Shown here one piece after another: positions 1-45,988 of a stretch of DNA of 45,988 nucleotides; position 1 is the stretch's first letter, and every line of letters begins with the position of its first letter. The stretch is from a virus. The notes below the pieces were generated by a model. The model made no database searches and had not been told where the DNA came from. It saw nothing but the letters and a program-made list of their open reading frames with translations. Location of the stretch: the IMG/VR virus record IMGVR_UViG_3300045988_087605, positions 1 through 45,988 of that record; one strand, written 5' to 3'. The translations under genes were made by a program, and so were the position numbers.

Positions 1-1265
1 CTAAAGCATGGATTTCTGCGGGTGCAAAGATAGTTGTTGATTTGGGACAAATAACCGAATCGTCACAATGTGTAATGGGCATCAGAGGTGGCTCTAAGTA
101 CTACGTATATTTGCATGACGAGAGTAATGCAGATAATATACATTACTACCAAACTGATTATACCGGGCCATACGGTCAAGTATTTCCCGTCCGCACCGAT
201 GGTACAGAGCCAGTCCGGACATACGGATACTATACCGAAATAAAACAGACGCAGGAAAGCATAGCTTTAACTGCAAACAAAGTAGACGATCAAGGCAGGC
301 GGTTAAGTGCGGCTGAGTTAACATTGAGTTCAGACCACGCAAAATTAACCGTAGTAGAACAAACGGCAAATTCTGCCAACTCACTTGCCGGAACTGCAAA
401 CGGAAAGGCAGAAGCGGCAGACGGTCGAGTCACCGCCACGCAGAACGGTTTGGTCGAGACAGGAATAAACATACAGTCCCGCAAAATCGTGTTAAAGTCT
501 GATAACGTCCTTTTCCAAAACAACGCAGGACAGCAGACAGTCGCTATCAATGCGAACGGAAAACTTACTGCAAACGCAATTGAAGTTGGTGAGGTTGTTG
601 CCGGAGGTTTTGCGGCTCAGAGAATCACTACCGGGAACTTGACTGTGACGGATGGTGCGGTTATTGGTGGTATGACTATTACAGGGGGAGTGTTGACCGG
701 GAAGAACATCAATATACAGGATGGCGCAAAGATCGGTAGCTTCACCATTGTATCGGGTATATTTTCCGCCCAAAATACCCCAGCAGGCATACAAATGACT
801 CTATCTAATAATGCAGCTACTTTTGACAGTAGCGGAGTACGTGTAGAACACAATTCGGGTGGTTATGCGTTGACTACTACGGGTAACGGAAGAATATTCC
901 TAACAGGGTCAAATTTTTGGGTTCAGTGCAAGGATGTTGATTTCATGGGTGCACAAACATGGAAAGCCCCGGGTGTTTTTTACGCATGTACGATTTTGGC
1001 AAACGGAGCAATCGGTAAAACATGGGGGAACCCTGACTTTCACATAACAAGAGTAACTAAAAACTCAACAGGGAGATATACTGTTAATACTACCGGTTCC
1101 AATGGGGACTACTTTGTTATGATTACAGCGTATGATCCTTCAAGATGGCTAAGTACAACAGTAGAACCATACTCAGCGGGACAGTTTACGTACAAAGTAT
1201 TCGATGTAAATAATGGCATGCGTGACGGCGGAGTTATTATTTATTTTTGTGGAATGGTTAAGTAG
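1..1265 (+). CDS. tail fibre / host-specificity protein, C-terminal segment (continues the ORF that opens at 41622 across the circular junction; about 1869 aa in total)
   Basis: The frame of track ORF 42..1265 stays open back to nt 1. Nt 1-22 duplicate nt 45967-45988 in the same codon phase (..DYTKAWISAGAKIVVDLGQ..). G/T/N/V-rich beta-type repeats. Stop TAG 1263-1265. Confidence 0.75.
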   Translation, partial: KAWISAGAKIVVDLGQITESSQCVMGIRGGSKYYVYLHDESNADNIHYYQTDYTGPYGQVFPVRTDGTEPVRTYGYYTEIKQTQESIALTANKVDDQGRRLSAAELTLSSDHAKLTVVEQTANSANSLAGTANGKAEAADGRVTATQNGLVETGINIQSRKIVLKSDNVLFQNNAGQQTVAINANGKLTANAIEVGEVVAGGFAAQRITTGNLTVTDGAVIGGMTITGGVLTGKNINIQDGAKIGSFTIVSGIFSAQNTPAGIQMTLSNNAATFDSSGVRVEHNSGGYALTTTGNGRIFLTGSNFWVQCKDVDFMGAQTWKAPGVFYACTILANGAIGKTWGNPDFHITRVTKNSTGRYTVNTTGSNGDYFVMITAYDPSRWLSTTVEPYSAGQFTYKVFDVNNGMRDGGVIIYFCGMVK

Positions 1266-1312
1266 TTTAGTGTTTTAATTAACGGTAAGTTGGTTTGTAC
1301 CTTCTTACCGCT

Positions 1313-1320
1313 TACCTTTG
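1313..1320 (+). promoter_or_regulatory. Bacteroidota-type -7 box (TAccTTTG) ahead of the lysis cassette
   Basis: Matches TAnnTTTG 30 nt upstream of ATG 1351. Preceded by a 7-bp hairpin cggtaag/cttaccg at 1283-1310. Confidence 0.4.
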
Positions 1321-1350
1321 TACCAAACATTAATCAATTAATATAAAATT

Positions 1351-1719
1351 ATGGAAAAGAAAAGTTTAGATTTTGATTTAAAGTCAGTAGTTTACACGAA
1401 AGAAACAAAAGTGATGGACTACCATTTCGAGACGGAAAACGGCAAGTACGTAGGTCAATTAACAACGGTATCGACAGAGCCGGATAAGTACAATATTACC
1501 CACTGTACAGCCGATGTATCTGAGAAACAGATGGTAGAAATGCCGGGTACTTCCGGTAGTGTTGTTATGCAGGAGCAATATGTTCCGGTCGGATCGCTTG
1601 CCATCCGTGACGGTCGTTTTGAGGCAAACCAGTTCCCTCTATCTACTAAAACATCCGTCTATGTGAACGACTTTCAAAACTTCATCTTTGCGTTAACCGC
1701 ACCTAAAACAATAGAATAA
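1351..1719 (+). CDS. hypothetical protein (122 aa)
   Basis: ATG behind an A/T-rich leader. Its stop overlaps the next start (TAATG 1717-1721). Confidence 0.6.
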   Translation: MEKKSLDFDLKSVVYTKETKVMDYHFETENGKYVGQLTTVSTEPDKYNITHCTADVSEKQMVEMPGTSGSVVMQEQYVPVGSLAIRDGRFEANQFPLSTKTSVYVNDFQNFIFALTAPKTIE

Positions 1720-2210
1720 TGAATGTCACACAAGAACAGTTAAGGTTAATGCTTGTATCGGCAATTAGTCCGATACTTGCGTTTCTCACCCCTACGAGCG
1801 GTTTTATAACCGCCCTTGTGTTCATGTTTGGCTTTAACATTATTTGCGGCATGCGTGCCGATGGGGTTAATTTGTCGGTAAATGGTGTTCGTAGGTTCAC
1901 TATGCTGAAATTCATCTCAGCCGTGCAGGAACTTATTTTGTACATCCTTGTGATAACCGTTATCTTTTCGTCTGTGGCTAAGATGGGGGATCACGATGCA
2001 GCCGTTCTATCGGCAAAGACGATTACATACGTCTTTATGTACGTATATCTGTCGAACGGTTTTAAGAACCTTTGTATCAGCTACCCGGATAACAAATCTT
2101 TCCGGTTGATATACCACATTGTCCGGTTTGAGTTTAAGAGGCTGATGGGAGAGAATGCCGCAAAGATAGTCGAGGAACACGAAGAAAATATTGAGATTGA
2201 AACTAAGTAA
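1719..2210 (+). CDS. putative holin (multi-pass membrane protein)
   Basis: 163 aa with 3-4 hydrophobic helices (e.g. 'GFITALVFMFGFNIICG', 'LILYILVITVIFSSVA') and a charged C-terminus. Lies immediately upstream of the endolysin. Confidence 0.55.
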   Translation: MNVTQEQLRLMLVSAISPILAFLTPTSGFITALVFMFGFNIICGMRADGVNLSVNGVRRFTMLKFISAVQELILYILVITVIFSSVAKMGDHDAAVLSAKTITYVFMYVYLSNGFKNLCISYPDNKSFRLIYHIVRFEFKRLMGENAAKIVEEHEENIEIETK

Positions 2211-2217
2211 TTAACAT

Positions 2218-2236
2218 GGGAGGTTTAACGCCTCCC
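2218..2236 (+). other. intercistronic GC-stem hairpin
   Basis: gggagg-tttaacg-cctccc followed by ttt, between the holin and endolysin genes. Confidence 0.4.
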
Positions 2237-2252
2237 TTTAAACTTTATCAGA

Positions 2253-2648
2253 ATGAAGTATTTTACATTAAAAGAGCTAACACGCTCAGCAACGGCAGAG
2301 GCAAAAGGTATTGATAACACGCCTACGCCGGAAGTTGAAAAGAACTTAAAGTTATTGGTAGATAATGTACTTGATAAATTACGTGAGATTTACGGCAAGC
2401 CGATCACGGTTAATTCGGGTTATCGGTGTCCGGAGTTAAACAAAGCCGTCGGAGGATCTAAAACATCCGATCACGTTAAAGGTTTTGCGGCTGATATTAC
2501 CGGAGGCAGCAAGGAAGAGAACGAACGCCTTTTCAATATCATTAAGCATAATTTCCATTTCAAACAATTAATAAACGAGAGAGATTTTTCATGGGTGCAT
2601 GTCTCCTACGATCCCTCTAATCTCAAAAACCAAATACTAAAACTATGA
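2253..2648 (+). CDS. endolysin, peptidase M15 family (zinc D-Ala-D-Ala carboxypeptidase / L-Ala-D-Glu peptidase-like)
   Basis: 'FTLKELTRSATAEAKGIDNTP', 'VNSGYRCPELNKAVGGSKTSDHVKGFAADI' and 'WVHVS' fit the H-x6-D...H zinc site and N-terminal signature of phage M15 peptidases. Confidence 0.85.
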   Translation: MKYFTLKELTRSATAEAKGIDNTPTPEVEKNLKLLVDNVLDKLREIYGKPITVNSGYRCPELNKAVGGSKTSDHVKGFAADITGGSKEENERLFNIIKHNFHFKQLINERDFSWVHVSYDPSNLKNQILKL

Positions 2649-3250
2649 AACGACAATTATTTGCGTTTTTAGCGACTTTTGTGCTTTGCCTTGGCATTGT
2701 GTCGCTATTACTGATAAACGCTGATTTACGTAAGAAAAAGGCTATTGCAGAAAGAAATGTTAGCGTCCTCACAACTCAGAACGTTGCGTACCGGACGAAA
2801 AACGGTCAAAGTGCCATGAAAGTAGAGGAATTGAATCTGACTTTAAATCAGTACCGGAACACCATACAAGGGAAGGATAACACTATAAGAGAGCTAAAGC
2901 AGTCTATTAAGGACTTGAAAAGTCACACAAGCGTTCAAACATCAACTGAGACGCATTTTAGAACGCCAGTACGGGATAGTATTGTTATTCGTGATAGTTT
3001 GGTTATCGACACAATGAAATGCGTAAATATGCGCTCTAAATGGCTTGATTTATCGGGCTGCATAGATAGCAACGGCACGTTTGCCGGAACAACCGTTACC
3101 CGTGATAGCTTGGAAATACTAAATATAGAGCATAGAAAGAGGTTTTTGTGGTTTAGACTAAAGAAGGTGAAGTATAGGGAGTTTATAGTAACGAGCAAAA
3201 ACCCCTACGCTGAGATAACAGGTTTTAACGTAACTACGATAATAAAGTGA
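2645..3250 (+). CDS. membrane-anchored lysis accessory protein (spanin-like)
   Basis: ATGA overlap with the endolysin. N-terminal TM anchor 'LFAFLATFVLCLGIVSLLLI' followed by a coiled-coil-like segment. Call rests on position in the lysis cassette. Confidence 0.4.
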   Translation: MKRQLFAFLATFVLCLGIVSLLLINADLRKKKAIAERNVSVLTTQNVAYRTKNGQSAMKVEELNLTLNQYRNTIQGKDNTIRELKQSIKDLKSHTSVQTSTETHFRTPVRDSIVIRDSLVIDTMKCVNMRSKWLDLSGCIDSNGTFAGTTVTRDSLEILNIEHRKRFLWFRLKKVKYREFIVTSKNPYAEITGFNVTTIIK

Positions 3251-3259
3251 TAATTCCAT

Positions 3260-3341
3260 GTTAAAACTGTTAATGCACGTTAAAGTATTTGCCACTTATA
3301 AATATATCCGTATATTTGCAGCGTAGAAGTTATTACTAACG
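3260..3341 (+). promoter_or_regulatory. early-type promoter/leader cassette, orphan copy (no ATG ORF behind it)
   Basis: GTTAAAAC 3260-3267, GTTAAT 3269-3274, GTTAAA 3279-3284. -33 TTTG 3288-3291; -7 TAtaTTTG 3311-3318 (19-nt spacer). Leader ATTACTAAC 3332-3340. Confidence 0.5.
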
Positions 3342-3495
3342 TCTTTAACAGCGGTTATTGATTTTCATAGAATTATCTTTGTGGAAGATTTGTATCACAT
3401 TTTATCTTAAACTGTCGGTATGCGAATATAGACAGTTTTAATTAGAACATTTTCACTAACTATATATATTGGGTTTTGTCATAATTACATTTTTC

Positions 3496-3527
3496 CCCCT
3501 CCGCTTGTGAAAGTAGAGGGGTTTTTT
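3496..3527 (+). terminator. rho-independent terminator closing the orphan transcription unit
   Basis: cccctc (3496-3501) / gagggg (3516-3521) stem followed by T6 (3522-3527). Confidence 0.5.
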
Positions 3528-3554
3528 ATTACCTTATCCGAACACACCTCAAAT

Positions 3555-3644
3555 GTTAAATAAGTGTTAAATATTAAACTTGCGCTTTGATATTTAAAAT
3601 ATCTCCTTAACTTTGCAAGGTCAAAAGGAAACGAATTACTAACA
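3555..3644 (+). promoter_or_regulatory. early-type promoter/leader cassette
   Basis: GTTAAA 3555-3560 and 3566-3571. -33 TTTG 3586-3589; -7 TAacTTTG 3608-3615. Leader ATTACTAACA 3635-3644; ATG at 3660. Confidence 0.6.
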
Positions 3645-3659
3645 ATAAAACTTAGAATT

Positions 3660-3905
3660 ATGGAAGAAAAGGAATTTATTTATTGCTTGACCGGAGAGAT
3701 TAACGTATTAGGCACTGTCAAGGCTAAGACAATAAAAAGTGCTATGAAACTTGTGGCGGCTATTCAGAGAACGAGAATATTGAATGATCCGGAAAGAAAA
3801 ACAATCTTTTGGAGTGTTTCACGTGCTGATCGTCCGTTTAAGTTAGGTAATATTGTGTATACAATATGCTATCCCGATGGGTCTATTCGTTCACATGTAT
3901 GCTAA
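3660..3905 (+). CDS. hypothetical early protein (81 aa), paralogue of 6120..6371
   Basis: First gene behind a cassette. 'VKAKTIKSAMKLVAAIQR' aligns with 'VEAKTIRGALTQIKKKQR' of 6120..6371. Confidence 0.65.
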   Translation: MEEKEFIYCLTGEINVLGTVKAKTIKSAMKLVAAIQRTRILNDPERKTIFWSVSRADRPFKLGNIVYTICYPDGSIRSHVC

Positions 3906-3923
3906 CAATAAAAATTTAGAGTT

Positions 3924-4175
3924 ATGGAATTAGTAAAATTCAGAGAGGCAAAGAGTATAATGGAAGAAAAAGCTTTTTTGCAAAAAAAGCTTGAAAGGCT
4001 TCAGTCCGGCTGTCTTAGTAGAACAGAATTATATTTCAGTTCGGGAGATATCTTAACATTTTCGGAATGTGATGGCGAATTTTATGAAGGTTTGTGCAAA
4101 TACTTGGAAAAGTATATAAGAGAATCTATTGAAAATCGTATTGGCTATCTTGAATCTAAATTTGATAAACTATGA
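3924..4175 (+). CDS. hypothetical protein (83 aa)
   Basis: Track ORF, tightly packed, with an ATGA-type overlap to the next gene. Confidence 0.55.
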   Translation: MELVKFREAKSIMEEKAFLQKKLERLQSGCLSRTELYFSSGDILTFSECDGEFYEGLCKYLEKYIRESIENRIGYLESKFDKL

Positions 4176-4453
4176 TACGATCATTTAGTAAGTCGGGTTC
4201 AACATCTATGCTGACAGATAAGGAAAAAGCGTTTAACCGCTACTGCCTAACTAACAAGGAAGTTTCATACAACTTAATGCGTATAGAAATGGCAGTTGTT
4301 CAAATGTCGTATTACGGCAACCGTTCATCGGACGTTACTCTAACAACCGATAGTTCTGAGGTTTTGGATGCGATTTATACAGTCCTAACAAACGAAGGGT
4401 TTAAATATTCCTTCAATTTACCTAATAAAGTATTAACCATAAGTATTTTTTAA
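4172..4453 (+). CDS. hypothetical protein (93 aa)
   Basis: Track ORF; its start overlaps the upstream stop. Confidence 0.55.
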   Translation: MIRSFSKSGSTSMLTDKEKAFNRYCLTNKEVSYNLMRIEMAVVQMSYYGNRSSDVTLTTDSSEVLDAIYTVLTNEGFKYSFNLPNKVLTISIF

Positions 4454-4470
4454 TTTAAAATTTAATCAAA

Positions 4471-4887
4471 ATGAAAGAAGAAGTAAAATTGTTCAGAGCG
4501 TTAATTATTGTTTTTGTGTTGCTTGTGTTCACCTTCGTGTTAACTTCATGCAGTGATGATAGCGACAATGTGTATCAAACAGAATATTCTATTGATGTTC
4601 CGGAGTGGCAAACTGTTTATGTGAATGGTGAGGTTACAACATCTATATCACCATACGTTTGGGAACATGTGGACTTATCAGATAAATGTGTTAGAGTATT
4701 CTCCGCAGGGCATGTTAGTTATCACAAGGTTACAAGGGTGTCACGTGATGATTTAGGCTTTACCGTTTATTCAATAGAAAGTAGCAATAACGAACGGTTT
4801 GCATACAATAAGAATAAAGGTATATTGCAATATTGGTGCACAAGAAATGGCATTGAAACCGTTGTTGTTTATCGTGAATTAAAGTAA
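4471..4887 (+). CDS. putative lipoprotein, possibly surface-exposed
   Basis: Signal peptide 'MKEEVKLFRALIIVFVLLVFTFVLTS|C' with lipobox L-T-S-C27, followed by the acidic stretch 'SDDSDN'. Confidence 0.6.
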   Translation: MKEEVKLFRALIIVFVLLVFTFVLTSCSDDSDNVYQTEYSIDVPEWQTVYVNGEVTTSISPYVWEHVDLSDKCVRVFSAGHVSYHKVTRVSRDDLGFTVYSIESSNNERFAYNKNKGILQYWCTRNGIETVVVYRELK

Positions 4888-4903
4888 GTTTCATTTTACC
4901 CTC

Positions 4904-4925
4904 ACCCGGTGGAGGTTAACCGGGT
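4904..4925 (+). other. intercistronic hairpin
   Basis: acccggt-ggaggtta-accgggt (7-bp stem) with no U-tract. Confidence 0.35.
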
Positions 4926-4933
4926 TATTAAGT

Positions 4934-5134
4934 ATGAAAGTAATTGTTAGATTTAAAGAAGAAGAAGAAATTACCAATTTTGAAGCTAAATACGGTTTAT
5001 ATGTAGAGAACCATAACGGACAAAGATATATCATTGAGTTCGATAATATGGGAAATTTGGTGGTTAATAGTCCGAAAGGTGCGTTATTGGTCAAACCACA
5101 ATGCAGTAATAAAATATCAATTAGACCCGAATAA
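4934..5134 (+). CDS. hypothetical protein (66 aa)
   Basis: Track ORF; its stop lies 1 nt before ATG 5136. Confidence 0.5.
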   Translation: MKVIVRFKEEEEITNFEAKYGLYVENHNGQRYIIEFDNMGNLVVNSPKGALLVKPQCSNKISIRPE

Positions 5135-5135
5135 C

Positions 5136-5972
5136 ATGAAAGAGATAAACGAAACTCAATTACAGCTATCGACTAAGGGAAAAAGACTTCCCGATATGAT
5201 AAAGCAGGCGAACGGCATACACGAACTTGTTAAGCAGAAACTTTCTGAGTATAATTCAATAGAGTATACCGATGATAATATAAAGGTAGCAAAAGCCGAT
5301 AGAGCCACTTTAAACAAGGCGAAAAAGGGACTTAACGACAGCCGTATAGAACTGGAAAAGGCTTGGATGAAACCATTCAACGAACTAAAGGATGTTGTTA
5401 ACGAAACTTGTAAGCTGATCGGTGAAGCTTCTTCACGAATAGATAGTAAGATAAAAGAAACGGAGGAAAAGGAGAAGCAAAAGAAACTGGATCAAATAAG
5501 GGAGTATTTCGAGGAACACAATGAAAACCTTATATTGTTTGATTTTGCTTTCCGTCCGGAGTGGCTTAATAAGACCAAAGCACTTTCAGTTGTGAAAATG
5601 GAGATAGACGAATTATTTAAAACGGTTGATGATGATCTTAACAGACTGAAAGAGCATTTTGCGGGAGAGGCGTTTTATATTCCGGTTATCGACAAATATA
5701 CGTCTACACTCGATTATAACAAGTCGTTCGATTATGGAAATCACCTAAAAGAAGCTGCAATACAAGCCGCAAACAGACAGTTTGAACAGAAGGCGACAGA
5801 TAACACGACTCAGCAACAAAAGCCCGAAATTAAGCCTCAAAACGAGCCAAAGACAAACGAAGAAGAAGTTTATATAAGAGGATTTAAAGTCCATGTAACG
5901 AGAAAGCAGGCTTTTGCGCTTGCTGAGTTTATGAATAGCCACAATATAAAGTTTGAAAGTATATCAATATAG
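5136..5972 (+). CDS. DUF1351-like phage protein (278 aa)
   Basis: 'TDDNIKVAKADRATLNKAKKGLNDSRIELEKAWMKPFNELKD' followed by a coiled coil resembles DUF1351. The track start at 5034 overlaps the previous gene, so ATG 5136 is preferred. Confidence 0.5.
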   Translation: MKEINETQLQLSTKGKRLPDMIKQANGIHELVKQKLSEYNSIEYTDDNIKVAKADRATLNKAKKGLNDSRIELEKAWMKPFNELKDVVNETCKLIGEASSRIDSKIKETEEKEKQKKLDQIREYFEEHNENLILFDFAFRPEWLNKTKALSVVKMEIDELFKTVDDDLNRLKEHFAGEAFYIPVIDKYTSTLDYNKSFDYGNHLKEAAIQAANRQFEQKATDNTTQQQKPEIKPQNEPKTNEEEVYIRGFKVHVTRKQAFALAEFMNSHNIKFESISI

Positions 5973-5974
5973 AC

Positions 5975-6004
5975 GGTAGCCCAATTGGGCTACCTTTTTG
6001 TTTT
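5975..6004 (+). terminator. rho-independent terminator
   Basis: ggtagccc-aatt-gggctacc followed by T5. Confidence 0.75.
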
Positions 6005-6014
6005 GTTTGCAATG

Positions 6015-6103
6015 GTTAATCTATTGTTAAAACTCAAAGTTTCGATTGAATTTTCAAATAGTGTGCTTATATTTGCAGTGTTGAAAGAAACAAAGTAGTA
6101 ACA
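6015..6103 (+). promoter_or_regulatory. early-type promoter/leader cassette
   Basis: GTTAAT 6015-6020, GTTAAAAC 6026-6033. -33-like ATTG 6045-6048; -7 TAtaTTTG 6068-6075. Leader AGTAGTAACA 6094-6103; ATG at 6120. Confidence 0.6.
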
Positions 6104-6119
6104 ATTAAAAATTAGAATT

Positions 6120-6371
6120 ATGAAACTTAAAAAATGGTATTTTAGGAACGATATTAAAAGTCCTTATAATTTCGTTGAAGCTAAAACAATTAGAGGCGCA
6201 TTGACTCAGATAAAGAAAAAACAACGTGTGTTTGCTGAGACTTTTTTGGAAACAACATTTTGTAGTATCTTCGAAGATGATATAAAACTATCAAACATGC
6301 GTTGTATATTAGCTACGTATGTCTCGCCGTACGGAGATATAAAACAAGATATATTGGAATTACGAATTTAG
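6120..6371 (+). CDS. hypothetical early protein (83 aa), paralogue of 3660..3905
   Basis: See 3660..3905. Both are the first gene behind a cassette. Confidence 0.65.
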   Translation: MKLKKWYFRNDIKSPYNFVEAKTIRGALTQIKKKQRVFAETFLETTFCSIFEDDIKLSNMRCILATYVSPYGDIKQDILELRI

Positions 6372-6384
6372 AAAACTTGTGATT

Positions 6385-6570
6385 ATGAAGGAAATTAGAT
6401 GCGTAAAATGCGGATGTGTGATTAATACAAATGCCGGATACTATGCTGCTTTTGATGGTAGCTTTTGCAGAAAGTGTTGGAGTAAACAATCAGAGAAATT
6501 TAAGAGTGAACAGTTGGTGAAAGCACTCGAAAAGAGATTCAAAGGTAATATTAACAATAATTTATTTTAA
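6385..6570 (+). CDS. small zinc-ribbon protein
   Basis: 'CVKCGC..(x19)..CRKCW'. ATG 6385 is preferred over the GTG at 6379 used by the track. Confidence 0.5.
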
Positions 6571-6571
6571 A

Positions 6572-7369
6572 ATGGAACAGTATTTAGACTTACTAAAAGA
6601 GACTTTAACCTATGGTGAAAAGAGATCAGACCGAACAGGAACGGGAACTATCAGTTTATTCGGTTTACAACGATCTTATGATTTGCGTGACGGTTTCCCG
6701 CTTGTCACAACTAAGAAGGTATTCACGAAGGGAATTATATATGAGCTTCTTTGGATGTTAAAAGGTGACACCAATATAAAATACCTAAATGAAAATGGTG
6801 TTCATATTTGGGACGATTGGTCAAAGCCTTCCGGTGATCTTGGACGTATATACGGTAAACAATGGCGTGACTGGCGTATAAATAGCAAGTTAAGAGTAGA
6901 TCAAATTGATTCAGTTATAGATATGATTAAGTTTAACCCTGAGTCAAGAAGGCTAATTGTTAGTGCTTGGAATGTTGGAGAAATACACATGATGGCACTT
7001 CCTCCGTGTCACTGCTTTTTTCAGTTCTATGTGTCTGAGTCCGGTTATTTGGATTTGAAACTGTATCAAAGAAGTGCAGACCTTTTTTTAGGAGTTCCTT
7101 TCAACATTGCGTCTTATTCTATCTTGCTGTCTATGGTAGCGCAGGTTTGCGGCTTAAAGCCTCGTAGATTCATTCACACTATCGGGGACGGACATATATA
7201 TTTGAATCACGTTGAACAGGTGAAAGAACAATTGAGTAGAGAGCCGTTCGCCCTTCCCAAATTGGAATTAAACCCGAATGTTCGTAATATATTCGATTTT
7301 AAGTATGAAGATATTAAGATAGTAAATTATAACTGCCATCCGGCTATAAAGGGAGAGGTTGCGGTATGA
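6572..7369 (+). CDS. thyA: thymidylate synthase (ThyA type)
   Basis: Colinear with E. coli ThyA: 'DRTGTGT', 'FPLVTTKK', 'YGKQWRDW', 'SAWNVGE', catalytic '[11 protein letters not shown]', '[18 protein letters not shown]', 'GDGHIY'. Confidence 0.95.
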
Positions 7370-7539
7370 ATGAAAAAGAAGTTTACAGGTTTTTAGCCTA
7401 TAATAAATTGGTAGATTTTGAAAGATACCTTCACATGGAATCTGTATATTATCTGAATAACTTGCTAAAGAAAACCGTTAATTCGTATTTGAGAAATTGT
7501 ATATTGAACGCTATAAATCATAAATTAGCGGGATTATAA
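7366..7539 (+). CDS. hypothetical small protein (57 aa, below the track cutoff)
   Basis: ATG 7366 overlaps the thyA stop (ATGA). Reads [57 protein letters not shown] and ends just before a terminator. Confidence 0.45.
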
Positions 7540-7543
7540 TTTA

Positions 7544-7576
7544 AAAGGGATGTGCAACGCTTTGCCATCCCTTTTT
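7544..7576 (+). terminator. rho-independent terminator
   Basis: aaagggatg / catcccttt 9-bp stem with inner gcaa/ttgc pairing, followed by a T-run. Confidence 0.75.
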
Positions 7577-7688
7577 AGTTTCTATATATCACATACCGAA
7601 ACTATCGTTGCTCTATGAAACAAATCTAACAATATGTAGTAACAAGTATGAAAGTGATACAAAGGTAGGCTTTTGATACTATCCAATG

Positions 7689-7794
7689 GTTAAAACGAGT
7701 CTTTTTATATTTCATTAACAATAAAATTAAAGAATTCCTTTGCATATTTAAAGTTTATCCTTAACTTTGCGACATCAAAAAATAAGTAGTAACA
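7689..7794 (+). promoter_or_regulatory. early-type promoter/leader cassette
   Basis: GTTAAAAC 7689-7696. -33 TTTG 7739-7742; -7 TAacTTTG 7762-7769. Leader AGTAGTAACA 7785-7794; ATG at 7810. Confidence 0.55.
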
Positions 7795-7809
7795 TTAAAA
7801 ACGAATAAT

Positions 7810-8205
7810 ATGCAGATTAAAAAAGATCGAAATTACAAATTGCTTGTGCAGGTTTGCAAGAATAAAGGTATTCCATTCTCCTACGAAAAACTTGTTTTGT
7901 TTTTGAATAAGTACATTTATGAACATGAAGAAGATTCAGTATTTGGATATACAATATCTGATATTGATTTTTCAATCGCTAAACATATATCGGTTGATAT
8001 TTGCGGAATGCTTACATTAAGCAATATTATTTGCCAATTAACTTGCATCGGTGCGGGAGATTGCCCGAATTGCGGAGGTTTACTCAGATTGATAGAATCT
8101 TACCCCAAATTTAGCAAACAGTATTGCGATCGTGATTGTGAGCCGGAGAGAGAAGAAGAAAATGTATACGAATGTTTAACATGTGGAAAGGAGGTTATTT
8201 TATGA
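7810..8205 (+). CDS. hypothetical protein with C-terminal zinc ribbon (131 aa)
   Basis: 'CPNCGG' ... 'CLTCG' pair. Confidence 0.55.
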   Translation: MQIKKDRNYKLLVQVCKNKGIPFSYEKLVLFLNKYIYEHEEDSVFGYTISDIDFSIAKHISVDICGMLTLSNIICQLTCIGAGDCPNCGGLLRLIESYPKFSKQYCDRDCEPEREEENVYECLTCGKEVIL

Positions 8206-8453
8206 ATATTGAAAACACAATGATCCGAATCAATGATGCGATTATAAGCGCACGTATTAACGGCAAAAAGATTACGAAAAAGGATATTGCAGCGTTGTTG
8301 TGGAAGGATTCAAAGCAAAGAACGCAGGCGGTAAACATGTCTGCCTTGTGTAACCACAAAACCCAAACGATAAAAATAGAGTGGGTGAAAGAGATATGCG
8401 AGGCTACCGGAGTCGATGCGAATTTCCTATTTAATATTAACCCTAAAAAATAA
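8202..8453 (+). CDS. putative HTH DNA-binding protein (83 aa)
   Basis: ATG 8202 overlaps the upstream stop (ATGA). 'ITKKDIAALLWKDSKQRTQAVNMSA' looks HTH-like. The track start at 8172 lies inside the previous gene. Confidence 0.45.
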   Translation: MNIENTMIRINDAIISARINGKKITKKDIAALLWKDSKQRTQAVNMSALCNHKTQTIKIEWVKEICEATGVDANFLFNINPKK

Positions 8454-8458
8454 AAGTT

Positions 8459-9091
8459 ATGATTAAAAATTTACCCAACATTCAAAACGAAATGAATGTT
8501 CAAAAGTCGAGATATAACCAGTTTGGAAAATACAATTATCGTTCGTGCGAGGATATTTTGCAAGAAGCGAAAAGAGTGTGCGAAAAATACGGATGTTATG
8601 TTATGGTGACTGACTCTATCGAATTTATCGAAGGGCGTTTTTACGTGAAAGCAACCGCAAAAATTGTTGAGGTTGAAACCGGGTCTATTGAAACATGTTC
8701 TGCTTTTGCACGTGAAGAAGATAGCAAAAAGGGGATGGACTTAGCACAATTAACCGGGGCTACTTCCAGTTATGCACGAAAATACGCCTTATGTGGTCTT
8801 TTTGCGATAGACGATAGCATAGATAGTGATTCAACGAACGGAGAGCCGGAAGCGAAAGAAAAACGGCAAAAGACAGCCTCAAAACAAGTTGCCAACCAAA
8901 ATAATACTGGAAATAACTCAAATTATTTGGGTGTGCTGCTTGACGAAGTAAAGAAAGCAACAACTTATAAACATTTGGGCGATATTCACAAGAATAACGC
9001 TAATTACCATCAAAACAGTGAGTTCATGAACGCTTTAGTTGTCCGTAAGGCGGAACTTGAAAAGGCGGAAGCAGAAGCAAAGAAAGTGTAA
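8459..9091 (+). CDS. erf: ERF-family single-strand annealing protein
   Basis: 'QFGKYNYRSCEDILQEAKRVCEKYG' and 'GATSSYARKYALCGLFAIDDSIDSD' match the ERF core and its acidic boundary. Confidence 0.75.
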   Translation: MIKNLPNIQNEMNVQKSRYNQFGKYNYRSCEDILQEAKRVCEKYGCYVMVTDSIEFIEGRFYVKATAKIVEVETGSIETCSAFAREEDSKKGMDLAQLTGATSSYARKYALCGLFAIDDSIDSDSTNGEPEAKEKRQKTASKQVANQNNTGNNSNYLGVLLDEVKKATTYKHLGDIHKNNANYHQNSEFMNALVVRKAELEKAEAEAKKV

Positions 9092-9103
9092 ATAATGTGT
9101 TTA

Positions 9104-9126
9104 GTAAGGGGTATAATTCCCCTTGC
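9104..9126 (+). other. intercistronic hairpin with TATAAT-like loop
   Basis: aagggg-tataatt-cccctt, with no U-tract. Confidence 0.4.
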
Positions 9127-9149
9127 TGACAATAAAAAATATATAGAAA

Positions 9150-9879
9150 ATGGAAATTAAAGGCAATGTTCATTGTTTTTTTGAACAATCGGGTATATTT
9201 AAGAATGAATTCATAAAACTTGGTTATAAGGCTTTTGATTATGATATACAAAACGATTTTGGGGAAACTGACTTTCAAATAGATCTTTTTTCCGAAATAG
9301 AAAAAGGATATGAAGAAAAAGAAAGCATTTTTGACAATATTACTAAAGATGATTTTGTTATAGCTTTTTTCCCTTGCATTTATTTTGAAACAATGCAAGC
9401 TTCATATTACCAAATGACAAACATTAATATGAAAAAACAAAGCATAAGGCAGAAATATGAAACCGTAATAGATCGCATACAGAAAAGAGAATACTTTTAT
9501 ATTTTATTGTATAAGCTTTTTGCAATATGCGAAATAAGAGGTATTAGGTTGGTATTAGAAAACCCAGCCACTCAACCAAGTTATTTATTATATCCAATAA
9601 ATTTCATACCTTATACGTTCATAGATAACGATAGGACGAAAAGAGGTGATTGTTTTAAAAAACCTACCGCTTATTGGTTTGTAAATTGTAAACCTACAAC
9701 GGGGCAATCTTATGAAAAGCCATACGAAATCAAAAAAAATACAACAATGTAGTAAGGGGGTGAAAGCTGGAGTATGTTCAAAAGAACGTTCTATGCTAAC
9801 AGATAAGTATGCAAGAAATTTTATATGCGACTTTATTATAGGAAAAGAACAGAAACATTCTATTAGATCACTTTTTTAA
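9150..9879 (+). CDS. C5-cytosine DNA methyltransferase-like protein, interrupted by a +1 frame change at an A8 run (9732-9739)
   Basis: Frame 0 (9150..9752) carries 'FFPC' (motif IV-like) and 'LVLENP' (motif VI-like). The +1 frame (to TAA 9877-9879) encodes 'ERSMLTDKYARNFICDFIIG', which resembles the MTase C-terminal 'RxLTxxExARxxxFP' region. Confidence 0.4.
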
Positions 9880-9891
9880 AATATAAACAAT

Positions 9892-10836
9892 ATGAAAGAA
9901 TTAACATTACTTCCCAAACTGATTAATGCTGATGTAACGTATATCAGCGAAACACATGAATATTTTTCAAGCGATTTTAGAAAGCTGAGAGGAATAACAG
10001 GTTTTATCAACGATCAATTATTTCCCGGGAAACTTGATAATATACCGGATAATATTTTGAGATCGGCAACTGAGAGAGGCAAGGCGGTTCACGATGAAAT
10101 AGAGAGAATCGACAAAGAAGGCATTGATCCGGAAACGGTTTACGGAGAGAACTATTTAGATTTAAAAGCCGAAAGCGGTTTAATTCATATCGCATCTGAG
10201 TATATTTTAACTGATAACGATTTTATCGCTTCACCGACCGATAAAGTATATTTAGGTAGCTCTGATAAGTCGGTTGTATTAGGAGATATTAAAACTACCT
10301 ATAAACTTGATTTGCTTTATTTGTCTTGGCAGCTATCAATATACGCCTATCTTTTCGAGAGACAAAACCCAAACTTGAAAGTAGAGGGACTTATCGCAAT
10401 TTGGCTGAGAGGTGACAAGGATAAGGACGGCATTTTCTCCGTTGAACGCATACCGGACAGCGAAATAGAATTGTTCCTTAATTGCTGTAAGAATGGCGTT
10501 CGATATGCAGATAATGCAAGTAAAGACAGCTACATAGCAAAATTGGAATCACTGCCCGCAAAAGTTGCGCATATCGAAGAAGGCGTTTATGAACTTCTTG
10601 AAATGCAAAAAAAGATAGACGAGCATTTAGGCAAGTTTAAAGAACAGTTGTTAGGTCTGATGTCTGAGGCGAAAGCTGACAATATAAAAGGGGAACTTAT
10701 TTCAGTCACAAGAAAGAAAGCGTATAGCCGTGAATCACTTGATTCTAAAGCGCTTAAAGAGCAATACCCCGAAATATACGATCAGTTCGTTAAAACATCA
10801 AATGTCAAAGAATCAATTCAATTAAAAGCGTTGTAA
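9892..10836 (+). CDS. PD-(D/E)XK (RecB/Cas4-like) exonuclease
   Basis: 'GKAVHDEIE', 'VVLGDIKT' and 'QLSIYAYL' fit the motif order of PD-(D/E)XK nucleases. It neighbours ERF. Confidence 0.6.
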   Translation: MKELTLLPKLINADVTYISETHEYFSSDFRKLRGITGFINDQLFPGKLDNIPDNILRSATERGKAVHDEIERIDKEGIDPETVYGENYLDLKAESGLIHIASEYILTDNDFIASPTDKVYLGSSDKSVVLGDIKTTYKLDLLYLSWQLSIYAYLFERQNPNLKVEGLIAIWLRGDKDKDGIFSVERIPDSEIELFLNCCKNGVRYADNASKDSYIAKLESLPAKVAHIEEGVYELLEMQKKIDEHLGKFKEQLLGLMSEAKADNIKGELISVTRKKAYSRESLDSKALKEQYPEIYDQFVKTSNVKESIQLKAL

Positions 10837-10849
10837 TACTGAATAAGAA

Positions 10850-11029
10850 ATGAATAAAATTAAAGAATCAGAATTAAATACCCTCTTAGAAAATGGTGAT
10901 CTTTGTGATTATTGTCCGAATGTTAGAGGCGAAATATCTAAAGGGCTTTATGATTTGTGCGAAGGGTGCTATTGCGAACAGGCAAAGGATAATTATATAC
11001 TTGAAAACGATTTAGATTATGAAGAATAG
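10850..11029 (+). CDS. small Cys-rich protein (59 aa, below the track cutoff)
   Basis: MNKIKESELNTLLENGDLCDYCPNVRGEISKGLYDLCEGCYCEQAKDNYILENDLDYEE. Confidence 0.45.
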   Translation: MNKIKESELNTLLENGDLCDYCPNVRGEISKGLYDLCEGCYCEQAKDNYILENDLDYEE

Positions 11030-11033
11030 ATTT

Positions 11034-11192
11034 ATGAAAAGGCTTATTGGTTATTCGCATTATGTGGATAAACTTGTATATGTAACGGTAGACGGGGGAA
11101 GAAGGGAAATAATGAAATTAAAGCCAAGGAAAAAGAAGTTTTATAATTCCCTCGAATATTACAAGGCTATACAAAAGATGTTTGAAGGATGA
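11034..11192 (+). CDS. small basic protein (52 aa, below the track cutoff)
   Basis: MKRLIGYSHYVDKLVYVTVDGGRREIMKLKPRKKKFYNSLEYYKAIQKMFEG. Its stop overlaps ATG 11189. Confidence 0.4.
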   Translation: MKRLIGYSHYVDKLVYVTVDGGRREIMKLKPRKKKFYNSLEYYKAIQKMFEG

Positions 11193-11509
11193 TAACAATA
11201 TCTGAAAGTTTAGCGAACGAGATCGGTTTAGAGGGTGCAACTGTGTACAGTTATGTATCCGTAATTCTATCAACGGACTTTTATAAGGATCGTTTTAAGG
11301 GATGTCGGGTTAAAGGCAAGAAGTATACAGCCTTCATATCAATAAGCAAGTTAAAAGAGATAATTCCCTTCCTATCGACAAAGAAGCTGTATAACGCTAT
11401 GAACTTGTTAGTAGAAACAGGATACCTAAAAGAGCTACCATTACGAAAGCCGGGTTTAAATACAACCCGATGTTACCAACTTGTTAATGTGATCCAACAT
11501 TTCGAGTAA
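11189..11509 (+). CDS. winged-helix protein, paralogue of the N-terminal domain of 12694..13644
   Basis: 'ISKLKEIIPFLSTKKLYNAMNLLVETGYLKE..NTTRCYQL' aligns with 'LSKLFPYMSQSKIYRVIGKLEEEGYLLK..DRTTWYAL'. Confidence 0.55.
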   Translation: MITISESLANEIGLEGATVYSYVSVILSTDFYKDRFKGCRVKGKKYTAFISISKLKEIIPFLSTKKLYNAMNLLVETGYLKELPLRKPGLNTTRCYQLVNVIQHFE

Positions 11510-11517
11510 CTTATAAT

Positions 11518-11556
11518 ACACCCACCAACGTTTTTTAGTTGTGTGGGTGTTTTTTG
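11518..11556 (+). terminator. rho-independent terminator
   Basis: acacccac (11518-11525) / gtgggtgt (11543-11550) followed by T5. Confidence 0.7.
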
Positions 11557-11672
11557 TACAGCACGATTCTGTGCAGTCTGTCTATACCTAATTATCAGAT
11601 ATTTGCAAAACAAAGAATGTTAAATCATAAAAAAATAGATGTTTTTCCATTGCAGTATATAATAATAAACAC

Positions 11673-11680
11673 TATATTTG
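11673..11680 (+). promoter_or_regulatory. -7 promoter box TAtaTTTG
   Basis: Lies 21 nt upstream of ATG 11702. A GTTAAA box sits at 11619-11624. Confidence 0.45.
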
Positions 11681-11701
11681 CAGAGTAAAATTTAAAACAG
11701 T

Positions 11702-11911
11702 ATGTATATGAAAGTAGAAAACTTAGTTAAGATTAAGAGTTATGCCGATTTAAAGGGAGTTACAGTACCTTGGATATGGAGGCTTATTAAGAGAGGAAAA
11801 TTAGAGTATATTCAAATTGATGGTGCATGCTTCATTGAGTTAACGGATGAAGAACTGAAAAAGTATGCGGAGTACAAAGAACGGATAAGTTCATTTTTGA
11901 ATAGCAAATAG
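11702..11911 (+). CDS. putative HTH DNA-binding protein (excisionase/MerR-like fold)
   Basis: 'KSYADLKGVTVPWIWRLIKRGKLEYIQIDG'. The start could instead be ATG 11708. Confidence 0.45.
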   Translation: MYMKVENLVKIKSYADLKGVTVPWIWRLIKRGKLEYIQIDGACFIELTDEELKKYAEYKERISSFLNSK

Positions 11912-11935
11912 TATTAATCATTAAAATTTTAGAAA

Positions 11936-12697
11936 ATGAAAGAATTAGTTTTTAAAGGAGAATCAAATCAAGTTTTAACCAACAGCTTATTGGTAGCTGA
12001 TAAGTTCGGGAAAAACCACAAGCATGTATTAGACGCTATAAGAGAGTTAATTAGTAGCGCCGAAAAATCGGCTGTACTAAAAATGTTTGTTCCATCTACT
12101 TATATAGCATCTAACAATAAAGAAAACCCGATGTTCATAATGAATAGAGACGGTTTTACGTTGTTGGCGATGGGCTTTACCGGAGAAAAGGCGCTGCAAT
12201 TTAAATTGGAGTACATTAACGCCTTTAATAAAATGGAGGAAGCTATTAAGAACGGAGGTTTTAACGTTCCTAAATCGTTCCGTGAAGCATTATTGCTTGC
12301 TGCCGAACAGCAAGAAGTTATAGAGAATCAGCAAAAGCAGATCGAAGAAAAAAACGCAAAGATCGAAGCTGATAAGCCGAAGGTTTTATTCAGTGAAGCG
12401 GTATCCGCATCTAACAAATCTATTTTAGTGCGTGAACTTGCAAAACTTATCGCCCAAAACGGTTATCAGATCGGGGAAAAGCAGCTATACGAGCGATTGA
12501 GGAAAGCCGGATACCTTTGCAGTTCGGGTGAGTCGTATAATCAACCTACGCAAACATACATGAATATGGGCTTATTTCATTTGAAGAAAACAAGCGTTAT
12601 TTGTGACGGGGAAAGTAAGGTTTATACCGTTACCAAAGTGACACCGAAAGGACAGATATACTTCATTAATAAGTTTTTAGGGAGGGGAATGAAATGA
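11936..12697 (+). CDS. Rha-family regulator with C-terminal KilAC antirepressor domain
   Basis: N-terminal 'NQVLTNSLLVADKFGKNHKHVLDAIRELI' is Phage_pRha-like. C-terminal 'KPKVLFSEAVSASNKSILVRELAKLI..GEKQLYERLRKAGYL' is KilAC/ANT-like. Confidence 0.75.
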   Translation: MKELVFKGESNQVLTNSLLVADKFGKNHKHVLDAIRELISSAEKSAVLKMFVPSTYIASNNKENPMFIMNRDGFTLLAMGFTGEKALQFKLEYINAFNKMEEAIKNGGFNVPKSFREALLLAAEQQEVIENQQKQIEEKNAKIEADKPKVLFSEAVSASNKSILVRELAKLIAQNGYQIGEKQLYERLRKAGYLCSSGESYNQPTQTYMNMGLFHLKKTSVICDGESKVYTVTKVTPKGQIYFINKFLGRGMK

Positions 12698-13644
12698 CGC
12701 ATTGTTTTGACGATAAAGTAGCAACAAAGTTAGGAGTTGAAGCGGCATGCGTGTTGCATAACTTCGCTTTTTGGATAAACAAGAATATAGCCGATAACCA
12801 TAATTATTTTGAGGGTAGATATTGGACTTATAACACAAGGGAAGCGTTATCTAAACTATTCCCGTACATGAGCCAATCTAAGATATACAGAGTAATAGGA
12901 AAGTTAGAGGAAGAAGGTTATTTGTTGAAGGGGAATTTTAATAAATCTGGTATAGATAGAACAACGTGGTACGCATTAACAGATAAGTGTATAAAGTTCC
13001 TTTTTGAGTGCGGTTATACGCTTATAGGCTATTCTGAGCCGATTTTGCAAAATTGCAAAATGCAAGTTGCAGAAATGAACAATGCAAGTTGCAGAAATGA
13101 ACAAACAATACCAGATAGTATATATACAGATAGTTATACTAAATCTCCTACCGGAGATTATAGTATAGCCACGCACGAAGAATCTGTTTTGTTCCCGGTT
13201 GAAAAGAAACCTTTAGCCTCAGAGATATTCGGCTTTACTGCAAAAGCCTTAGATGTGACTAAGAAAGTGATAGAGCGAACAGATAGTTTTTTCGATCAGC
13301 TAACATTCCCGTTCGAGTCGGAGGAATTTAAAAAAGCCTTTTATGTGCTAATGACTCAACCAAAGTGGCGGGTAAAGACTAAGACTCTAACAGCTATGCA
13401 AGCAAACCTAAACGAGATTGCGCAATTTGAAGAAGGTTTTGCCATGCTATTGATAAATCAGAGCATATCTAAGGGATGGGCATCACTGGTATACGAGTCA
13501 ACGCCAAAACAGTATATGCAATGGCTACGGGAAAAGACGGGAGTCTCCGGAAATACACAGCCTGCAAACAATACTAAATCGTATTTTCAGAGTGACGAAC
13601 AGCGCAGGATGTATCAGTCTTATTTAACGGAGGACTTTACATAG
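12694..13644 (+). CDS. putative replication initiator (N-terminal wHTH; ori-like iterons inside the gene)
   Basis: ATGA overlap with the upstream gene. wHTH domain and internal DNA repeats at 13045-13167, in a lambda-O-like arrangement. Confidence 0.45.
   Translation: MTHCFDDKVATKLGVEAACVLHNFAFWINKNIADNHNYFEGRYWTYNTREALSKLFPYMSQSKIYRVIGKLEEEGYLLKGNFNKSGIDRTTWYALTDKCIKFLFECGYTLIGYSEPILQNCKMQVAEMNNASCRNEQTIPDSIYTDSYTKSPTGDYSIATHEESVLFPVEKKPLASEIFGFTAKALDVTKKVIERTDSFFDQLTFPFESEEFKKAFYVLMTQPKWRVKTKTLTAMQANLNEIAQFEEGFAMLLINQSISKGWASLVYESTPKQYMQWLREKTGVSGNTQPANNTKSYFQSDEQRRMYQSYLTEDFT
13045..13102. repeat. iteron-like direct repeats (candidate origin)
   Basis: TTGCAAAA x2 (13045-13060) followed by a perfect tandem 22-mer AATGCAAGTTGCAGAAATGAAC x2 (13059-13080 and 13081-13102). 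Confidence 0.7.
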
Positions 13645-13694
13645 CATTTTAAGGCTTAAATTTCAATTTTAATCACTAAGACAATAAAAGTATC

Positions 13695-14639
13695 ATGTAT
13701 TTAGAGAAAATCGAAAATTCGGGCGGAAAATTAGCAAAATATGAAGGTTGCGGCTCGTTTATAGAGAGGAATCGCAAATTTTACGAAAGTGGCAATTTTA
13801 GAGAACTCTCAAAAGTAGATCAGATGATTTTCCGTGAATCAACGCTCCTTCTCGTTTCGGAATGTGTTGATCGAGAGAAAAGATTGGGTCATTTTTCTAA
13901 GGTTGTTAACGGTATATGTTTAGAGACTGGTTTAAAAATACCGGACGCCAAAGACGTGAGTAGTATATTTTATGCCGTTTGCGATGTGATAGATATGTAT
14001 TTCGATGATCTGTCGTTCAATGAAATTCGTTTGGCGTGGAGATTGCTTGCTGTGGGTGAACTTGATCCGTTTTTGCCAAAGGATAGATACGGAAACCCGG
14101 ATAAAAATCACTATGGCTCTCTTTCTATTGATTACATTTCAAAAGTCCTAAAGGCATACAAGAAAAGGAAGGTTGAAACGATGGAACGAGTTTCTAAGAT
14201 TATGCCGGACGAAAAGCCAAAACCGACACCCGAACAGGAAAAGATGTTTTTGAATTTGCAGGCATACAATTTTGTTCTCGCACTTTTGAAGTATAAATAT
14301 TCGGGGCGTTTCCGAATAGAGCGTGACAGGATAATAAACGAGTCTACATTTGCATACATGGAACGATTGGGATATGATATGTCGGTAGAGCCTACATTGG
14401 CGGATAAGAAAGAGGCTTTGTTTCAATTCCAAGGTAGACCCGTAAATAGCTTTGCGCAAATTTTCGAAAAAGAGTGTATTTCGAGGTTTGGGATAGATCA
14501 CGAAGCAGTTTATTTTCGTGCGGTACTGATAGCCAAGAAAAGAAAGTTATTCCAGTATTGGGATGAAATGTTAGCTTTCTCAAATGAAGGTGATAGATCA
14601 GAAGATAATATTTGGAAGTTATATTACTACATTCAATAA
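13695..14639 (+). CDS. hypothetical protein (314 aa), possibly replication-associated by position
   Basis: Track ORF directly after the initiator-like gene. No motif recognised. Confidence 0.55.
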   Translation: MYLEKIENSGGKLAKYEGCGSFIERNRKFYESGNFRELSKVDQMIFRESTLLLVSECVDREKRLGHFSKVVNGICLETGLKIPDAKDVSSIFYAVCDVIDMYFDDLSFNEIRLAWRLLAVGELDPFLPKDRYGNPDKNHYGSLSIDYISKVLKAYKKRKVETMERVSKIMPDEKPKPTPEQEKMFLNLQAYNFVLALLKYKYSGRFRIERDRIINESTFAYMERLGYDMSVEPTLADKKEALFQFQGRPVNSFAQIFEKECISRFGIDHEAVYFRAVLIAKKRKLFQYWDEMLAFSNEGDRSEDNIWKLYYYIQ

Positions 14640-14650
14640 AACCAAAAGTT

Positions 14651-14872
14651 ATGAATAGAAGAAAAGTAAAAAAGAGCGGTTATCGGATAAGGCGTACAAA
14701 ACCTTCCGATAAATTCGTTTATGTCTCTGACTCGTTAACATACGAAAGGAGAAAAAAGGAGGGAAAGAGATGTTATACTCTGTATTGCAAATATGCGTCT
14801 ATTAACTATTTGTGTGTTTCTCGAAAACAGGCAAAATCTTTAATGAAAGGGTTCTTGTTACTATGGAAATAG
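14651..14872 (+). CDS. small basic protein (73 aa)
   Basis: ATG 14651 lies 12 nt after the upstream stop. The track start at 14612 overlaps the previous gene. Confidence 0.4.
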   Translation: MNRRKVKKSGYRIRRTKPSDKFVYVSDSLTYERRKKEGKRCYTLYCKYASINYLCVSRKQAKSLMKGFLLLWK

Positions 14873-15477
14873 ATATTATTTGCGCAATAGACCCGGGTGT
14901 GTCGGCTGGTGGGATAGTAGTATATAAGCCGGGAAATAGCCTTGTTACTATCCCTATGCCACGCACGGCAAAGGGTATTTTTAACGTGTTTCAAAAAGTG
15001 AAGCGTTCCGGTAGTCCTGCAATATTTATTGAGCGTCTTTCGGTTCGTGGGGGTGACTCCGGAGGCGGGAAAGAATTTAGAATAGCAACTATGTTGGAGA
15101 ATTATAACTACCTTGTATGTTGTGCGCTCGTTCTTGATATTCCTTTGTTCCTATGTGCGCCTATTTCGTGGCAAAGTGGTTTAAATCTGAGGGAGAAAGG
15201 AGAGAAAGAGGAAAAGAAGGATAGAAAAGAAAAGTATCTTAATTATGCGATGAAGCAATTCCCACTTGCAAACGTGAAATTATGGAATAGTGACGCTATA
15301 TGTATTTTACGCTTCGCACAAATGAAGATGATTTGTGATGTAGATTGGTTTTCAAGTAACATGCAGAACGAAAACAGTACGGAAATATCATTTTCTTCCC
15401 CTCTGTTGGACGATAGTATTAAATTCGTGGAAAGATATGGGTTCAAAAGAAAACGATCTAAAAAACGATCTAATTGA
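14863..15477 (+). CDS. RuvC-like Holliday junction resolvase
   Basis: 'IICAIDPGVSAGG', 'IFIERL' and 'NSDAICILRFA' fit the RuvC acidic-residue motifs. ATG 14863 (MEIDIICAID) is preferred over track start 14812. Confidence 0.65.
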   Translation: MEIDIICAIDPGVSAGGIVVYKPGNSLVTIPMPRTAKGIFNVFQKVKRSGSPAIFIERLSVRGGDSGGGKEFRIATMLENYNYLVCCALVLDIPLFLCAPISWQSGLNLREKGEKEEKKDRKEKYLNYAMKQFPLANVKLWNSDAICILRFAQMKMICDVDWFSSNMQNENSTEISFSSPLLDDSIKFVERYGFKRKRSKKRSN

Positions 15478-15616
15478 ATCGGTGAAAGAATTGAGAAGCG
15501 CACAGAAGCGATTTGAGCGATTCGGGGAGAGATACAGAGAGAGGAAAGAAAAGGCGGAAAAGAAAGTAGATGAAATTCTGTCGGTTATCGAAGATAAGCA
15601 ACTATCTATTTTCTAA
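15437..15616 (+). CDS. small coiled-coil protein (59 aa, below the track cutoff)
   Basis: MGSKENDLKNDLIESVKELRSAQKRFERFGERYRERKEKAEKKVDEILSVIEDKQLSIF. It overlaps the resolvase 3' end by 41 nt and ends before a terminator. Confidence 0.4.
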   Translation: MGSKENDLKNDLIESVKELRSAQKRFERFGERYRERKEKAEKKVDEILSVIEDKQLSIF

Positions 15617-15628
15617 CAAAAGTTAAAT

Positions 15629-15661
15629 AACGGGTATTTCGGAAAGATTTACCCGTTTTTA
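15629..15661 (+). terminator. rho-independent terminator
   Basis: aacgggta / tacccgtt 8-bp stem followed by a T-run. Confidence 0.7.
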
Positions 15662-15721
15662 TTTGCGTGAATTTAAAGTTTTGATTTAATTTGCAGCGTA
15701 GAAATAAAAACAGTAGTAACA
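15662..15721 (+). promoter_or_regulatory. early-type promoter/leader cassette
   Basis: -33 TTTG 15662-15665; -7-like TTaaTTTG 15686-15693. Leader AGTAGTAACA 15712-15721; ATG at 15737. Confidence 0.5.
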
Positions 15722-15736
15722 TAAAATCAATTAATT

Positions 15737-16096
15737 ATGCAGGAAATTAGCAAAAAATTAAGTGAACAGTCAGTAGGAACGGTTTTGGATAGACCGGAGT
15801 ATAGAAAAGAGCTTTCTATTTATTGGGATGGCTTAAAAGAGCAACGGAAAAAGGCTTCGTTCGAAATATTGCATCACGGAGGTATTCCTAAAAGAATAAC
15901 AATAGATAGAGTCGGTAAAATGGATACGGATCAACTTATATCAGAATTTAAGCTGATACTTGACAGAAAGAGTGAGTTGCCTGCAAGTCTGAGGTACTTT
16001 ATTTCGGATGTGTGCGGAAAGGTATTTATCAGTTGGTTTACAAAAGTGATTGAAGATGAAGCAAAAGAAAATAACGATCCCCGGGAAGGTAACTAA
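15737..16096 (+). CDS. hypothetical protein (119 aa)
   Basis: First gene behind a cassette. Confidence 0.6.
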   Translation: MQEISKKLSEQSVGTVLDRPEYRKELSIYWDGLKEQRKKASFEILHHGGIPKRITIDRVGKMDTDQLISEFKLILDRKSELPASLRYFISDVCGKVFISWFTKVIEDEAKENNDPREGN

Positions 16097-16493
16097 AGAC
16101 GGTAAGTTATCCATCTACATGGGAGAGCTTAACGAGTTTATGAAGAACAACGCAGGAAAAAATATAATTGCGGAGTTTACAGTATTAGAACCTTCTGATT
16201 CTTCATCCTTGCGTGGATACTACTTTAAATACGTTGTTCCCCAATTTCAGAAAGGGATGTGCGAAAATGGGTACAGGTGGAGCGAAGAAGAAACGGAGGC
16301 TTATATGCGTAGTATTTGCCCTATTACGATGGGTGAAGTTGTAGATGTTGAAACTGGTGAGTATAGAAAGGACTCAGTTAAAGTTACCGATTTAAGCAAT
16401 AGCGAATTTGTCGAATACATAGAATTTTTAAAGCAGTTTGCGGCAGAAGAATTTAGTATTTATATTGAAGAACCAAATAGATTTGTAAGATGA
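16056..16493 (+). CDS. hypothetical protein (145 aa)
   Basis: ATG 16056 (the track uses TTG 16050). Overlaps the upstream gene end. Confidence 0.55.
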   Translation: MKQKKITIPGKVTKDGKLSIYMGELNEFMKNNAGKNIIAEFTVLEPSDSSSLRGYYFKYVVPQFQKGMCENGYRWSEEETEAYMRSICPITMGEVVDVETGEYRKDSVKVTDLSNSEFVEYIEFLKQFAAEEFSIYIEEPNRFVR

Positions 16494-16804
16494 AAGAAAA
16501 TGAAGAAATGACTTTAGAGGAAAAGTTCAATTTGATGTGCGAAGCATTAAGTATATCACCGGAGAGAATTATAGATAGGGATATTACCCGTTATGTATCA
16601 CTTCGAAGAAATTGCATTATCCATCAGCTTTACGCCTATAAAAATCACGGTTTACCCGAATTGATAGGTCGCACGAAGGTTTTAATTATGAAAGCGCATG
16701 AACGTTTTCAAGGCGAATTAGATGTGAAAGATATGACAGCCGTAGAGTTTGTCCGGCTTATAGACGAACGACTGCAAAAGTATATTGATGGCAAAGAAGA
16801 TTAA
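16490..16804 (+). CDS. hypothetical protein (104 aa)
   Basis: ATGA overlap with the upstream gene. Confidence 0.55.
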   Translation: MKENEEMTLEEKFNLMCEALSISPERIIDRDITRYVSLRRNCIIHQLYAYKNHGLPELIGRTKVLIMKAHERFQGELDVKDMTAVEFVRLIDERLQKYIDGKED

Positions 16805-16946
16805 GAATCTTGTTCTTGTTCATTGCACGGAGTGTAGGTTCAGTTCAGATCACCATAATTTGATTTGCTATTGCAAAAAGAGAGATAAAAAGTTATGCAG
16901 TTGCCCGAACATTGGGCGGGTCTGTGAGTTTTACATTAAAAAATAA
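16788..16946 (+). CDS. small Cys-rich protein (52 aa, below the track cutoff)
   Basis: MAKKIKNLVLVHCTECRFSSDHHNLICYCKKRDKKLCSCPNIGRVCEFYIKK. Confidence 0.4.
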   Translation: MAKKIKNLVLVHCTECRFSSDHHNLICYCKKRDKKLCSCPNIGRVCEFYIKK

Positions 16947-16952
16947 AGTATC

Positions 16953-17603
16953 ATGTTAAAAGACAATTTTGAATTAAAGAGAGTTAAGTTCTTGAATAAC
17001 GGTTTAGAGGTTGATTACAATGATTGCCGTTTGGTTGATGGTGAAGAAACAAAGACGTTTCACAAGGTAAAATGCCCCGAATATCCGCATAGAGATTTAA
17101 GAATTGCGGCAAATGAGCTTCGTTCATACATAGTTGAATTGATGGGAATAATGAATTTTAGGAACATCACCTATTTGTCTGATTTGGCAAAACAAGACAA
17201 TGAGTTAAGTAGACAATTCGATGAATATTTTGAAACGCTTGCAACCCGTATAGCGATTAGTGAGATAGTCTATGATCCCGAAAAGAACACAATAGTTTTC
17301 AAATATATTTTCACGGGAGTAGATTTGTCCCGGTTGAAAATGCAAACGAGCAAAATTATGTTGGACGGTGAGGGGTTAAATTTTGAAATAGCACTACAAG
17401 AAGGTTTTGAAGCACTGAAAGATGAAATTTTCAAGTATCTTTTTGAGAATAAGCGTGCACAATTGGAGCTATTCGGTGAGACAGCAACGGCAGAACCTGA
17501 CGATAGTTTGACGCCCGATGATGATTTAGAAGGTGACGATACGTTTTTTGATGATGAAGAAGCAGAGCAGCCGGAGTTGATCGAAGAAGATGTACACGCT
17601 TGA
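16953..17603 (+). CDS. hypothetical protein with strongly acidic C-terminal tail
   Basis: The last ~45 aa read 'EPDDSLTPDDDLEGDDTFFDDEEAEQPELIEEDVHA'. Confidence 0.6.
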   Translation: MLKDNFELKRVKFLNNGLEVDYNDCRLVDGEETKTFHKVKCPEYPHRDLRIAANELRSYIVELMGIMNFRNITYLSDLAKQDNELSRQFDEYFETLATRIAISEIVYDPEKNTIVFKYIFTGVDLSRLKMQTSKIMLDGEGLNFEIALQEGFEALKDEIFKYLFENKRAQLELFGETATAEPDDSLTPDDDLEGDDTFFDDEEAEQPELIEEDVHA

Positions 17604-18021
17604 TACGTTTGAGGAAATTGATTATTGTTTAAGCAGGGGGTATAACCCCTTGCTATTTAATAATAATTTCGATATTGAACCTAAAACAAGGTATGAATAT
17701 TTAAAACGGATGTTCGGGGATGGTCACGGGCAGAGGGCAAATGAACGTTTCTTCCGGTATATGTGGGATATTAAGCCTCACTATTGTGAAGAATGTTTAA
17801 AGCCGTTAGCAGGGTACTCAGCCGTTTATATTTCGCATATTATAACGAGGGGATCGAACCCAATGATTGCGCATGATCCTCGTAACATAAACATACTTTG
17901 TTTCAACTGCCACAATCGTTGGGAACACGCTAATACCCGCAAGGGGATGCGGATATATCAAGGTAATTTAGAAAAAATAAAAGTCCTTAAAAGGGACAGT
18001 TTAAAACTGCAAAAGAAATGA
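17590..18021 (+). CDS. HNH endonuclease
   Basis: 'CEECLKPL...SHIITRGSNP...NINILCFNCHNRWEH'. An alternative start at ATG 17710 lies downstream of the hairpin at 17632-17654. Confidence 0.75.
   Translation: MYTLDTFEEIDYCLSRGYNPLLFNNNFDIEPKTRYEYLKRMFGDGHGQRANERFFRYMWDIKPHYCEECLKPLAGYSAVYISHIITRGSNPMIAHDPRNINILCFNCHNRWEHANTRKGMRIYQGNLEKIKVLKRDSLKLQKK
17632..17654 (+). other. GC-stem hairpin with TATAA loop, inside the annotated 5' end of the HNH ORF
   Basis: agcaggggg-tataa-ccccttgct (9 bp including one G-U pair). Confidence 0.4.
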
Positions 18022-18281
18022 AATTGGTAAAATTTGAACTTGTATCGGGAAATGAAATTATGATTAACACTGAATCTGTGGAATCAATAGTTAAATATAC
18101 AGATGATTCGGTGTATATTAACACAGTAGGTGCAGATATGCCGTATATAGTTAAAGGTTCAATTGAAGATGTCAATAAAGCACTAAGCGAAGGTATCAAG
18201 ATTGATTCAATAGTCGGACTTATGGCTCTCGTATTTATTGGAATTTACATATTATCAACATTAGCAAATTTATTATCGTAA
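18018..18281 (+). CDS. hypothetical protein with C-terminal TM helix (87 aa)
   Basis: 'VGLMALVFIGIYILSTLANLL'. ATGA-type overlaps on both sides. Confidence 0.55.
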   Translation: MKLVKFELVSGNEIMINTESVESIVKYTDDSVYINTVGADMPYIVKGSIEDVNKALSEGIKIDSIVGLMALVFIGIYILSTLANLLS

Positions 18282-18736
18282 TGAACTTAAACAAAATCGA
18301 ATTGATCGGGCGTGTTTGCGCTGATCCGCAAGTAAAAACCTTCGATAACGGAGGGAAGGTATGTAATCTTTCTATCGCAACAAACGAAAGGGCATATAAA
18401 ACGAGTAACGGTATCGAAGTGCCGGAAAAAACAGACTTCCACAATGTAACATTCAAAGGTAAATTGGCTGAGATTTGCGGACAGTATGTTACCAAAGGAA
18501 TGGAGTTATACGTAGAGGGTAGTTTACACTATCGTAAATATACCGACTCTAATAACGTTGAAAGAACTATTTCTGAGATCGTTGTAAGGTCTATGCAGAT
18601 GGGAAGAAAAGCGGGTGAGGGAAACCAGCCGCCATCCGGAGGCAACGGAAACCAACAGCCGCCAACCGGAGGTTATATCTGTCAACAGCAGCCGCCTCAG
18701 CAGATGTTTACGCAAAATTATGATTTGCCGTTTTAA
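18281..18736 (+). CDS. ssb: single-stranded DNA-binding protein
   Basis: OB-fold N-terminus 'MNLNKIELIGRVCADPQVK...HNVTFKGKLAEICGQYVTKGMELYVEGSL', a G/Q/P-rich linker and a C-terminal 'DLPF' tip. Confidence 0.9.
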   Translation: MNLNKIELIGRVCADPQVKTFDNGGKVCNLSIATNERAYKTSNGIEVPEKTDFHNVTFKGKLAEICGQYVTKGMELYVEGSLHYRKYTDSNNVERTISEIVVRSMQMGRKAGEGNQPPSGGNGNQQPPTGGYICQQQPPQQMFTQNYDLPF

Positions 18737-18751
18737 GGTAGTTTCTAAATT

Positions 18752-18777
18752 GGGGATGTATATTGCATCCCCTTTTT
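18752..18777 (+). terminator. rho-independent terminator
   Basis: ggggatg / catcccc stem followed by T5. Confidence 0.7.
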
Positions 18778-18779
18778 GT

Positions 18780-18869
18780 GTTAAATACATGTTAAAACTT
18801 AAACTTTAGATTGCAATATTAAATCTTATCCTTATATTTGCAGTGTCAAAAGGAAACAAATTACTAACA
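18780..18869 (+). promoter_or_regulatory. early-type promoter/leader cassette
   Basis: GTTAAA 18780-18785, GTTAAAAC 18791-18798. ATTG 18810-18813; -7 TAtaTTTG 18833-18840. Leader ATTACTAACA 18860-18869; ATG at 18886. Confidence 0.6.
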
Positions 18870-18885
18870 TTTAAAAATAAATATT

Positions 18886-19119
18886 ATGGCAACAATGACA
18901 TCAAAACAATTTTGTGAGAGAATGTATGGAATGTATCACTTACTTGGCGGTGGTGATTCCGGATGTGCTCACTGTTCAGACAATAGGTTTTCTTGCGGAT
19001 ATAGAAAGGAGAATACAGTTTTAACCAATGCACTTATGAAGGCGTGTGATAATCACAAAGTTCCTTATAAGATCGAGGCAAACGAATATTGTATTAATTT
19101 CGTAGTAGAATTTAAATAA
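18886..19119 (+). CDS. small Cys-rich protein (77 aa)
   Basis: 'GCAHCSDNRFSCGY'. First gene behind a cassette. Confidence 0.6.
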   Translation: MATMTSKQFCERMYGMYHLLGGGDSGCAHCSDNRFSCGYRKENTVLTNALMKACDNHKVPYKIEANEYCINFVVEFK

Positions 19120-19123
19120 TAAT

Positions 19124-19141
19124 AGCGGTAGAAATACCGCT
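19124..19141 (+). other. intercistronic hairpin with GAAA tetraloop
   Basis: agcggta-gaaa-taccgct. Confidence 0.4.
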
Positions 19142-19155
19142 TTAAACTTATAGTT

Positions 19156-19530
19156 ATGGAAAGAAGAAGATTATCCGGTCAGTACAAAATAGCAATGTAC
19201 AAAAAAATAGGGAATGACACGTTTAAGGGAGTGGTAAGAACGGTAACAGGTTTCATGTATCAATGTGGCGCATATCAGTATTTTACTTATTGGGAAAATG
19301 ACAATAAAATATCGGTTACAGAATCAAGTACAGGTTTCCGTGCAATGTCTTTGGATGTTGAAAAGGGAGAAACTCCTAAAACTACGCATGATAGGATAGT
19401 TGATAAGTTGAAAGGTTTTGATCCGTCTTTAGCAAACTGGAATAGTGCTAAAGAGATGATGAAGAAATATAATATTCCCTATCCTCTTAATGAATGGATC
19501 GTAGGACTAAAAGACATAAACCATGAATGA
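19156..19530 (+). CDS. hypothetical protein (124 aa)
   Basis: Track ORF. Confidence 0.55.
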   Translation: MERRRLSGQYKIAMYKKIGNDTFKGVVRTVTGFMYQCGAYQYFTYWENDNKISVTESSTGFRAMSLDVEKGETPKTTHDRIVDKLKGFDPSLANWNSAKEMMKKYNIPYPLNEWIVGLKDINHE

Positions 19531-19738
19531 AGAAATAGAGAAAGCAAGATCGGTGAGTAACGAAGTTATTTCGGAAACTATCAGAAAATCGACTGAGAAT
19601 ATAAAGGCAATGGAGGACGATTTCAGATTAGTAAGAAAGAAGTTGCGGAAAATTGGCGATCGAATAAAATTTGAGAGAAAGAAACTTGATATATACAACG
19701 AAGAAATAAAAAGGAGGGTTAAGTATGGAATTTGGTAA
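19523..19738 (+). CDS. hypothetical coiled-coil protein (71 aa)
   Basis: Track ORF; overlaps both neighbours. Confidence 0.5.
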   Translation: MNEEIEKARSVSNEVISETIRKSTENIKAMEDDFRLVRKKLRKIGDRIKFERKKLDIYNEEIKRRVKYGIW

Positions 19739-20027
19739 CTTACTGTTAGATAGATTGAGGTTCAACCGTGAAATGTTGGAGGCTAAACTTTCGGAAATAT
19801 CCGCTAAGGAGAAAGAGATAAGAGTTCTAAAGAAAGAAGTTTCCGGTATAATGGAACACATATCAAAATTGGAAAGTACGTTAAATCATGGAGAGCATTA
19901 TTATTGCGGTGCTTGCTGCTATCTTGAAAGTAAATGTAATAAGGGAAAATATAAGTGTCTTGAAACCGGAGAATACAAGAAATATCACTGTAAAGCGTGT
20001 GAGAAATTTAGAGATTTACCATTTTAA
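19725..20027 (+). CDS. hypothetical protein with Cys-rich C-terminus (100 aa)
   Basis: 'YYCGACCYLESKCNKGKYKCLETGEYKKYHCKACEKF'. Confidence 0.55.
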   Translation: MEFGNLLLDRLRFNREMLEAKLSEISAKEKEIRVLKKEVSGIMEHISKLESTLNHGEHYYCGACCYLESKCNKGKYKCLETGEYKKYHCKACEKFRDLPF

Positions 20028-20050
20028 TAACTAATTATAAATTAAATATT

Positions 20051-20653
20051 ATGATTGATTTTAATCAAAAAAGTATTTCTTTAACTAAAGAGTGTACAGA
20101 ACAACATGAAAGAATGAAGGCAAAAGGTTTTTATGATTCAGAGGTTTTTGAGTGTAAAAAATGGGCGTTGATAGTGTCTGAGTTCTGCGAAGCTATGGAG
20201 GCGGAAAGAAAAGGCAAAGTTATAGAAAACGATGTATATGACATTGCTCTGAATGAGCTATCAGAGATAGGCTTTGAGTCGTATTTTAAGAAATGGGTAA
20301 AGGATACAGTTAGCGATGAACTCGCAGACGTGTTTATCCGGTGTATGGACGCAATAGGACATTCTATTGATAAAATTGCGTGCCCTTCCGGAATTTTTGT
20401 TTTTCAAAGTATGGTTAGCGATCATTTCAATAGGTTATTGTATCTTGAAAAATCTATTTCATCAATTGTTTATTATGCCATTCAATTTGTACCGAAATCT
20501 GTATTTGGCAAATCGTGCATTACCGAGTATACTAACATGATGGCAATAACCATTGCAGCCGCAAAGCTTTATAACATAGACCTATCTAAAGCAATAGAGG
20601 CAAAGATAAGATATAACGAGTTGAGAGGTCAAAAACATGGGAAACAATATTAA
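20051..20653 (+). CDS. MazG-like all-alpha NTP pyrophosphohydrolase
   Basis: 'SEFCEAMEAER' followed by 'DELADVFIRCMD' fits the ExxE...ExxD metal-binding pattern. Confidence 0.55.
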   Translation: MIDFNQKSISLTKECTEQHERMKAKGFYDSEVFECKKWALIVSEFCEAMEAERKGKVIENDVYDIALNELSEIGFESYFKKWVKDTVSDELADVFIRCMDAIGHSIDKIACPSGIFVFQSMVSDHFNRLLYLEKSISSIVYYAIQFVPKSVFGKSCITEYTNMMAITIAAAKLYNIDLSKAIEAKIRYNELRGQKHGKQY

Positions 20654-21329
20654 TTCAATTGATATGGAAGAAAAAATTATTGATTTAGCAAGAAGAAGCG
20701 TTTATTATGGTGATCCGGAAGGTTACCAAGTTGGGGGGTGCCATTACAAGGCACCCGGCATGCAACTTTCTGAGTTTTTAGAAAGGAATAAAGTTGGTTT
20801 CTTGGAGGGGAACGCAATGAAATATGTGTTTAGGCACGATAAGAAGAACAAAGAAGAAGATTTGCTAAAGGCTATTCAGTATATCAAATTGATTCTAAAA
20901 TACAAATATGGTAAATTCTTAGTAGGTGATATTCTGTTGAGTGAAGAAGAATATAGAAAACTGGATGAGCTTATCGAGAAACAAAATACGATTGAACTTG
21001 ATACTACTTTTATCAGAAATGCGTTAAAAACCGCATCAATCAGCGCAAACAAAATAACGGTAGACAAAGCAACTTTGTATGTTGCAAAGCTAAGAGAGGT
21101 TAAAGCCGAGTATGTCGAAGATTTTGTCTTGTCCGATATAAAAAAATGCAAGCTTCTCGATATGGGACTACGGTATAGTTCTGCGGGTGGTGTCTATGTT
21201 CGTTTTAAGTCTAAGATAGGAGAAACGATATGTGTTAAGCCGGGTTATTATGTAGTTCTAAATGAAGATGGGAAATATGAATCATACTCAAAAGAGAAGT
21301 TTGAGTCTACTTTTCAACCAAAATACTAA
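20637..21329 (+). CDS. DUF3310-domain protein
   Basis: 'GGCHYKA..FLEGNAMKYVFRHDKKNKEEDLLKAIQYIKL' resembles DUF3310. The start may instead be ATG 20664. Confidence 0.5.
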   Translation: MGNNINSIDMEEKIIDLARRSVYYGDPEGYQVGGCHYKAPGMQLSEFLERNKVGFLEGNAMKYVFRHDKKNKEEDLLKAIQYIKLILKYKYGKFLVGDILLSEEEYRKLDELIEKQNTIELDTTFIRNALKTASISANKITVDKATLYVAKLREVKAEYVEDFVLSDIKKCKLLDMGLRYSSAGGVYVRFKSKIGETICVKPGYYVVLNEDGKYESYSKEKFESTFQPKY

Positions 21330-21348
21330 CAAAAATAAATAATGATAG

Positions 21349-21385
21349 GTCACGTTGCAAATATAGCAGCGTGACTTTATTTTTA
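21349..21385 (+). terminator. rho-independent terminator at the end of the early region
   Basis: gtcacgttgc / gcagcgtgac 10-bp stem (one G-U pair), loop aaatata, then a T-rich tail. Confidence 0.65.
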
Positions 21386-21403
21386 TATTATCTATAATAG
21401 TGT

Positions 21404-21411
21404 TATTTTTG
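21404..21411 (+). promoter_or_regulatory. -7 box TAttTTTG (candidate late promoter)
   Basis: Lies upstream of terS. No GTTAAA boxes and no TA[G/C]TAACA leader. Confidence 0.35.
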
Positions 21412-21485
21412 CGCATATTGAAAGATTATATAATTTGTAGTACAATATACAGAATAGAAATTATAACTTAAAAATACGTCTTAAA

Positions 21486-22076
21486 ATGGATAAAAAAATA
21501 GGTTCAATGAAAAGAGGGCAGGGAAGGCATAGCCGGACGGACGAACAGACTGAAAGAGACCGTTCCTTTGCCTCTGATTTGTTTTTGAAAGGTTATTCTT
21601 ATAGAAGAATAGCGGAAGCGATTAACGAGCGAAATAAGGCGGATGAAGTGCCGTATACCGTGACTTATCAAACAGTGTATAATGATATTCAGTTTTGCCT
21701 GACTCAGTGGAAAAGAGAACAGTTCGATAATATAGATCAGTATATTACGCAGGAACTCCAATCTTTGGATAATGTAGCTCGTGAAGCGTGGGAAGAGTGG
21801 GAAAAGTCTAAGCGTCCCAAATGTAAGACAAAGTATATTTTAGGGAAGGCTAAGGAGGTGCAAAAGGAAACAACAACGGGTGATCCTTCTTTTTTGAATG
21901 TAGTTCTCAACGTGCAGCAAAGAAAAGCAAGGTTGTTGGGGTATGACTCACCGTTATGTATAAACTTGGTGGGAGATAAAGAAAAGGAAAAACCCAAATA
22001 CGATTTTTCGGATGTCCCGGAGGACGTTTTAGAACAATTGGCAGATTCTTTGCAAAATACGGAGGGTAAAAAGTGA
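21486..22076 (+). CDS. terS: terminase small subunit (putative)
   Basis: HTH-like 'GYSYRRIAEAINE'. Sits directly upstream of TerL and overlaps it (GTGA). Confidence 0.55.
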   Translation: MDKKIGSMKRGQGRHSRTDEQTERDRSFASDLFLKGYSYRRIAEAINERNKADEVPYTVTYQTVYNDIQFCLTQWKREQFDNIDQYITQELQSLDNVAREAWEEWEKSKRPKCKTKYILGKAKEVQKETTTGDPSFLNVVLNVQQRKARLLGYDSPLCINLVGDKEKEKPKYDFSDVPEDVLEQLADSLQNTEGKK

Positions 22077-23587
22077 AAAAAGTAAATGAAATACCACCGG
22101 TTGAGATTGTGAAGTATGTTGCGAGGAAGAAGTTTAAGAACTATGCCAAATTCATAGATGATAAAATAGTTCTGAGTCAGTTTCACAAAACTTACTACGA
22201 GATTCTCGATAGGTTTGCACATGGTAAGATCAAAAAATTGATTGTTACCGTTCCGCCTCAAACTGGAAAATCAGAGGGTAGCAGTAGAAAGCTACCTTCT
22301 TTCCTTTTGGGGCTTAACCCGTCTTTAAAGATATTGATCGGTTCTTATGCCGCATCACTCGCAGAGGGGTTTAATAAGGATGTACAAAGAATCATGGATA
22401 CACCTGAGTATAAAAGCCTATTCCCCGACACCCGGATAATGGGAGAGGAAAAAAAAACGAGGTATCAAGCGTTTGCGAGAAATTCAAAAATGACTGAAAC
22501 AATCGGAAAGGGTGGGTATATTATATCCGTTGGTCGTAATGGTAGTTTGACTGGTAAATCTGTTGATATAGCCATTTTGGACGACTTATACAAGGACCAT
22601 ATGGAGGCAAATTCTCCGATTATCCGGGAAGCTGCTTGGAAATGGTACACCACCGTTGTAACCACCCGTCTACACAATAACAGTCAACAGCTTATTGTAT
22701 TTACGAGATGGCACAAGGATGATTTAATAGGTAGGATCGAAGATAAAGAGAATGTTATCAATGTTGAAAAGTGGGAAGATTTGGATAGTATACCGGAAGG
22801 TGCGTGGGTTAAAGTAAACTTTCCAGCTTTAAAGATAGGAGAACCAACAGAAATTGATCCACGTTTGCCGGGTGAAGCACTTTGGGAAGAAAAACATAGC
22901 GCTAAGAAATTGAACGCACAAAGAGAACTTGATAGAAATGAATTTGAATGTTTGAATCAAGGAAACCCGGGTAGTGCTGAGGGGACTCTATACGGTAACT
23001 TTAAAACGTATACCGATAAAAACGATTTTGGTGTGTTGGTCGGAAGGGGTAACTATACAGACTGTGCGGATACTGGTAGCGACTACCTTTGTTCAATTTG
23101 CTATGATAAATACCAGTCAAAAGAAGCGGTTTGGAATGAAAAGGAAAGGAGGTATAAGCATCTTATTTTCTGCCTTGTGACGGATATTGTTTATACTACC
23201 GCACCGATCGAAGAAACGCAGGTTAGTGTTCCTAATATGTTGAATATTAATGGTACAGATTACGCATACATAGAGAGTAATAACGGGGGGCGATCCTTCG
23301 CTGTTAACATCAGTCCAAGAACTAAGGCTGAAATAAATTGGTTCTGCCAAAGATTAAATAAAGAGGCTCGTATATTGTCGAACGCTGCAAACGTTACTCA
23401 GTCTATTGTTATGCCGTATGGGTGGGAGTCACGTTTCCCGAAATTCCACGAACATATAACAAATTACCTTCGTGAATTTTCAGCGAATAAGCACGATGAT
23501 GCGGCAGATGTTTTAACTGGTATAGTCGAGAAAGAAGTTATTCCAACTATATATCAAAAAAGAAGAGGAATAAGGGTTATAAACTGA
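22073..23587 (+). CDS. terL: terminase large subunit
   Basis: GTG start. Walker A-like 'VPPQTGKSE', Walker B 'IAILDDLY', C-terminal nuclease 'NKHDDAADVLTG'. Confidence 0.85.
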   Translation: MKKVNEIPPVEIVKYVARKKFKNYAKFIDDKIVLSQFHKTYYEILDRFAHGKIKKLIVTVPPQTGKSEGSSRKLPSFLLGLNPSLKILIGSYAASLAEGFNKDVQRIMDTPEYKSLFPDTRIMGEEKKTRYQAFARNSKMTETIGKGGYIISVGRNGSLTGKSVDIAILDDLYKDHMEANSPIIREAAWKWYTTVVTTRLHNNSQQLIVFTRWHKDDLIGRIEDKENVINVEKWEDLDSIPEGAWVKVNFPALKIGEPTEIDPRLPGEALWEEKHSAKKLNAQRELDRNEFECLNQGNPGSAEGTLYGNFKTYTDKNDFGVLVGRGNYTDCADTGSDYLCSICYDKYQSKEAVWNEKERRYKHLIFCLVTDIVYTTAPIEETQVSVPNMLNINGTDYAYIESNNGGRSFAVNISPRTKAEINWFCQRLNKEARILSNAANVTQSIVMPYGWESRFPKFHEHITNYLREFSANKHDDAADVLTGIVEKEVIPTIYQKRRGIRVIN

Positions 23588-23626
23588 TAAAGTAGGAAAA
23601 TGTATCAGACTTTCAAGTTTATACGG

Positions 23627-23634
23627 TATATTTG
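23627..23634 (+). promoter_or_regulatory. -7 box TAtaTTTG
   Basis: Lies 38 nt upstream of ATG 23673. Confidence 0.45.
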
Positions 23635-23672
23635 CAAAGTAAAATCAATTGTTTAACTAAATTTTTATAATT

Positions 23673-24311
23673 ATGTTGTATTGTGATTGTCCTTTAGGAG
23701 CAGCACTTCCGGATATTCCCGCATTTAGCTGTCCCGGCAATTTCGGGCAAGTTCAAAAACTTGCTTTTCAGAGACTCGAAAAAACGGCAGGAACTGCAAA
23801 TACTATGGCTGCCAAAAGTATCGTAAAGTTGACTACATGGACTTCTTTACTGTCAGCGAAAGACGGTACTAAAGTAGTAGTTACGCCTTATATTTACGAG
23901 CCGACAGTAGAGGCGGGCGCTGCCCTTACTTATGGAGGCGGAAACGCAACTCCCGGAGGTATTGTAGAAATTTTAGGGTCGGAGTCGACACCGTTTACAG
24001 CTTCGTTCAAGAAGTTGCCGCAAACCATTATTAAGGCGATGAAAGCGTTAATGTGTGAAGCAGGGCAGATCGGTGTGTTCCTTATCAATGGAAACGGTCA
24101 AATCGCTTGTGATAAGACGGGTGAGGATTTTCACGGTTTCCCTGTTTGGTCGCTGTTTATCGGTGATAAGACTATCGGAGGTTTAGAAGCTCCGGATAGC
24201 AATGCTATTACGTGGAACTTCATGCCTAATTGGTCGGACAACTTCACTATCGTGAAACCTGAGTTTAACCCTCTGACTCAGTTAGTGCCTTCTACGGGTG
24301 TAGGCGGATGA
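23673..24311 (+). CDS. virion structural protein, possibly major tail (tube) protein
   Basis: 212 aa, beta-rich, with its own consensus promoter. No other tube candidate lies upstream of the tape-measure gene. This is inference only. Confidence 0.35.
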   Translation: MLYCDCPLGAALPDIPAFSCPGNFGQVQKLAFQRLEKTAGTANTMAAKSIVKLTTWTSLLSAKDGTKVVVTPYIYEPTVEAGAALTYGGGNATPGGIVEILGSESTPFTASFKKLPQTIIKAMKALMCEAGQIGVFLINGNGQIACDKTGEDFHGFPVWSLFIGDKTIGGLEAPDSNAITWNFMPNWSDNFTIVKPEFNPLTQLVPSTGVGG

Positions 24312-24583
24312 TAGCTAAAAAAACGTATATTTCCCTCAGTTGTGAAGAACTGGGGGAAACTCGTTTATTCGATATTGAACACGCTGAGAGACTTTTGGGA
24401 ATGGTTAATAATGGAGGGTGGCATATACCGGAGGACTCAGAATTTAAATTAAATGAAAATGGGAAAATCATTAGACGAAATAAGGGAGATATACAGACAT
24501 CCGGAGGGGATCAGTCAAATAGCGAAAGCAAAGGAACACGAAGAAAGAATAGCGTTTCACACACGGGTGAGAACGAGCGATGA
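24308..24583 (+). CDS. hypothetical small protein; its 3' part overlaps the portal ORF
   Basis: ATGA coupling to the upstream gene. The first ~50 aa look protein-like. The last ~40 aa are low complexity and overlap 24453..26192. Confidence 0.4.
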   Translation: MIAKKTYISLSCEELGETRLFDIEHAERLLGMVNNGGWHIPEDSEFKLNENGKIIRRNKGDIQTSGGDQSNSESKGTRRKNSVSHTGENER

Positions 24584-26192
24584 TCGTAATAAGCCAGTAA
24601 TTGACTTTCTTTCTAAGGTTAAGACGTGGATAGCGAAAGATAAATATGATATTTTCCTATCTATGTTCCATTTCCCGGTTAAAACAAATGGTGTTACTTC
24701 TGAGATATTCGACAAACTGAGCCGTGTTTTCGATGGTAGGAATCCGGTTTATAACTATCAGTTTAAATCATCAGAGGATCGTGACGACTGGGAATATTAC
24801 CGGAAGGATGTTTTAAAAGAGCCTTCGGTTTGGAGTACGGACGGTTGGGATAATTTCAAGCATAGAATTAACTCTGTTTTGGTTGTTGATATGCCGGAGG
24901 TACAGGTAGGAGAAAAACCAGAGCCGTATTTTTTTTGGTTGCCTATTGCAAACGTACTTTCTTATCGCACATGTGGGAAAGACTGTAATTTGATGGCTTA
25001 TATCATGTACGTAACGGACGAAAATAAGATCGTCTATATTGATGAAGAACGTTATGTAAGATTTGATAAAACGAGGGAAAACGACTTGATTTTAGAGGTA
25101 GACAATATGCACGATTTGGGCTATTGTCCGGCTCGTTTCTTTTGGTCTGACTCTATATCATTGAGTGAACCCGACATTAAAATAAGCCCTATAACGAGCG
25201 AACTCGACTCTTTCGACTGGTATCTTTATTATTCCACTGCAAAGAAGCATTTAGATTTATACGCGTCTTATCCGATTTATTCCGGTTATGAACGTGATTG
25301 TCACTATGAGTCACACGATGGCAAAGAACGGTGCGATGATGGTTTTTTAAAGAACGAAAAAAACGAGTGGATAACAGGTGCGGACGGAAAACCGATGGCG
25401 TGCCCGATTTGCTCAAGCAAGCGGTTGAGGGGCGCAGGCTCTTATGTTGAGATACCCATCCCGGACGAAATGCACAACGTCCCCGACTTGAAAAACCCGA
25501 TCACTATGCTATCCGCTGATACCGGATCACTCGAATATAACGTAAACGAGGAAAAGAGGCTGAGAGAGGAACTTGTAAGATCGGTAACAGGTGGAGAAGG
25601 GGAATTAAACAGGTCTGAGGCTATTAACGAAAAGCAAGTTAAAGCGGGTTTTGAGTCCTTGACTACTAAACTAAACAGAATCAAACGAGGCTTCGAGGAA
25701 GCGCAAACATTCGTAGACTCTACTATCTGTTTACTCCGTTATGGTGATAGCTTTGTTTCTTGCAATATTAACTACGGGACTGAGTTCTATATCTATACAC
25801 CGGAAGATCTTTCAGAGCGTTATAAGATCATGAAGGAAACCGGAGCGTCCGAGGCGGAACTTGATGCACTGAGGCAACAGATCATCGAAACGGAGTATCG
25901 GAACGACCCTACACAGATGCAAAGGTTATTAATCCTTAACGAGATAGAGCCTTATTCACACTTAACGAGAGAAGAAGCGGTAAATCTGTATAAAGAAAAC
26001 GTTATAAGTGAGGAAGATTTGCGAGTTAAATTAAACCTTCCTACATTTGTGCGTAGATTTGAAAGGGAGAACATGAATATCATTGAGTTCGGTTCTGCAC
26101 TTGACTATAAAAAGAAAATTGAAATAATTATTAACACTTTAAAAAAGTACGCAAATGGTTTACAGAACGGATCAGTTAGATCAACTGAATGA
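24453..26192 (+). CDS. portal protein (putative)
   Basis: 579 aa. Sits downstream of TerL and upstream of the scaffold and capsid genes. Call rests on size and position only. Confidence 0.6.
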   Translation: MKMGKSLDEIREIYRHPEGISQIAKAKEHEERIAFHTRVRTSDDRNKPVIDFLSKVKTWIAKDKYDIFLSMFHFPVKTNGVTSEIFDKLSRVFDGRNPVYNYQFKSSEDRDDWEYYRKDVLKEPSVWSTDGWDNFKHRINSVLVVDMPEVQVGEKPEPYFFWLPIANVLSYRTCGKDCNLMAYIMYVTDENKIVYIDEERYVRFDKTRENDLILEVDNMHDLGYCPARFFWSDSISLSEPDIKISPITSELDSFDWYLYYSTAKKHLDLYASYPIYSGYERDCHYESHDGKERCDDGFLKNEKNEWITGADGKPMACPICSSKRLRGAGSYVEIPIPDEMHNVPDLKNPITMLSADTGSLEYNVNEEKRLREELVRSVTGGEGELNRSEAINEKQVKAGFESLTTKLNRIKRGFEEAQTFVDSTICLLRYGDSFVSCNINYGTEFYIYTPEDLSERYKIMKETGASEAELDALRQQIIETEYRNDPTQMQRLLILNEIEPYSHLTREEAVNLYKENVISEEDLRVKLNLPTFVRRFERENMNIIEFGSALDYKKKIEIIINTLKKYANGLQNGSVRSTE

Positions 26193-26553
26193 AAGTAATT
26201 ACGTTTGCCCGCAGGATGAAGTTAAATTGTATCACGTTATTCAAGAAGTGAAAGAGTTTAACCCGAAAACAGGGCAAAGAATCAGCGTCCCGGTGTTGCA
26301 AAAATACAAGCGAAAGACTTTTGAACTTGATATTTTGCCGAGACTGCCAAGATTGGGTTATACATTGAGAGTTGTTTTCGACCCGGTTAAATATGAATCT
26401 ACAATTTCAGAGGCAAGACGAGCCGCAAGACTGGCAGCGAGAGCCGAGGCAAAAATGAAGGCAGACGAAGAACTGAGAGAGCAAATTAGACGTGAAGAAG
26501 CTGCAAAACTTCGTGCGGAGTTGAAGAAACAAAAAGAGAAAGGAGAAAAGTAA
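26155..26553 (+). CDS. hypothetical head-morphogenesis protein with basic coiled-coil tail
   Basis: Track ORF; 'EARRAARLAARAEAKMKADEELREQIRREEAAKLRAELKKQKEKGEK'. Confidence 0.5.
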   Translation: MVYRTDQLDQLNESNYVCPQDEVKLYHVIQEVKEFNPKTGQRISVPVLQKYKRKTFELDILPRLPRLGYTLRVVFDPVKYESTISEARRAARLAARAEAKMKADEELREQIRREEAAKLRAELKKQKEKGEK

Positions 26554-27470
26554 TGTTAACAGTAGATTTGCTTAGACAGAATAAAGCGTTATCGGAGCTA
26601 TCGGATGAAGTTCTTAACGCTATTTCGGAGCTTTCAAAAAACGATGAAGTGCAGACGGTTGCGGCAAAGGTCAGAGAAACCGAAAACAGTATTGCTACTC
26701 AAATGAAAGAGGCTTTTGGCATTGAAGGTGTAACCGATCTTGATTTGAAAACCGCAATTGAGTTTGGCAAAACAAAGATTTCTAAATCTGATACCTCAGC
26801 TTTTGAAAAGCAGATTAACGATCTGAAAGAAGAGCTAAAAGCGGAGAGAGCCAAAAATGGAGGTGACCGGGATACAGATAAAATCAATCAGCTTACAGCC
26901 GAGCTAAACGACACCAAGCAAAAATTTGCTGAGTTGAACAACCAACTTTCAGAGAAAGAAAAGGAGTTTAACGGTAAGTTGAACGATTACAAGATCACTT
27001 CTTACATTTCAAGCGCAATGCAGGGGATGAAGTTTAAGAAGGATATTTCAGAGCCAGTTCTAAACGTTGTGAAGCAGCAGGCGGTTAACTTGCTTAAAAC
27101 TCAATTCTCACCCACTTTGCAAGGTGACGAAGGTTCTGAAAGTCTTATTTTCATGAAAGACGGTGTTCCTTACAACAACCCTGCAAACAGTCTGAAACCG
27201 TTTACCGCATCAGAACTTCTGTCTCAACAGTTTGAGCAGTTCGGTGTACTTGACAAAGGTAGACAGGCTGGCGGTGCGGGGAGTTCCGGAGGCGGACAGG
27301 GTAACGGTAGTTTGCTTGATTTAAGCGGCTGCAAAACCAAAGTAGAGGCAAACAAGGTTGCGCAGGAGTATTTAGCTAAGAAAGGTTATACAAGCGAGTC
27401 GGAAGAGTATCAAACGGAGCTTGATAAAATTTGGGTTGAAAACAAGATCGCAGATTTGCCAACAGAATAA
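26553..27470 (+). CDS. scaffolding protein (putative)
   Basis: Coiled-coil-rich 305 aa protein immediately upstream of the capsid gene. Confidence 0.5.
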   Translation: MLTVDLLRQNKALSELSDEVLNAISELSKNDEVQTVAAKVRETENSIATQMKEAFGIEGVTDLDLKTAIEFGKTKISKSDTSAFEKQINDLKEELKAERAKNGGDRDTDKINQLTAELNDTKQKFAELNNQLSEKEKEFNGKLNDYKITSYISSAMQGMKFKKDISEPVLNVVKQQAVNLLKTQFSPTLQGDEGSESLIFMKDGVPYNNPANSLKPFTASELLSQQFEQFGVLDKGRQAGGAGSSGGGQGNGSLLDLSGCKTKVEANKVAQEYLAKKGYTSESEEYQTELDKIWVENKIADLPTE

Positions 27471-27475
27471 CTAAA

Positions 27476-27493
27476 GAGGGGATTAAACCCCTC
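27476..27493 (+). other. intercistronic hairpin
   Basis: gagggg-attaaa-cccctc, with no U-tract. Confidence 0.4.
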
Positions 27494-27521
27494 ACAATAT
27501 AAACTTTAAAACAATAGATTT

Positions 27522-28838
27522 ATGTCGTTAATTGCTACAAGAACACAGGAGTTTAGATTAAAAAACCCTAACATTGACAAAAATATGGCACGCATGACTG
27601 AATGGGGTGCGTATGACTTCTTTTTGTCTCAAACAAATGCGATGGACTCAATGCTTTCCGATGAAACGAAGCGCAGAGCATTCGCATCTATGGGAAGCGA
27701 TATTAAGATTCCCGTAATTGATTACGATAAAAGCGTAACAGTGTCAAACGCCCGCACATGCGTTATTGCAAATGCGGAGAATACTTCTCGTTTGATCGGT
27801 GTAACTTGGAAGACCTATGCTTTCGGTTTCACTATGACACCGAACATGTATTCAAACAACGAAATCGATTACCAACAGGACTGGAACAGAAAGCTACAAA
27901 AGCACATCCGTAAGTTCATGGATACCGTTGATAAGGACGCTATTGCGGCTTTGGAGGCAAACAAAACGCGAGTGTTCGGAAACTTGCTGTATTACACAAA
28001 AGAAGGTAATGATGTACAGGTGAAATTCACTCAGCGCAACGACATCCTCAGCGATTTGCACCCGATGTTCCGTGCAAACGACTATTCCGGTCAACTTCAT
28101 ATCATTGGCGACACTGGTGTAGACTCAATGTTGCGTAAACTGGAACAGCACGGTTTGTACAATGACGTTAACAAACAGTTGGAGTATGCAAACAAAGTGT
28201 TCCATTTCACCAACAACATGACTTTAGAGTCGGAAAACTTCGCTCAGATGTATGCTGTTGAGTCGGGTAACGTTGGTTTGTTGACCCGTGTAGACCGTGC
28301 AGCCTACAACAACACTAAGTCGGGCACGCATGAATTTGGAAAGGTTGTTCTTCCTTATTTCGGTAAAGAGGTTGGAACACACTACTACGAAGAAGTGGGC
28401 GATCAGTCAGCTATCGCAGGCGCAGCTACTGCCGATATGACTTGTGACGTTAAACATTTCTACGGTTTCTCAGTAGATATTGCTTTCGTAGTAGCTTTTA
28501 ACTCCGATCCTTCAACAATCGCCAACCCGATTATGAAGATCGAAGTAAACAAAGAAAATTCGCAGTTTGGCGGTACTCCGGTATTTATTACCAATGCTGA
28601 ACAGATCGGTGGAGGTTCTCCGGCTGGCGAATTATCTGTTAACCTTGCTAAAATCGGAGGTAGTCCGGTTGCTGAATCTGCTCTGAAGGTAGATTTGGAT
28701 AAAGTCAAAGGTACAGCGGTTTCGGCTACTGGTGGCGTAGTTGATGTTAAAGTCAATGCGCAGGCTGCAAATCTGAATGTTGAGGTGAAGAACTCAACAG
28801 ATTCACCCGTTAGCACAAAGGAAGTTCCGGGAGCGTAA
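27522..28838 (+). CDS. major capsid protein (putative) with repeat-containing C-terminal extension
   Basis: 438 aa. Follows the scaffold gene and is followed by the strongest terminator in the genome. Confidence 0.65.
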   Translation: MSLIATRTQEFRLKNPNIDKNMARMTEWGAYDFFLSQTNAMDSMLSDETKRRAFASMGSDIKIPVIDYDKSVTVSNARTCVIANAENTSRLIGVTWKTYAFGFTMTPNMYSNNEIDYQQDWNRKLQKHIRKFMDTVDKDAIAALEANKTRVFGNLLYYTKEGNDVQVKFTQRNDILSDLHPMFRANDYSGQLHIIGDTGVDSMLRKLEQHGLYNDVNKQLEYANKVFHFTNNMTLESENFAQMYAVESGNVGLLTRVDRAAYNNTKSGTHEFGKVVLPYFGKEVGTHYYEEVGDQSAIAGAATADMTCDVKHFYGFSVDIAFVVAFNSDPSTIANPIMKIEVNKENSQFGGTPVFITNAEQIGGGSPAGELSVNLAKIGGSPVAESALKVDLDKVKGTAVSATGGVVDVKVNAQAANLNVEVKNSTDSPVSTKEVPGA

Positions 28839-28863
28839 CGAGAAAGTAAACTAAGTATTAACA

Positions 28864-28897
28864 AAGGGAGGGGGACAAAATCCCTTCCCTTTTTTTA
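28864..28897 (+). terminator. rho-independent terminator
   Basis: aagggaggggga / tcccttccctt stem (one bulge) followed by T7. Confidence 0.8.
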
Positions 28898-28906
28898 TTT
28901 ATAACC

Positions 28907-30220
28907 ATGTACAGATTAAAGGATATACAAAAAGAACTTGCCACGCTCGTAGGATGGCGGCAGTCGTACGATAGAGACGCTAAGATAGACGAAAGTTTAA
29001 CGGTGTCCGATAGTGGTGTTATGTTTCAAGACGTTCACCCGCTTGTGACGCTAAGAAACATTGAATCTATTATGCCACTTGATTACTATTTACGTTATCC
29101 GGAGTATCGGGATACCGACACTTATAAGCCGGGTGACAAGGTAGTTTACGGCAAGGACGTGTTAACGCTTCGTCCGGACGTATGGGAGGCAATAACAGAG
29201 AATGTTGGTGTAGAGCCTTCCGATGGTGATAACTGGAAACGGTACAACCCACTAAGCGATTATTTGCGTGAATTGAACGAAAGAGCTATCACCAATACCG
29301 TTACTCGCTTCATCAATGAAAAGTTGATTGCGGGGGAAACAAAGACGCTTTTAGAGCGTACAAACTTCTTCGATGGTTCGGGGAAGATAAATAACGAGAT
29401 TGACCCTACCGATAGCATTGTAGGATATGAAATATTGCCAGTCCGTTCTATGGGGGTAACAACCAAGATAGAGAAGATAGGTTTGCAGTTTAACAAGCCG
29501 GGAAGGGTAAAACTTTACCTTATGCACACCTCACAGGTAGACCCGATTAAGACGTTCGATTTGAATTATACTAAAAATGGTTCTTATCAATGGTTTGATG
29601 TCGGTAACGATGTGTTACTCCCTTATATGTCTGAGGAAACCTCACCCGGGGGTTTGTGGTACTTGTGTTACGATCAAAAAGAATTGCCTTTGGGTATGTA
29701 TGCTATAAACGTATCTAAGGACTTTTCACGTGACCCGTGCGGTACTTGTAATATTGGAAGCGTGCAGGCGTGGAGAGAGCTAACAAAGTATATCAGAGTG
29801 TCACCGTATAGAGTTGACTCTACGCAGTCGGAGGATGGCGTAAAGATGTGGAATATAGAAATGAACATGTATACGTCTGCAATCTGCTACGGTTTAAACG
29901 TTCAATTGTCGGTAGGATGTGATATAACTGACTTTATCATTCAGTCTAAGTATGCCTTCACGCATGCCGTTTCTCTGCAAATGGCTTCTTATGTGCTGCG
30001 AGAGCTTGCATTAAATCCGAACGTCCGACAAAATGCCAATCAATTGAATATCGACCGTGAAACGCTATTGTACGAAGTTGACGGAAACTCACAGGGACGT
30101 GCGCAGGGTATCGGATACGAACTAAAGAAGGCTTTTGAGGCTCTTTCTATTGATACAAAAGGGATGGATAGAATATGCCTTTCTTGCCGGAACAACGGGA
30201 TAAGATTTAAAGCAACATGA
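28907..30220 (+). CDS. virion morphogenesis protein, function unknown (437 aa)
   Basis: Track ORF in the structural module. Confidence 0.6.
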   Translation: MYRLKDIQKELATLVGWRQSYDRDAKIDESLTVSDSGVMFQDVHPLVTLRNIESIMPLDYYLRYPEYRDTDTYKPGDKVVYGKDVLTLRPDVWEAITENVGVEPSDGDNWKRYNPLSDYLRELNERAITNTVTRFINEKLIAGETKTLLERTNFFDGSGKINNEIDPTDSIVGYEILPVRSMGVTTKIEKIGLQFNKPGRVKLYLMHTSQVDPIKTFDLNYTKNGSYQWFDVGNDVLLPYMSEETSPGGLWYLCYDQKELPLGMYAINVSKDFSRDPCGTCNIGSVQAWRELTKYIRVSPYRVDSTQSEDGVKMWNIEMNMYTSAICYGLNVQLSVGCDITDFIIQSKYAFTHAVSLQMASYVLRELALNPNVRQNANQLNIDRETLLYEVDGNSQGRAQGIGYELKKAFEALSIDTKGMDRICLSCRNNGIRFKAT

Positions 30221-30669
30221 TAAACGGTCTAATAGATAAGTTTAAAAAGGTAGGTGAGGAACTCGACACCGGAGAGATAGCAAAAAAGATTGTGCGTGAC
30301 AATGATAATATACTTATTGATATGAACGCACAAGATCAGCTATACGCCAAGGGTGTTAACCGTTTAGGTGTTCGTATAGACGAATACCAACCCTACCGAC
30401 CCTTAACTATACAAGTCAAAATAGAAAAGAGGCAACCGTATGACCGGGTAACGCTTAAAGACACAGGGGAGTTTTACGACTCTTTTTATGTTGAGACGGC
30501 AGAAGATAGGTTTTACATAAAAGCCTCAGATGAAAAAACTAATTGGCTTATAAAAAAATACGGTGCTGAAATTTTCGGGTTAACAAATGATTCACTTGCT
30601 GAGTTTATTAACGATTATGTGAAGGACGAAGCATATAACAGAGTAAAGGAGATATTAAATGAACGATAG
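30217..30669 (+). CDS. virion morphogenesis protein, function unknown (150 aa)
   Basis: ATGA overlap with the upstream gene. Confidence 0.6.
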   Translation: MINGLIDKFKKVGEELDTGEIAKKIVRDNDNILIDMNAQDQLYAKGVNRLGVRIDEYQPYRPLTIQVKIEKRQPYDRVTLKDTGEFYDSFYVETAEDRFYIKASDEKTNWLIKKYGAEIFGLTNDSLAEFINDYVKDEAYNRVKEILNER

Positions 30670-31228
30670 AGCTATAATTAGACCAAATGCGGCACTTTTC
30701 GATAAAACGATAGCCGATGTACAGGTAAGCCTAACAAAATCGCTTAAATGGCTTAATTTCGCTTTTGGGAACGTGGTTAAATTGGTAGAGAGAAACGAGA
30801 GGGGGAAATTTGTTACCCCATCAGTGTATTTTAAGGGAAATGATTATTTGCGCTTAGAGCCTGACGATAAGCGGGGTAACGTTTGCTTTTTCTACATGCA
30901 CGACTCACAAGATTATGAAGGGGGAGACTCTTTGTCTGGCTTTGGCGATCTGAGGGGGACGGTTAGCATTATCTTTTGGTTCGATACCCGTAAAATCCCG
31001 GGTGCGGAATACTACAACGTGGAGTTTGTAAAGTCCGAAATACTAAGAGCATTAACGCATGAACTTTACCTGCCATCGGGTGATATACAGGTGAGGAAGA
31101 TATTTCATGACGCCAATAATGTATACAAGGAGTTTTCTATTCAAAAGACGGATAATCAATACTACGTTTATCCCTATGCTTGTTTGCGGTTTGAGTGTGA
31201 TATTCATTGCGAAGAAGGGTGTTATTAA
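30659..31228 (+). CDS. virion morphogenesis protein, function unknown (189 aa)
   Basis: Overlaps the upstream gene and is followed by a terminator. Confidence 0.6.
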   Translation: MNDRAIIRPNAALFDKTIADVQVSLTKSLKWLNFAFGNVVKLVERNERGKFVTPSVYFKGNDYLRLEPDDKRGNVCFFYMHDSQDYEGGDSLSGFGDLRGTVSIIFWFDTRKIPGAEYYNVEFVKSEILRALTHELYLPSGDIQVRKIFHDANNVYKEFSIQKTDNQYYVYPYACLRFECDIHCEEGCY

Positions 31229-31249
31229 AGGGGGAGTTTCCCCCTTTTT
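31227..31249 (+). terminator. rho-independent terminator
   Basis: aaaggggg-agttt-cccccttt stem plus T-run. Confidence 0.7.
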
Positions 31250-31251
31250 GT

Positions 31252-31339
31252 GTTAAATATATGTTAAAACTTAAAGATTCGATTGCAATATTAAATAAAC
31301 TACTTATATTTGCAATGTCAAACAACGAAAGTAGTAACA
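31252..31339 (+). promoter_or_regulatory. early-type promoter/leader cassette located inside the late region
   Basis: GTTAAA 31252-31257, GTTAAAAC 31263-31270. ATTG 31282-31285; -7 TAtaTTTG 31305-31312. Leader AGTAGTAACA 31330-31339; ATG at 31356. Roughly 80% identical by eye to the cassette at 18780-18885. Confidence 0.6.
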
Positions 31340-31355
31340 ATTAAAAATAAAGATT

Positions 31356-31538
31356 ATGACAGCAAGTTTATTTATTCAGAGAACAGTTGAAAAATTTATT
31401 ATGATGGAATTTGTTAAGGGAAACATGGATACCAAGGAACAAGTTGATACGATGATAGAAGTTATCAAAAGAAAGTTAGACTTTTCGCATGATGAAGCAT
31501 GTGATTTTATAAGAAAAGCGATCGGAATAAACGAATAA
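31356..31538 (+). CDS. hypothetical small protein (60 aa)
   Basis: First gene behind a cassette. Confidence 0.55.
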   Translation: MTASLFIQRTVEKFIMMEFVKGNMDTKEQVDTMIEVIKRKLDFSHDEACDFIRKAIGINE

Positions 31539-31554
31539 CTTTAATTATTGACAG

Positions 31555-31572
31555 GTGGGGATAATACCCCAC
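31555..31572 (+). other. intercistronic hairpin
   Basis: gtgggg-ataata-ccccac. Confidence 0.4.
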
Positions 31573-31589
31573 TTCCTAAAATAAAAGCC

Positions 31590-32690
31590 ATGAAAGTAGA
31601 TAAGTATCTAAAGAGCCACATATATTTTGAGAGACTTAAAAGTGATATAATAACCGTGGGAAACCACACAAATTTTAAAGGTATGTTTAACGAGGAAAGA
31701 ATTGAGAATTTAGAAAAGAGAATTTCAAGAATTGAACAGATTCAAAATGCAGAATGTAATTCTGCGCAAATGGAAAGAAGGGTTCAACGTGCTTTGATTG
31801 ATTCCAACAACGAAGTAGTAAGAAGAATTTTTGATGATGTGTCCGTTAGTTCTGTATATGGTGTAGATGTATTTTCACCGAAAACCGGAGATATTCAAGT
31901 ACGTAATGCGGTGTTTAGTGGAGAGGTATTCAAACAAGCGGTGTCTAACGGTATATCCGATTATTTAAAGAAGGTAGAAGAGGATAAGACGGAAGCGCCT
32001 ACTATTGCAAGCGTGTTAGAAAAAGCACGAAGGAATGCGATGGCGATACAGGAACTTTTAAAACGAACCGAATGCTCGAACGTGAACGAAGTAATAAGCA
32101 AGTTTGAACTTGGCGTTTCTTTTAAAAAGATGTATGATGAAGAATCACGCAAAAGAAAAGAGCTTGCACAACAAAGAGAACTTCTAAATCGTGATTTAAG
32201 CAATCAAATAGCTAAACTTTCTGATAAAAACCAATCTTTGATGCAAAGTGAAAAAAGCCTTATTTGCAAACTTGCTGATAAAGAATCGGAATTAAAGAGA
32301 GTGGAAGAACTTTCAGACGGTAGATATAAGGAAGTTGCTTGGCTTCGTGGTGAACTAAAAAAGCAGGAACAGGAAGTAGAAAAACTAAAAGACGAAAACA
32401 AGCACATTAAATCGGTTAATGCGAAAAGGGTAGTAAGAACGGTTGATGCCCTTTGTCGGGAAGAGGATGCGGTAGTAGGATATTCAGATTTGAAAAAGAG
32501 ATGTGAAGAATTGGAGAGGGATAAAAAATACTTGGATATGGCAAACACTGCACTCTTGCAAGAAGATCGTAAAATTAGAGAGCATTTGAACGAAAGAATT
32601 AAGAAGCTAAAACAGAGGCTTAAAAAATCGTCTATCCGTTACAGAGACTTAAAAGAAAGCATTTCGCATAATGGTTTGAAATCAGTATAA
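31590..32690 (+). CDS. long coiled-coil protein (366 aa)
   Basis: ATG 31590 lies downstream of the hairpin (the track uses TTG 31548). Heptad-rich K/E sequence. Confidence 0.6.
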   Translation: MKVDKYLKSHIYFERLKSDIITVGNHTNFKGMFNEERIENLEKRISRIEQIQNAECNSAQMERRVQRALIDSNNEVVRRIFDDVSVSSVYGVDVFSPKTGDIQVRNAVFSGEVFKQAVSNGISDYLKKVEEDKTEAPTIASVLEKARRNAMAIQELLKRTECSNVNEVISKFELGVSFKKMYDEESRKRKELAQQRELLNRDLSNQIAKLSDKNQSLMQSEKSLICKLADKESELKRVEELSDGRYKEVAWLRGELKKQEQEVEKLKDENKHIKSVNAKRVVRTVDALCREEDAVVGYSDLKKRCEELERDKKYLDMANTALLQEDRKIREHLNERIKKLKQRLKKSSIRYRDLKESISHNGLKSV

Positions 32691-32698
32691 CAATAACA

Positions 32699-32717
32699 GC
32701 CGGGATAATATCCCGGC
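32699..32717 (+). other. intercistronic hairpin
   Basis: gccggga-taata-tcccggc. Confidence 0.4.
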
Positions 32718-32732
32718 ACAATATTAAAATAT

Positions 32733-32993
32733 ATGTTGAAAGTAGATATAAGAAATAGGATATTAAAACCAAAGGTTGGTGAGATTATAACCGTAATAGG
32801 AGATATATATACCACGGTAGCGGAAACTATACCGGACGAAAACGGGAGATGTGAGTCATGTGCTTTCAATGATGCAACAAAGGTAGGAGGTGATTGCGGT
32901 GATTTTGTGAGTTGCTCTAAACTTAACCGTAAAGATAATGTTATGTTTAAACTAATAGAAAGAAAGAGAACTAAGGAGGTTGAAAATGAATAG
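32733..32993 (+). CDS. four-Cys module protein, copy A
   Basis: 'KVGEIITV...GRCESCAFNDATKVGGDCGDFVSCSKLNRKDNVMFKLIE'. Confidence 0.6.
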   Translation: MLKVDIRNRILKPKVGEIITVIGDIYTTVAETIPDENGRCESCAFNDATKVGGDCGDFVSCSKLNRKDNVMFKLIERKRTKEVENE

Positions 32994-33237
32994 AATATCT
33001 TTGTCGGATAGAGATAGATTCGTACCGAAAGAGGGGGAAATATTTTTTGCAGAAGTTCCGGGAAAGGGAATAGACCGGAAGGTAGAGGCGGTATTATTGA
33101 AAGACAATAGCGGTTGTAAGAATTGCGCATTTTTTAAAGGAGAATTAAAATACTTGTGTATGCAAATAAACTGCCTTAACAGAGGAAGGCAATTAATTTT
33201 TAGGAGGGTTAGAAAATGGGAAGATTTAAAAGAGTAA
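32980..33237 (+). CDS. four-Cys module protein, copy B
   Basis: 'KEGEIFFA...SGCKNCAFFKGELKYLCMQINCLNRGRQLIFRRVR'. Confidence 0.6.
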   Translation: MKMNRISLSDRDRFVPKEGEIFFAEVPGKGIDRKVEAVLLKDNSGCKNCAFFKGELKYLCMQINCLNRGRQLIFRRVRKWEDLKE

Positions 33238-33434
33238 AACTATATGATACCTTCACGATAGATCACCCGATAACAGGAGAAGTTATCAGAGTTCAAGCAA
33301 TGGAAGGAAACAATGTAATATCATGTCGGGAGTGCTTATTCAGACAAAAGGAGTTTAGAAAGATATGTCCACTTATGCGATGTGTCGACATGTCTACGGG
33401 AAAATGTCAAACGTATAAACAAGTGAAGTTATGA
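33216..33434 (+). CDS. four-Cys module protein, copy C
   Basis: 'ITGEVIRV...ISCRECLFRQKEFRKICPLMRCVDMSTGKCQTYKQVK'. Confidence 0.6.
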   Translation: MGRFKRVKLYDTFTIDHPITGEVIRVQAMEGNNVISCRECLFRQKEFRKICPLMRCVDMSTGKCQTYKQVKL

Positions 33435-33886
33435 AGAAATTAGATTTATCAATGATACCGATTGACCTAAAGGTAGGCGAGGAAATGGAGGTATTAACGC
33501 CCAAAGGGGATAAAGTTACAGTAAGGTGTGTTGAGGATAAAAGAAAAGACATGTGTGAAATTTGCTTTTTCGGAGAAAACGGTTTGCACATCTGTTCATA
33601 CGTTAAATGTAGCGAGAGAGAGCGTGAAACAGGTGATAGTGTAAGCTATCAAGAAGTAAAAAGGGAGAGGCTGTATACAAAAATAGAGGCAGGAAAAGAA
33701 TATAAGGTAGGGGATATTGTTAGGCTATCCGGAAAATATGAATACGCTAAAGTGGTTGAGTCGAACAAATGTAACGGGTGTGTATTTCTGGATAGGTGGT
33801 GCAATGTAATATGCGGAGAGAGGGAAAGAAGTGACGGAAAATCAATCGTACTACTGCCGTGTAACAAGAAAGGAGAATTATTATGA
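33431..33886 (+). CDS. four-Cys module protein with two tandem modules (D1 and D2)
   Basis: 'KVGEEMEV...DMCEICFFGENGLHICSYVKCSERERETGDSVSYQEVK' and 'KVGDIVRL...NKCNGCVFLDRWCNVICGERERSDGKSIVLL'. Confidence 0.65.
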   Translation: MKKLDLSMIPIDLKVGEEMEVLTPKGDKVTVRCVEDKRKDMCEICFFGENGLHICSYVKCSERERETGDSVSYQEVKRERLYTKIEAGKEYKVGDIVRLSGKYEYAKVVESNKCNGCVFLDRWCNVICGERERSDGKSIVLLPCNKKGELL

Positions 33887-34025
33887 AAGAAGTGGATGTG
33901 CCTTCCGAAAGGGAGATTTAGAAAGCATGTGTAAAGCATATCTATGCATGAGGGAAAGAACATTAGATTGTTTAGTGTTTAAGGTAGTAAAGGAGAAATT
34001 CAAACGAAATGTTACAGAGTTTTAA
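33831..34025 (+). CDS. degenerate or truncated four-Cys module (copy E); start uncertain
   Basis: 'SGCAFRKGDLESMCKAYLCMRERTLDCLVFKVVK'. The only start is a GTG lying 56 nt inside the previous gene. Confidence 0.35.
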   Translation: MTENQSYYCRVTRKENYYERSGCAFRKGDLESMCKAYLCMRERTLDCLVFKVVKEKFKRNVTEF

Positions 34026-34057
34026 AAGTTAAAGTATTAATTTAAATGTGTTGACTT

Positions 34058-34402
34058 ATGAAAGAAGAAGTTGTTTTAATGCTCTCTGAGCTAAGATTGC
34101 AAATTGATGATACAATTAGTCGTCTTAAGAAAGAAAGCGCCTTAGAAGGCAAAGAAATTATGTCTACGTTGGAAGATTGTGGCTTGATTAAGGTATGCGA
34201 TTATTTAATCTACCCGCAAGCCTTTTTAGAGTGGTGTTTTAGTCGTGGATTTTTGGAGACGGAAGGTGAAGTATTTACTGTCGGAGGGAATCCCTGGATA
34301 GGGAATAAATACGTTTCAAAAAACGATCTAATTAACTTGGATGAAAACGGACGTGTAACCGTTCACCCTTCGTTGTTATACGTCTATTTTAAAACGCGGT
34401 AA
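34058..34402 (+). CDS. hypothetical protein (114 aa), paralogue of 34405..34785
   Basis: 'DYLIYPQAFLEWCFSRGFLETEGEVFTV' aligns with 'DFLFPHQTLDFMMWADKMGYIRHKEDNLFIV'. Confidence 0.55.
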   Translation: MKEEVVLMLSELRLQIDDTISRLKKESALEGKEIMSTLEDCGLIKVCDYLIYPQAFLEWCFSRGFLETEGEVFTVGGNPWIGNKYVSKNDLINLDENGRVTVHPSLLYVYFKTR

Positions 34403-34404
34403 GA

Positions 34405-34785
34405 ATGAATAATACAAAGGAATTTGAGGAATACTGCAAAGATGTGAGTGCCTCCGAAAAGTTAGATAAATATATTGCCGATATGGTAGAACACGATGAA
34501 AGGGAGAGACTAAAGTCGCTTTTAGATATTTGTGAGAAAAGCAAGGATAGTAGATACGATCTGCCTATCGACTGCAAAACATATCTTCCTTTGAGAGATT
34601 TTTTGTTTCCACATCAAACACTTGATTTTATGATGTGGGCTGATAAGATGGGGTATATTCGGCATAAAGAGGATAACCTTTTCATTGTTTCGTCTATGAT
34701 TAAAAGGTGGGATAGCGTTGACTCTCTTAAAGTTATGCCGGAGATTGTGGAAGCGTTTGTTTTATACAAAAAACATGTAGGTTAG
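34405..34785 (+). CDS. hypothetical protein (126 aa), paralogue of 34058..34402
   Basis: See 34058..34402. Confidence 0.55.
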   Translation: MNNTKEFEEYCKDVSASEKLDKYIADMVEHDERERLKSLLDICEKSKDSRYDLPIDCKTYLPLRDFLFPHQTLDFMMWADKMGYIRHKEDNLFIVSSMIKRWDSVDSLKVMPEIVEAFVLYKKHVG

Positions 34786-34805
34786 GAGTCTTCGGACTCC
34801 TTTTC
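34784..34805 (+). terminator. rho-independent terminator with UUCG tetraloop
   Basis: aggagtc-ttcg-gactcct followed by tttt. Confidence 0.75.
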
Positions 34806-34870
34806 TTATTTATAAACATTTCGTTTTTATCCGCCTCCTGGGCCTCTGAGACTAACGTTTTAATAATCAA

Positions 34871-34878
34871 TATCTTTG
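34871..34878 (+). promoter_or_regulatory. -7 box TAtcTTTG (a second candidate, TActTTTG, lies at 34908-34915)
   Basis: Lies upstream of ATG 34926 and restarts the tail operon after the island. Confidence 0.4.
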
Positions 34879-34925
34879 CGAAATTGCTTTTTATTCATAC
34901 TTTTGTACAAACTAATATTTGAATT

Positions 34926-35231
34926 ATGGAGATTTATAATTATTTTCTTTCTTGCGTGCTACTTGTTTCGTTTGTAGCGGCATTTTGTGTTAACTTTGCC
35001 CGAAAGACGGGTGTAATTGAACGGATGTCAGTGTATGGTGATGATTTGTTATCTAAGGTGTTCCGGTGGTATGGTGATAGATCACTGATTAACGAGCTAA
35101 CCAACTGCGATTTCTGCCTATCGTTTTGGGCGTGTGTAATTTGTTCGGTGATTGTGTCGATCGGAACGCTAAGCCCTATTTTCATCCTTACACCTATCTT
35201 TGCAACACCTATTTGTAGAATTTTAATTTAA
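34926..35231 (+). CDS. small integral membrane protein (DUF1360-like?)
   Basis: Hydrophobic helices at both ends. The 'CDFCLSFWACV' motif resembles the DUF1360 CxxCxxxW signature. Confidence 0.45.
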   Translation: MEIYNYFLSCVLLVSFVAAFCVNFARKTGVIERMSVYGDDLLSKVFRWYGDRSLINELTNCDFCLSFWACVICSVIVSIGTLSPIFILTPIFATPICRILI

Positions 35232-35518
35232 TGATTATGGAGATTAGAAATTATGTATCAATTATTCCGCCCTTCGAGATCGTGAGGGCGGTTAAGTTTA
35301 ACGGTGATGTTCACGAATTAGCGCAGTTATTGCCAAGTTTTGAGCTACTTTCCGCAATGGGTGGCGTAATGATGGCACGAATAAACGGCAACACTTTTCG
35401 GGTGTTTGATAACGACTATATCGTTCTTGGCGAAAATGTTACTTACTCAGTCGATGAAGAAACGTTTGCCATATTATACGAGCAGGCAGATAAGGAGGTG
35501 ACGAATGAACACGATTAA
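35231..35518 (+). CDS. hypothetical tail-module protein (95 aa)
   Basis: Track ORF with a 1-nt overlap to the upstream gene. Confidence 0.5.
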   Translation: MIMEIRNYVSIIPPFEIVRAVKFNGDVHELAQLLPSFELLSAMGGVMMARINGNTFRVFDNDYIVLGENVTYSVDEETFAILYEQADKEVTNEHD

Positions 35519-36257
35519 GGTAGGGAATCACACGGTAACGGTATACGAAGGCATTGATGAAATGCCTATCGTCCGTTATCAGAAGTTTAACCGTCTTATG
35601 CTGATTGAGTCGGGTGTTGGAAGCACTATCGAGGAACTAGACACGCATTTGCAACGTGCTATTGTCTATTGCAGGACACATCCGGAACATACGTATAACG
35701 AGCTAATGAATCTAAGGCAGTGTTTCAATATGGCGTCGAATGGCGTACATCCGGGAATGATGGCTTTTGCCGCCTTCGTTAAATCGGTCGATGGCGTGGA
35801 ATATCCGGTTAATGCGTCCGACTCTGATCTAAAGGCGATATTTGACAGTCTCAGCGATGCAACTATTAACGAACTTTCTGAGCCGTTTCAGAAGGTCAAA
35901 AAAAAAATAGAGGCTGAAGTATCGGTATACTTTCCAAGGATGTCGGACGATCCTCTGATTAAAGAGTATTACGATATTAAACTATCGCTGATAAAGGCAA
36001 AGTTAGACAAACTTGTGAACAACGTAGATAACAGTGAGGCGGTGAAGGAAATAGAAGATAAGTTGCTAACCTTCTTCCCGCCTCGAATATTCTACGGGAC
36101 TGATTCGGTAGAGATAAAGACGGACAAGGAGTTTCAAGAAATGTGCTTAGTTATAACGCAGAATATGCACATAAATGCACGTGAAATGTCGGTGTCTGAG
36201 TTTTACACCGCTTTCGAAATGATTAAGAGACAGTCAAAAAGGAGTAAGAACAAATAA
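35505..36257 (+). CDS. putative tail assembly chaperone (by position); contains an A10 run
   Basis: It is the gene immediately upstream of the tape-measure gene. A10 lies at 35898-35907. Confidence 0.4.
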   Translation: MNTIKVGNHTVTVYEGIDEMPIVRYQKFNRLMLIESGVGSTIEELDTHLQRAIVYCRTHPEHTYNELMNLRQCFNMASNGVHPGMMAFAAFVKSVDGVEYPVNASDSDLKAIFDSLSDATINELSEPFQKVKKKIEAEVSVYFPRMSDDPLIKEYYDIKLSLIKAKLDKLVNNVDNSEAVKEIEDKLLTFFPPRIFYGTDSVEIKTDKEFQEMCLVITQNMHINAREMSVSEFYTAFEMIKRQSKRSKNK

Positions 36258-36268
36258 ATTTAAATCAA

Positions 36269-39200
36269 ATGGCGAACGAAGTAAAGGGAATAAAGTATAG
36301 CGATCTTATACAGCCTGACAGCAGTATAAAGGACGCTATTACGCAGTTGGAAGGACTGCAAAAGATATATGACGCTATGTTAAAGCGTATCGAGGAAGGC
36401 GCAAAAGGTCTGCAAAAGCCTATTTCAGAAGGTGGAGGCGCAACGGAGGAAGGACGCAAAAAGATAGACGCCTACGAAAAGCAAGTGCGATCCTTGGCGA
36501 ACGCTGAGATACAATTGAAATTGGCACTGACAGAGACAGCGCAGGAAATCGCAGTATTGAAGAAACAGACAGCCGATCAAAACTATCTGAATAAGTTGCA
36601 GGCTAAGTTAGCCAACAGCATGGCAGGAAGCTATAACGCATTGTCTGCACAATACGAGCTAAACAAAATAAAGATGAACAATCTTTCACAGGCTTATTTG
36701 GAGAATACGGAGGCAGGAAAGAAGCTTGTTAAAGAGACTGCGGAGATTTACGCAGCGATGGATAAATACCAAAAAAGCACAGGAAAGCACACGTTAAGCG
36801 TGGGTAACTACAAACAGGCGTTCGATGGTTTAGGCTTTTCTATATCACAGGTAGCTCGTGAACTTCCATCCTTGGCGATCAGTGCAAATACCTTCTTCCT
36901 TGCTATTTCCAATAACATTCCGATGGTTATAGATGAAATACAGAAGTTGCGTGCAGCAAACGAGGCGGCATCGAAAGCAGGGGAAGCACAGGTAAGTATA
37001 ACCGGGAAGCTGGTTAAATCTCTGTTCTCGTTTAATACCGTGATGGTGTTGATATTGACCGCCTTTTCTATTTGGGGTAAGGATATAACCAACTGGATAG
37101 GTAGCCTATTCAAAGGTAAAACAACAGTAGATCAATTGAAACGGTCTACTGCCGACTTGAAAGACGCTATGTTAGAGGCTGGAAAGAGTGCCGTAAACGA
37201 GTCTGTGAGATTGAACATCCTGTATAAAGCGGCTACCGATTCCACACGCAGCCAAAACGAGCGTTTGAAAGCTGTTAAGGAGCTAAAGAAAGAGTATCCG
37301 GAGTACCTTAAAAACCTATCAGATGAAGCTATTATGACGGGAAACGCATCAAAGGAATACAAGGAACTTGCAAAACACATTCTATCGGTCGCAATGGCAC
37401 GTGCCTACGAGGAAAAGATACAAAAGAACGCAAAGGAAGTTATTGACCTCGAAGAAAAAAAGAATCAAGTATTAGAGGAAGGTCGGAAGACTTACCAAAA
37501 GCAACAAAAGGAGATCGAGGAACTTAAACGTTCGTCTAAGGGTATCGGTGTTGGTGCGGTGGCTTTAGAAGCGGCTTTGCAAGGGCAAGCGTCCGCATGG
37601 AATACTGCCAAAAAGGAGGCAAAGAGCTATGACGATCAAATAGCAGTTATCAATAAGTCAAGTGAGGAACTTGCTAAAAAGGTGGTTATCCCCGATCTTC
37701 TTGCGGGAGGTAAGGGAGACAAAAAAACAAAAAAGAAGGACTTTGATTTACAAGCTGAGTACGAAAATAGCCGTATAGCACTTATTATTGATTCCCGTTT
37801 GAAAGAGCAGGAAGAACGTAAAAAGACAACGGCAGATGAACTGAAAAAGCTAAAGGAGAGCACAACAGAGAAACAAAGAGCTACGCAGTTGTATGCTGAT
37901 ACCGTATACAATATCGAAGCAAAATTGCGTAGAGATTTGGAGAAACTGCAAAACGATTGGAAGGTAGAGGATCTGCAAATCACGCATGACCGATTGAGTG
38001 AACGCCTAAAGGCTGTTAGACGTGGCACGGCTGACGAGCTATTAATACAAGTGCAGTTACTCGAAAACGAAAGAGCGCAGGACGAATTGCGTATTAAACA
38101 GTCAACCGATAGCGAACAGGTGAAGAATGAACGTTTGCTTATCCTGCAAAGGTCGTATCAGCTTGCATCTATCCAACTGCAAAAGGATTTCACGGAAAAT
38201 CAAGACAAACGTATAATTGATCGGTCGGTGTTCCGACTTAATCAGCAGCAGCAGGCGGAGAGTGCCGCCTTTAATATCGTGCAACGTTCGGAGAAAGAAC
38301 AGAGCCGTTTCCGGTTGAAATTAGAGCGTGAAAAGTGGGAGCAAATATTAGAGTTAACAAGGCAGTACGGAGAGCAAATCACGGGATACAACGTAAAGAC
38401 GGTAGAGGATACCATTAAGGGAATAGACAATGCAATTAAGCGTGATACTTCCGGATGGGACAGAAATCAAGGCGTATTTGGCAATCTGTTTGATCTTGTT
38501 TTCGGTGACGCATTTAGCGCTAAAGATGGTAAGTCGGGCGCAGAGCGTGCGGAGCAGTTTAAAGAATCAATATTAGATGCTTCGGGGTTCGCCATAGAAA
38601 ACCTAAAGAGTGTTGCGCAGGCAAGGGTAGAGGCGGCAGAAGTGGCGGTACAGGCGGCAGAGAAAGAAGTTTCAGCCAGACAAAAGGTTTTGGACGCTGA
38701 GATACAATCGAGGGCGAACGGATACGCCAACAACGTAGCAACCGCACAAAAAGAGCTTGATTTTGCACGCAAACAACAGGAAAAAACACTGAGGGATAAG
38801 AAGAAGGCGCAGAAGCAGCAAGAACGCATAGATACGCTTATGCAGGCAAGTTCTTTGGTGACGGCAACTGCTAATCTGTGGAAAGATTTAGGCTTGGCAG
38901 CTATCCCAGCTATTGCGTTGATGTGGGGATCATTTGCTTTTGCTAAGATAAAAGCCTCGCAGCTATCTAAAGCCTCACAGGACACGGAGGAATATGGGGA
39001 CGGTACAGTAGAAATGATCGACTACGGAGGCTCACACGCATCCGGCAACGATGTAGATTTAGGCACGACTAAGGACGGTAAGCGTAGACGGGTAGAACGT
39101 GGTGAATACTTCGCAGTAGTGAACAAACGTTCATCTCAGAAGTATAAGAAACTCGTTCCGGACTTGATTAATTCGCTAAATAAAGGTACTTTTGAACAGA

Positions 39201-39388
39201 AATACTTAAACGCATATTCCGGTAGTGATGAAGTAACGAATATCATGCAAGGGTCAACGGTTGATTTGTCTAAGGTAGAGAAAGATTTGAAATCAATCAA
39301 AGAGCAGGGACGTGTTAAGTACATCACAGGTGCGGACGGTACGATAATTGAAGTAAGGGGAAATATTAAACGAATAATTAAATCATAA
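36269..39388 (+). CDS. tail tape measure protein
   Basis: 1039 aa with long coiled coils and internal hydrophobic segments ('FFLAISNNIPMVI', 'VMVLILTAFSIWG', 'LGLAAIPAIALMWGSFAFA'). Confidence 0.85.
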   Translation: MANEVKGIKYSDLIQPDSSIKDAITQLEGLQKIYDAMLKRIEEGAKGLQKPISEGGGATEEGRKKIDAYEKQVRSLANAEIQLKLALTETAQEIAVLKKQTADQNYLNKLQAKLANSMAGSYNALSAQYELNKIKMNNLSQAYLENTEAGKKLVKETAEIYAAMDKYQKSTGKHTLSVGNYKQAFDGLGFSISQVARELPSLAISANTFFLAISNNIPMVIDEIQKLRAANEAASKAGEAQVSITGKLVKSLFSFNTVMVLILTAFSIWGKDITNWIGSLFKGKTTVDQLKRSTADLKDAMLEAGKSAVNESVRLNILYKAATDSTRSQNERLKAVKELKKEYPEYLKNLSDEAIMTGNASKEYKELAKHILSVAMARAYEEKIQKNAKEVIDLEEKKNQVLEEGRKTYQKQQKEIEELKRSSKGIGVGAVALEAALQGQASAWNTAKKEAKSYDDQIAVINKSSEELAKKVVIPDLLAGGKGDKKTKKKDFDLQAEYENSRIALIIDSRLKEQEERKKTTADELKKLKESTTEKQRATQLYADTVYNIEAKLRRDLEKLQNDWKVEDLQITHDRLSERLKAVRRGTADELLIQVQLLENERAQDELRIKQSTDSEQVKNERLLILQRSYQLASIQLQKDFTENQDKRIIDRSVFRLNQQQQAESAAFNIVQRSEKEQSRFRLKLEREKWEQILELTRQYGEQITGYNVKTVEDTIKGIDNAIKRDTSGWDRNQGVFGNLFDLVFGDAFSAKDGKSGAERAEQFKESILDASGFAIENLKSVAQARVEAAEVAVQAAEKEVSARQKVLDAEIQSRANGYANNVATAQKELDFARKQQEKTLRDKKKAQKQQERIDTLMQASSLVTATANLWKDLGLAAIPAIALMWGSFAFAKIKASQLSKASQDTEEYGDGTVEMIDYGGSHASGNDVDLGTTKDGKRRRVERGEYFAVVNKRSSQKYKKLVPDLINSLNKGTFEQKYLNAYSGSDEVTNIMQGSTVDLSKVEKDLKSIKEQGRVKYITGADGTIIEVRGNIKRIIKS

Positions 39389-41562
39389 TGAACGTTAAAG
39401 ATTTGCGATTTAAATTGGGGGGTGTAGAAATACATCCCCACTATTCAGAGCTAAAACGGAAGTTTGGCAAAGAGAATCAACAGGAGTTTTTCAGAGAGTC
39501 GATAGAGGGGAGTTTAACACTAATCGGGGCGGACTACCTTCTTGTTAAAAATGCGAGTATTGAGGATATTTTGTACTTGCAAATAGAGCAGAAGGATAAA
39601 GGGCAGCTATCAACGCAGTATCAAGTAATATTTGAGGGTTATTTCAGTAAGACAGATTGTGAGATAGACAGTGATAACCGGACGTGCAAAGTCAAGATAA
39701 GCCCACGAGATGAATATACCGATATAATGAAGGGTATTGAGAACAAATACGATCTTATCAAGCTTGCACCCGCATTGTCTCAAATAGGGATATCCAAGCG
39801 TCCGATTGTGCAAGTTTATATTGCGGGTGCATCTACAATATCGAACTATCTTGCGGGTACTCACTACGAAACTGAGGTTTTCAACGTTGTAACGGATAAC
39901 AAGGAGCTAACGGATAAGAATTTCTTTGCCTTCTTTGCTGCATACAACGAAATCGAAGTAAAGGCAGTACCTTATCAGTTCTTTAACGGGAAGTACTACG
40001 GAACTAATGGAACGTACACTAAATTGGATGGCAATTTCTCAATAAAATGGACTCTAAGCAAAGGTTTAAACATTGGTTTCCTTCACTTGGAAAATAAAGA
40101 GGGAACTATACTGTACCGATCAGATAAAATCAATTGGAGCGATAAAAGTTACTACTACATAGACGTTTCTGAAATAACATTCACAAGAATAGTAGATGAT
40201 CCGACACTTCCTAAAAAGTTTGGCGGAAACACTGTTCTTTTGCAAAAGCTATTTCAAAGAATGTTGCTTAACCTTCCGGAGTTGGACGGTAAACCTACCG
40301 GGAAACTATCATCAGAGGACGTTTACCCTACCAATAGTAACTACATGTATGCCGCACCATTAAAGGGGAACTACTTTTATACGTCTACGAAGGTTCAGAA
40401 CGAGCCGACAGAGTATGGTGTAAACGATGAAGGCAAGTATTTTACCGATAACTTCGTTCCGGCTGTGGCGGGTGCAGGAAAGCTGTATCCGGTATGCCGT
40501 TCACGATGGGGGAATATGTCGATTTGGTTCGAGTTTGATTTGTCCTATGCGCCATTGGAGGAAAGATCGAGAAAGGAGTATGTTTTAAGGGACTCGTTCG
40601 CCATACATGACGCTATTAGGGCGCTTATTAAGCAAATTGATCCCACTTTGACGCACGAAGCTACGGAGGAATACAGTAAGTTTTTGTATGCCGCCAATAA
40701 CCCTATTTCCGGTGCACATTTTAAGGTGTTCATCACACAGAAAAGCAACATCCTAAAGGGTGAGTATGACCGCCCGGCAAAGAAGGCGGAAACAACCCTC
40801 AGCGATATAATGAAGATGTTGCGTGACACGATGAAACTATATTGGTTTATAGATGGCGATAAGTTTAGGATAGAACATATTTCTTACTTCATGAATGGCG
40901 GAAGTTATACCGGTAGCGGGACGGTCGGCATAGACTTAACAAAGCTTAGATATGCAAAATCGGGTCAGTTAATGACGTGGAAAACTAACACGGTCAAATA
41001 TGATAAAACCGATCTGCCTTCACGCTTTGAATTTTCTTGGATGGACGATACCACAAATACGTTTGCAGGTTTTCCGATTGACGTTAAATCAAACTACGTG
41101 CAGGAGGGAAAGAAAGAAGAAGTAAGGGTATCTAACTTTTCGTCCGATGTAGATTATATGCTACTATCACCGGGTGACTTTTCACAGGATGGTTTTGCCC
41201 TGCTGGGAGCTACGCAGATAGGCGGTAAATGGAAACTACCGTTTGTTACGTTCAACTTGGTAGACAAGAACAATAAGAAGTACACCGTAAACCCCCAAAA
41301 CGGCTACATGTCGTTCTTGCACCTCGTTAAATACTACATGCACGATATGCCAGCCTCAGAGATAGAGCAGGGAGGCGATCAGACGATAAGAGTGAGAGGA
41401 ATAAAGCGGAGTATGACGCAAGATTTATCTTTCACATACGACACCACACCAAACCCCGTGCAACTGATAACAACGGATATAGGCAACGGGAAACCGATAA
41501 CTATGACTGAGGATCTAACAACTCGCCAAATAACCGTATCTTTATCTTACACCCCCTTATAA
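39388..41562 (+). CDS. distal tail (Dit-like) / baseplate protein (putative)
   Basis: 724 aa; it is the first gene after the tape-measure gene. Confidence 0.45.
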   Translation: MNVKDLRFKLGGVEIHPHYSELKRKFGKENQQEFFRESIEGSLTLIGADYLLVKNASIEDILYLQIEQKDKGQLSTQYQVIFEGYFSKTDCEIDSDNRTCKVKISPRDEYTDIMKGIENKYDLIKLAPALSQIGISKRPIVQVYIAGASTISNYLAGTHYETEVFNVVTDNKELTDKNFFAFFAAYNEIEVKAVPYQFFNGKYYGTNGTYTKLDGNFSIKWTLSKGLNIGFLHLENKEGTILYRSDKINWSDKSYYYIDVSEITFTRIVDDPTLPKKFGGNTVLLQKLFQRMLLNLPELDGKPTGKLSSEDVYPTNSNYMYAAPLKGNYFYTSTKVQNEPTEYGVNDEGKYFTDNFVPAVAGAGKLYPVCRSRWGNMSIWFEFDLSYAPLEERSRKEYVLRDSFAIHDAIRALIKQIDPTLTHEATEEYSKFLYAANNPISGAHFKVFITQKSNILKGEYDRPAKKAETTLSDIMKMLRDTMKLYWFIDGDKFRIEHISYFMNGGSYTGSGTVGIDLTKLRYAKSGQLMTWKTNTVKYDKTDLPSRFEFSWMDDTTNTFAGFPIDVKSNYVQEGKKEEVRVSNFSSDVDYMLLSPGDFSQDGFALLGATQIGGKWKLPFVTFNLVDKNNKKYTVNPQNGYMSFLHLVKYYMHDMPASEIEQGGDQTIRVRGIKRSMTQDLSFTYDTTPNPVQLITTDIGNGKPITMTEDLTTRQITVSLSYTPL

Positions 41563-41580
41563 TAGGGGGTGTTTTCTTTT
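41549..41580 (+). terminator. rho-independent terminator (the stop codon lies in the TATAAT loop)
   Basis: acacccccT-tataat-Agggggtgt 9-bp stem followed by tttctttt. Confidence 0.6.
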
Positions 41581-41587
41581 AAATTGC

Positions 41588-41595
41588 TATCTTTG
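41588..41595 (+). promoter_or_regulatory. -7 box TAtcTTTG ahead of the fibre gene
   Basis: Lies 26 nt upstream of ATG 41622. Confidence 0.4.
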
Positions 41596-41621
41596 TGCCT
41601 ATAATCAATTTTTTAATCAAA

Positions 41622-44600
41622 ATGGAAGTACATAACAACTTTAGTCCTTTGGCGTTTAGAAAGAAAGAATCTAAAGCCACATACGAAAAATGGTACGCTT
41701 TCGGGAAGAATTATGCTATCCCCGCAAGCGCAAATACGCTTATACCTTTCCAGTTTACCGATGTAAATGTAGGAGAGGTTCAGCCCGATTCTATTGAGGT
41801 TGTAGCGGTAAACCAAGAAACCGGAGAGAACATTAAAACAGGTGTGTATGTTAGTCGTGACGACATGCCCGAACATGGCAGCGTTCTGTACGTGTCACCC
41901 GGTAAGAACTTGTTTCGTGAGGCTTTGCCACAGGGTACATATCGGGCGGAGTTTTCAATCGGAACACAGTTTTATATTTCAACTCCTTTTTGTGTTATTC
42001 CCGGTATCGAAACAAGTAGCAAATATCTGTTGATTGAGTATTGGAACGATGAAAAGATCGCATATCCGGGTGGCTTTATTACAACGGGTGCGAACAATGA
42101 CTTCCGGTATCAGATGTATGTTCCTGCAACGATCTGCAAACCTAAATACGAGTTTGAAGAAGAGCTAACCAAACGTGCCGGATACAAGTTTTTGGAACTG
42201 CAAACGTCTACGAAGGTGTACGCCTTTACATTCGTTGCACCGGAGTTTATTTGTGACGCTATGCGACTGATTCGCCTATCTGACTATATCCGAATTTCGC
42301 ACGATGGCGAATATTACAACGCTCTCAACTTCGAGTTTGATGTTGATTGGCAGGAACAATTATATTTGGCTGCTGTTGACTGCCAGTTTGAGACGGACTC
42401 AATCATACAAAAACTCCCTTCTTTCAATAGACGAGATAAAGCGTCTTTTTATAATGCCCTATTAGCGAACATTGATACACCTATAATGTTCTCTCCCGAT
42501 ACCGTAGGGCTGTATTACAAAGAGTATCGGGAAACAGAGCCAGTAGTCAAGGGTAAATTGATCCGGGAGCTATCGCCTATTGACTTGATAGATGAAAATA
42601 CAACTATTGCCGTTGATTTGGGTACAGGTGAGGCGAGAAAGTTTAACTTATACCGAATGTTGCAGGACTATATTTCTAAGGCGCATGAAGACGCAACGGA
42701 CTTTTTGTTACATCTTCGTGGAGGTGCAACATTTGGAGATGATATTTCGGGTAGCGCTGCGCACATAAATTCGGCAGGCGCAGCAAGATTTAACGATGTT
42801 GATGCAGACGCAGTTTCTGCCGATGCCGTTGACGTTGGTTCTTTGTTGTCGGTGGGTAATACTGCATTTACGGTTAACAAGTCGGGAAAGACGGACACAG
42901 GCGAGCTTACAGCAAGGGGAAAAGCGTATCTCACAGAGGACGTTTATACAGGTGGCGGAACTGGAACGATAACGAAAGACGGACAATTAAAATACCTTTC
43001 TGCAATTATCCAACAGTTCCTATCATCCCCTACGTTCGTTTCCGGTTTTCTTGGAGAGGGCTTTAAAATATGGGTCGAGAATGGCAATTGGCATATAGAA
43101 TGTGACAATTTGACAGTAAGACAGACTATGAATATATTTGAGCTACTTATCCAAAAGATAAGGAGCGTTAACGGGGCTATTGTTGTGTCCCAATCAAACG
43201 GCAAGGTTACAGCCGTAGAGGACACCGGAACGCAGTACAAAATCACGTTCGGAGAGGAATTTCCCACCTTTCAAGAAGGTGACTTGATACGCTGTCAGTC
43301 ATGGAGTAAGAATGCGCTTAAATTTTATTGGGTAGAGGTTAAGACAGCAGCAGCAGACGGTTATGTTCTTTGCGACAAGTCTGAGTTTAACAACGTTGTT
43401 CCGGCTGTTGGCGATGAAGTCGTGCAGATGGGTAACACGAAGAATGCGGAACGGCAAGCATTGATTTATATCACAGCACAAGAAAGCGGCAAACCGTACA
43501 TTGAGATTCTGAACGGTGTCAAGACAAAGAGTCTGACCGGGACAGACCGCACCCGTCTTGGCGATTTGTCTAACATTGTAGACCCAGATTTCACAGGTGA
43601 GGCGGCTGTTAAAGGAACTGGATTCTACTCTACTAACGCCTTTTTAAAGGGTATCTTTGTATTGCGCAATGGTAAGCGTGTGGAGGACGAAATTAAGATT
43701 GCAAAGGACGCAGCCGATAAGGCAGCACAAGACGCAGCTAATGCACAGGGAACTGCAAATGCGGCAAAAGAAAGGCTTGACAAATGGGCTGACGATGGTT
43801 TTATATCTCCTACTGAAAAGCCCGCTTTGATTGATGAAGGAAAGCGTATACAGGCAGAGTTTTTGCAGATAAAAAATAACGCTGACAAATACGGTGTATC
43901 CGTTACTGAATATACCAAGGCTTATGAAGATTATTTAAATGAACTTAGATACCATTCCGCCCAACAGCCGGAAGATATTGCGGTGCGTCCGGAACTTGCA
44001 AAGACGCAAGTGATATACTACGATCGGAGAAACGGAGCGTTGAACGCTATTGCGAACGCTGCAAAGAGCTACGTAGATGAAGCTGACAAGAAGCTAAAGG
44101 AGTATTTAGATACGGAGATCACAGCGATACCCGGTAAGATTGAACTTGCTGTACGGAGTCTGAAAACGGCAAATTATAACTTGCTGTTAGATAGTAACCA
44201 CACGCTTAGCGCAAACCCGTATGAGCTTGGATCATACAAATATGATGTTCATTTAGTGAAAGGTAAATCTTATACGTTGACTGTTTGTTACAAGTGTGCA
44301 GATTCGGACGATGTTGTAGCGTATAATAACCCTTATTTCGGTTATTTGGCTATATTACCGAAAAGCGCAGAGGAAACAATTGTTTCAACTAAAATAACGC
44401 CTTCGTATGATGATGCAGCGTATTTCTATTTCTATAAAACTCCACAGAAAGAAACAACCCAAACGTATGTAAAATGGGCTGTTATTACTGAGGGTGATAT
44501 TGGTGTAGCCGCATGGATACCGTCACGCACGGAGGTAAGAACGGGTATTAGAAACTTGTTTCCAATATCGCGGATGCAGACAGCAACTAATAAACAGTTT

Positions 44601-45988
44601 AACTATTTTGATATAACAGGATGGGGCGCAACTGTATACAGTGAGGAAGAATTTAAGTCTAGATTTAAACCTTCCACAAAATACACTATAACAGGAAGAT
44701 ACACCATTCTTGGCAAGCCGGCAGCAGGAGCGGGATATAAAGAAAGCGCTTTGGCTTTTTCTATGTGTAATAACACTAACCTTATAGAACTTTGGCGTAA
44801 AAACGTAGGGAATGAAGCGGTAGGAACTTCCGGAGATATATTAAACACATTTACAACCCCTTCCAATTTGGACGGATATAGAATAATTGCGTATACGATA
44901 TACGACTCCGGGAACGTTGGCGAGTCCCGTTTTACTGACTTAATGGTATCAGAAGGTATTGAGGCGGTAGGATGGACACAAGCGCCGGAAGATATAGAAT
45001 ACGACTACCGGAAGTATACCGATACGCAGATTCTTGCTGTTGATGGTAAGATAGAATTATCCGTATCTACTAAGGTTAACCAAATAGGTGTAGGAGGTGA
45101 TAATTTAGTTAAATATTACTCTGATGTCCTCGAATCTTATCGCCCTTACAATACGAAGCCAGTTGTTAAGGATAGCTATGTGATGGAAACCACTTGGAAC
45201 AGTAGTAATACAGCAGGCATACTAACCATAAGAAATGAAAGGTATGTTGATAGTCAACCCGAAATAAAAGATTTTTGTTATAGGTTTAGGATGCTTGTTA
45301 ACGGAGTTGCCGCAACAAAGGATATACTTAGAGGTAAGAAAATTACAACTTATGCCTCTTCCGGTGAAATGTATTACGATCAAGACGGTGTTTTTTACGG
45401 TTTCGTTAAAGATAATAAGGCTGATTGGTTTATACACGTTCCTACAAATGGCTTAAACGGTGGTGATGTTATACGAATAGAAAAGTTTATTGTCGCGAAA
45501 GGAACTGTTTGCCCTAACTTTTCCCCCGCTTCTGATGATATTAGTTTCCTAAATCAGAAGTTTACCTTATCTAAGATAGAGGTATTGGATGGAAAAATTT
45601 CATCAACGGTACAACAAATAGAATCGGTTGACGGGAAAGTTACCGGACTCGCTTCACGTGTAGACCAAACCGAAAATAGTATAACGTCTGTTGTTGGACG
45701 TGTAGACGTGCTGGATAAAACAACCGTTAGGGTTGCTACGAAGGTTATTGATTTGGTTGGTTGGGATAACAATAAATTCTATCCTTTAGTTATCAACATA
45801 GGACAAAACCACAAAAGAAAGATTGAAATAGACCGTCCGTTAGGTGGTGAACTTGGAAAGCCTTCATACAGTACTCACGATAGCGGTTTTTCTATGAACT
45901 TAACGTTTGAAATGTCCGGTGAAGGTTGGGGTGCGTTGCCAGCAGTAACCAATATCTTTGACTATACTAAAGCATGGATTTCTGCGGG
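41622..45988 (+). CDS. tail fibre / host-specificity protein, N-terminal 1455 codons (open at the window end; continues at nt 1)
   Basis: ATG 41622. I read no in-frame stop through to 45988, and the ORF is absent from the track only because it has no stop inside the window. Contains 'NLTVRQTMNIFELLIQKIRSVNG' and the coiled coil 'AKDAADKAAQDAANAQGTANAAKERLDKWADDGFISPTEK', both typical of phage fibre/tip proteins. Confidence 0.75.
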   Translation, partial: MEVHNNFSPLAFRKKESKATYEKWYAFGKNYAIPASANTLIPFQFTDVNVGEVQPDSIEVVAVNQETGENIKTGVYVSRDDMPEHGSVLYVSPGKNLFREALPQGTYRAEFSIGTQFYISTPFCVIPGIETSSKYLLIEYWNDEKIAYPGGFITTGANNDFRYQMYVPATICKPKYEFEEELTKRAGYKFLELQTSTKVYAFTFVAPEFICDAMRLIRLSDYIRISHDGEYYNALNFEFDVDWQEQLYLAAVDCQFETDSIIQKLPSFNRRDKASFYNALLANIDTPIMFSPDTVGLYYKEYRETEPVVKGKLIRELSPIDLIDENTTIAVDLGTGEARKFNLYRMLQDYISKAHEDATDFLLHLRGGATFGDDISGSAAHINSAGAARFNDVDADAVSADAVDVGSLLSVGNTAFTVNKSGKTDTGELTARGKAYLTEDVYTGGGTGTITKDGQLKYLSAIIQQFLSSPTFVSGFLGEGFKIWVENGNWHIECDNLTVRQTMNIFELLIQKIRSVNGAIVVSQSNGKVTAVEDTGTQYKITFGEEFPTFQEGDLIRCQSWSKNALKFYWVEVKTAAADGYVLCDKSEFNNVVPAVGDEVVQMGNTKNAERQALIYITAQESGKPYIEILNGVKTKSLTGTDRTRLGDLSNIVDPDFTGEAAVKGTGFYSTNAFLKGIFVLRNGKRVEDEIKIAKDAADKAAQDAANAQGTANAAKERLDKWADDGFISPTEKPALIDEGKRIQAEFLQIKNNADKYGVSVTEYTKAYEDYLNELRYHSAQQPEDIAVRPELAKTQVIYYDRRNGALNAIANAAKSYVDEADKKLKEYLDTEITAIPGKIELAVRSLKTANYNLLLDSNHTLSANPYELGSYKYDVHLVKGKSYTLTVCYKCADSDDVVAYNNPYFGYLAILPKSAEETIVSTKITPSYDDAAYFYFYKTPQKETTQTYVKWAVITEGDIGVAAWIPSRTEVRTGIRNLFPISRMQTATNKQFNYFDITGWGATVYSEEEFKSRFKPSTKYTITGRYTILGKPAAGAGYKESALAFSMCNNTNLIELWRKNVGNEAVGTSGDILNTFTTPSNLDGYRIIAYTIYDSGNVGESRFTDLMVSEGIEAVGWTQAPEDIEYDYRKYTDTQILAVDGKIELSVSTKVNQIGVGGDNLVKYYSDVLESYRPYNTKPVVKDSYVMETTWNSSNTAGILTIRNERYVDSQPEIKDFCYRFRMLVNGVAATKDILRGKKITTYASSGEMYYDQDGVFYGFVKDNKADWFIHVPTNGLNGGDVIRIEKFIVAKGTVCPNFSPASDDISFLNQKFTLSKIEVLDGKISSTVQQIESVDGKVTGLASRVDQTENSITSVVGRVDVLDKTTVRVATKVIDLVGWDNNKFYPLVINIGQNHKRKIEIDRPLGGELGKPSYSTHDSGFSMNLTFEMSGEGWGALPAVTNIFDYTKAWISA
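45967..45988. repeat. 22-nt exact duplicate of nt 1-22 (circular-assembly overlap)
   Basis: ctaaagcatggatttctgcggg occurs at both window ends. Confidence 0.9.

Follow-up and report, generated by a model that had tools for sequence, protein, structure and literature searches.

Where the lysis genes of a Bacteroides fragilis phage give way to its first early genes, there is a stretch of about 400 nt that carries a promoter and, further on, a terminator, with no recognizable gene between them, and this raises the question of what such a unit produces. The window, i.e. the whole stretch of DNA that was analysed, is a complete virus record of 45,988 bases from a siphophage of the B124-14/B40-8 group, and all of its mapped genes lie on the + strand. 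Phages of this group are standard markers of human faecal pollution; research on them also concerns phage therapy and the way in which they affect surface variation in B. fragilis. The 1.6 kb around the gap matched 24 Bacteroides phage records, 17 of them at 90-97% identity (including B124-14, B40-8, Barc2635, vB_BfrS_23, VA7, UZM3 and the BF...P series), and in 23 of the 24 GenBank records no feature is annotated in the gap; the unit described here is annotated in none of the genomes inspected. In the literature on these phages we found no description of a non-coding unit; in Hawkins 2008 (PMC2535602) one putative promoter is indicated, 5′ of ORF12.

Two genes lie upstream of the gap, and on its 3′ side follow small genes to which no function was assigned and a gene for a DUF1351 protein. 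With lysis genes upstream and the first early genes downstream, the gap represents the late (lysis)/early junction. The elements of the junction are as follows.

2253-2648, + strand: gene of the M15 endolysin, 5′ of the gap
2645-3250, + strand: gene of the DUF6549 protein, 5′ of the gap; from its sequence the protein looks membrane-anchored and coiled-coil
3251-3659: the gap, between the DUF6549 gene and the 81-aa first early gene
3260-3264, 3269-3273 and 3279-3283, + strand: three GTTAA boxes upstream of promoter P1; like boxes precede the other cassette promoters
3288..3318, + strand: promoter P1, Bacteroides type, with -33 TTTG at 3288-3291, a 19-nt spacer and the -7 box TATATTTG at 3311-3318
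3323..3369, + strand: conserved 5′ part of the predicted transcript, with the leader element ATTACTAAC at 3332-3340 and a small hairpin (UAAC-AGCG-GUUA) at 3346-3357
3358..3441, + strand: TTG-initiated ORF of 27 codons, not a conserved gene
3368..3377, + strand: remnant of the cassette start context, TAGAATTAT and then C, with ATC as codon 3375-3377 of the window
3370..3412, + strand: hypervariable segment with two haplotypes, many substitutions and indels (π 0.185)
3409..3439, + strand: T1, a two-tier hairpin with an 8-bp outer stem, a 4-bp inner stem, a tetraloop and U4
3440..3495, + strand: conserved core of 56 nt between T1 and T2, predicted to be unpaired
3496..3527, + strand: T2, a strong intrinsic terminator with an 11-position stem (3496-3521), a GUGA loop and U6 (3522-3527), which closes the lysis operon
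3555..3659, + strand: cassette P2 with its boxes, -33 at 3586, -7 box at 3608-3615 and leader at 3635-3643; it drives the 81-aa first early gene at 3660

An earlier note on this DNA had described the boxes, the -33 and -7 elements, the leader and the terminator, all of which were found where it had placed them, and had proposed three explanations: a small RNA of about 200 nt, a TTG-initiated membrane micropeptide, or a decayed first gene. Its observation was partly confirmed. Among the three, the small RNA appears to fit the evidence best. We consider it probable (about 0.58) that the late/early junction contains a transcription unit devoted to a non-coding RNA, in other words a small-RNA gene of the phage; this reading rests on a maintained promoter, covarying terminators, the lack of a conserved ORF and a constrained unpaired core.

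To follow the unit among relatives, the gap was collected from 16 GenBank, 40 IMG/VR and 30 metagenome loci. The 82 loci yielded 64 distinct versions of the gap, which fell into clade A (46 versions) and clade B (18 versions). The comparison of ORFs was made on 38 distinct clade-A sequences, the window included, and 15 clade-B sequences, and the π values of the promoter were calculated from 37 clade-A sequences. The gap was present in every relative found, at a length of 405-411 nt in clade A and 441-465 nt in clade B, in which the upstream protein is about 68% identical to that of the window. None of about 80 related loci (GenBank phages, IMG/VR and metagenome contigs) had a gene inside the gap. 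BLAST aligned the two clades only from TTAATTAG onward, the 5′ half of the RNA not being alignable in this way; direct alignment added one short 5′ stretch shared by both clades, 3323-3369, whose counterpart in clade B lies about 58 nt further from its promoter. The promoter-terminator architecture is common to both clades, and the element occurs in one copy per genome. Among viral contigs the pattern of the core was found almost only in this phage group, and in 185,579 prokaryote species genomes it had no match, on which ground an origin from the host or a prophage was rejected. The unit is a well-supported candidate for a phage small-RNA gene; all members of the group that were examined have it, and it is confined to the group. 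One relative (IMGVR_UViG_3300045988_170652) has the complete element and differs in the region after P2; in this genome 671 nt separate locus position 2384 from the next ORF of at least 55 codons.

The consensus established in studies of B. fragilis promoters for the Bacteroides housekeeping sigma factor is TTTG at -33 and TAnnTTTG at -7. P1 conforms to it in both motifs and in their spacing of about 19 nt, and its start site would lie at about 3321-3326, near 3323. The pattern TTTG-N17-23-TAnnTTTG occurs 12 times in the window against 2.8 expected, a number reached by none of 100 shuffles. Paired boxes (GTTAA-N4-7-GTTAA) occur six times against 1.4 expected, and all six pairs are on the + strand immediately upstream of cassette promoters. 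In the 37 clade-A sequences π was 0.000 in the -33 TTTG and 0.009 at the specified positions of the -7 box, with 0.091 in the spacer; likewise it was 0.007 in the GTTAA boxes and 0.091 between them. The motifs of P1 are intact in 45 of the 46 clade-A and in all 18 clade-B versions (63/64 overall); in clade B the layout is unchanged, the -33 element reading ATTG or GTTG and the -7 box TACATTTG (18/18). The motifs are nearly invariant while the spacers vary freely, a footprint which shows that P1 and its boxes have been kept as functional promoter elements. A 22-codon ATG ORF (3258-3326, MLKLLMHVKVFATYKYIRIFAA) starts 8 nt past the DUF6549 stop codon and spans the boxes and P1. It is open in 31 of 38 clade-A sequences, its ATG being mutated in several, and the frame probably stays open as a side effect of the conservation of the promoter.

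P1 belongs to a family that includes five gene-driving cassettes, with -7 boxes at 3608, 6068, 7762, 18833 and 31305. It shares with these the GTTAA boxes, the -33 and -7 motifs, the leader element (T/G)TA(C/G)TAAC and the start context TAGAATTAT, but it is the only copy that has neither a terminator before it nor a gene behind it, and its start context stands about 18 nt further from the leader element, the extra nucleotides containing the small hairpin. In four of the five gene-driving cassettes a G+C hairpin with a T-run stands upstream of the boxes; none was evident at 7762. Since such a hairpin precedes most gene-driving cassettes, terminator and promoter can be regarded as one module repeated through the genome. 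Besides T2, the hairpins are at 5975-5994, 18800-18822 and 31227-31249; two copies abut the boxes directly, and the distance between hairpin and box is about 20-30 nt at 5975 and at T2/P2.

At the 3′ end of the unit, T2 has the form of an intrinsic terminator (stem-loop and U-run), with a folding energy of -15.6 kcal/mol in the window and -18.5 kcal/mol in clade B. T1 is weaker (-11.3 kcal/mol), and its U-run, U4 in the window, has at least five U in nearly all relatives. Compared with shuffled sequences, the folding z-scores of T1 and T2 were -4.2 and -3.9, respectively. T1 corresponds to what the earlier note had described as an 8-bp hairpin (3409-3416/3431-3438) covering the end of the TTG ORF; the coordinates were right, but the hairpin is a conserved terminator-like element and not an incidental one. 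It aligns column by column with a clade-B hairpin (CCUACU..GGUAGG, then U5), and the two-tier shape is the same in both clades. The covariation analysis that the note had suggested supported both structures. In T1 four pairs changed on both sides, and 89.5% of the cells were paired versus 30-54% when the arms were slid (19 distinct versions); in T2 two pairs changed on both sides, and 94% of the cells were paired versus 39-57% when slid. With T1 as a conserved terminator-like element ahead of T2, the unit ends in two terminators in tandem. In clade B, T1 (CCCUACUGGUUUGUGAAAAUAGGUAGG, L013:1406-1442) and T2 (CCCCGUUGCUUGUGAAAGUAGCGGGG) look by eye like duplicates of each other, a likeness which would mean that the tandem terminators may come from a duplication; the profile match between them was weak and not significant (E = 0.47).

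Between the two hairpins lies the core, in which both clades have the motifs TTAATTAG, ATTGGRTTTT, GTCAT and CATTTTT in common. No stable structure was predicted for it (-3.7 kcal/mol, z = 0.03). Its π is 0.016, mostly due to singletons. Third codon positions have a π of 0.046 and 0.081 in the adjacent ends of the neighbouring genes and of 0.12-0.17 further away, which makes the core 3-5 times less diverse than the nearest roughly neutral sites. The 3′ part of T1 together with the core (3413-3495) gave 0.0195, and T2 (3496-3533) 0.012. Low diversity extends over the neighbouring 300 nt as well and takes in the first part of the 81-aa gene, whose third positions have 0.046; some of the conservation may therefore be due to recombination or a sweep and not to selection on each base. 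The very conserved block of 450 nt is interrupted by two small islands of high diversity, the hypervariable segment, whose two haplotypes have sharp bounds, and 3545-3574 (π about 0.10); this pattern suggests frequent recombination at the module junction.

The main rival to the small-RNA reading, in our judgement an unlikely one, is that the region is an insulator with a spare promoter: T1 and T2 would serve only to stop read-through from the lysis genes into the early genes, P1 and the boxes would be kept for a reason at the DNA level (a factor binding the GTTAA boxes) or for some added early read-through, and the RNA would have no function. Several of the observations above agree with this, namely that terminator plus promoter is the standard junction at most other cassettes, that there is no terminator between the lysis genes and P1, and that diversity is low over the whole region; moreover, no target of the RNA was found among the phage mRNAs (see below). 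A terminator, however, needs only a stem and a U-run, so that an unpaired core of 56 nt with such low diversity is left unexplained, and so is the presence of a consensus promoter upstream of the terminators in 63 of 64 versions. P2, a complete cassette promoter, follows just past T2, at a distance of 60-90 nt; with a complete cassette 60 nt past T2, P1 is redundant for early expression.

If the region is instead a small-RNA gene, P1, as a maintained paralogue of the boxed cassette promoters of the phage, would be recognized by the host RNA polymerase and transcription would start near 3323. The RNA would consist, in this order, of the cassette-derived leader, a fast-evolving middle part, T1, the unpaired core and T2; transcripts ending at T1 would be about 120 nt long, and those ending at T2 about 205 nt. 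The unit has its own promoter, its own terminator and no conserved reading frame, as does an independent gene of a trans-acting small RNA. Since transcription of the lysis operon would meet no terminator ahead of P1, its mRNA should likewise end in this sequence. From the sequence we infer that the RNA accumulates, that its ends lie at these positions and that it acts in trans, in which case the unpaired core would be the acting part and a host mRNA or protein the partner.

How the unit may have arisen is indicated by its start context. The sequence TAGAATTAT(G) recurs at 3368-3376, and a further copy of TAGAATTAT, at 3653-3661, extends into the ATG (3660-3662) with which the 81-aa gene starts. 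By this repeat the codon homologous to the cassette ATG is 3375-3377, and not the TTG at 3358, which the earlier note had taken to stand in the place of the cassette ATG, 16 nt after the leader element (the distance is in fact 17 nt). The remnant of the start context suggests that the unit began as a duplicated cassette, i.e. that promoter, leader and start were duplicated and the coding part was probably lost. The idea of a decayed first gene therefore holds as far as the origin is concerned, P1 being a paralogue of the five gene-driving cassettes with its start context kept, but it fails in its expectation of an intact gene in related phages and an unconserved remnant here: no relative has such a gene, and the region is conserved. 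Beyond the 9-nt start context the body of the RNA showed no homology to the genes behind the other cassettes. Nor was there a conserved ORF in the gap, the longest ORFs differing between haplotypes and between clades.

That the region is a neutral remnant of a decaying duplicate gene, or a site acting at the DNA level (a replication origin, a packaging site or a linker for homologous exchange), is improbable. The surviving start context at 3368-3377 would be expected of a remnant, a second decayed cassette was reported in the earlier note at 7603-7650, and mosaic haplotypes with sharp borders flank the conserved block. The footprint over promoter and boxes, the covariation of the hairpins and the strand-specific terminators nevertheless point to a function at the level of RNA or transcription, and the supposed intact gene exists in no relative. 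Searches revealed no tRNA, tmRNA, iterons or tandem repeats, and repeats of the core motif, considered as a DNA-binding site, were not enriched; a candidate iteron cluster sits elsewhere, inside an initiator-like gene.

The 5′ part of the predicted RNA is conserved, with a π of 0.035 (3325-3369) that falls to 0.0045 in the small hairpin. In 31 of the 46 clade-A versions the codon at 3375-3377 is an ATG that opens an ORF of 11 codons (MF[L/V]EDLYHILS and close variants), and the stop codon of this ORF (TAA, 3408-3410) runs into the beginning of the T1 stem (e.g. L002:2276-2311), a geometry that would let translation melt T1. This arrangement, together with the weakness of T1 (A-U-rich stem, U4-5), speaks for a cis-acting attenuator, in which P1 and P2 would be tandem early promoters, T1, core and T2 a regulated stop, and a phage or host factor would set the level of read-through from P1. 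We regard such an attenuator as quite improbable: the mini-ORF is missing in the window, has only three codons in the second haplotype (7 other clade-A versions) and is absent from clade B; T2 is strong, and by eye, a point not computed, no upstream segment was seen that could pair with its arms, the upstream RNA containing a single GGG; and P2 alone supplies early transcription. An antitermination leader of the lambda pR′-tR′ type was also considered, and was rejected as the downstream operon has its own complete promoter, P2.

As for the TTG ORF, the earlier note was correct that the only ATG between P1 and the terminator opens an ORF of three codons (at 3420-3422, encoding MRI), and that in the window TTG 3358-3360 opens an ORF of 27 codons (3358-3441) with a hydrophobic product. 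This length, however, is found only in the window; the ORF has 7-8 codons in 33 of the 38 distinct clade-A sequences. The other 37 clade-A sequences have A at 3383, and hence TAG at 3382-3384, which in the window reads TGG. Three changes in the window are private or rare, ATG to ATC at 3375-3377, TAG to TGG at 3382-3384 (A3383G, unique among the 38 clade-A sequences) and a T1 U-run shorter by one base (3436-3439), all relatives having one or more additional T at this place; together these changes account for its 27-codon ORF. A 27-aa hydrophobic membrane peptide started at TTG 3358 and working with the lysis proteins is thus highly improbable, even though the ORF is present in the window and adjoins the genes of the endolysin and the membrane-anchored DUF6549 protein, for in most relatives it ends after 7-8 codons at the TAG, in clade B the TTG is replaced by TTA, the frame is crossed by indels of 1-4 nt (the second haplotype has a 4-nt deletion) and the TTG is not at the cassette start position.

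With the small RNA as the preferred reading, its mode of action can be stated only tentatively. The RNA may act in trans, with P1 as its source early in infection and the end of the lysis mRNA as its source late; its core might reprogramme an mRNA of the host or capture one of the host's RNA-binding proteins, and the hypervariable middle part might provide lineage-specific specificity. We found no report of a regulatory RNA from any Bacteroides phage in the literature, and the RNA would then be the first one described. Among the phage's own mRNAs no target emerged. When the core was compared with 68 phage translation-start regions (RNAduplex), the best energy equalled the expectation from shuffles (p about 0.23), and exact complementarity of at least 10 nt to phage mRNAs was at chance level in count and length, both in the window and in Barc2635. 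The two best sites, at 8356 and 10361 and complementary to UUGGGUUUUGU, are both within coding sequence and showed no co-variation in clade B.

Comparison of the whole window with Rfam 15 gave no match at the gathering threshold or at a relaxed E-value, the best sub-threshold match scoring 24.1 bits against a cut-off of 59. An RNA anti-CRISPR mimic was likewise considered. Three CRISPR repeats of B. fragilis are listed in PMC9367070; compared with both strands of the gap, they matched no better than they did random pieces of the window, and this candidate was discarded.

Among known systems, the lambda 6S RNA (pR′ to tR′) and StxS of Shiga-toxin phages are short promoter-proximal transcripts that end at an intrinsic terminator. 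The predicted RNA resembles them as a short non-coding RNA at the boundary of gene blocks, with a constitutive host-type promoter and a strong intrinsic terminator about 200 nt further on. In the lambda and Shiga-toxin phages, however, the operon behind the terminator lacks its own promoter and relies on antitermination by Q, whereas here P2 follows the terminator; furthermore, no antiterminator or qut-like site was identified, and the unit lies at the late-to-early junction and not ahead of the late genes.

DapZ and MicL of enterobacteria are small RNAs with a promoter of their own whose sequence coincides with an mRNA 3′ end. The present unit is similar in its overlap with the 3′ end and terminator of the upstream operon, in its internal promoter and in the unpaired conserved stretch before the terminator. 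The promoters of DapZ and MicL are inside the upstream coding sequence, whereas P1 is just past the stop codon. Moreover, DapZ and MicL work with Hfq; the host here is Bacteroides, in which to our knowledge no Hfq has been recognized.

Bacteroides itself has intergenic small RNAs, such as GibS of B. thetaiotaomicron and the Rfam families BTnc and Bacteroides-1. Like GibS, the phage unit has a TTTG/TAnnTTTG promoter and ends in an intrinsic terminator, its length falls in the range of 100-200 nt, and its conserved unpaired region would be the likely seed. It differs in having no match to them in sequence or structure (BTnc060, 17.5 bits against a cut-off of 228.9; Bacteroides-1, 16.6 against 43), and in being phage-borne and absent from the prokaryote genomes searched.

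If the RNA is real, it offers a compact way into the manipulation by a virulent gut phage of a host not known to have Hfq, and the unit a natural, portable promoter-terminator module for Bacteroides engineering. If the region is only an insulator, it documents how late and early transcription are kept separate in a genome that is read in one direction.

An observation outside the junction concerns an 83-codon ATG ORF at 8203-8454, which is absent from the greedy gene map of the window and overlaps by 3 nt the end of the gene at 7810-8205; in Barc2635 a hypothetical protein is annotated at the matching position.

What the first reader, a model, noticed from the sequence alone, without database searches (positions are those of the whole stretch)
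13045..13167. Ori-like iteron cluster embedded in the inter-domain linker of the initiator-like gene
Several DNA repeats lie inside CDS 12694..13644. TTGCAAAA occurs twice (13045-13060). A perfect tandem 22-mer, AATGCAAGTTGCAGAAATGAAC, follows at 13059-13080 and 13081-13102. CAGATAGT then occurs twice (13112-13119 and 13127-13134) around a TATATA tract. Last is a 33-nt imperfect palindrome at 13135-13167, with arms tatactaaatctcc / ggagattatagtata. Because 22 is not a multiple of 3, the two iterons are translated in different frames ('MQVAEMN' versus 'ASCRNEQ'). The repeat is therefore maintained at the DNA level, not the protein level. Iterons, an A/T tract and a palindrome inside the initiator gene are the classic lambda O/ori layout. 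The N-terminal wHTH of this protein, and its stand-alone paralogue 11189..11509, are candidate iteron binders.
Basis: partly seen in the sequence, partly recalled or inferred. Interest (0 to 1): 0.6.

Follow-up and report, generated by a model that had tools for sequence, protein, structure and literature searches.

The report
Replication origin inside phage initiator gene
The repeats are real and most likely mark this Bacteroides fragilis phage's replication start site, placed inside its initiator gene as in phage lambda; the design is known, but a strongly conserved DNA hairpin sits at its edge.

Summary
The 22-nt tandem repeat at 13045-13104 is the best tandem repeat in this complete 46-kb phage genome (B124-14/Barc2635 group).

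Gene 12694..13644 matches phage families named "replication initiation protein" and "O-like". Its model shows a winged-helix domain (aa 1-113), a disordered linker (aa 114-170) and a helical C-domain. The whole repeat module (13042-13167, aa 117-158) lies in the linker.

Among 43 relatives there are three unrelated N-terminal domains, and a more distant homologue has a fourth. Each carries its own dyad-symmetric repeats, then an AT tract, then a hairpin, at the same place.

The hairpin (13136-13166) keeps pairing through changes on both sides at 7 of 13 pairs, while the encoded peptide changes.

The best reading is an in-gene origin like lambda O/ori-lambda, SPP1 gp38/oriL or RepA_N plasmids. 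It probably recruits the host helicase, since I found no phage helicase, primase or polymerase.

The stand-alone paralogue does not track iteron type, so it is unlikely to be the iteron binder.

This is a new member of a known kind. This scan earlier noted a lambda-like origin in another Bacteroides prophage.

The parts
12694..13644 (+). Initiator gene (316 aa): an N-terminal winged-helix domain, a disordered linker and a helical C-terminal domain.
   Evidence: It hits phrog_11233 'replication initiation protein' at 2e-33, phrog_678 'replication initiation O-like' at 6e-24 and phrog_6493 'DnaD-like helicase loader' at 8e-20. It has no Pfam or NCBIfam hit.
12694..13032 (+). N-terminal winged-helix DNA-binding domain (aa 1-113), 'type A'.
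   Evidence: The AF2 model has pLDDT about 80-92 with an H-H-E-H-H-E-E-H topology. Foldseek matches are weak (best E 0.012) and the top-ranked ones are winged-helix DNA binders such as 4pql_B, MarR and PadR. Pfam gives weak PadR, HTH_27 and HTH_36 hits.
13042..13061 (.). Distal, overlapping dyads ATTTTGCAAAAT (13042-13053) and AAATTGCAAAAT (13050-13061). They are probably weaker or auxiliary initiator sites.
   Evidence: (inverted repeat I9). The same ATTTTGCAAAAT dyad occurs twice, 44 nt apart, in the linker of a homologue that is 48% identical (L044).
13059..13080 (.). Iteron 1: the first 22-mer, with dyad core TGCAAGTTGCA at 13061-13071.
   Evidence: The core AAAATGCAAGTTG is conserved in the A-II lineage while the spacer has diverged.
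13081..13102 (.). Iteron 2: the second 22-mer, with dyad core at 13083-13093, 22 bp (two helical turns) from iteron 1.
13105..13134 (.). AT-rich tract with CAGATAGT twice; candidate DNA-unwinding element.
   Evidence: It is 73% AT, and the richest 30-nt window of the gene lies at 13115-13144 (83%). It is among the least variable stretches across 25 distinct type-A genes (pi 0.015-0.03). ATACCAGAT...ACAGATA(G/A)T recurs in distant A-like homologues.
13135..13167 (.). Conserved hairpin or cruciform palindrome. A 13-bp stem (13136-13148 paired with 13153-13166, bulged A at 13160) carries the loop TACC (13149-13152). It sits exactly at the junction between the exchangeable N module and the shared C module.
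   Evidence: Across 15 distinct sequences, 99.5% of cells are paired. Seven of 13 pairs change on both sides, none changes on one side only, and 0 of 500 shuffles reach the observed values. L032 and L033 have a wholly different inner stem, CTTTTTC/GAAAAAG, with the same geometry. The DNA fold has z = -3.75.
13204..13542 (+). Helical C-terminal domain (aa 171-283), shared by initiators with all four N-terminal types; candidate recruiter of the host replication machinery.
   Evidence: AF2 model. It is shared at 69-98% identity with phages that have other N-domains and at 56% with L043.
13695..14639 (+). Conserved downstream gene (314 aa, all-helical, no known fold). It is a candidate partner of the initiator's C-terminal tail, in the position of lambda P. 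This is inference only.
   Evidence: It hits phrog_34953, of unknown function. It has no Foldseek match. Its type (314 versus 307 aa) follows the initiator's tail type in 42 of 42 loci.

Best explanation
Positions 13042-13167 are the origin of theta-type replication of this Bacteroides fragilis siphophage. The origin is written into the codons for the disordered linker of its own initiator protein.

Inferred mechanism:
1. Dimers of the initiator's N-terminal winged-helix domain bind the dyad-symmetric cores (TGCAA-G-TTGCA). Two cores lie 22 bp apart on the same face of the helix, and weaker ATTTTGCAAAAT-type dyads lie upstream.
2. The resulting nucleoprotein complex strains and opens the adjacent AT-rich tract (13105-13134).
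3. The shared C-terminal helical domain, perhaps with the product of the next gene (13695..14639), brings in the host's replicative helicase. No phage helicase, primase or polymerase gene was found.
4. The conserved hairpin at the right edge acts as a structure, either as a cruciform or as a hairpin on the unwound strand. It may mark the boundary of the opened region or a loading or priming site.

Shown here: the repeats, their DNA-level nature, the domain layout, the recurrence of the same layout in four unrelated N modules, and the structural covariation of the hairpin.

Inferred only: binding, unwinding, helicase recruitment and the role of the hairpin.
For: The protein is initiator-like. 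It hits the PHROG families named 'replication initiation protein', 'O-like' and 'DnaD-like loader'. A distant homologue is followed by a DnaB-family helicase gene (L045).

The 126-bp repeat module lies wholly in a linker with pLDDT below 50, between a winged-helix domain and a helical domain.

The 22-nt repeat is out of frame, so it is kept as DNA and not as peptide.

Each of the three N-terminal types in 43 relatives has its own dyad-symmetric repeats at the same place, followed by an AT tract and the hairpin:
- Type A: TGCAAGTTGCA.
- Type B: CCGC(A/T)TCCGGAAAA, in 3-5 copies.
- Type C: GGTGTGG(C/T)GAAAATCACCAC, in 3-4 copies.
A fourth type, D, in a more distant homologue (L043) has CAGTCCGAAAACGGACT in 4 copies.

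Distant A-like homologues (35-48% aa identity) keep ATTTTGCAAAAT or ATTTTCGAAAAT dyads with 22- or 44-nt phasing.

In the A-II lineage only the iteron core is conserved between copies (13 of 13 positions against 3 of 9 in the spacer).

Copy number varies among relatives: 3, 4 or 5 copies in type B, and an extra copy in L019. Lambda and Stx phages differ in the same way (PMC7466680).

Hairpin covariation: 7 of 13 pairs change on both sides and 99.5% of cells are paired.

No DnaB_C match exists in the complete genome. Among the ORFs scanned (28 in all, chiefly those of 130 aa or more up to 26.2 kb) there is no helicase, primase or polymerase.

The design and size match ori-lambda, which is 127 bp, has four iterons plus an AT tract, and lies in the middle of O (PMC3349717, PMC7466680). 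They also match SPP1 oriL, which lies within gene 38 (PMC6316719).
Against: GC skew is uninformative because it is positive along the whole genome, as expected if nearly all genes lie on one strand.

The strict match between iteron type and N-domain type can be explained by linkage alone. The N modules share no homology and can only be exchanged as blocks by recombination in the shared C part.

Type A has only two strong iterons, and its AT tract is short and not exceptional for this genome.

The type-B repeat is 15 nt, in frame, and encodes a PEKPx peptide repeat. For that type a protein-level explanation is not excluded.

Fold matches of the N-domain are weak (best E 0.012). There is no Pfam hit to Phage_rep_O or RepA_N.

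I did not search the whole genome for a second origin beyond tandem repeats and short palindromes.
Confidence: 0.75

Rival explanations
1. The repeats are binding sites for the initiator-like protein or another DNA binder, but they serve regulation rather than initiation. They could act as an autoregulatory operator or roadblock inside the gene, or as a handcuffing or partition-like site. Replication would start elsewhere, or by recombination driven by the phage's Erf, exonuclease and resolvase set.
For: The phage has a rich recombination set: Erf, a RecE-like exonuclease, a RuvC-like resolvase, a NinB-like protein and SSB. Dyad-symmetric sites are also typical of operators for MarR/PadR-type winged-helix proteins, which are the closest folds. 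Type A has only two strong sites.
Against: The protein's family hits are to initiators and not to repressors. The sites are always followed by an AT tract, in four unrelated modules. The position and layout match proven in-gene origins (PMC7466680, PMC6316719). A circularised phage genome without its own helicase still needs a defined entry point for the host replisome.
Confidence: 0.1
2. The repeats have no function as DNA sites. They are slippage products tolerated in a disordered, low-complexity linker. The hairpin region is simply the homology boundary where modules recombine, and its symmetry is kept by intrastrand template switching or gene conversion between the arms.
For: The linker is predicted disordered. 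The type-B repeats are in frame and encode PEKPx repeats, and copy number varies. The N/C module junction lies exactly at the hairpin. Covariation with the N-domain can be due to linkage.
Against: Four unrelated modules all carry repeats with internal dyad symmetry, not just any repeat, and all are followed by an AT tract. The core is conserved while the spacer diverges in the A-II lineage. The dyad motif and its 22-nt phasing survive down to 35-48% protein identity. The AT tract is among the least variable parts of the gene. Seven independent compensated pairs, with no one-sided change and a fixed geometry, are hard to obtain without selection.
Confidence: 0.08
3. The hairpin acts in the mRNA and not in DNA. 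A stem-loop between the two domain-coding halves would slow ribosomes, protect the transcript or bind a regulator. The iterons may still be the origin.
For: The element is transcribed as part of the coding region. Covariation alone cannot tell RNA from DNA.
Against: Not one G:U-type (one-sided) change was seen among 195 cells. That fits a duplex that must pair on both strands better than it fits an RNA stem. The hairpin lies directly next to the AT tract, in the same order as the other origin parts, in four unrelated modules. It has no U-run and no terminator-like features.
Confidence: 0.07

Closest known systems
Phage lambda O protein and ori-lambda (lambdoid phages, including Stx phages)
   Same: The origin lies in the middle of the initiator gene and is of similar size (127 bp in lambda, 126 bp here). 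The iterons are imperfect inverted repeats, followed by an AT-rich tract. Extra iterons add residues to the protein. The N-terminal part binds DNA and the C-terminal part deals with the helicase-delivery partner encoded by the next gene (P). The phage relies on the host helicase (PMC3349717, PMC7466680). From my own memory, not checked here: lambda also has a palindrome to the right of the AT tract, and lambdoid O N-domains and iterons vary together.
   Different: There is no detectable sequence membership: no hit to Pfam Phage_rep_O, only a PHROG family labelled 'O-like'. Type A has two strong iterons plus overlapping weaker dyads, rather than four evenly spaced 18-19-bp iterons. The host is a Bacteroidota species. 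The downstream protein has no similarity to P. The hairpin here shows strong structural covariation, which I cannot cite for lambda.
Bacillus phage SPP1 replisome organizer gp38 (G38P) with oriL inside gene 38
   Same: The origin-binding protein binds direct repeats that lie within its own gene, next to an AT-rich unwinding element. The neighbouring genes include an exonuclease, an annealing protein, SSB and a Holliday-junction resolvase (PMC6316719). The same gene set is present here.
   Different: SPP1 encodes its own helicase loader (gp39) and DnaB-type helicase (gp40) and has a second origin, oriR. Here I found no phage helicase and looked for, but did not see, a second copy of the iterons.
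RepA_N plasmid initiators of Firmicutes (pSK41, pTZ2162) and the PLE RepA of Vibrio cholerae
   Same: Both have a winged-helix, DnaD-like N-domain that binds iterons and a lineage-specific C-domain. [quoted passage not shown] That description fits types C (GGTG-AAAA-TCACC) and D (AGTCCG-AAAA-CGGACT) here. The best fold match is 4pql_B, 'N-terminal domain of DNA binding protein', which I recall to be a staphylococcal RepA N-domain.
   Different: There is no Pfam RepA_N hit. The fold match is weak (E 0.012, TM 0.50 on the target). This is a phage and not a plasmid.

Membership tests
Lambda O family (Pfam Phage_rep_O, PF04492) | Sequence match of the N-terminal domain to the family profile | tested here: not met
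   hmmscan against Pfam-A found no family at E <= 0.01 for the whole protein. At E <= 1 the N-domain gave only weak PadR, HTH_27 and HTH_36 hits. The PHROG family labelled 'replication initiation O-like' (phrog_678) does match at 6e-24, but that is a remote-homology cluster name and not the lambda O family.
Lambda-type in-gene origin (works like) | Several initiator-binding repeats with internal dyad symmetry inside the initiator's coding sequence | tested here: met
   for the window; for the relatives.
Lambda-type in-gene origin (works like) | An AT-rich unwinding tract directly next to the repeats | tested here: met
   In type A the tract is modest at 73-83% AT. By my count from the sequences printed, it is clearer in types B, C and D at about 84-90% AT.
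Lambda-type in-gene origin (works like) | The initiator binds the repeats and replication starts there | not testable with these tools
   This needs EMSA or footprinting, a plasmid origin assay, or marker-frequency sequencing.
Lambda-type in-gene origin (works like) | The phage depends on the host helicase, delivered through the initiator's C-domain and a partner protein | tested here: inconclusive
   No DnaB_C match in the complete genome and no helicase, primase or polymerase among the ORFs scanned. The downstream protein tracks the C-tail type in 42 of 42 loci, but that may be linkage, and it has no recognisable fold.
RepA_N (Pfam PF06970) | Sequence match to the RepA_N N-terminal domain profile | tested here: not met
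   It is absent from the Pfam hit lists. There is only a weak structural resemblance to 4pql_B.
HTH_36 (Pfam PF13730) replication-type winged helix | Profile match above the gathering score | tested here: inconclusive
   The type B N-domain scores 26.7 bits and type C 24.7 bits, against a cut-off of 25. The window's type A scores only 13.7 bits.

The most novel reading that the evidence does not exclude
The hairpin at 13136-13166 is a structure-specific working part of the origin, and not a leftover of recombination. It would be a cruciform or single-strand hairpin, common to initiators with four unrelated DNA-binding modules. It would be read by something they share, such as the C-terminal domain, the downstream protein or a host factor like a primosome or helicase-loading protein. 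It would also serve as the preferred cut-and-join point that lets these phages swap origin-specificity cassettes in nature.
Probability: 0.3. Interest if true: 0.6.

Novelty: new member of a known kind. Interest (0 to 1): 0.45.

Why it matters
B124-14- and B40-8-type phages are used as markers of human faecal pollution and are candidate agents against B. fragilis. Even so, the two genome papers I checked say nothing about an origin of replication or about repeats (PMC3338817, PMC7644841).

A mapped origin with its cognate initiator would give a defined replicon for Bacteroides genetics. It would also explain how a phage without its own helicase could take over the host replisome.

The natural set of three to four interchangeable 'DNA-binding domain plus iterons' cassettes on a common C-terminal domain is a ready-made system for studying initiator specificity.

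The hairpin, with seven compensated base pairs, is a clean case of selection on DNA (or RNA) structure inside a coding region.

Tried and rejected
- GC skew: it is positive along the whole genome, so it carries no origin signal.
- Promoter and terminator scan around the gene: nothing above the shuffled expectation, and no terminator at the hairpin. The scan models sigma-70 promoters, not Bacteroides promoters.
- Solved-structure sequence search of the initiator: only chance-level hits.
- Foldseek of the downstream protein: no credible match, so the 'P-like loader' idea rests only on position and linkage.
- NCBIfam: no hits for the initiator, the downstream protein or the paralogue.
- Second copy of the iterons elsewhere in the genome, as in SPP1 oriR: none found.
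- The paralogue 11189..11509 as iteron binder or competitor: rejected as the likely reading, because its sequence does not follow iteron type.
- Iteron/N-domain covariation as proof of recognition: I first treated it that way, then downgraded it, because block inheritance of non-homologous modules gives the same pattern.
- The antisense ORF 12976..13176 (66 aa): not pursued. I did not search it for homologues, and I take it to be a by-product of the AT-rich repeats.

Full report
**What the window is.** The window is a complete 45,988-bp virus record with direct terminal repeats. It is about 94% identical over the tested 4 kb to the Bacteroides fragilis siphophages vB_BfraS_NCTC and Barc2635, and close to B124-14. 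All but a few ORFs of 130 aa or more lie on the + strand, and GC skew is positive throughout. Skew therefore says nothing about an origin.

**Checking the observation.**
- TTGCAAAA twice, at 13045-13060.
- A perfect 22-mer twice, at 13059-13102.
- CAGATAGT at 13112-13119 and 13127-13134.
- An imperfect palindrome at 13135-13167.

Tandem Repeats Finder scores the period-22 array (13045-13104) at 92, the highest score in the genome. Each 22-mer holds a dyad, TGCAA-G-TTGCA. That dyad occurs nowhere else in the window.

Upstream lie two overlapping dyads of the form ATTTTGCAAAAT. The two 22-mers are read in different frames (...MQVAEMN / NASCRNEQ...). The repeat is therefore kept as DNA and not as peptide.

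The palindrome folds as DNA with z = -3.75. The AT tract is real but modest. It holds the most AT-rich 30-nt window of the gene (83%), yet about 4% of genome windows reach 80%.

**The gene.** ORF 12694..13644 has no Pfam or NCBIfam hit. It does match PHROG families named 'replication initiation protein' (2e-33), 'replication initiation O-like' (6e-24) and 'DnaD-like helicase loader' (8e-20).

An AlphaFold2 model built on 28 homologues shows three parts:
- a winged-helix domain, aa 1-113, with pLDDT about 80-92;
- a disordered stretch, aa 114-170, with pLDDT below 50;
- a helical domain, aa 171-283.

The whole repeat module (13042-13167, aa 117-158) lies in the disordered stretch. Foldseek gives only weak matches (best E 0.012). 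The top-ranked ones are winged-helix DNA binders, led by 4pql_B, 'N-terminal domain of DNA binding protein'.

**Relatives.** I collected 43 genes: the window, 10 GenBank phages and 32 IMG/VR loci. They combine three unrelated N-terminal domains with two versions of the same C-terminal domain, in all six combinations.

The N-terminal types are:
- Type A, as in the window.
- Type B, MNIITRKRNSNY..., with a marginal HTH_36 hit.
- Type C, ...GNDLICYALIYGF..., also with a marginal HTH_36 hit.

Each N type has its own tandem repeats at the same place in the gene:
- Type A: the TGCAAGTTGCA dyads.
- Type B: 3 to 5 copies of CCGC(A/T)TCCGGAAAA. This 15-nt unit is in frame and encodes PEKPx.
- Type C: 3 to 4 copies of GGTGTGG(C/T)GAAAATCACCAC.

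All these units have internal dyad symmetry. Each array is followed by its own AT-rich tract and then by the same hairpin.

A more distant homologue (L043, C-domain 56% identical) has a fourth N-terminal type. It carries four copies of CAGTCCGAAAACGGACT at a 22-23-nt period, then an AT tract, then another palindrome, AGATGC-TAAA-GCATCT.

Distant homologues of the type-A domain (35-48% identity, with other C-domains) keep ATTTTGCAAAAT or ATTTTCGAAAAT dyads at 22- or 44-nt spacing. They also keep ATACCAGAT...ACAGATA repeats. One of them, L047, has only degenerate dyads and no tandem-repeat hit in its linker. Another, L045, is followed by a DnaB-family helicase gene.

In the A-II lineage (76% aa identity) the two iteron copies share the core AAAATGCAAGTTG (13 of 13 positions) but only 3 of 9 spacer positions. 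This pattern points to the core, not the whole 22-mer, as the selected unit.

**A caveat on covariation.** Iteron type follows N-domain type in all 43 genes. Because the N modules share no homology, they can only be exchanged as blocks, by recombination in the shared C part. Simple linkage would therefore give the same pattern.

Two other observations carry more weight. First, four unrelated modules have independently kept the same layout. Second, the motif and its phasing persist across large protein distances.

**The hairpin.** Fifteen distinct versions align without gaps. For the structure of 6 bp, a bulged A, 7 bp and a 4-nt loop:
- 99.5% of cells are Watson-Crick paired;
- 7 of 13 pairs show changes on both sides;
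- no pair varies on one side only;
- 0 of 500 shuffles reach the observed values;
- sliding the partner columns drops pairing to 26-50%.

L032 and L033 have an entirely different inner stem (CTTTTTC/GAAAAAG in place of AATCTCC/GGAGATT) with the same bulge and loop length. The encoded peptide changes along with it (SPTGD, LTNVN, STNVD, TFSKEKD). Selection is therefore on pairing and not on protein.

The absence of any G:T-type intermediate leans towards DNA rather than RNA, but it does not settle the point. The hairpin sits exactly where the exchangeable N module meets the shared C module.

**Surroundings.** The scanned ORFs (28 in all, chiefly those of 130 aa or more up to 26.2 kb) include an Erf-like annealing protein, a RecE-like exonuclease, SSB, a RuvC-like resolvase, an HNH nuclease, a NinB-like protein, thymidylate synthase, a methyltransferase and a Rha/antirepressor. 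None is a helicase, primase or polymerase. The genome has no DnaB_C match. The phage must therefore use the host replisome.

The next gene (13695..14639) is all-helical with no known fold. Its two versions follow the initiator's C-tail version in 42 of 42 loci, including one informative recombinant, BF10P2. This fits a lambda O-P-like partnership, but it may equally be linkage.

**The paralogue.** ORF 11189..11509 belongs to the same PHROG family but is only 23% identical to the initiator's N-domain. It is 93-94% identical in phages with type B or type C initiators, and only 57% identical in B124-14, which has the same iterons as the window. It does not track iteron type, so the suggestion that it binds these iterons is not supported.

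**Comparison with what is known.**
- Ori-lambda lies in the middle of gene O. It spans 127 bp, with four 18-19-bp imperfect inverted repeats and a 38-bp AT-rich tract. Extra iterons in Stx phages add residues to O, and two iterons plus the AT tract suffice for unwinding (PMC3349717, PMC7466680).
- SPP1 gp38 binds direct repeats of oriL within gene 38, next to an AT-rich unwinding element (PMC6316719).
- RepA_N initiators bind semi-palindromic repeats whose inverted halves converge on a poly-A tract (PMC7145576). That description fits the type C and type D repeats here.

By sequence, the protein is not a member of Pfam Phage_rep_O or RepA_N. It works like them rather than belonging to them.

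The two genome papers on this phage group that I checked do not mention an origin or repeats. A text search for 'Bacteroides phage' together with 'iterons' found nothing. This scan has earlier noted a lambda-like iteron origin in a different Bacteroides prophage, and primase-helicase-type origins in other Bacteroides phages.

**Verdict.** The origin reading is the best explanation at about 0.75 and rests on comparison only.

It is a new member of a known kind. The design would not surprise a specialist. The added value lies in the natural set of swappable specificity cassettes and in the strongly covarying hairpin at their junction.

Noticed in passing
window 13695-14639: Conserved 314-aa all-helical protein directly after the initiator gene. 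It has no Pfam, NCBIfam or PDB fold match. Its two versions (314 and 307 aa, about 60% identical) follow the initiator's C-terminal tail version in 42 of 42 loci. In a homologue locus that has its own DnaB gene (L045), this protein is absent. It may be a helicase-delivery partner in the position of lambda P.
   Followed up: partly
window 11189-11509: Stand-alone 106-aa winged-helix paralogue of the initiator's N-domain (23% identical, same PHROG family). Some GenBank records label it 'exoribonuclease'. It is conserved independently of the initiator's N-type, so its DNA target, if any, is something other than these iterons.
   Followed up: partly
window 13279-13287: A third copy of ACAGATAGT lies inside the C-domain coding part of the same gene (ERTDSFF). 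The window has 3 copies in all against 0.31 expected.
   Followed up: no
window 15450-15473; L003 4312-4335: Perfect tandem 12-mer AAAACGATCTAA in two copies, where the resolvase-like ORF 14812..15477 overlaps the start of ORF 15437..15616. It is conserved in phage VA7.
   Followed up: no
L004 4275-4320 (phage B40-8): A 23-nt AT-rich tandem repeat, TTGATTTATTAAATTTAGTTTG, in two copies. It lies in the gap between the resolvase gene and the Rha-like gene of B40-8.
   Followed up: no
L001 296-949 (phage B124-14): B124-14 carries a 'DNA invertase' gene and a small 'mismatch repair' ORF upstream of the initiator gene. In the same place the window has the full-length Rha/KilAC antirepressor gene, and B124-14 keeps only a 168-nt antirepressor remnant. 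The region upstream of the initiator is mosaic.
   Followed up: no
L019 1066-2007: One IMG/VR relative of type C has an extra 42-nt iteron unit, giving an initiator of 313 aa instead of 299. This is a natural copy-number variant of the putative origin.
   Followed up: partly

Follow-up and report, generated by a model that had tools for sequence, protein, structure and literature searches.

Seven repeated promoter cassettes with helically phased GTTAAA boxes in a Bacteroides fragilis phage: probable strong promoters of the host RNA polymerase

Introduction

Promoters read by the primary sigma factor of the Bacteroidota reportedly carry a -33 TTTG and a -7 TAnnTTTG element, as described by Bayley et al. 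in 2000 and by Vingadassalom et al. in 2005. Upstream of the core, the best-known stimulating sequences are the UP elements of Escherichia coli rrnB P1, sites for the RNA polymerase alpha subunit's C-terminal domain (alpha-CTD) near -42, -52 and -62 that stimulate transcription without extra factors. We know of no demonstration that the alpha-CTD contacts UP elements in Bacteroidota. Repeated promoters are also a feature of T4-type phages, whose PeSL (promoter-early stem-loop) cassettes were reportedly described by Arbiol et al. in 2010. In a PeSL cassette, a terminator hairpin is combined with a conserved early promoter; the repeated cassettes lie on either side of small, variable genes and act as joints for recombination.

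The closest described system is a promoter of Bacteroides phage B124-14, which Whitaker, Shepherd and Sonnenburg are said to have defined in Cell in 2017 as P_BfP1 / P_BfP1E6. E6 and RBS8 are engineered leader variants of it. The B124-14 promoter is a standard part for strong constitutive expression in Bacteroides (PMC10746243; PMC11554821; PMC7591464), and it is strong and constitutive in uninfected B. thetaiotaomicron and other species (PMC10746243; PMC11554821). A 2025 preprint in which operator sites were placed in this promoter indicates that its "UP elements" and -7 consensus were avoided (bioRxiv 10.1101/2025.03.18.644028). This and related papers describe the B. fragilis phage promoter as having its own A/T-rich ribosome binding region (bioRxiv 10.1101/2025.03.18.644028; PMC7591464; PMC11554821). 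Bacterial promoters in general have phased A/T tracts upstream of them (PMC12641261).

Here we describe a family of seven promoter-plus-leader cassettes in the genome of a related phage. The window, meaning the whole stretch of DNA that was analysed, comprises an entire virus record (45,988 bases) and has direct repeats at its termini. Its ends are cut within the tail fibre gene, and the plus strand carries all genes. The virus is a complete siphovirus of the B40-8/B124-14/Barc2635 type of Bacteroides fragilis. A 10-kb stretch is 93-97% identical to the group of B40-8, B124-14, Barc2635 and vB_BfrS_23, with 94% identity to B124-14 over 10 kb.

The cassette repeat

The window holds 13 intergenic promoter candidates, namely seven paralogous cassettes of about 110 bases each, found on the plus strand and in intergenic positions only, and six others. 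The initial annotation had reported seven copies of one promoter architecture and proposed a comparison with shuffled sequence, and both the count and the places are borne out. An nhmmer profile made from the seven copies and run on the window gives exactly seven strong matches (55-75 bits, E 1e-15 to 1e-22), followed by matches with E values of 0.2-0.4. When the window was shuffled 50 times with its dinucleotides preserved, the highest score was 11.7 bits. The repetition is thus confirmed as real and highly non-random. Lone GTTAAA hexamers are slightly enriched in the window (82 against an expected 62.9 +/- 7.8). Pairs of the form GTTAA-N6-GTTAA, 11 nt apart, occur four times on the plus strand against an expected 0.24, and all four lie inside cassettes (3555, 6015, 18780 and 31252).

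The features are listed below, with gaps counted from each box to the -7 box.

3256-3359, plus strand: cassette A (nhmmer 57.8 bits); boxes GTTAAA 3260, GTTAAT 3269 and GTTAAA 3279 (gaps 45, 36 and 26 nt); -33 TTG 3289; -7 box TATATTTG 3311-3318; leader TACTAAC 3334.
3553-3663, plus strand: cassette B (71.3 bits), behind terminator 3496-3527; boxes GTTAAA 3555 and 3566, ATTAAA 3573 (gaps 47, 36 and 29 nt); -33 TTG 3587; -7 box TAACTTTG 3608-3615; leader 3637; ATG 3660.
6014-6122, plus strand: cassette C (75.4 bits), behind terminator 5975-5994, heading the thymidylate synthase operon; boxes GTTAAT 6015 and GTTAAA 6026; -33 TTG 6046; -7 box TATATTTG 6068-6075; leader 6096; ATG 6120.
7707-7813, plus strand: cassette D (55.6 bits), about 110 nt behind terminator 7543-7575, heading the Erf recombination operon; lone GTTAAA 7689 and ATTAAA 7726 (gaps 67 and 30 nt); -33 TTG 7740; -7 box TAACTTTG 7762-7769; leader 7787; ATG 7810.
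15622-15740, plus strand: cassette E (57.7 bits, nhmmer match 15634-15740), with a terminator hairpin at about 15629-15657 within its upstream region; GTTAAA 15622 (gap 58 nt); -33 TTG 15663; variant -7 box TTAATTTG 15686-15693; leader 15714; ATG 15737.
18776-18889, plus strand: cassette F, the copy singled out by the initial annotation (75.5 bits), behind terminator 18752-18772; boxes GTTAAA 18780 and 18791, CTTAAA 18798, and ATTAAA 18818 in the spacer (gaps 47, 36, 29 and 9 nt); -33 TTG 18811; -7 box TATATTTG 18833-18840; leader TACTAAC 18862; ATG 18886.
31248-31358, plus strand: cassette G (67.9 bits), behind terminator 31227-31247; boxes GTTAAA 31252 and 31263, CTTAAA 31270; -33 TTG 31283; -7 box TATATTTG 31305-31312; leader 31332; ATG 31356.
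11650-11701, plus strand: putative non-cassette promoter (nhmmer E 0.2-0.4 only) heading gene 11702, Rha and replication genes; one GTTAAA at 11619 (gap 48 nt); -33 TTG 11650; -7 box TATATTTGC 11673.
1313-1320, plus strand: box-less late-type -7 element TACCTTTG, before the lysis genes.
21404-21411, plus strand: box-less -7 element TATTTTTG, before small gene 21486 and terminase.
23627-23634, plus strand: box-less -7 element TATATTTG, before the head genes.
34871-34878, plus strand: box-less -7 element TATCTTTG, before the tail genes and after terminator 34784-34801.
41588-41595, plus strand: box-less -7 element TATCTTTG, before the tail fibre gene and after terminator 41549-41572.

In the consensus, which takes the initial base of the -7 box as its reference point, GTTAAA boxes start at -53 and -42, a (C/A)TTAAA box at -35 and the TTG at about -22, and the spacer holds a further TTAAA with its first T at -14. 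The 3' half consists of TAnnTTTGCA followed by GTCAAAAGGAAAC, a kTAsTAACA element, an A-rich stretch and ATTATG. The -7 TAnnTTTG is exact in 6/7 cassettes, and across all seven the -33 TTG stands 18-20 nt from the -7 box. These sequence features support reading the cassettes as promoters of the Bacteroidota -33/-7 type. Gaps from GTTAAA to the -7 box are 26, 36, 45-48, 58 or 67 nt in the phage as a whole, and gaps of 47 and 36 nt are common to cassettes B, C, F and G. Cassettes D and E (2/7) have no paired boxes and keep the rest of the cassette.

Several details of the architecture first proposed for these copies need adjustment. The order of -33 element, 19-nt spacer, -7 box and leader is present in all of them, with a spacing of 18-20 nt and the -7 variant TTAATTTG in the copy at 15662. 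A spacing of about 11 nt between GTTAAA boxes holds for the pairs at 3555, 18780 and 31252, and the first box of the pair at 6015 is GTTAAT. One to three GTTAAA boxes had been assigned to every copy; the sole GTTAAA of the copy at 15662 (15622) lies upstream of the terminator hairpin, and the copy at 7689 does have one GTTAAA, at a distance of 67 nt from the -7 box. The cassettes had also been said to sit usually right after an intrinsic terminator. This is the case for five of the seven, since cassette A has none before it and that of cassette D is about 110 nt away. The putative promoter at 11650-11680 was absent from the initial list.

Some 190 nt of non-coding sequence, with no ATG-initiated ORF of at least 30 amino acids, separate cassette A from the terminator at 3496-3527. 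A second TAnnTTTG lies downstream of this cassette, at 3374. The stretch 3320-3527, in tandem with cassette B before the presumed early operon, could encode a small non-coding RNA or represent a decayed gene. Between the terminator and cassette D (7576-7688), a leader-like GTAGTAACA at 7637 is followed by an ATG, and this interval looks like a remnant of another cassette or of a small gene.

Conservation of the module in related and distant phages

Related phages keep the repeat. Barc2635 has eight copies, B124-14 has seven, which are syntenic, and BF766P4 has seven. Syntenic copies are also kept in a more distant subgroup (BK649P1, BF486P1 and BF3-TP1). A comparison of 28 unique copies (cassettes B, C, F and G) shows almost no variation in the boxes, -33 element, spacer TTAAA and -7 box; the positions between these elements vary, and there are no insertions or deletions between boxes and core.

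The module extends far beyond this family. At least 118 viral stretches contain the exact three-box pattern GTTAA-N6-GTTAAA-N2-TTAAA-N22-30-TAnnTTTG. Of these loci, 30 have no DNA similarity to the phage family of the window and belong to low-GC (25-31%) phages, in which the module has the same spacing, stands behind a T-run and precedes an A-rich leader. Two complete distant phages of 31 kb carry two or three module promoters each and have only Erf and thymidylate synthase (ThyA) in common with the window, at 37-42% amino-acid identity. The first genes behind the cassettes of the distant phages encode no proteins similar to those of the window except Erf. At such divergence a neutral sequence would have been lost. 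In one distant low-GC phage (IMG/VR, 41,780 bases), doublets of the form GTTAAA-N5-GTTAAA stand on the minus strand at about 32412, 27893 and 26830, directly before terminator-like hairpins and not before core promoters.

Cassettes as mosaic joints

Three close relatives are 90-98% identical to the window upstream of and inside the cassettes. Right past the start codon, identity drops to 22-63% at C, at G and, in one relative (BF766P4), at F. Cassette G heads a variable island (31356-34785) situated between the head and tail genes, and Barc2635 and BK649P1 have an extra cassette (G2) within this island after G. In B124-14, cassette G has 98% identity to the window's cassette F and 85% to the window's own cassette G. 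Because phages with 90-98% identity elsewhere have non-homologous genes downstream of C and G (and of F in BF766P4), the cassettes flank variable gene slots, and they double as mosaic joints for gene exchange among related phages.

Two promoter classes and expression timing

None of the five late-type promoters (1313, 21404, 23627, 34871 and 41588) has GTTAAA boxes or a match to the profile. The initial annotation had assigned only a TAnnTTTG element to the promoters of the late, lysis and fibre regions and had proposed two promoter classes, and both points stand. Cassettes head early and DNA-metabolism units, and the box-less class is found at lysis, packaging, head, tail and fibre genes.

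Timing is taken from the literature on a relative. A single-cell study of Bf12P1, published in Nat Commun in 2026, reports for this close relative, which is about 89% similar to Barc2635, three temporal modules with two early, seven middle and five late putative promoters (PMC13139388). These promoters were defined through -33/-7 motifs, intergenic position and steps in read density, and the main text makes no mention of upstream boxes or of a cassette repeat (PMC13139388). The promoter classes of Bf12P1 match the two-class split of the window, and its early genes 16-20 would correspond, through the gene order of B124-14, to the window operon 3660-5972. This operon, headed by cassette B, would be the early module. 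On this mapping, the two early promoters would be cassettes A and B, which stand in tandem, and C, D, E, F, G, the promoter with its -7 box at 11673 and perhaps 21404 would be middle promoters. Since the gene-order mapping places A and B early and C to G middle, near-identical promoters appear to serve both early and middle units, and their sequence does not explain why.

GTTAAA boxes in host chromosomes

Single and double boxes are also found, at the same distances, in host chromosomes. The pattern GTTAAA-N22-52-TAnnTTTGC has 801 matches in 41 Bacteroidaceae genomes against 205 for the reversed pattern as control. Among the 150 matches listed of these 801, the gaps peak at 25, 36-38 and 45-49 nt with deep troughs between the peaks, and the GTTAAA boxes of the phage (gaps 26, 36, 45-48, 58 and 67 nt) all fall on the host helical phases. 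Double boxes were sought with 11-nt spacing only, as GTTAAA-N5-GTTAAA-N30-40-TAnnTTTG, in 121 Bacteroidaceae genomes. There are 31 matches and none in the reversed control, and in 31/31 the gap to the -7 box is 35-38 nt, though 30-40 nt was permitted. Ordinary chromosomal operons lie behind these double boxes. They encode an ABC transporter ATPase (in many genomes), SPFH and MATE proteins, a P-type ATPase, ArsR, MerR and a TonB-dependent receptor. An explicit description of this phased use of GTTAAA by the host was not found in the literature searched.

The operon of the orthologous ABC-transporter ATPase has its GTTAAA double box at a gap of 37 nt in many Bacteroidaceae (eight loci). A conserved palindrome-like CAGTGTACTAnTAAACTAnTACACTA lies directly 3' of its -7 box and is probably a repressor operator.

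In 80 non-redundant host promoters, A-tracts peak at about -9, -28, -39, -51 and -60, and these peaks coincide with the AAA of the phage boxes; the correlation between the phage and host A-profiles is moderate (r 0.33-0.39; random SD 0.13), and the gap histogram of the hexamer weighs more heavily. In one Bacteroides genome, the rRNA promoters repeat the layout of the phage promoters in plain A-tracts, including an A-rich block in the spacer, and have no GTTAAA. The phage version is therefore not a simple copy of the commonest host element.

The exact three-box module has no match in 401 Bacteroidota genomes. This result at first suggested a phage-only element with a phage factor, an idea that was dropped after the two-box and one-box matches in hosts.

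Start region and leader

The downstream half of the cassette has its own host counterparts. A 20-mer, TTTGCA-R-TGTCAAAAGGAAA, comprises the end of the -7 box and the putative start region and lies at 18836-18855 of the window and at equivalent places in the other cassettes. It is found exactly at more than 120 chromosomal places in Bacteroidota, including Prevotella, Alistipes, Paludibacteraceae and Flavobacterium. At 23 of 120 such places it stands 24-68 nt upstream of genes for tRNA-Glu, -Cys, -Ser or -Gln, in Alistipes, Paludibacteraceae and others. Other host copies precede genes for secreted proteins, a T6SS Hcp-like gene and mobile elements, and an Rfam search found no rRNA near 18 other matches. 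The 20-mer is rare in the genus Bacteroides, where 3/41 genomes have it at one mismatch or less. Full-text literature searches with 15-mers of the cassette and with the start-region motif returned nothing relevant.

An unrelated phage of B. uniformis, EMB2 (ON721385.1), has its own class of repeated promoters on the minus strand, with copies for example at about 29358, 29716, 5306, 2715 and 25133. The -7 box, start region and leader of these promoters are like those of the cassettes, but an upstream motif, GTTAAC-R-GAA...ACAACCTAT, takes the place of the -33 TTG. Because the upstream motif differs, a different factor is suggested to act at the EMB2 promoters. Since the downstream half of the cassette recurs at host promoters and in EMB2, it too is promoter and leader sequence of host type and not a phage-specific site.

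How the cassettes may work

We consider it likely that the seven cassettes are very strong promoters of the host RNA polymerase, with GTTAAA boxes of the UP type and no need for a phage protein. The present comparisons show the repetition, anatomy and conservation of the cassettes as well as the host phasing and the joints; promoter activity and expression timing are drawn from the literature on relatives. The host polymerase with its primary sigma factor would read all seven paralogous cassettes through a canonical Bacteroidota core of -33 TTG, a spacer of 18-20 nt and -7 TAnnTTTG. The GTTAAA/TTAAA boxes would form an upstream UP-type element, placed one helical turn apart on the same DNA face as in host promoters, and would most likely dock the C-terminal domains of the alpha subunit. 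Transcription would begin in the region GCA-R-TGTCAAAAGGAAA, which is held in common with host tRNA and other promoters and contains the predicted start site. The A-rich leader, with an A at -3, would suit translation that is independent of a Shine-Dalgarno sequence. Terminators and cassettes together would divide the early and middle genome into separately driven units, and the late genes would use the box-less promoter type, which has no good -33 element and presumably needs another factor. The conserved cassettes would also act as the joints at which related phages exchange downstream genes.

The UP-type reading is favoured because the boxes keep a fixed phase to the core, occur at many unrelated host operons and are conserved in distant phages. 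Phased A/T-rich blocks are fixed relative to the core, and the same element is found at the same positions in host promoters. Judged from these sequence comparisons, the boxes are best read as acting with the host polymerase itself.

The conserved G-T-T of the box is more sequence-specific than classical UP elements, and for this reason a sequence-specific protein would also fit. Such a protein could be a conserved host factor other than the alpha subunit, for example a MarA/Rob-like activator with two HTH motifs or a nucleoid protein, which the phage borrows. We regard this as unlikely. It would account for the specific hexamer, the strict 11-nt repeat and the strict distance of double boxes from the core in host operons; several of those operons are related to efflux or stress (ABC transporter, MATE, P-type ATPase, ArsR and MerR), and rRNA promoters are without GTTAAA. 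However, there are about 20 exact GTTAAA/TAnnTTTGC pairs per genome, in at least three helical phases, which better fits a general element linked to the polymerase. The AAA of the boxes matches the general A-tract phasing of host promoters, the element appears to work from Bacteroides to the hosts of low-GC Bacteroidota phages, and no candidate factor was found.

The initial annotation had instead proposed that the boxes are operators of a phage activator or repressor, with a small protein (such as 8172-8453 or 11702-11911) or Rha timing a regulon of cassettes, and this we now consider very unlikely. In its favour are direct repeats 11 nt apart at the position of a class I activator, with GTTAAA conserved and the bases in between variable. 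The restriction of the exact three-box module to phages when set against 401 host genomes, and the split of cassette and box-less promoters by gene function, also agree with it. Sites of a phage regulon would be confined to phages and conserved together with their regulator, but host chromosomal promoters carry single and double boxes at the same phased distances, and Erf and ThyA are all that the window has in common with the distant module-bearing phages, with no detectable candidate regulator among the shared proteins, a comparison that remote homologues may escape. Cassettes D and E retain the rest of the cassette without paired boxes. Because the earliest operon carries boxes before any phage protein exists, it cannot depend on a regulator made after infection, and the promoter of a relative is constitutive in uninfected cells (PMC10746243; PMC11554821). 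Searched against Pfam, 20 early and middle proteins gave no match to a sigma factor or a classical regulator; the search recognised Rha/ANT alone and no DNA-binding family in the proposed HTH proteins.

That the repetition mainly reflects recombination of mobile or exchangeable promoter-terminator modules like PeSL, with the upstream sequence hitch-hiking, is very unlikely as a full account: the F-like cassette G of B124-14, the loss of identity past the ATG and the eighth copy in Barc2635 speak for it, but hitch-hiking leaves unexplained why the columns between the boxes vary and the boxes do not, why the module is retained in phages with about 40% protein identity, and why it matches host phasing. 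Exchange is compatible with promoter function and is thus an added role of the cassettes, not an alternative to it.

Significance

Promoter elements of this kind are known and already in use. We tentatively suggest, as a possibility somewhat short of even, that GTTAAA, when it precedes the -7 box by about 25, 36-37, 47-48 and 58 nt, is a formally undescribed, sequence-specific upstream element of Bacteroidota promoters, either the consensus alpha site or the site of a global host factor, which host operons use and unrelated phages stack into promoters of maximal strength, and that in this phage family the same cassettes serve as joints. If this is true, GTTAAA at fixed helical phases together with a start region like that of tRNA promoters would be a usable design principle, and the phasing rule would hint at how the RNA polymerase of Bacteroidota reads upstream DNA. 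Promoters of this phage family are workhorse parts for the engineering of gut Bacteroides. For the phage itself, the analysis provides a transcription map with seven putative strong host-type promoters for early and middle genes, box-less promoters for late genes and cassettes as exchange joints. A search for a phage regulator of the GTTAAA boxes is no longer needed.

Comparison with known systems

The cassettes have the same core elements and the same 18-20 nt spacing as the primary-sigma promoters of Bacteroidota, and differ from them in an extra conserved upstream module, start region and leader. Like the UP elements of E. coli, the boxes are A/T-rich, lie upstream of the -35-equivalent and are spaced by about one helical turn on one face of the DNA. 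The unit of the cassette is the defined hexamer GTTAAA, whereas the E. coli elements consist of A- and T-tracts. P_BfP1 comes from the same phage family as the window cassettes, and B124-14 has seven syntenic cassettes; P_BfP1 is presumably one of them, with the GTTAAA boxes as its probable UP elements. The cassettes resemble PeSL in that the promoter is repeated and a terminator adjoins five of the seven copies, with one more within 110 nt. They also resemble it in the drop of identity past the ATG at C, G and F and in the exchange between the F and G paralogues, as seen with three relatives compared. The PeSL cassettes belong to another phage group and differ in sigma type and sequence. Unlike PeSL, the cassettes of the window follow the order terminator, promoter and conserved leader, with the leader fused to the start codon.

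Follow-up and report, generated by a model that had tools for sequence, protein, structure and literature searches.

A dispensable, recombination-shuffled family of four-cysteine modules in a lytic Bacteroides fragilis siphophage

The IMG/VR virus record IMGVR_UViG_3300045988_087605, whose 45,988 nucleotides were analysed as a whole and are called the window here, is the genome of a lytic, B40-8/B124-14-like siphophage of Bacteroides fragilis. Phages of this group are used to trace human faecal pollution and are under evaluation for B. fragilis therapy. A run of small overlapping genes in which one cysteine-rich module recurs lies in the late morphogenesis region of the window, with the tail-terminator gene on one side and the tape-measure cluster on the other. 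We asked what this module is, why it is present in several copies at this position and what the copies may do for the phage.

The module array and its deletion remnant

The array (32733-33886, + strand) consists of four overlapping genes that encode five intact copies of a module of ~65-80 aa. Gene 1 (32733..32993, +, 86 aa) encodes a type T1 module with the core CESCAFNDATKVGGDCGDFVSC, gene 2 (32986..33237, +, 83 aa) a type T2 module and gene 3 (33216..33434, +, 72 aa) a type T3 module. Gene 4 (33431..33886, +, 151 aa), which is joined to gene 3 by an ATGA overlap, encodes two modules in one protein, 4a (33431-33664, +) and 4b (33665-33883, +), and the two-module layout is kept in 11 clusters of database proteins. 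Gene 2 most likely starts at the ATG at 32986, which is preceded by AAGGAGG, rather than at the TTG at 32980 that opens the mechanical ORF. No additional module copy was detected anywhere else in the window.

The initial annotation had described five genes with six copies. All five ORFs are present and all six core strings were found verbatim, and the local amplification was borne out with five intact copies in four tandem genes. The supposed fifth gene is not a gene with its own start but a remnant of a deletion. Window positions 33780-33894 align to positions 5156-5270 of the related genome L114, which comprise the end of module 4b and ATGAAAGAAGTG, the start of a type T6 module, and window positions 33894-34060 align to L114 positions 5825-5991, which comprise the C-terminal half of a type T5 module (97% identity). 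Because the alignment to L114 falls into these two parts, 554 bp have been deleted in the window and the frame has been broken; the junction was mapped to the base. What is left of the deleted T6 gene is a stump (33883..33921, +) that begins with ATG AAA GAA GTG (MKEV), enters the T5 sequence out of frame and stops after 12 codons. The sixth copy (33894..34025, +), the C-terminal half of a T5 module read within the mechanical ORF 33831-34025, is probably a pseudogene left by the 554-bp deletion, and the GTG start of this ORF, which lies inside ORF4, is probably fortuitous. Intact T6 (MKEVIDFKIGDEY...) is found in L104-L107, L109, L112-L114, L117, L121, L122, L124, L126 and L127, and intact T5 proteins of 80 aa are represented by P0048 and P0049.

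A four-cysteine domain family

Because plain BLASTP between the modules was not significant (E 0.26-7.8), profiles were needed to establish their relationship. An HMM trained on 42 distant homologues, none of them a B. fragilis-phage sequence, matched each of the six modules with 19.5-56.2 bits (41.7 for gene 1, 48.0 for gene 2, 27.0 for gene 3, 56.2 for 4a and 34.5 for 4b), and the best of 300 shuffles per module reached at most 15.4 bits. One homologous four-cysteine module therefore underlies all of the ORFs, as had been claimed. Profile-profile comparison of the ortholog groups with hhalign led to the same result (T3-T5 6e-27, T1-T4a 3.9e-7, T2-T5 3.5e-5, T1-T5 4.7e-5 and T2-T3 1.2e-4), the weakest group being T4b with 1.2e-3. 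The cysteines singled out in the initial annotation, arranged as C-x2-C-x-F ... C-x3-5-C, are invariant in alignments of 32, 44 and 60 sequences, and the phenylalanine is conserved in at least 90%; in the 60-sequence alignment, the mean column identity is 21%.

A search of 1.84 billion proteins placed the module in 97 representative clusters at E<=1e-3. Homologues were found at 278 confirmed IMG/VR loci and in Segatella/Prevotella genomes. The contigs that carry them number in the hundreds and come from phages and prophages of gut Bacteroidales; as a rule, there are one or two copies, set among small genes next to those for replication.

Scans of the five ORFs against Pfam, PHROGs and NCBIfam yielded nothing above threshold, and neither did Pfam and NCBIfam scans of 44 distant family members. 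The Pfam families PF04071 (zf-like), PF12675 (DUF3795) and PF14949 (ARF7EP_C) fell far short of their gathering thresholds (best for ORF3, 14.1 vs 27 bits), and each was matched by only one or two of the 44 members, through local alignment of short Cys-rich segments with E 0.001-0.05, so that no consistent kinship emerges. In PHROGs v4, phrog_33085, a family of unannotated function, was matched by three of these members (best E 3.6e-5) and by none of the window proteins; it probably captures a sub-branch of the four-cysteine family. A profile search of the PDB sequences gave no real match; the arenavirus RING protein Z (E 0.0097) was rejected as a marginal compositional match. Literature searches found no description of the family. 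The family is thus as unrecognised as first supposed, being absent from Pfam, NCBIfam, the PDB sequences and the Foldseek search of the PDB, with one unannotated family in PHROGs.

The AF2 models of module 4a (pLDDT 88.5, pTM 0.77) and of gene 1 (pLDDT 81) are confident and mutually consistent, predicting a compact strand/Cys-loop/strand domain in which DSSP assigns short helices between the cysteine ligands. Foldseek, which is less sensitive for very small domains, returned 0 matches at E<=0.001 for the two models against the PDB, with best query TM-scores of about 0.35-0.36. Against BFVD, only uncharacterised phage proteins of the same four-cysteine family were retrieved. No zinc-ribbon or treble-clef domain and no DNA- or RNA-binding zinc domain was among the PDB matches, so the proposed zinc-ribbon or treble-clef assignment could not be upheld on structural grounds. 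As in zinc-ribbon, zinc-knuckle and treble-clef Cys4 domains, the first CxxC knuckle follows a beta-strand, and the four invariant cysteines lie within ~20 residues. Unlike in a zinc ribbon, the second pair of the module is C-x3-5-C and not CxxC, and the modelled domain has short helical turns between the ligands instead of two beta-hairpins. From the cysteine pattern, we infer that the modules may bind metal. Each would be a small cytoplasmic domain in which two or three N-terminal beta-strands ('KVGE..v.v') pack with a C-terminal strand ('V.FKEVK'), the loop between them being pinned by the four invariant cysteines, which most likely would chelate one Zn2+.

Pooled pairwise dN/dS lies at 0.06-0.6 in all partitions of five module types, and these are therefore real proteins under constraint. 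The view that the ORFs are chance frames or decayed pseudogenes, their cysteine pattern a coincidence, is refuted for genes 1-4 and retains next to no probability. It fits the sixth copy, a true remnant, and the truncated copies seen in several relatives, but it is contradicted by dN/dS values well below 1, by the confident AF2 folds, by the 97 clusters and by cysteines that stay invariant at such low identity.

A variable island in the late gene region

With a GC content of 0.33-0.38, compared with 0.40-0.47 in the flanks, terminator-like hairpins at 31227 and 34784 as its limits and a downstream promoter at 34875, the island that holds the array looks like a separate transcription unit. An intrinsic-terminator-like hairpin, AAAGGGGGAGTTTCCCCCTTT followed by a T-run (31227..31247, +), forms its upstream edge directly 3' of the tail-terminator gene; the core GGGGGAGTTTCCCCC is present in 19 of 30 compared genomes, at a variable distance to the array. 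A near-consensus Bacteroides-type promoter, aTTG-N19-TATATTTG, is predicted at 31283..31312 (+), 5' of the first island gene; its -33 box is one mismatch from TTTG, and it was missed by an exact-pattern scan. The first gene is a 60-aa ORF (31356..31538, +) without a family match. ORFs of equal length have been annotated in both UZM3 and vB_BfrS_23, the latter with an almost identical translation. Next in the island comes a gene for a helical, coiled-coil-like protein of 380 aa (31548..32690, +) that belongs to no PHROG, Pfam or NCBIfam family and is hypervariable, with 56-89% identity in related genomes where it is not truncated or missing. A perfect hairpin, GCCGGGATAATATCCCGGC (32699..32717, +), lies 15 nt 5' of module gene 1. 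It is conserved in 17 related loci, stands immediately 5' of the first module wherever checked and is kept even in genomes without the coiled-coil gene (L102, L114, L120).

On the other side of the array, the island contains a 114-aa ORF (34058..34402, +; phrog_34779, function unannotated) and a 126-aa ORF with no assigned function (34405..34785, +), whose comparison as possible paralogues was not significant (E 0.18). The downstream edge is marked by a second terminator-like hairpin with a T-run, AGGAGTCTTCGGACTCCT (34784..34801, +), which an exact-pattern scan located in 13 of the 30 genomes. A predicted consensus Bacteroides promoter, TTTG-N19-TActTTTG (34875..34905, +), heads the downstream tail/tape-measure cluster; the consensus pattern has 12 matches in the window vs 2.8 expected. 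Rfam and tRNA scans of the whole window were empty. Fusions of the coiled-coil protein with modules (P0102, P0106, P0119, P0125) were considered as a Rosetta-stone functional link and rejected, because most of them resemble in-frame deletion products and because several genomes that keep the array are without the coiled-coil gene.

Such surroundings raise the question of whether the modules are accessories of the virion or its assembly, such as tail or head decorations or assembly cofactors. This would explain why the array is found within the morphogenesis region, flanked by tail-terminator and tape-measure genes; weak, sub-threshold PHROG matches to scaffold and baseplate entries (E 0.14-0.31) point the same way. 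We consider it very unlikely. Homology to structural proteins (tail, decoration, scaffold) was confined to these non-significant PHROG matches, all with E>=0.14, in line with the early impression that no virion component is recognisable. Terminators, a promoter-like site and a distinct GC content set the island apart, copy numbers range from 0 to 8 among phages with a nearly identical flanking protein, and the homologues of other phages lie in replication or accessory rather than structural regions. Nor do the modules figure in the virion proteome of B124-14, an insensitive analysis that picked up three proteins (PMC3338817). Contrary to the first description of the locus, the island does not lie in a non-structural region: it is embedded among the late morphogenesis genes, although its lower GC content and its terminators give it the look of a separate transcription unit.

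The extent of variation became apparent from 29 related genomes (L001, L002, L102-L128), in which the array has 0-8 modules, drawn from 10 or more types and in part truncated or chimeric, while the flanking protein is 96-99% identical across the 27 IMG/VR relative loci. The terminators that bound the island lie between 2263 and 4840 bp apart. In B40-8, a plaque-forming isolate, the array is represented by a single 29-aa remnant, and in L111 it is down to one copy. A fusion of 4b and T5 in UZM3 is joined at CNGC, and further chimeric module proteins are present in the databases (P0014, P0015, P0023, P0035, P0038, P0086). With tandem paralogues that differ in number and composition among near-identical genomes, and with recombinant junctions, the array has the features of a genomic 'accordion'. 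Overall, the array is a genuine, dispensable, recombination-shuffled multigene family.

Fast divergence, as originally asserted, applies to copy number and module composition but not to the protein sequences, for which the dN/dS values given above speak against it. Positive selection in the Cys-loop region was looked for and not found (dN/dS 0.06-0.38). There is no non-synonymous excess in this loop, so that the point mutations lack the signature of a classical arms race. In T1, T2 and T4a, dN and dS are both elevated, which fits old alleles swapped by recombination. The rapid change is one of copy number and module composition, arising from gain, loss and recombination of old paralogues. A search for DNA repeats able to drive recombination in the array revealed only short repeats at chance level. 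Illegitimate and homologous recombination would remodel the array, with paralogues and co-infecting relatives as partners, and would produce deletions, truncations, segmental duplication and chimeras at shared motifs such as CNGC.

That co-circulating relatives are mosaic and extremely polymorphic for presence or absence, and that the array is dispensable in B40-8, could also mean that it serves phage-phage conflict, excluding or out-competing co-infecting relatives, or that it is selfish, recombination-prone cargo of little benefit. Purifying selection on every module type, retention of the family across hundreds of distantly related phage contigs and the lack of any associated nuclease, toxin or mobility gene make this an improbable account.

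Possible functions and significance

At the loci examined, distant homologues neighbour small ORFs and genes for exonuclease, helicase, SSB, NinB, replication initiator, methyltransferase and pyrophosphatase. The Segatella/Prevotella-type module genes resemble the small accessory genes of the lambda nin region, lying among many small ORFs immediately 3' of genes for exonuclease, helicase, SSB, NinB, methyltransferase and pyrophosphatase. Unlike that arrangement, which in temperate phages is situated between replication and late genes, the family of the B. fragilis phages has relocated to an island in the morphogenesis region and has grown to as many as 8 copies. An 85-kb phage contig carries three tandem copies with ANT, methyltransferase and Acb2/Tad1-hairpin genes within about 5 kb; the Acb2/Tad1-hairpin neighbour in L004 is a contextual hint toward counter-defence. 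The short metagenomic contigs of P0183 and P0150 provided no useful gene context.

A Cys4 knuckle combined with a beta-hairpin is a common nucleic-acid-binding architecture. The modules might accordingly be small zinc-finger regulators, such as transcription or translation factors or binders of DNA ends or RNA, that tune expression or replication, and the basic character of modules 2 and 3 (pI 9.4-9.5) and the replication and recombination genes adjoining the distant homologues would be compatible with such a role. It nevertheless appears unlikely to us. The pI of the family ranges from 4.2 to 9.5, with 27 of 60 members below 6, which argues against one shared nucleic-acid ligand; no structural match to DNA- or RNA-binding zinc domains was obtained, and a regulator that is needed should not be missing in B40-8 or reduced to a single copy in L111.

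Our leading, still tentative reading is that the array is a dispensable multigene family in an autonomous accessory island, whose modules bind or inhibit host proteins as a repertoire tuned to the strain. After infection, they would act stoichiometrically, and separate paralogues would recognise separate targets, so that the array would amount to a repertoire for counter-defence or host takeover. The cytoplasmic location, the protein-binding activity and the anti-host role of the modules are what we infer, and the genomic context makes a counter-defence role plausible. Homology does not connect the array to any defence system or host protein, and no characterised anti-defence inhibitor was found to be homologous in sequence or structure (Pfam, NCBIfam, PDB). 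The location of the array among late morphogenesis genes and the lack of a non-synonymous excess in the Cys loop also speak against this reading. In a single-cell study of Bf12P1, the early module comprises genes 16-20 (PMC13139388); by our own numbering, these genes map outside the array, elsewhere in the genome.

Virus multigene families or 'genomic accordions' are known from the amplification of poxvirus K3L and from ASFV MGF360/505, and phage anti-defence genes occur in clusters. As in viral accordions, the array consists of tandem small accessory paralogues whose copy number varies between very close relatives, recombination generates chimeras and deletions, and the array is dispensable for basic growth. 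It differs from them in its paralogues, which are of old origin, kept under purifying selection, and not recent, identical amplicons, in its four-cysteine domain, which is unrelated, and in its role against host defence, which is a proposal. A bolder extension, which we regard as rather doubtful, is that a previously unseen metal-binding fold serves gut Bacteroidales phages as a general-purpose inhibitor scaffold and that the expanded B. fragilis siphophage array is a combinatorial repertoire of inhibitors of host factors or defence systems, setting strain-level host range.

The host ranges of B40-8/B124-14-like phages are reported to be narrow and strain-specific, and capsule type explains only part of this (PMC13139388). 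Genomes that are otherwise almost the same differ chiefly in this array, which makes it a tangible candidate for what determines infectivity at the strain level, and one that is easy to delete. Because the four-cysteine domain is without a sequence or fold relative and occurs on hundreds of contigs, it defines a new family that merits structure determination and a screen for targets. If these are defence systems, the modules would be inhibitors of a new class, in a phage group from which almost none are known, and if the reading as an inhibitor repertoire is true, the array would be the phage counterpart of the multigene families of poxviruses and ASFV.

The four-cysteine module and its family

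The initial annotation had read the array (module genes 1-4, 32733-33886, + strand, and a remnant at 33894-34025) as five overlapping ORFs with six copies of one unrecognised four-cysteine module, and all five ORFs and six core strings were found as stated. Because BLASTP between modules gave nothing significant, we used profiles, with ortholog groups for each module type (T1, T2, T3 and T4a + T4b in the window) drawn from a search of 5.8 billion proteins. hhalign matched T1 to T4a (3.9e-7) and T5 (4.7e-5), T2 to T5 (3.5e-5) and T3 (1.2e-4), and T3 to T5 (6e-27); T4b, the second module of ORF4, gave the weakest match (1.2e-3). A more independent check used an HMM of 42 distant homologues, B. 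fragilis-phage sequences excluded; it scored the six window modules, in order, at 41.7, 48.0, 27.0, 56.2, 34.5 and 19.5 bits, with a maximum of at most 15.4 bits in the shuffle control (300 per module). This confirms the initial observation, and one common module underlies all the ORFs; no further copies were found elsewhere in the window. The cysteines are also conserved in homologues: all four are invariant in alignments of 32, 44 and 60 sequences, in which the Phe after the first Cys pair is at least 90% conserved and mean column identity falls to 21%. ORF2 probably starts at ATG 32986, 3' of an AAGGAGG motif.

Searches of the window proteins against Pfam, PHROGs and NCBIfam returned nothing at threshold, and when 44 family members were scanned singly against Pfam, each family was matched by at most two members, all far under the cutoffs; phrog_33085 (unknown function) matches three distant members. 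Profile searching of the complete set of PDB sequences returned only a marginal match to a RING protein (E 0.0097), which was rejected. AlphaFold2 gave a confident compact model for gene 1 (pLDDT 81, pTM 0.72) and a better one for module 4a with the 60-sequence alignment (pLDDT 88.5, pTM 0.77; all five models 86-88). In both, a turn/short-helix stretch of ~30 residues bearing the four cysteines is enclosed by N-terminal strands, two or three in number, and a single C-terminal strand. With both models, Foldseek, which is weak on very small domains, found no match in the PDB at E<=0.001 (best TM about 0.35), and its matches in BFVD were uncharacterised phage proteins only. No paper describing the four-Cys family was found in the literature. 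The family is thus undescribed, as had been proposed, and has no solved fold relative detectable by these means; the modules form a new protein family and possibly a new small fold. A zinc-ribbon or treble-clef-like site, suggested earlier, is not supported, as membership tests failed for these two and for every curated family searched; the likeness to Cys4 zinc knuckles is one of chemistry.

Exhaustive HMMER searching of 1.84 billion representative proteins yielded 97 clusters at E<=1e-3, and the consensus of distant members is kiGE.f.l.g..v.v......C.gC.F....C....C...ER.D...VIFKEVK. Some homologous proteins carry two or three modules in a single chain (e.g. P0135, P0136, P0197, P0128 and P0176), and in P0133 and P0167 (416-427 aa; L007-L009, gene L007 6001-7284) two modules lie between SH3-like repeats and a C-terminal domain, a multidomain setting that might hint at the module's partners. 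The two N-terminal SH3-like repeats are sub-threshold matches to DUF5776 and SH3_15, and the C-terminal domain is conserved (…ERLRQL..KGYD..HDDKH..G.LA.AAA…) with no Pfam match.

One peptide pattern alone recovered 278 confirmed IMG/VR loci, together with nine in bacteria, chiefly genomes of Segatella copri and Prevotella; among loci fetched from these scans and from contig look-ups, there is usually one copy (41 loci) or two (50 loci), seldom three, per ~12 kb. In L010 and L019, two loci with PHROG-annotated neighbours, the module gene lies amid many small ORFs just 3' of the genes for exonuclease VIII, helicase, SSB, NinB, Holliday-junction resolvase, replication initiator, DNA methyltransferase and pyrophosphatase. 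An unrelated, larger phage (L004, an 85-kb metagenomic contig) has three tandem copies (around 5983-6786), within about 5 kb of genes with Phage_pRha/ANT, N6_N4 methyltransferase, Acb2_Tad1_hairpin and DUF551 domains. Because of these neighbours, the family's usual home is a non-structural accessory region, and it is improbable that the modules are virion or assembly accessory proteins, despite the position of the array described below. The small-gene region around the L004 copies also holds Phage_TreK and Resolvase genes.

An island within the morphogenesis region

PHROG annotation places the array inside the morphogenesis region, downstream of the large terminase (22073), portal (24453), scaffold-like (26553), virion structural (27522) and tail (30217) genes. 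The upstream neighbour of the island is a 189-aa protein (30659), the tail terminator of the related phage Bf12P1 by our numbering; on the other side of the island come a 250-aa virion structural protein (35505-36257) and then the tape-measure protein (36269). The 250-aa protein is labelled 'virion structural protein' in B40-8 and 'tail assembly chaperone' in UZM3, and a 437-aa protein at 28907-30220 is phrog_8189 (function unknown), so that annotations of the two in related records conflict or are empty. Neither a major tail protein nor a tail assembly chaperone pair could be identified among the window ORFs.

Terminator-like hairpins lie at 31227-31247 (strong; after the 189-aa tail gene) and at 34784-34801 (after ORF 34405-34785), among 12 such sites in the 6-kb stretch compared with 3.3 expected. 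A near-consensus promoter (aTTG-N19-TATATTTG) is located in the upstream part of the island (31283-31312), and a consensus Bacteroides promoter (TTTG-N19-TAnnTTTG; 34875-34905, +) is predicted to restart transcription toward the tape-measure cluster. Across the window, TTTG-N17-23-TAnnTTTG is found at 12 sites (2.8 expected; 0/100 shuffles reach 12), seven of them on the + strand (3288-3318, 3586-3615, 7739-7769, 26018-26049, 34875-34905, 42336-42368 and 43109-43140) and five on the - strand. Because the large ORFs of the window are all on the + strand, the + strand sites could map phage transcription units. GC content is 0.33-0.38 in the island and 0.40-0.47 outside. A perfect hairpin, GCCGGGATAATATCCCGGC (32699-32717), lies 15 nt 5' of the first module gene with no T-run after it, and is kept in 17 related loci (L001, L002 and 15 of L102-L126), some of which lack the upstream coiled-coil gene. 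Together, terminators, promoters, GC content and hairpin point to the array belonging to an accessory unit of its own (31250-34800), set within the late region. The 'non-structural island' of the initial annotation stands as to its content, but not as to its neighbourhood.

Some further features were observed here. GC skew (31000-35000) is far stronger in the island (up to 0.48) than in the adjoining structural genes. The hairpin loop differs or is flipped between genomes; in 7 of the 17 loci the + strand carries the reverse complement, with loop ATT in place of AAT and the same stem. Candidate roles for this hairpin are in RNA processing, in attenuation or as a site of recombination. Directly 3' of promoter 34875, a 101-aa ORF (34926-35231), the first of the tail/tape-measure cluster, has a translation that looks hydrophobic or membrane-like, with no family match.

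Plasticity, loss and selection

The stretch 31500-36300 matches 18 GenBank Bacteroides fragilis siphophages (among them B40-8, B124-14, Barc2635, vB_BfrS_23, UZM3 and VA7) at 89-94% identity, and because only 47-96% of it is covered, it is variable within the phage group. With the 250-aa protein downstream, which is conserved, as anchor, we fetched 27 IMG/VR loci of this phage group, in all of which the anchor is 96-99% identical, and added two GenBank loci (L001, L002). The proposed local amplification was borne out across these phages, with arrays ranging from a single 29-aa remnant (B40-8) through one copy (L111) to eight modules (L120). At least ten module types occur, five of them not in the window (T6, T7, T8, divergent T2 and divergent T4a). 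Truncated copies occur too; vB_BfrS_23 and L110, for instance, have a T2 stump of 37 aa. Module 4b of UZM3 is joined to T5 exactly at the common CNGC motif, and further hybrids are found among database proteins (P0014, P0015, P0023, P0035, P0038 and P0086); vB_BfrS_23 has an apparent second unit, in which further modules come after a paralogue of the coiled-coil gene. The bounding terminators are 2263 to 4840 bp apart across relatives, and the coiled-coil gene (31548-32690; 380-aa, helical, coiled-coil-like) is 56-89% identical, truncated or missing. Because B40-8, a plaque-forming isolate on B. fragilis HSP40, has only a remnant, the phage can grow lytically without the array, at least on one host. 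That the array serves phage-phage conflict or is selfish cargo is improbable.

The coiled-coil protein is duplicated in vB_BfrS_23 as a 224-aa paralogue (L001 1244-2488 and 2928-3602), and its N-terminus is joined in frame to a Cys module in some metagenomic contigs (P0102, P0106, P0119 and P0125). ORFs 34058-34402 and 34405-34785 have a loose common F(L/M).W....G(F/Y) motif at non-significant similarity (E 0.18). A natural chimera, P0084, joins a T3 module to a protein like these ORFs, so recombination in the island extends beyond the Cys modules.

The window array has itself undergone loss relative to L114. Window 33780-33894 aligns to L114 5156-5270 and takes in the last part of module 4b and then ATGAAAGAAGTG, the four opening codons of T6 (MKEVIDFK...), a type missing from the window. 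The next stretch, 33894-34060, matches L114 5825-5991 at 97%, and there the L114 sequence is the C-terminal half of a T5 module. Compared with the L114 arrangement, the window lacks 554 bp that hold T6, T7 and T5's N-terminal half, and the T6 start codon is now out of frame, with a stop after 12 codons. Because of this deletion mapping and the intact 80-aa T5 proteins elsewhere (P0048, P0049), ORF 33831-34025 is most likely a pseudogene remnant and its GTG 'start' within ORF4 accidental; the 'decayed sixth copy' is a module remnant, but not a gene with its own start.

Pooled pairwise Nei-Gojobori estimates for five module types (7-21 distinct alleles each; 29 related genomes and the window) put dN/dS at 0.22-0.35 in the N-terminal strands, at 0.06-0.38 in the Cys-loop region and at 0.33-0.60 in the C-terminal part. 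Every part of the module is under purifying selection, and no arms-race signal was seen in dN/dS of the five types. In the Cys-loop region of T1, T2 and T4a, dN and dS are both raised, which points to alleles that are old and have been exchanged, and away from point mutations recently under positive selection. That the ORFs are spurious is refuted for genes 1-4, and for the array as a whole we give it practically no weight.

Proposed role of the array

The established basis is a small, conserved domain that has four invariant cysteines and is under purifying selection, a dispensable array whose copies are rapidly gained, lost and recombined, a predicted separate transcription unit and a non-structural context elsewhere, and we hold this structural and evolutionary description of the array with high confidence. 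No signal peptide or membrane segment is obvious in the module translations, and the module would be a binding domain that is stabilised by Zn(Cys4) and located in the cytoplasm. Different paralogues would bind different partners, most plausibly host proteins, and the array would give the phage a repertoire matched to the strain, acting in counter-defence or in host takeover. This mechanism as a whole is tentative, with slightly less than an even chance of being correct. A nucleic-acid-binding regulator is unlikely; the family's wide pI range (4.2-9.5) fits a variety of protein partners better than a single ligand of DNA or RNA. No link between the family and any defence system was found, which counts against the counter-defence reading, as does the lack of an arms-race signal in dN/dS. 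The only transcriptomic study of a close relative, Bf12P1, gives genes 16-20 as the early module (PMC13139388); by our numbering, these lie elsewhere in the genome than the array.

In behaviour, the array is like viral multigene families and 'genomic accordions', and like clusters of accessory or anti-defence genes in phages. Built from a new family, it behaves as a variation on a known kind of system, the hypervariable array of accessory genes, and it is worth attention because it is readily testable.
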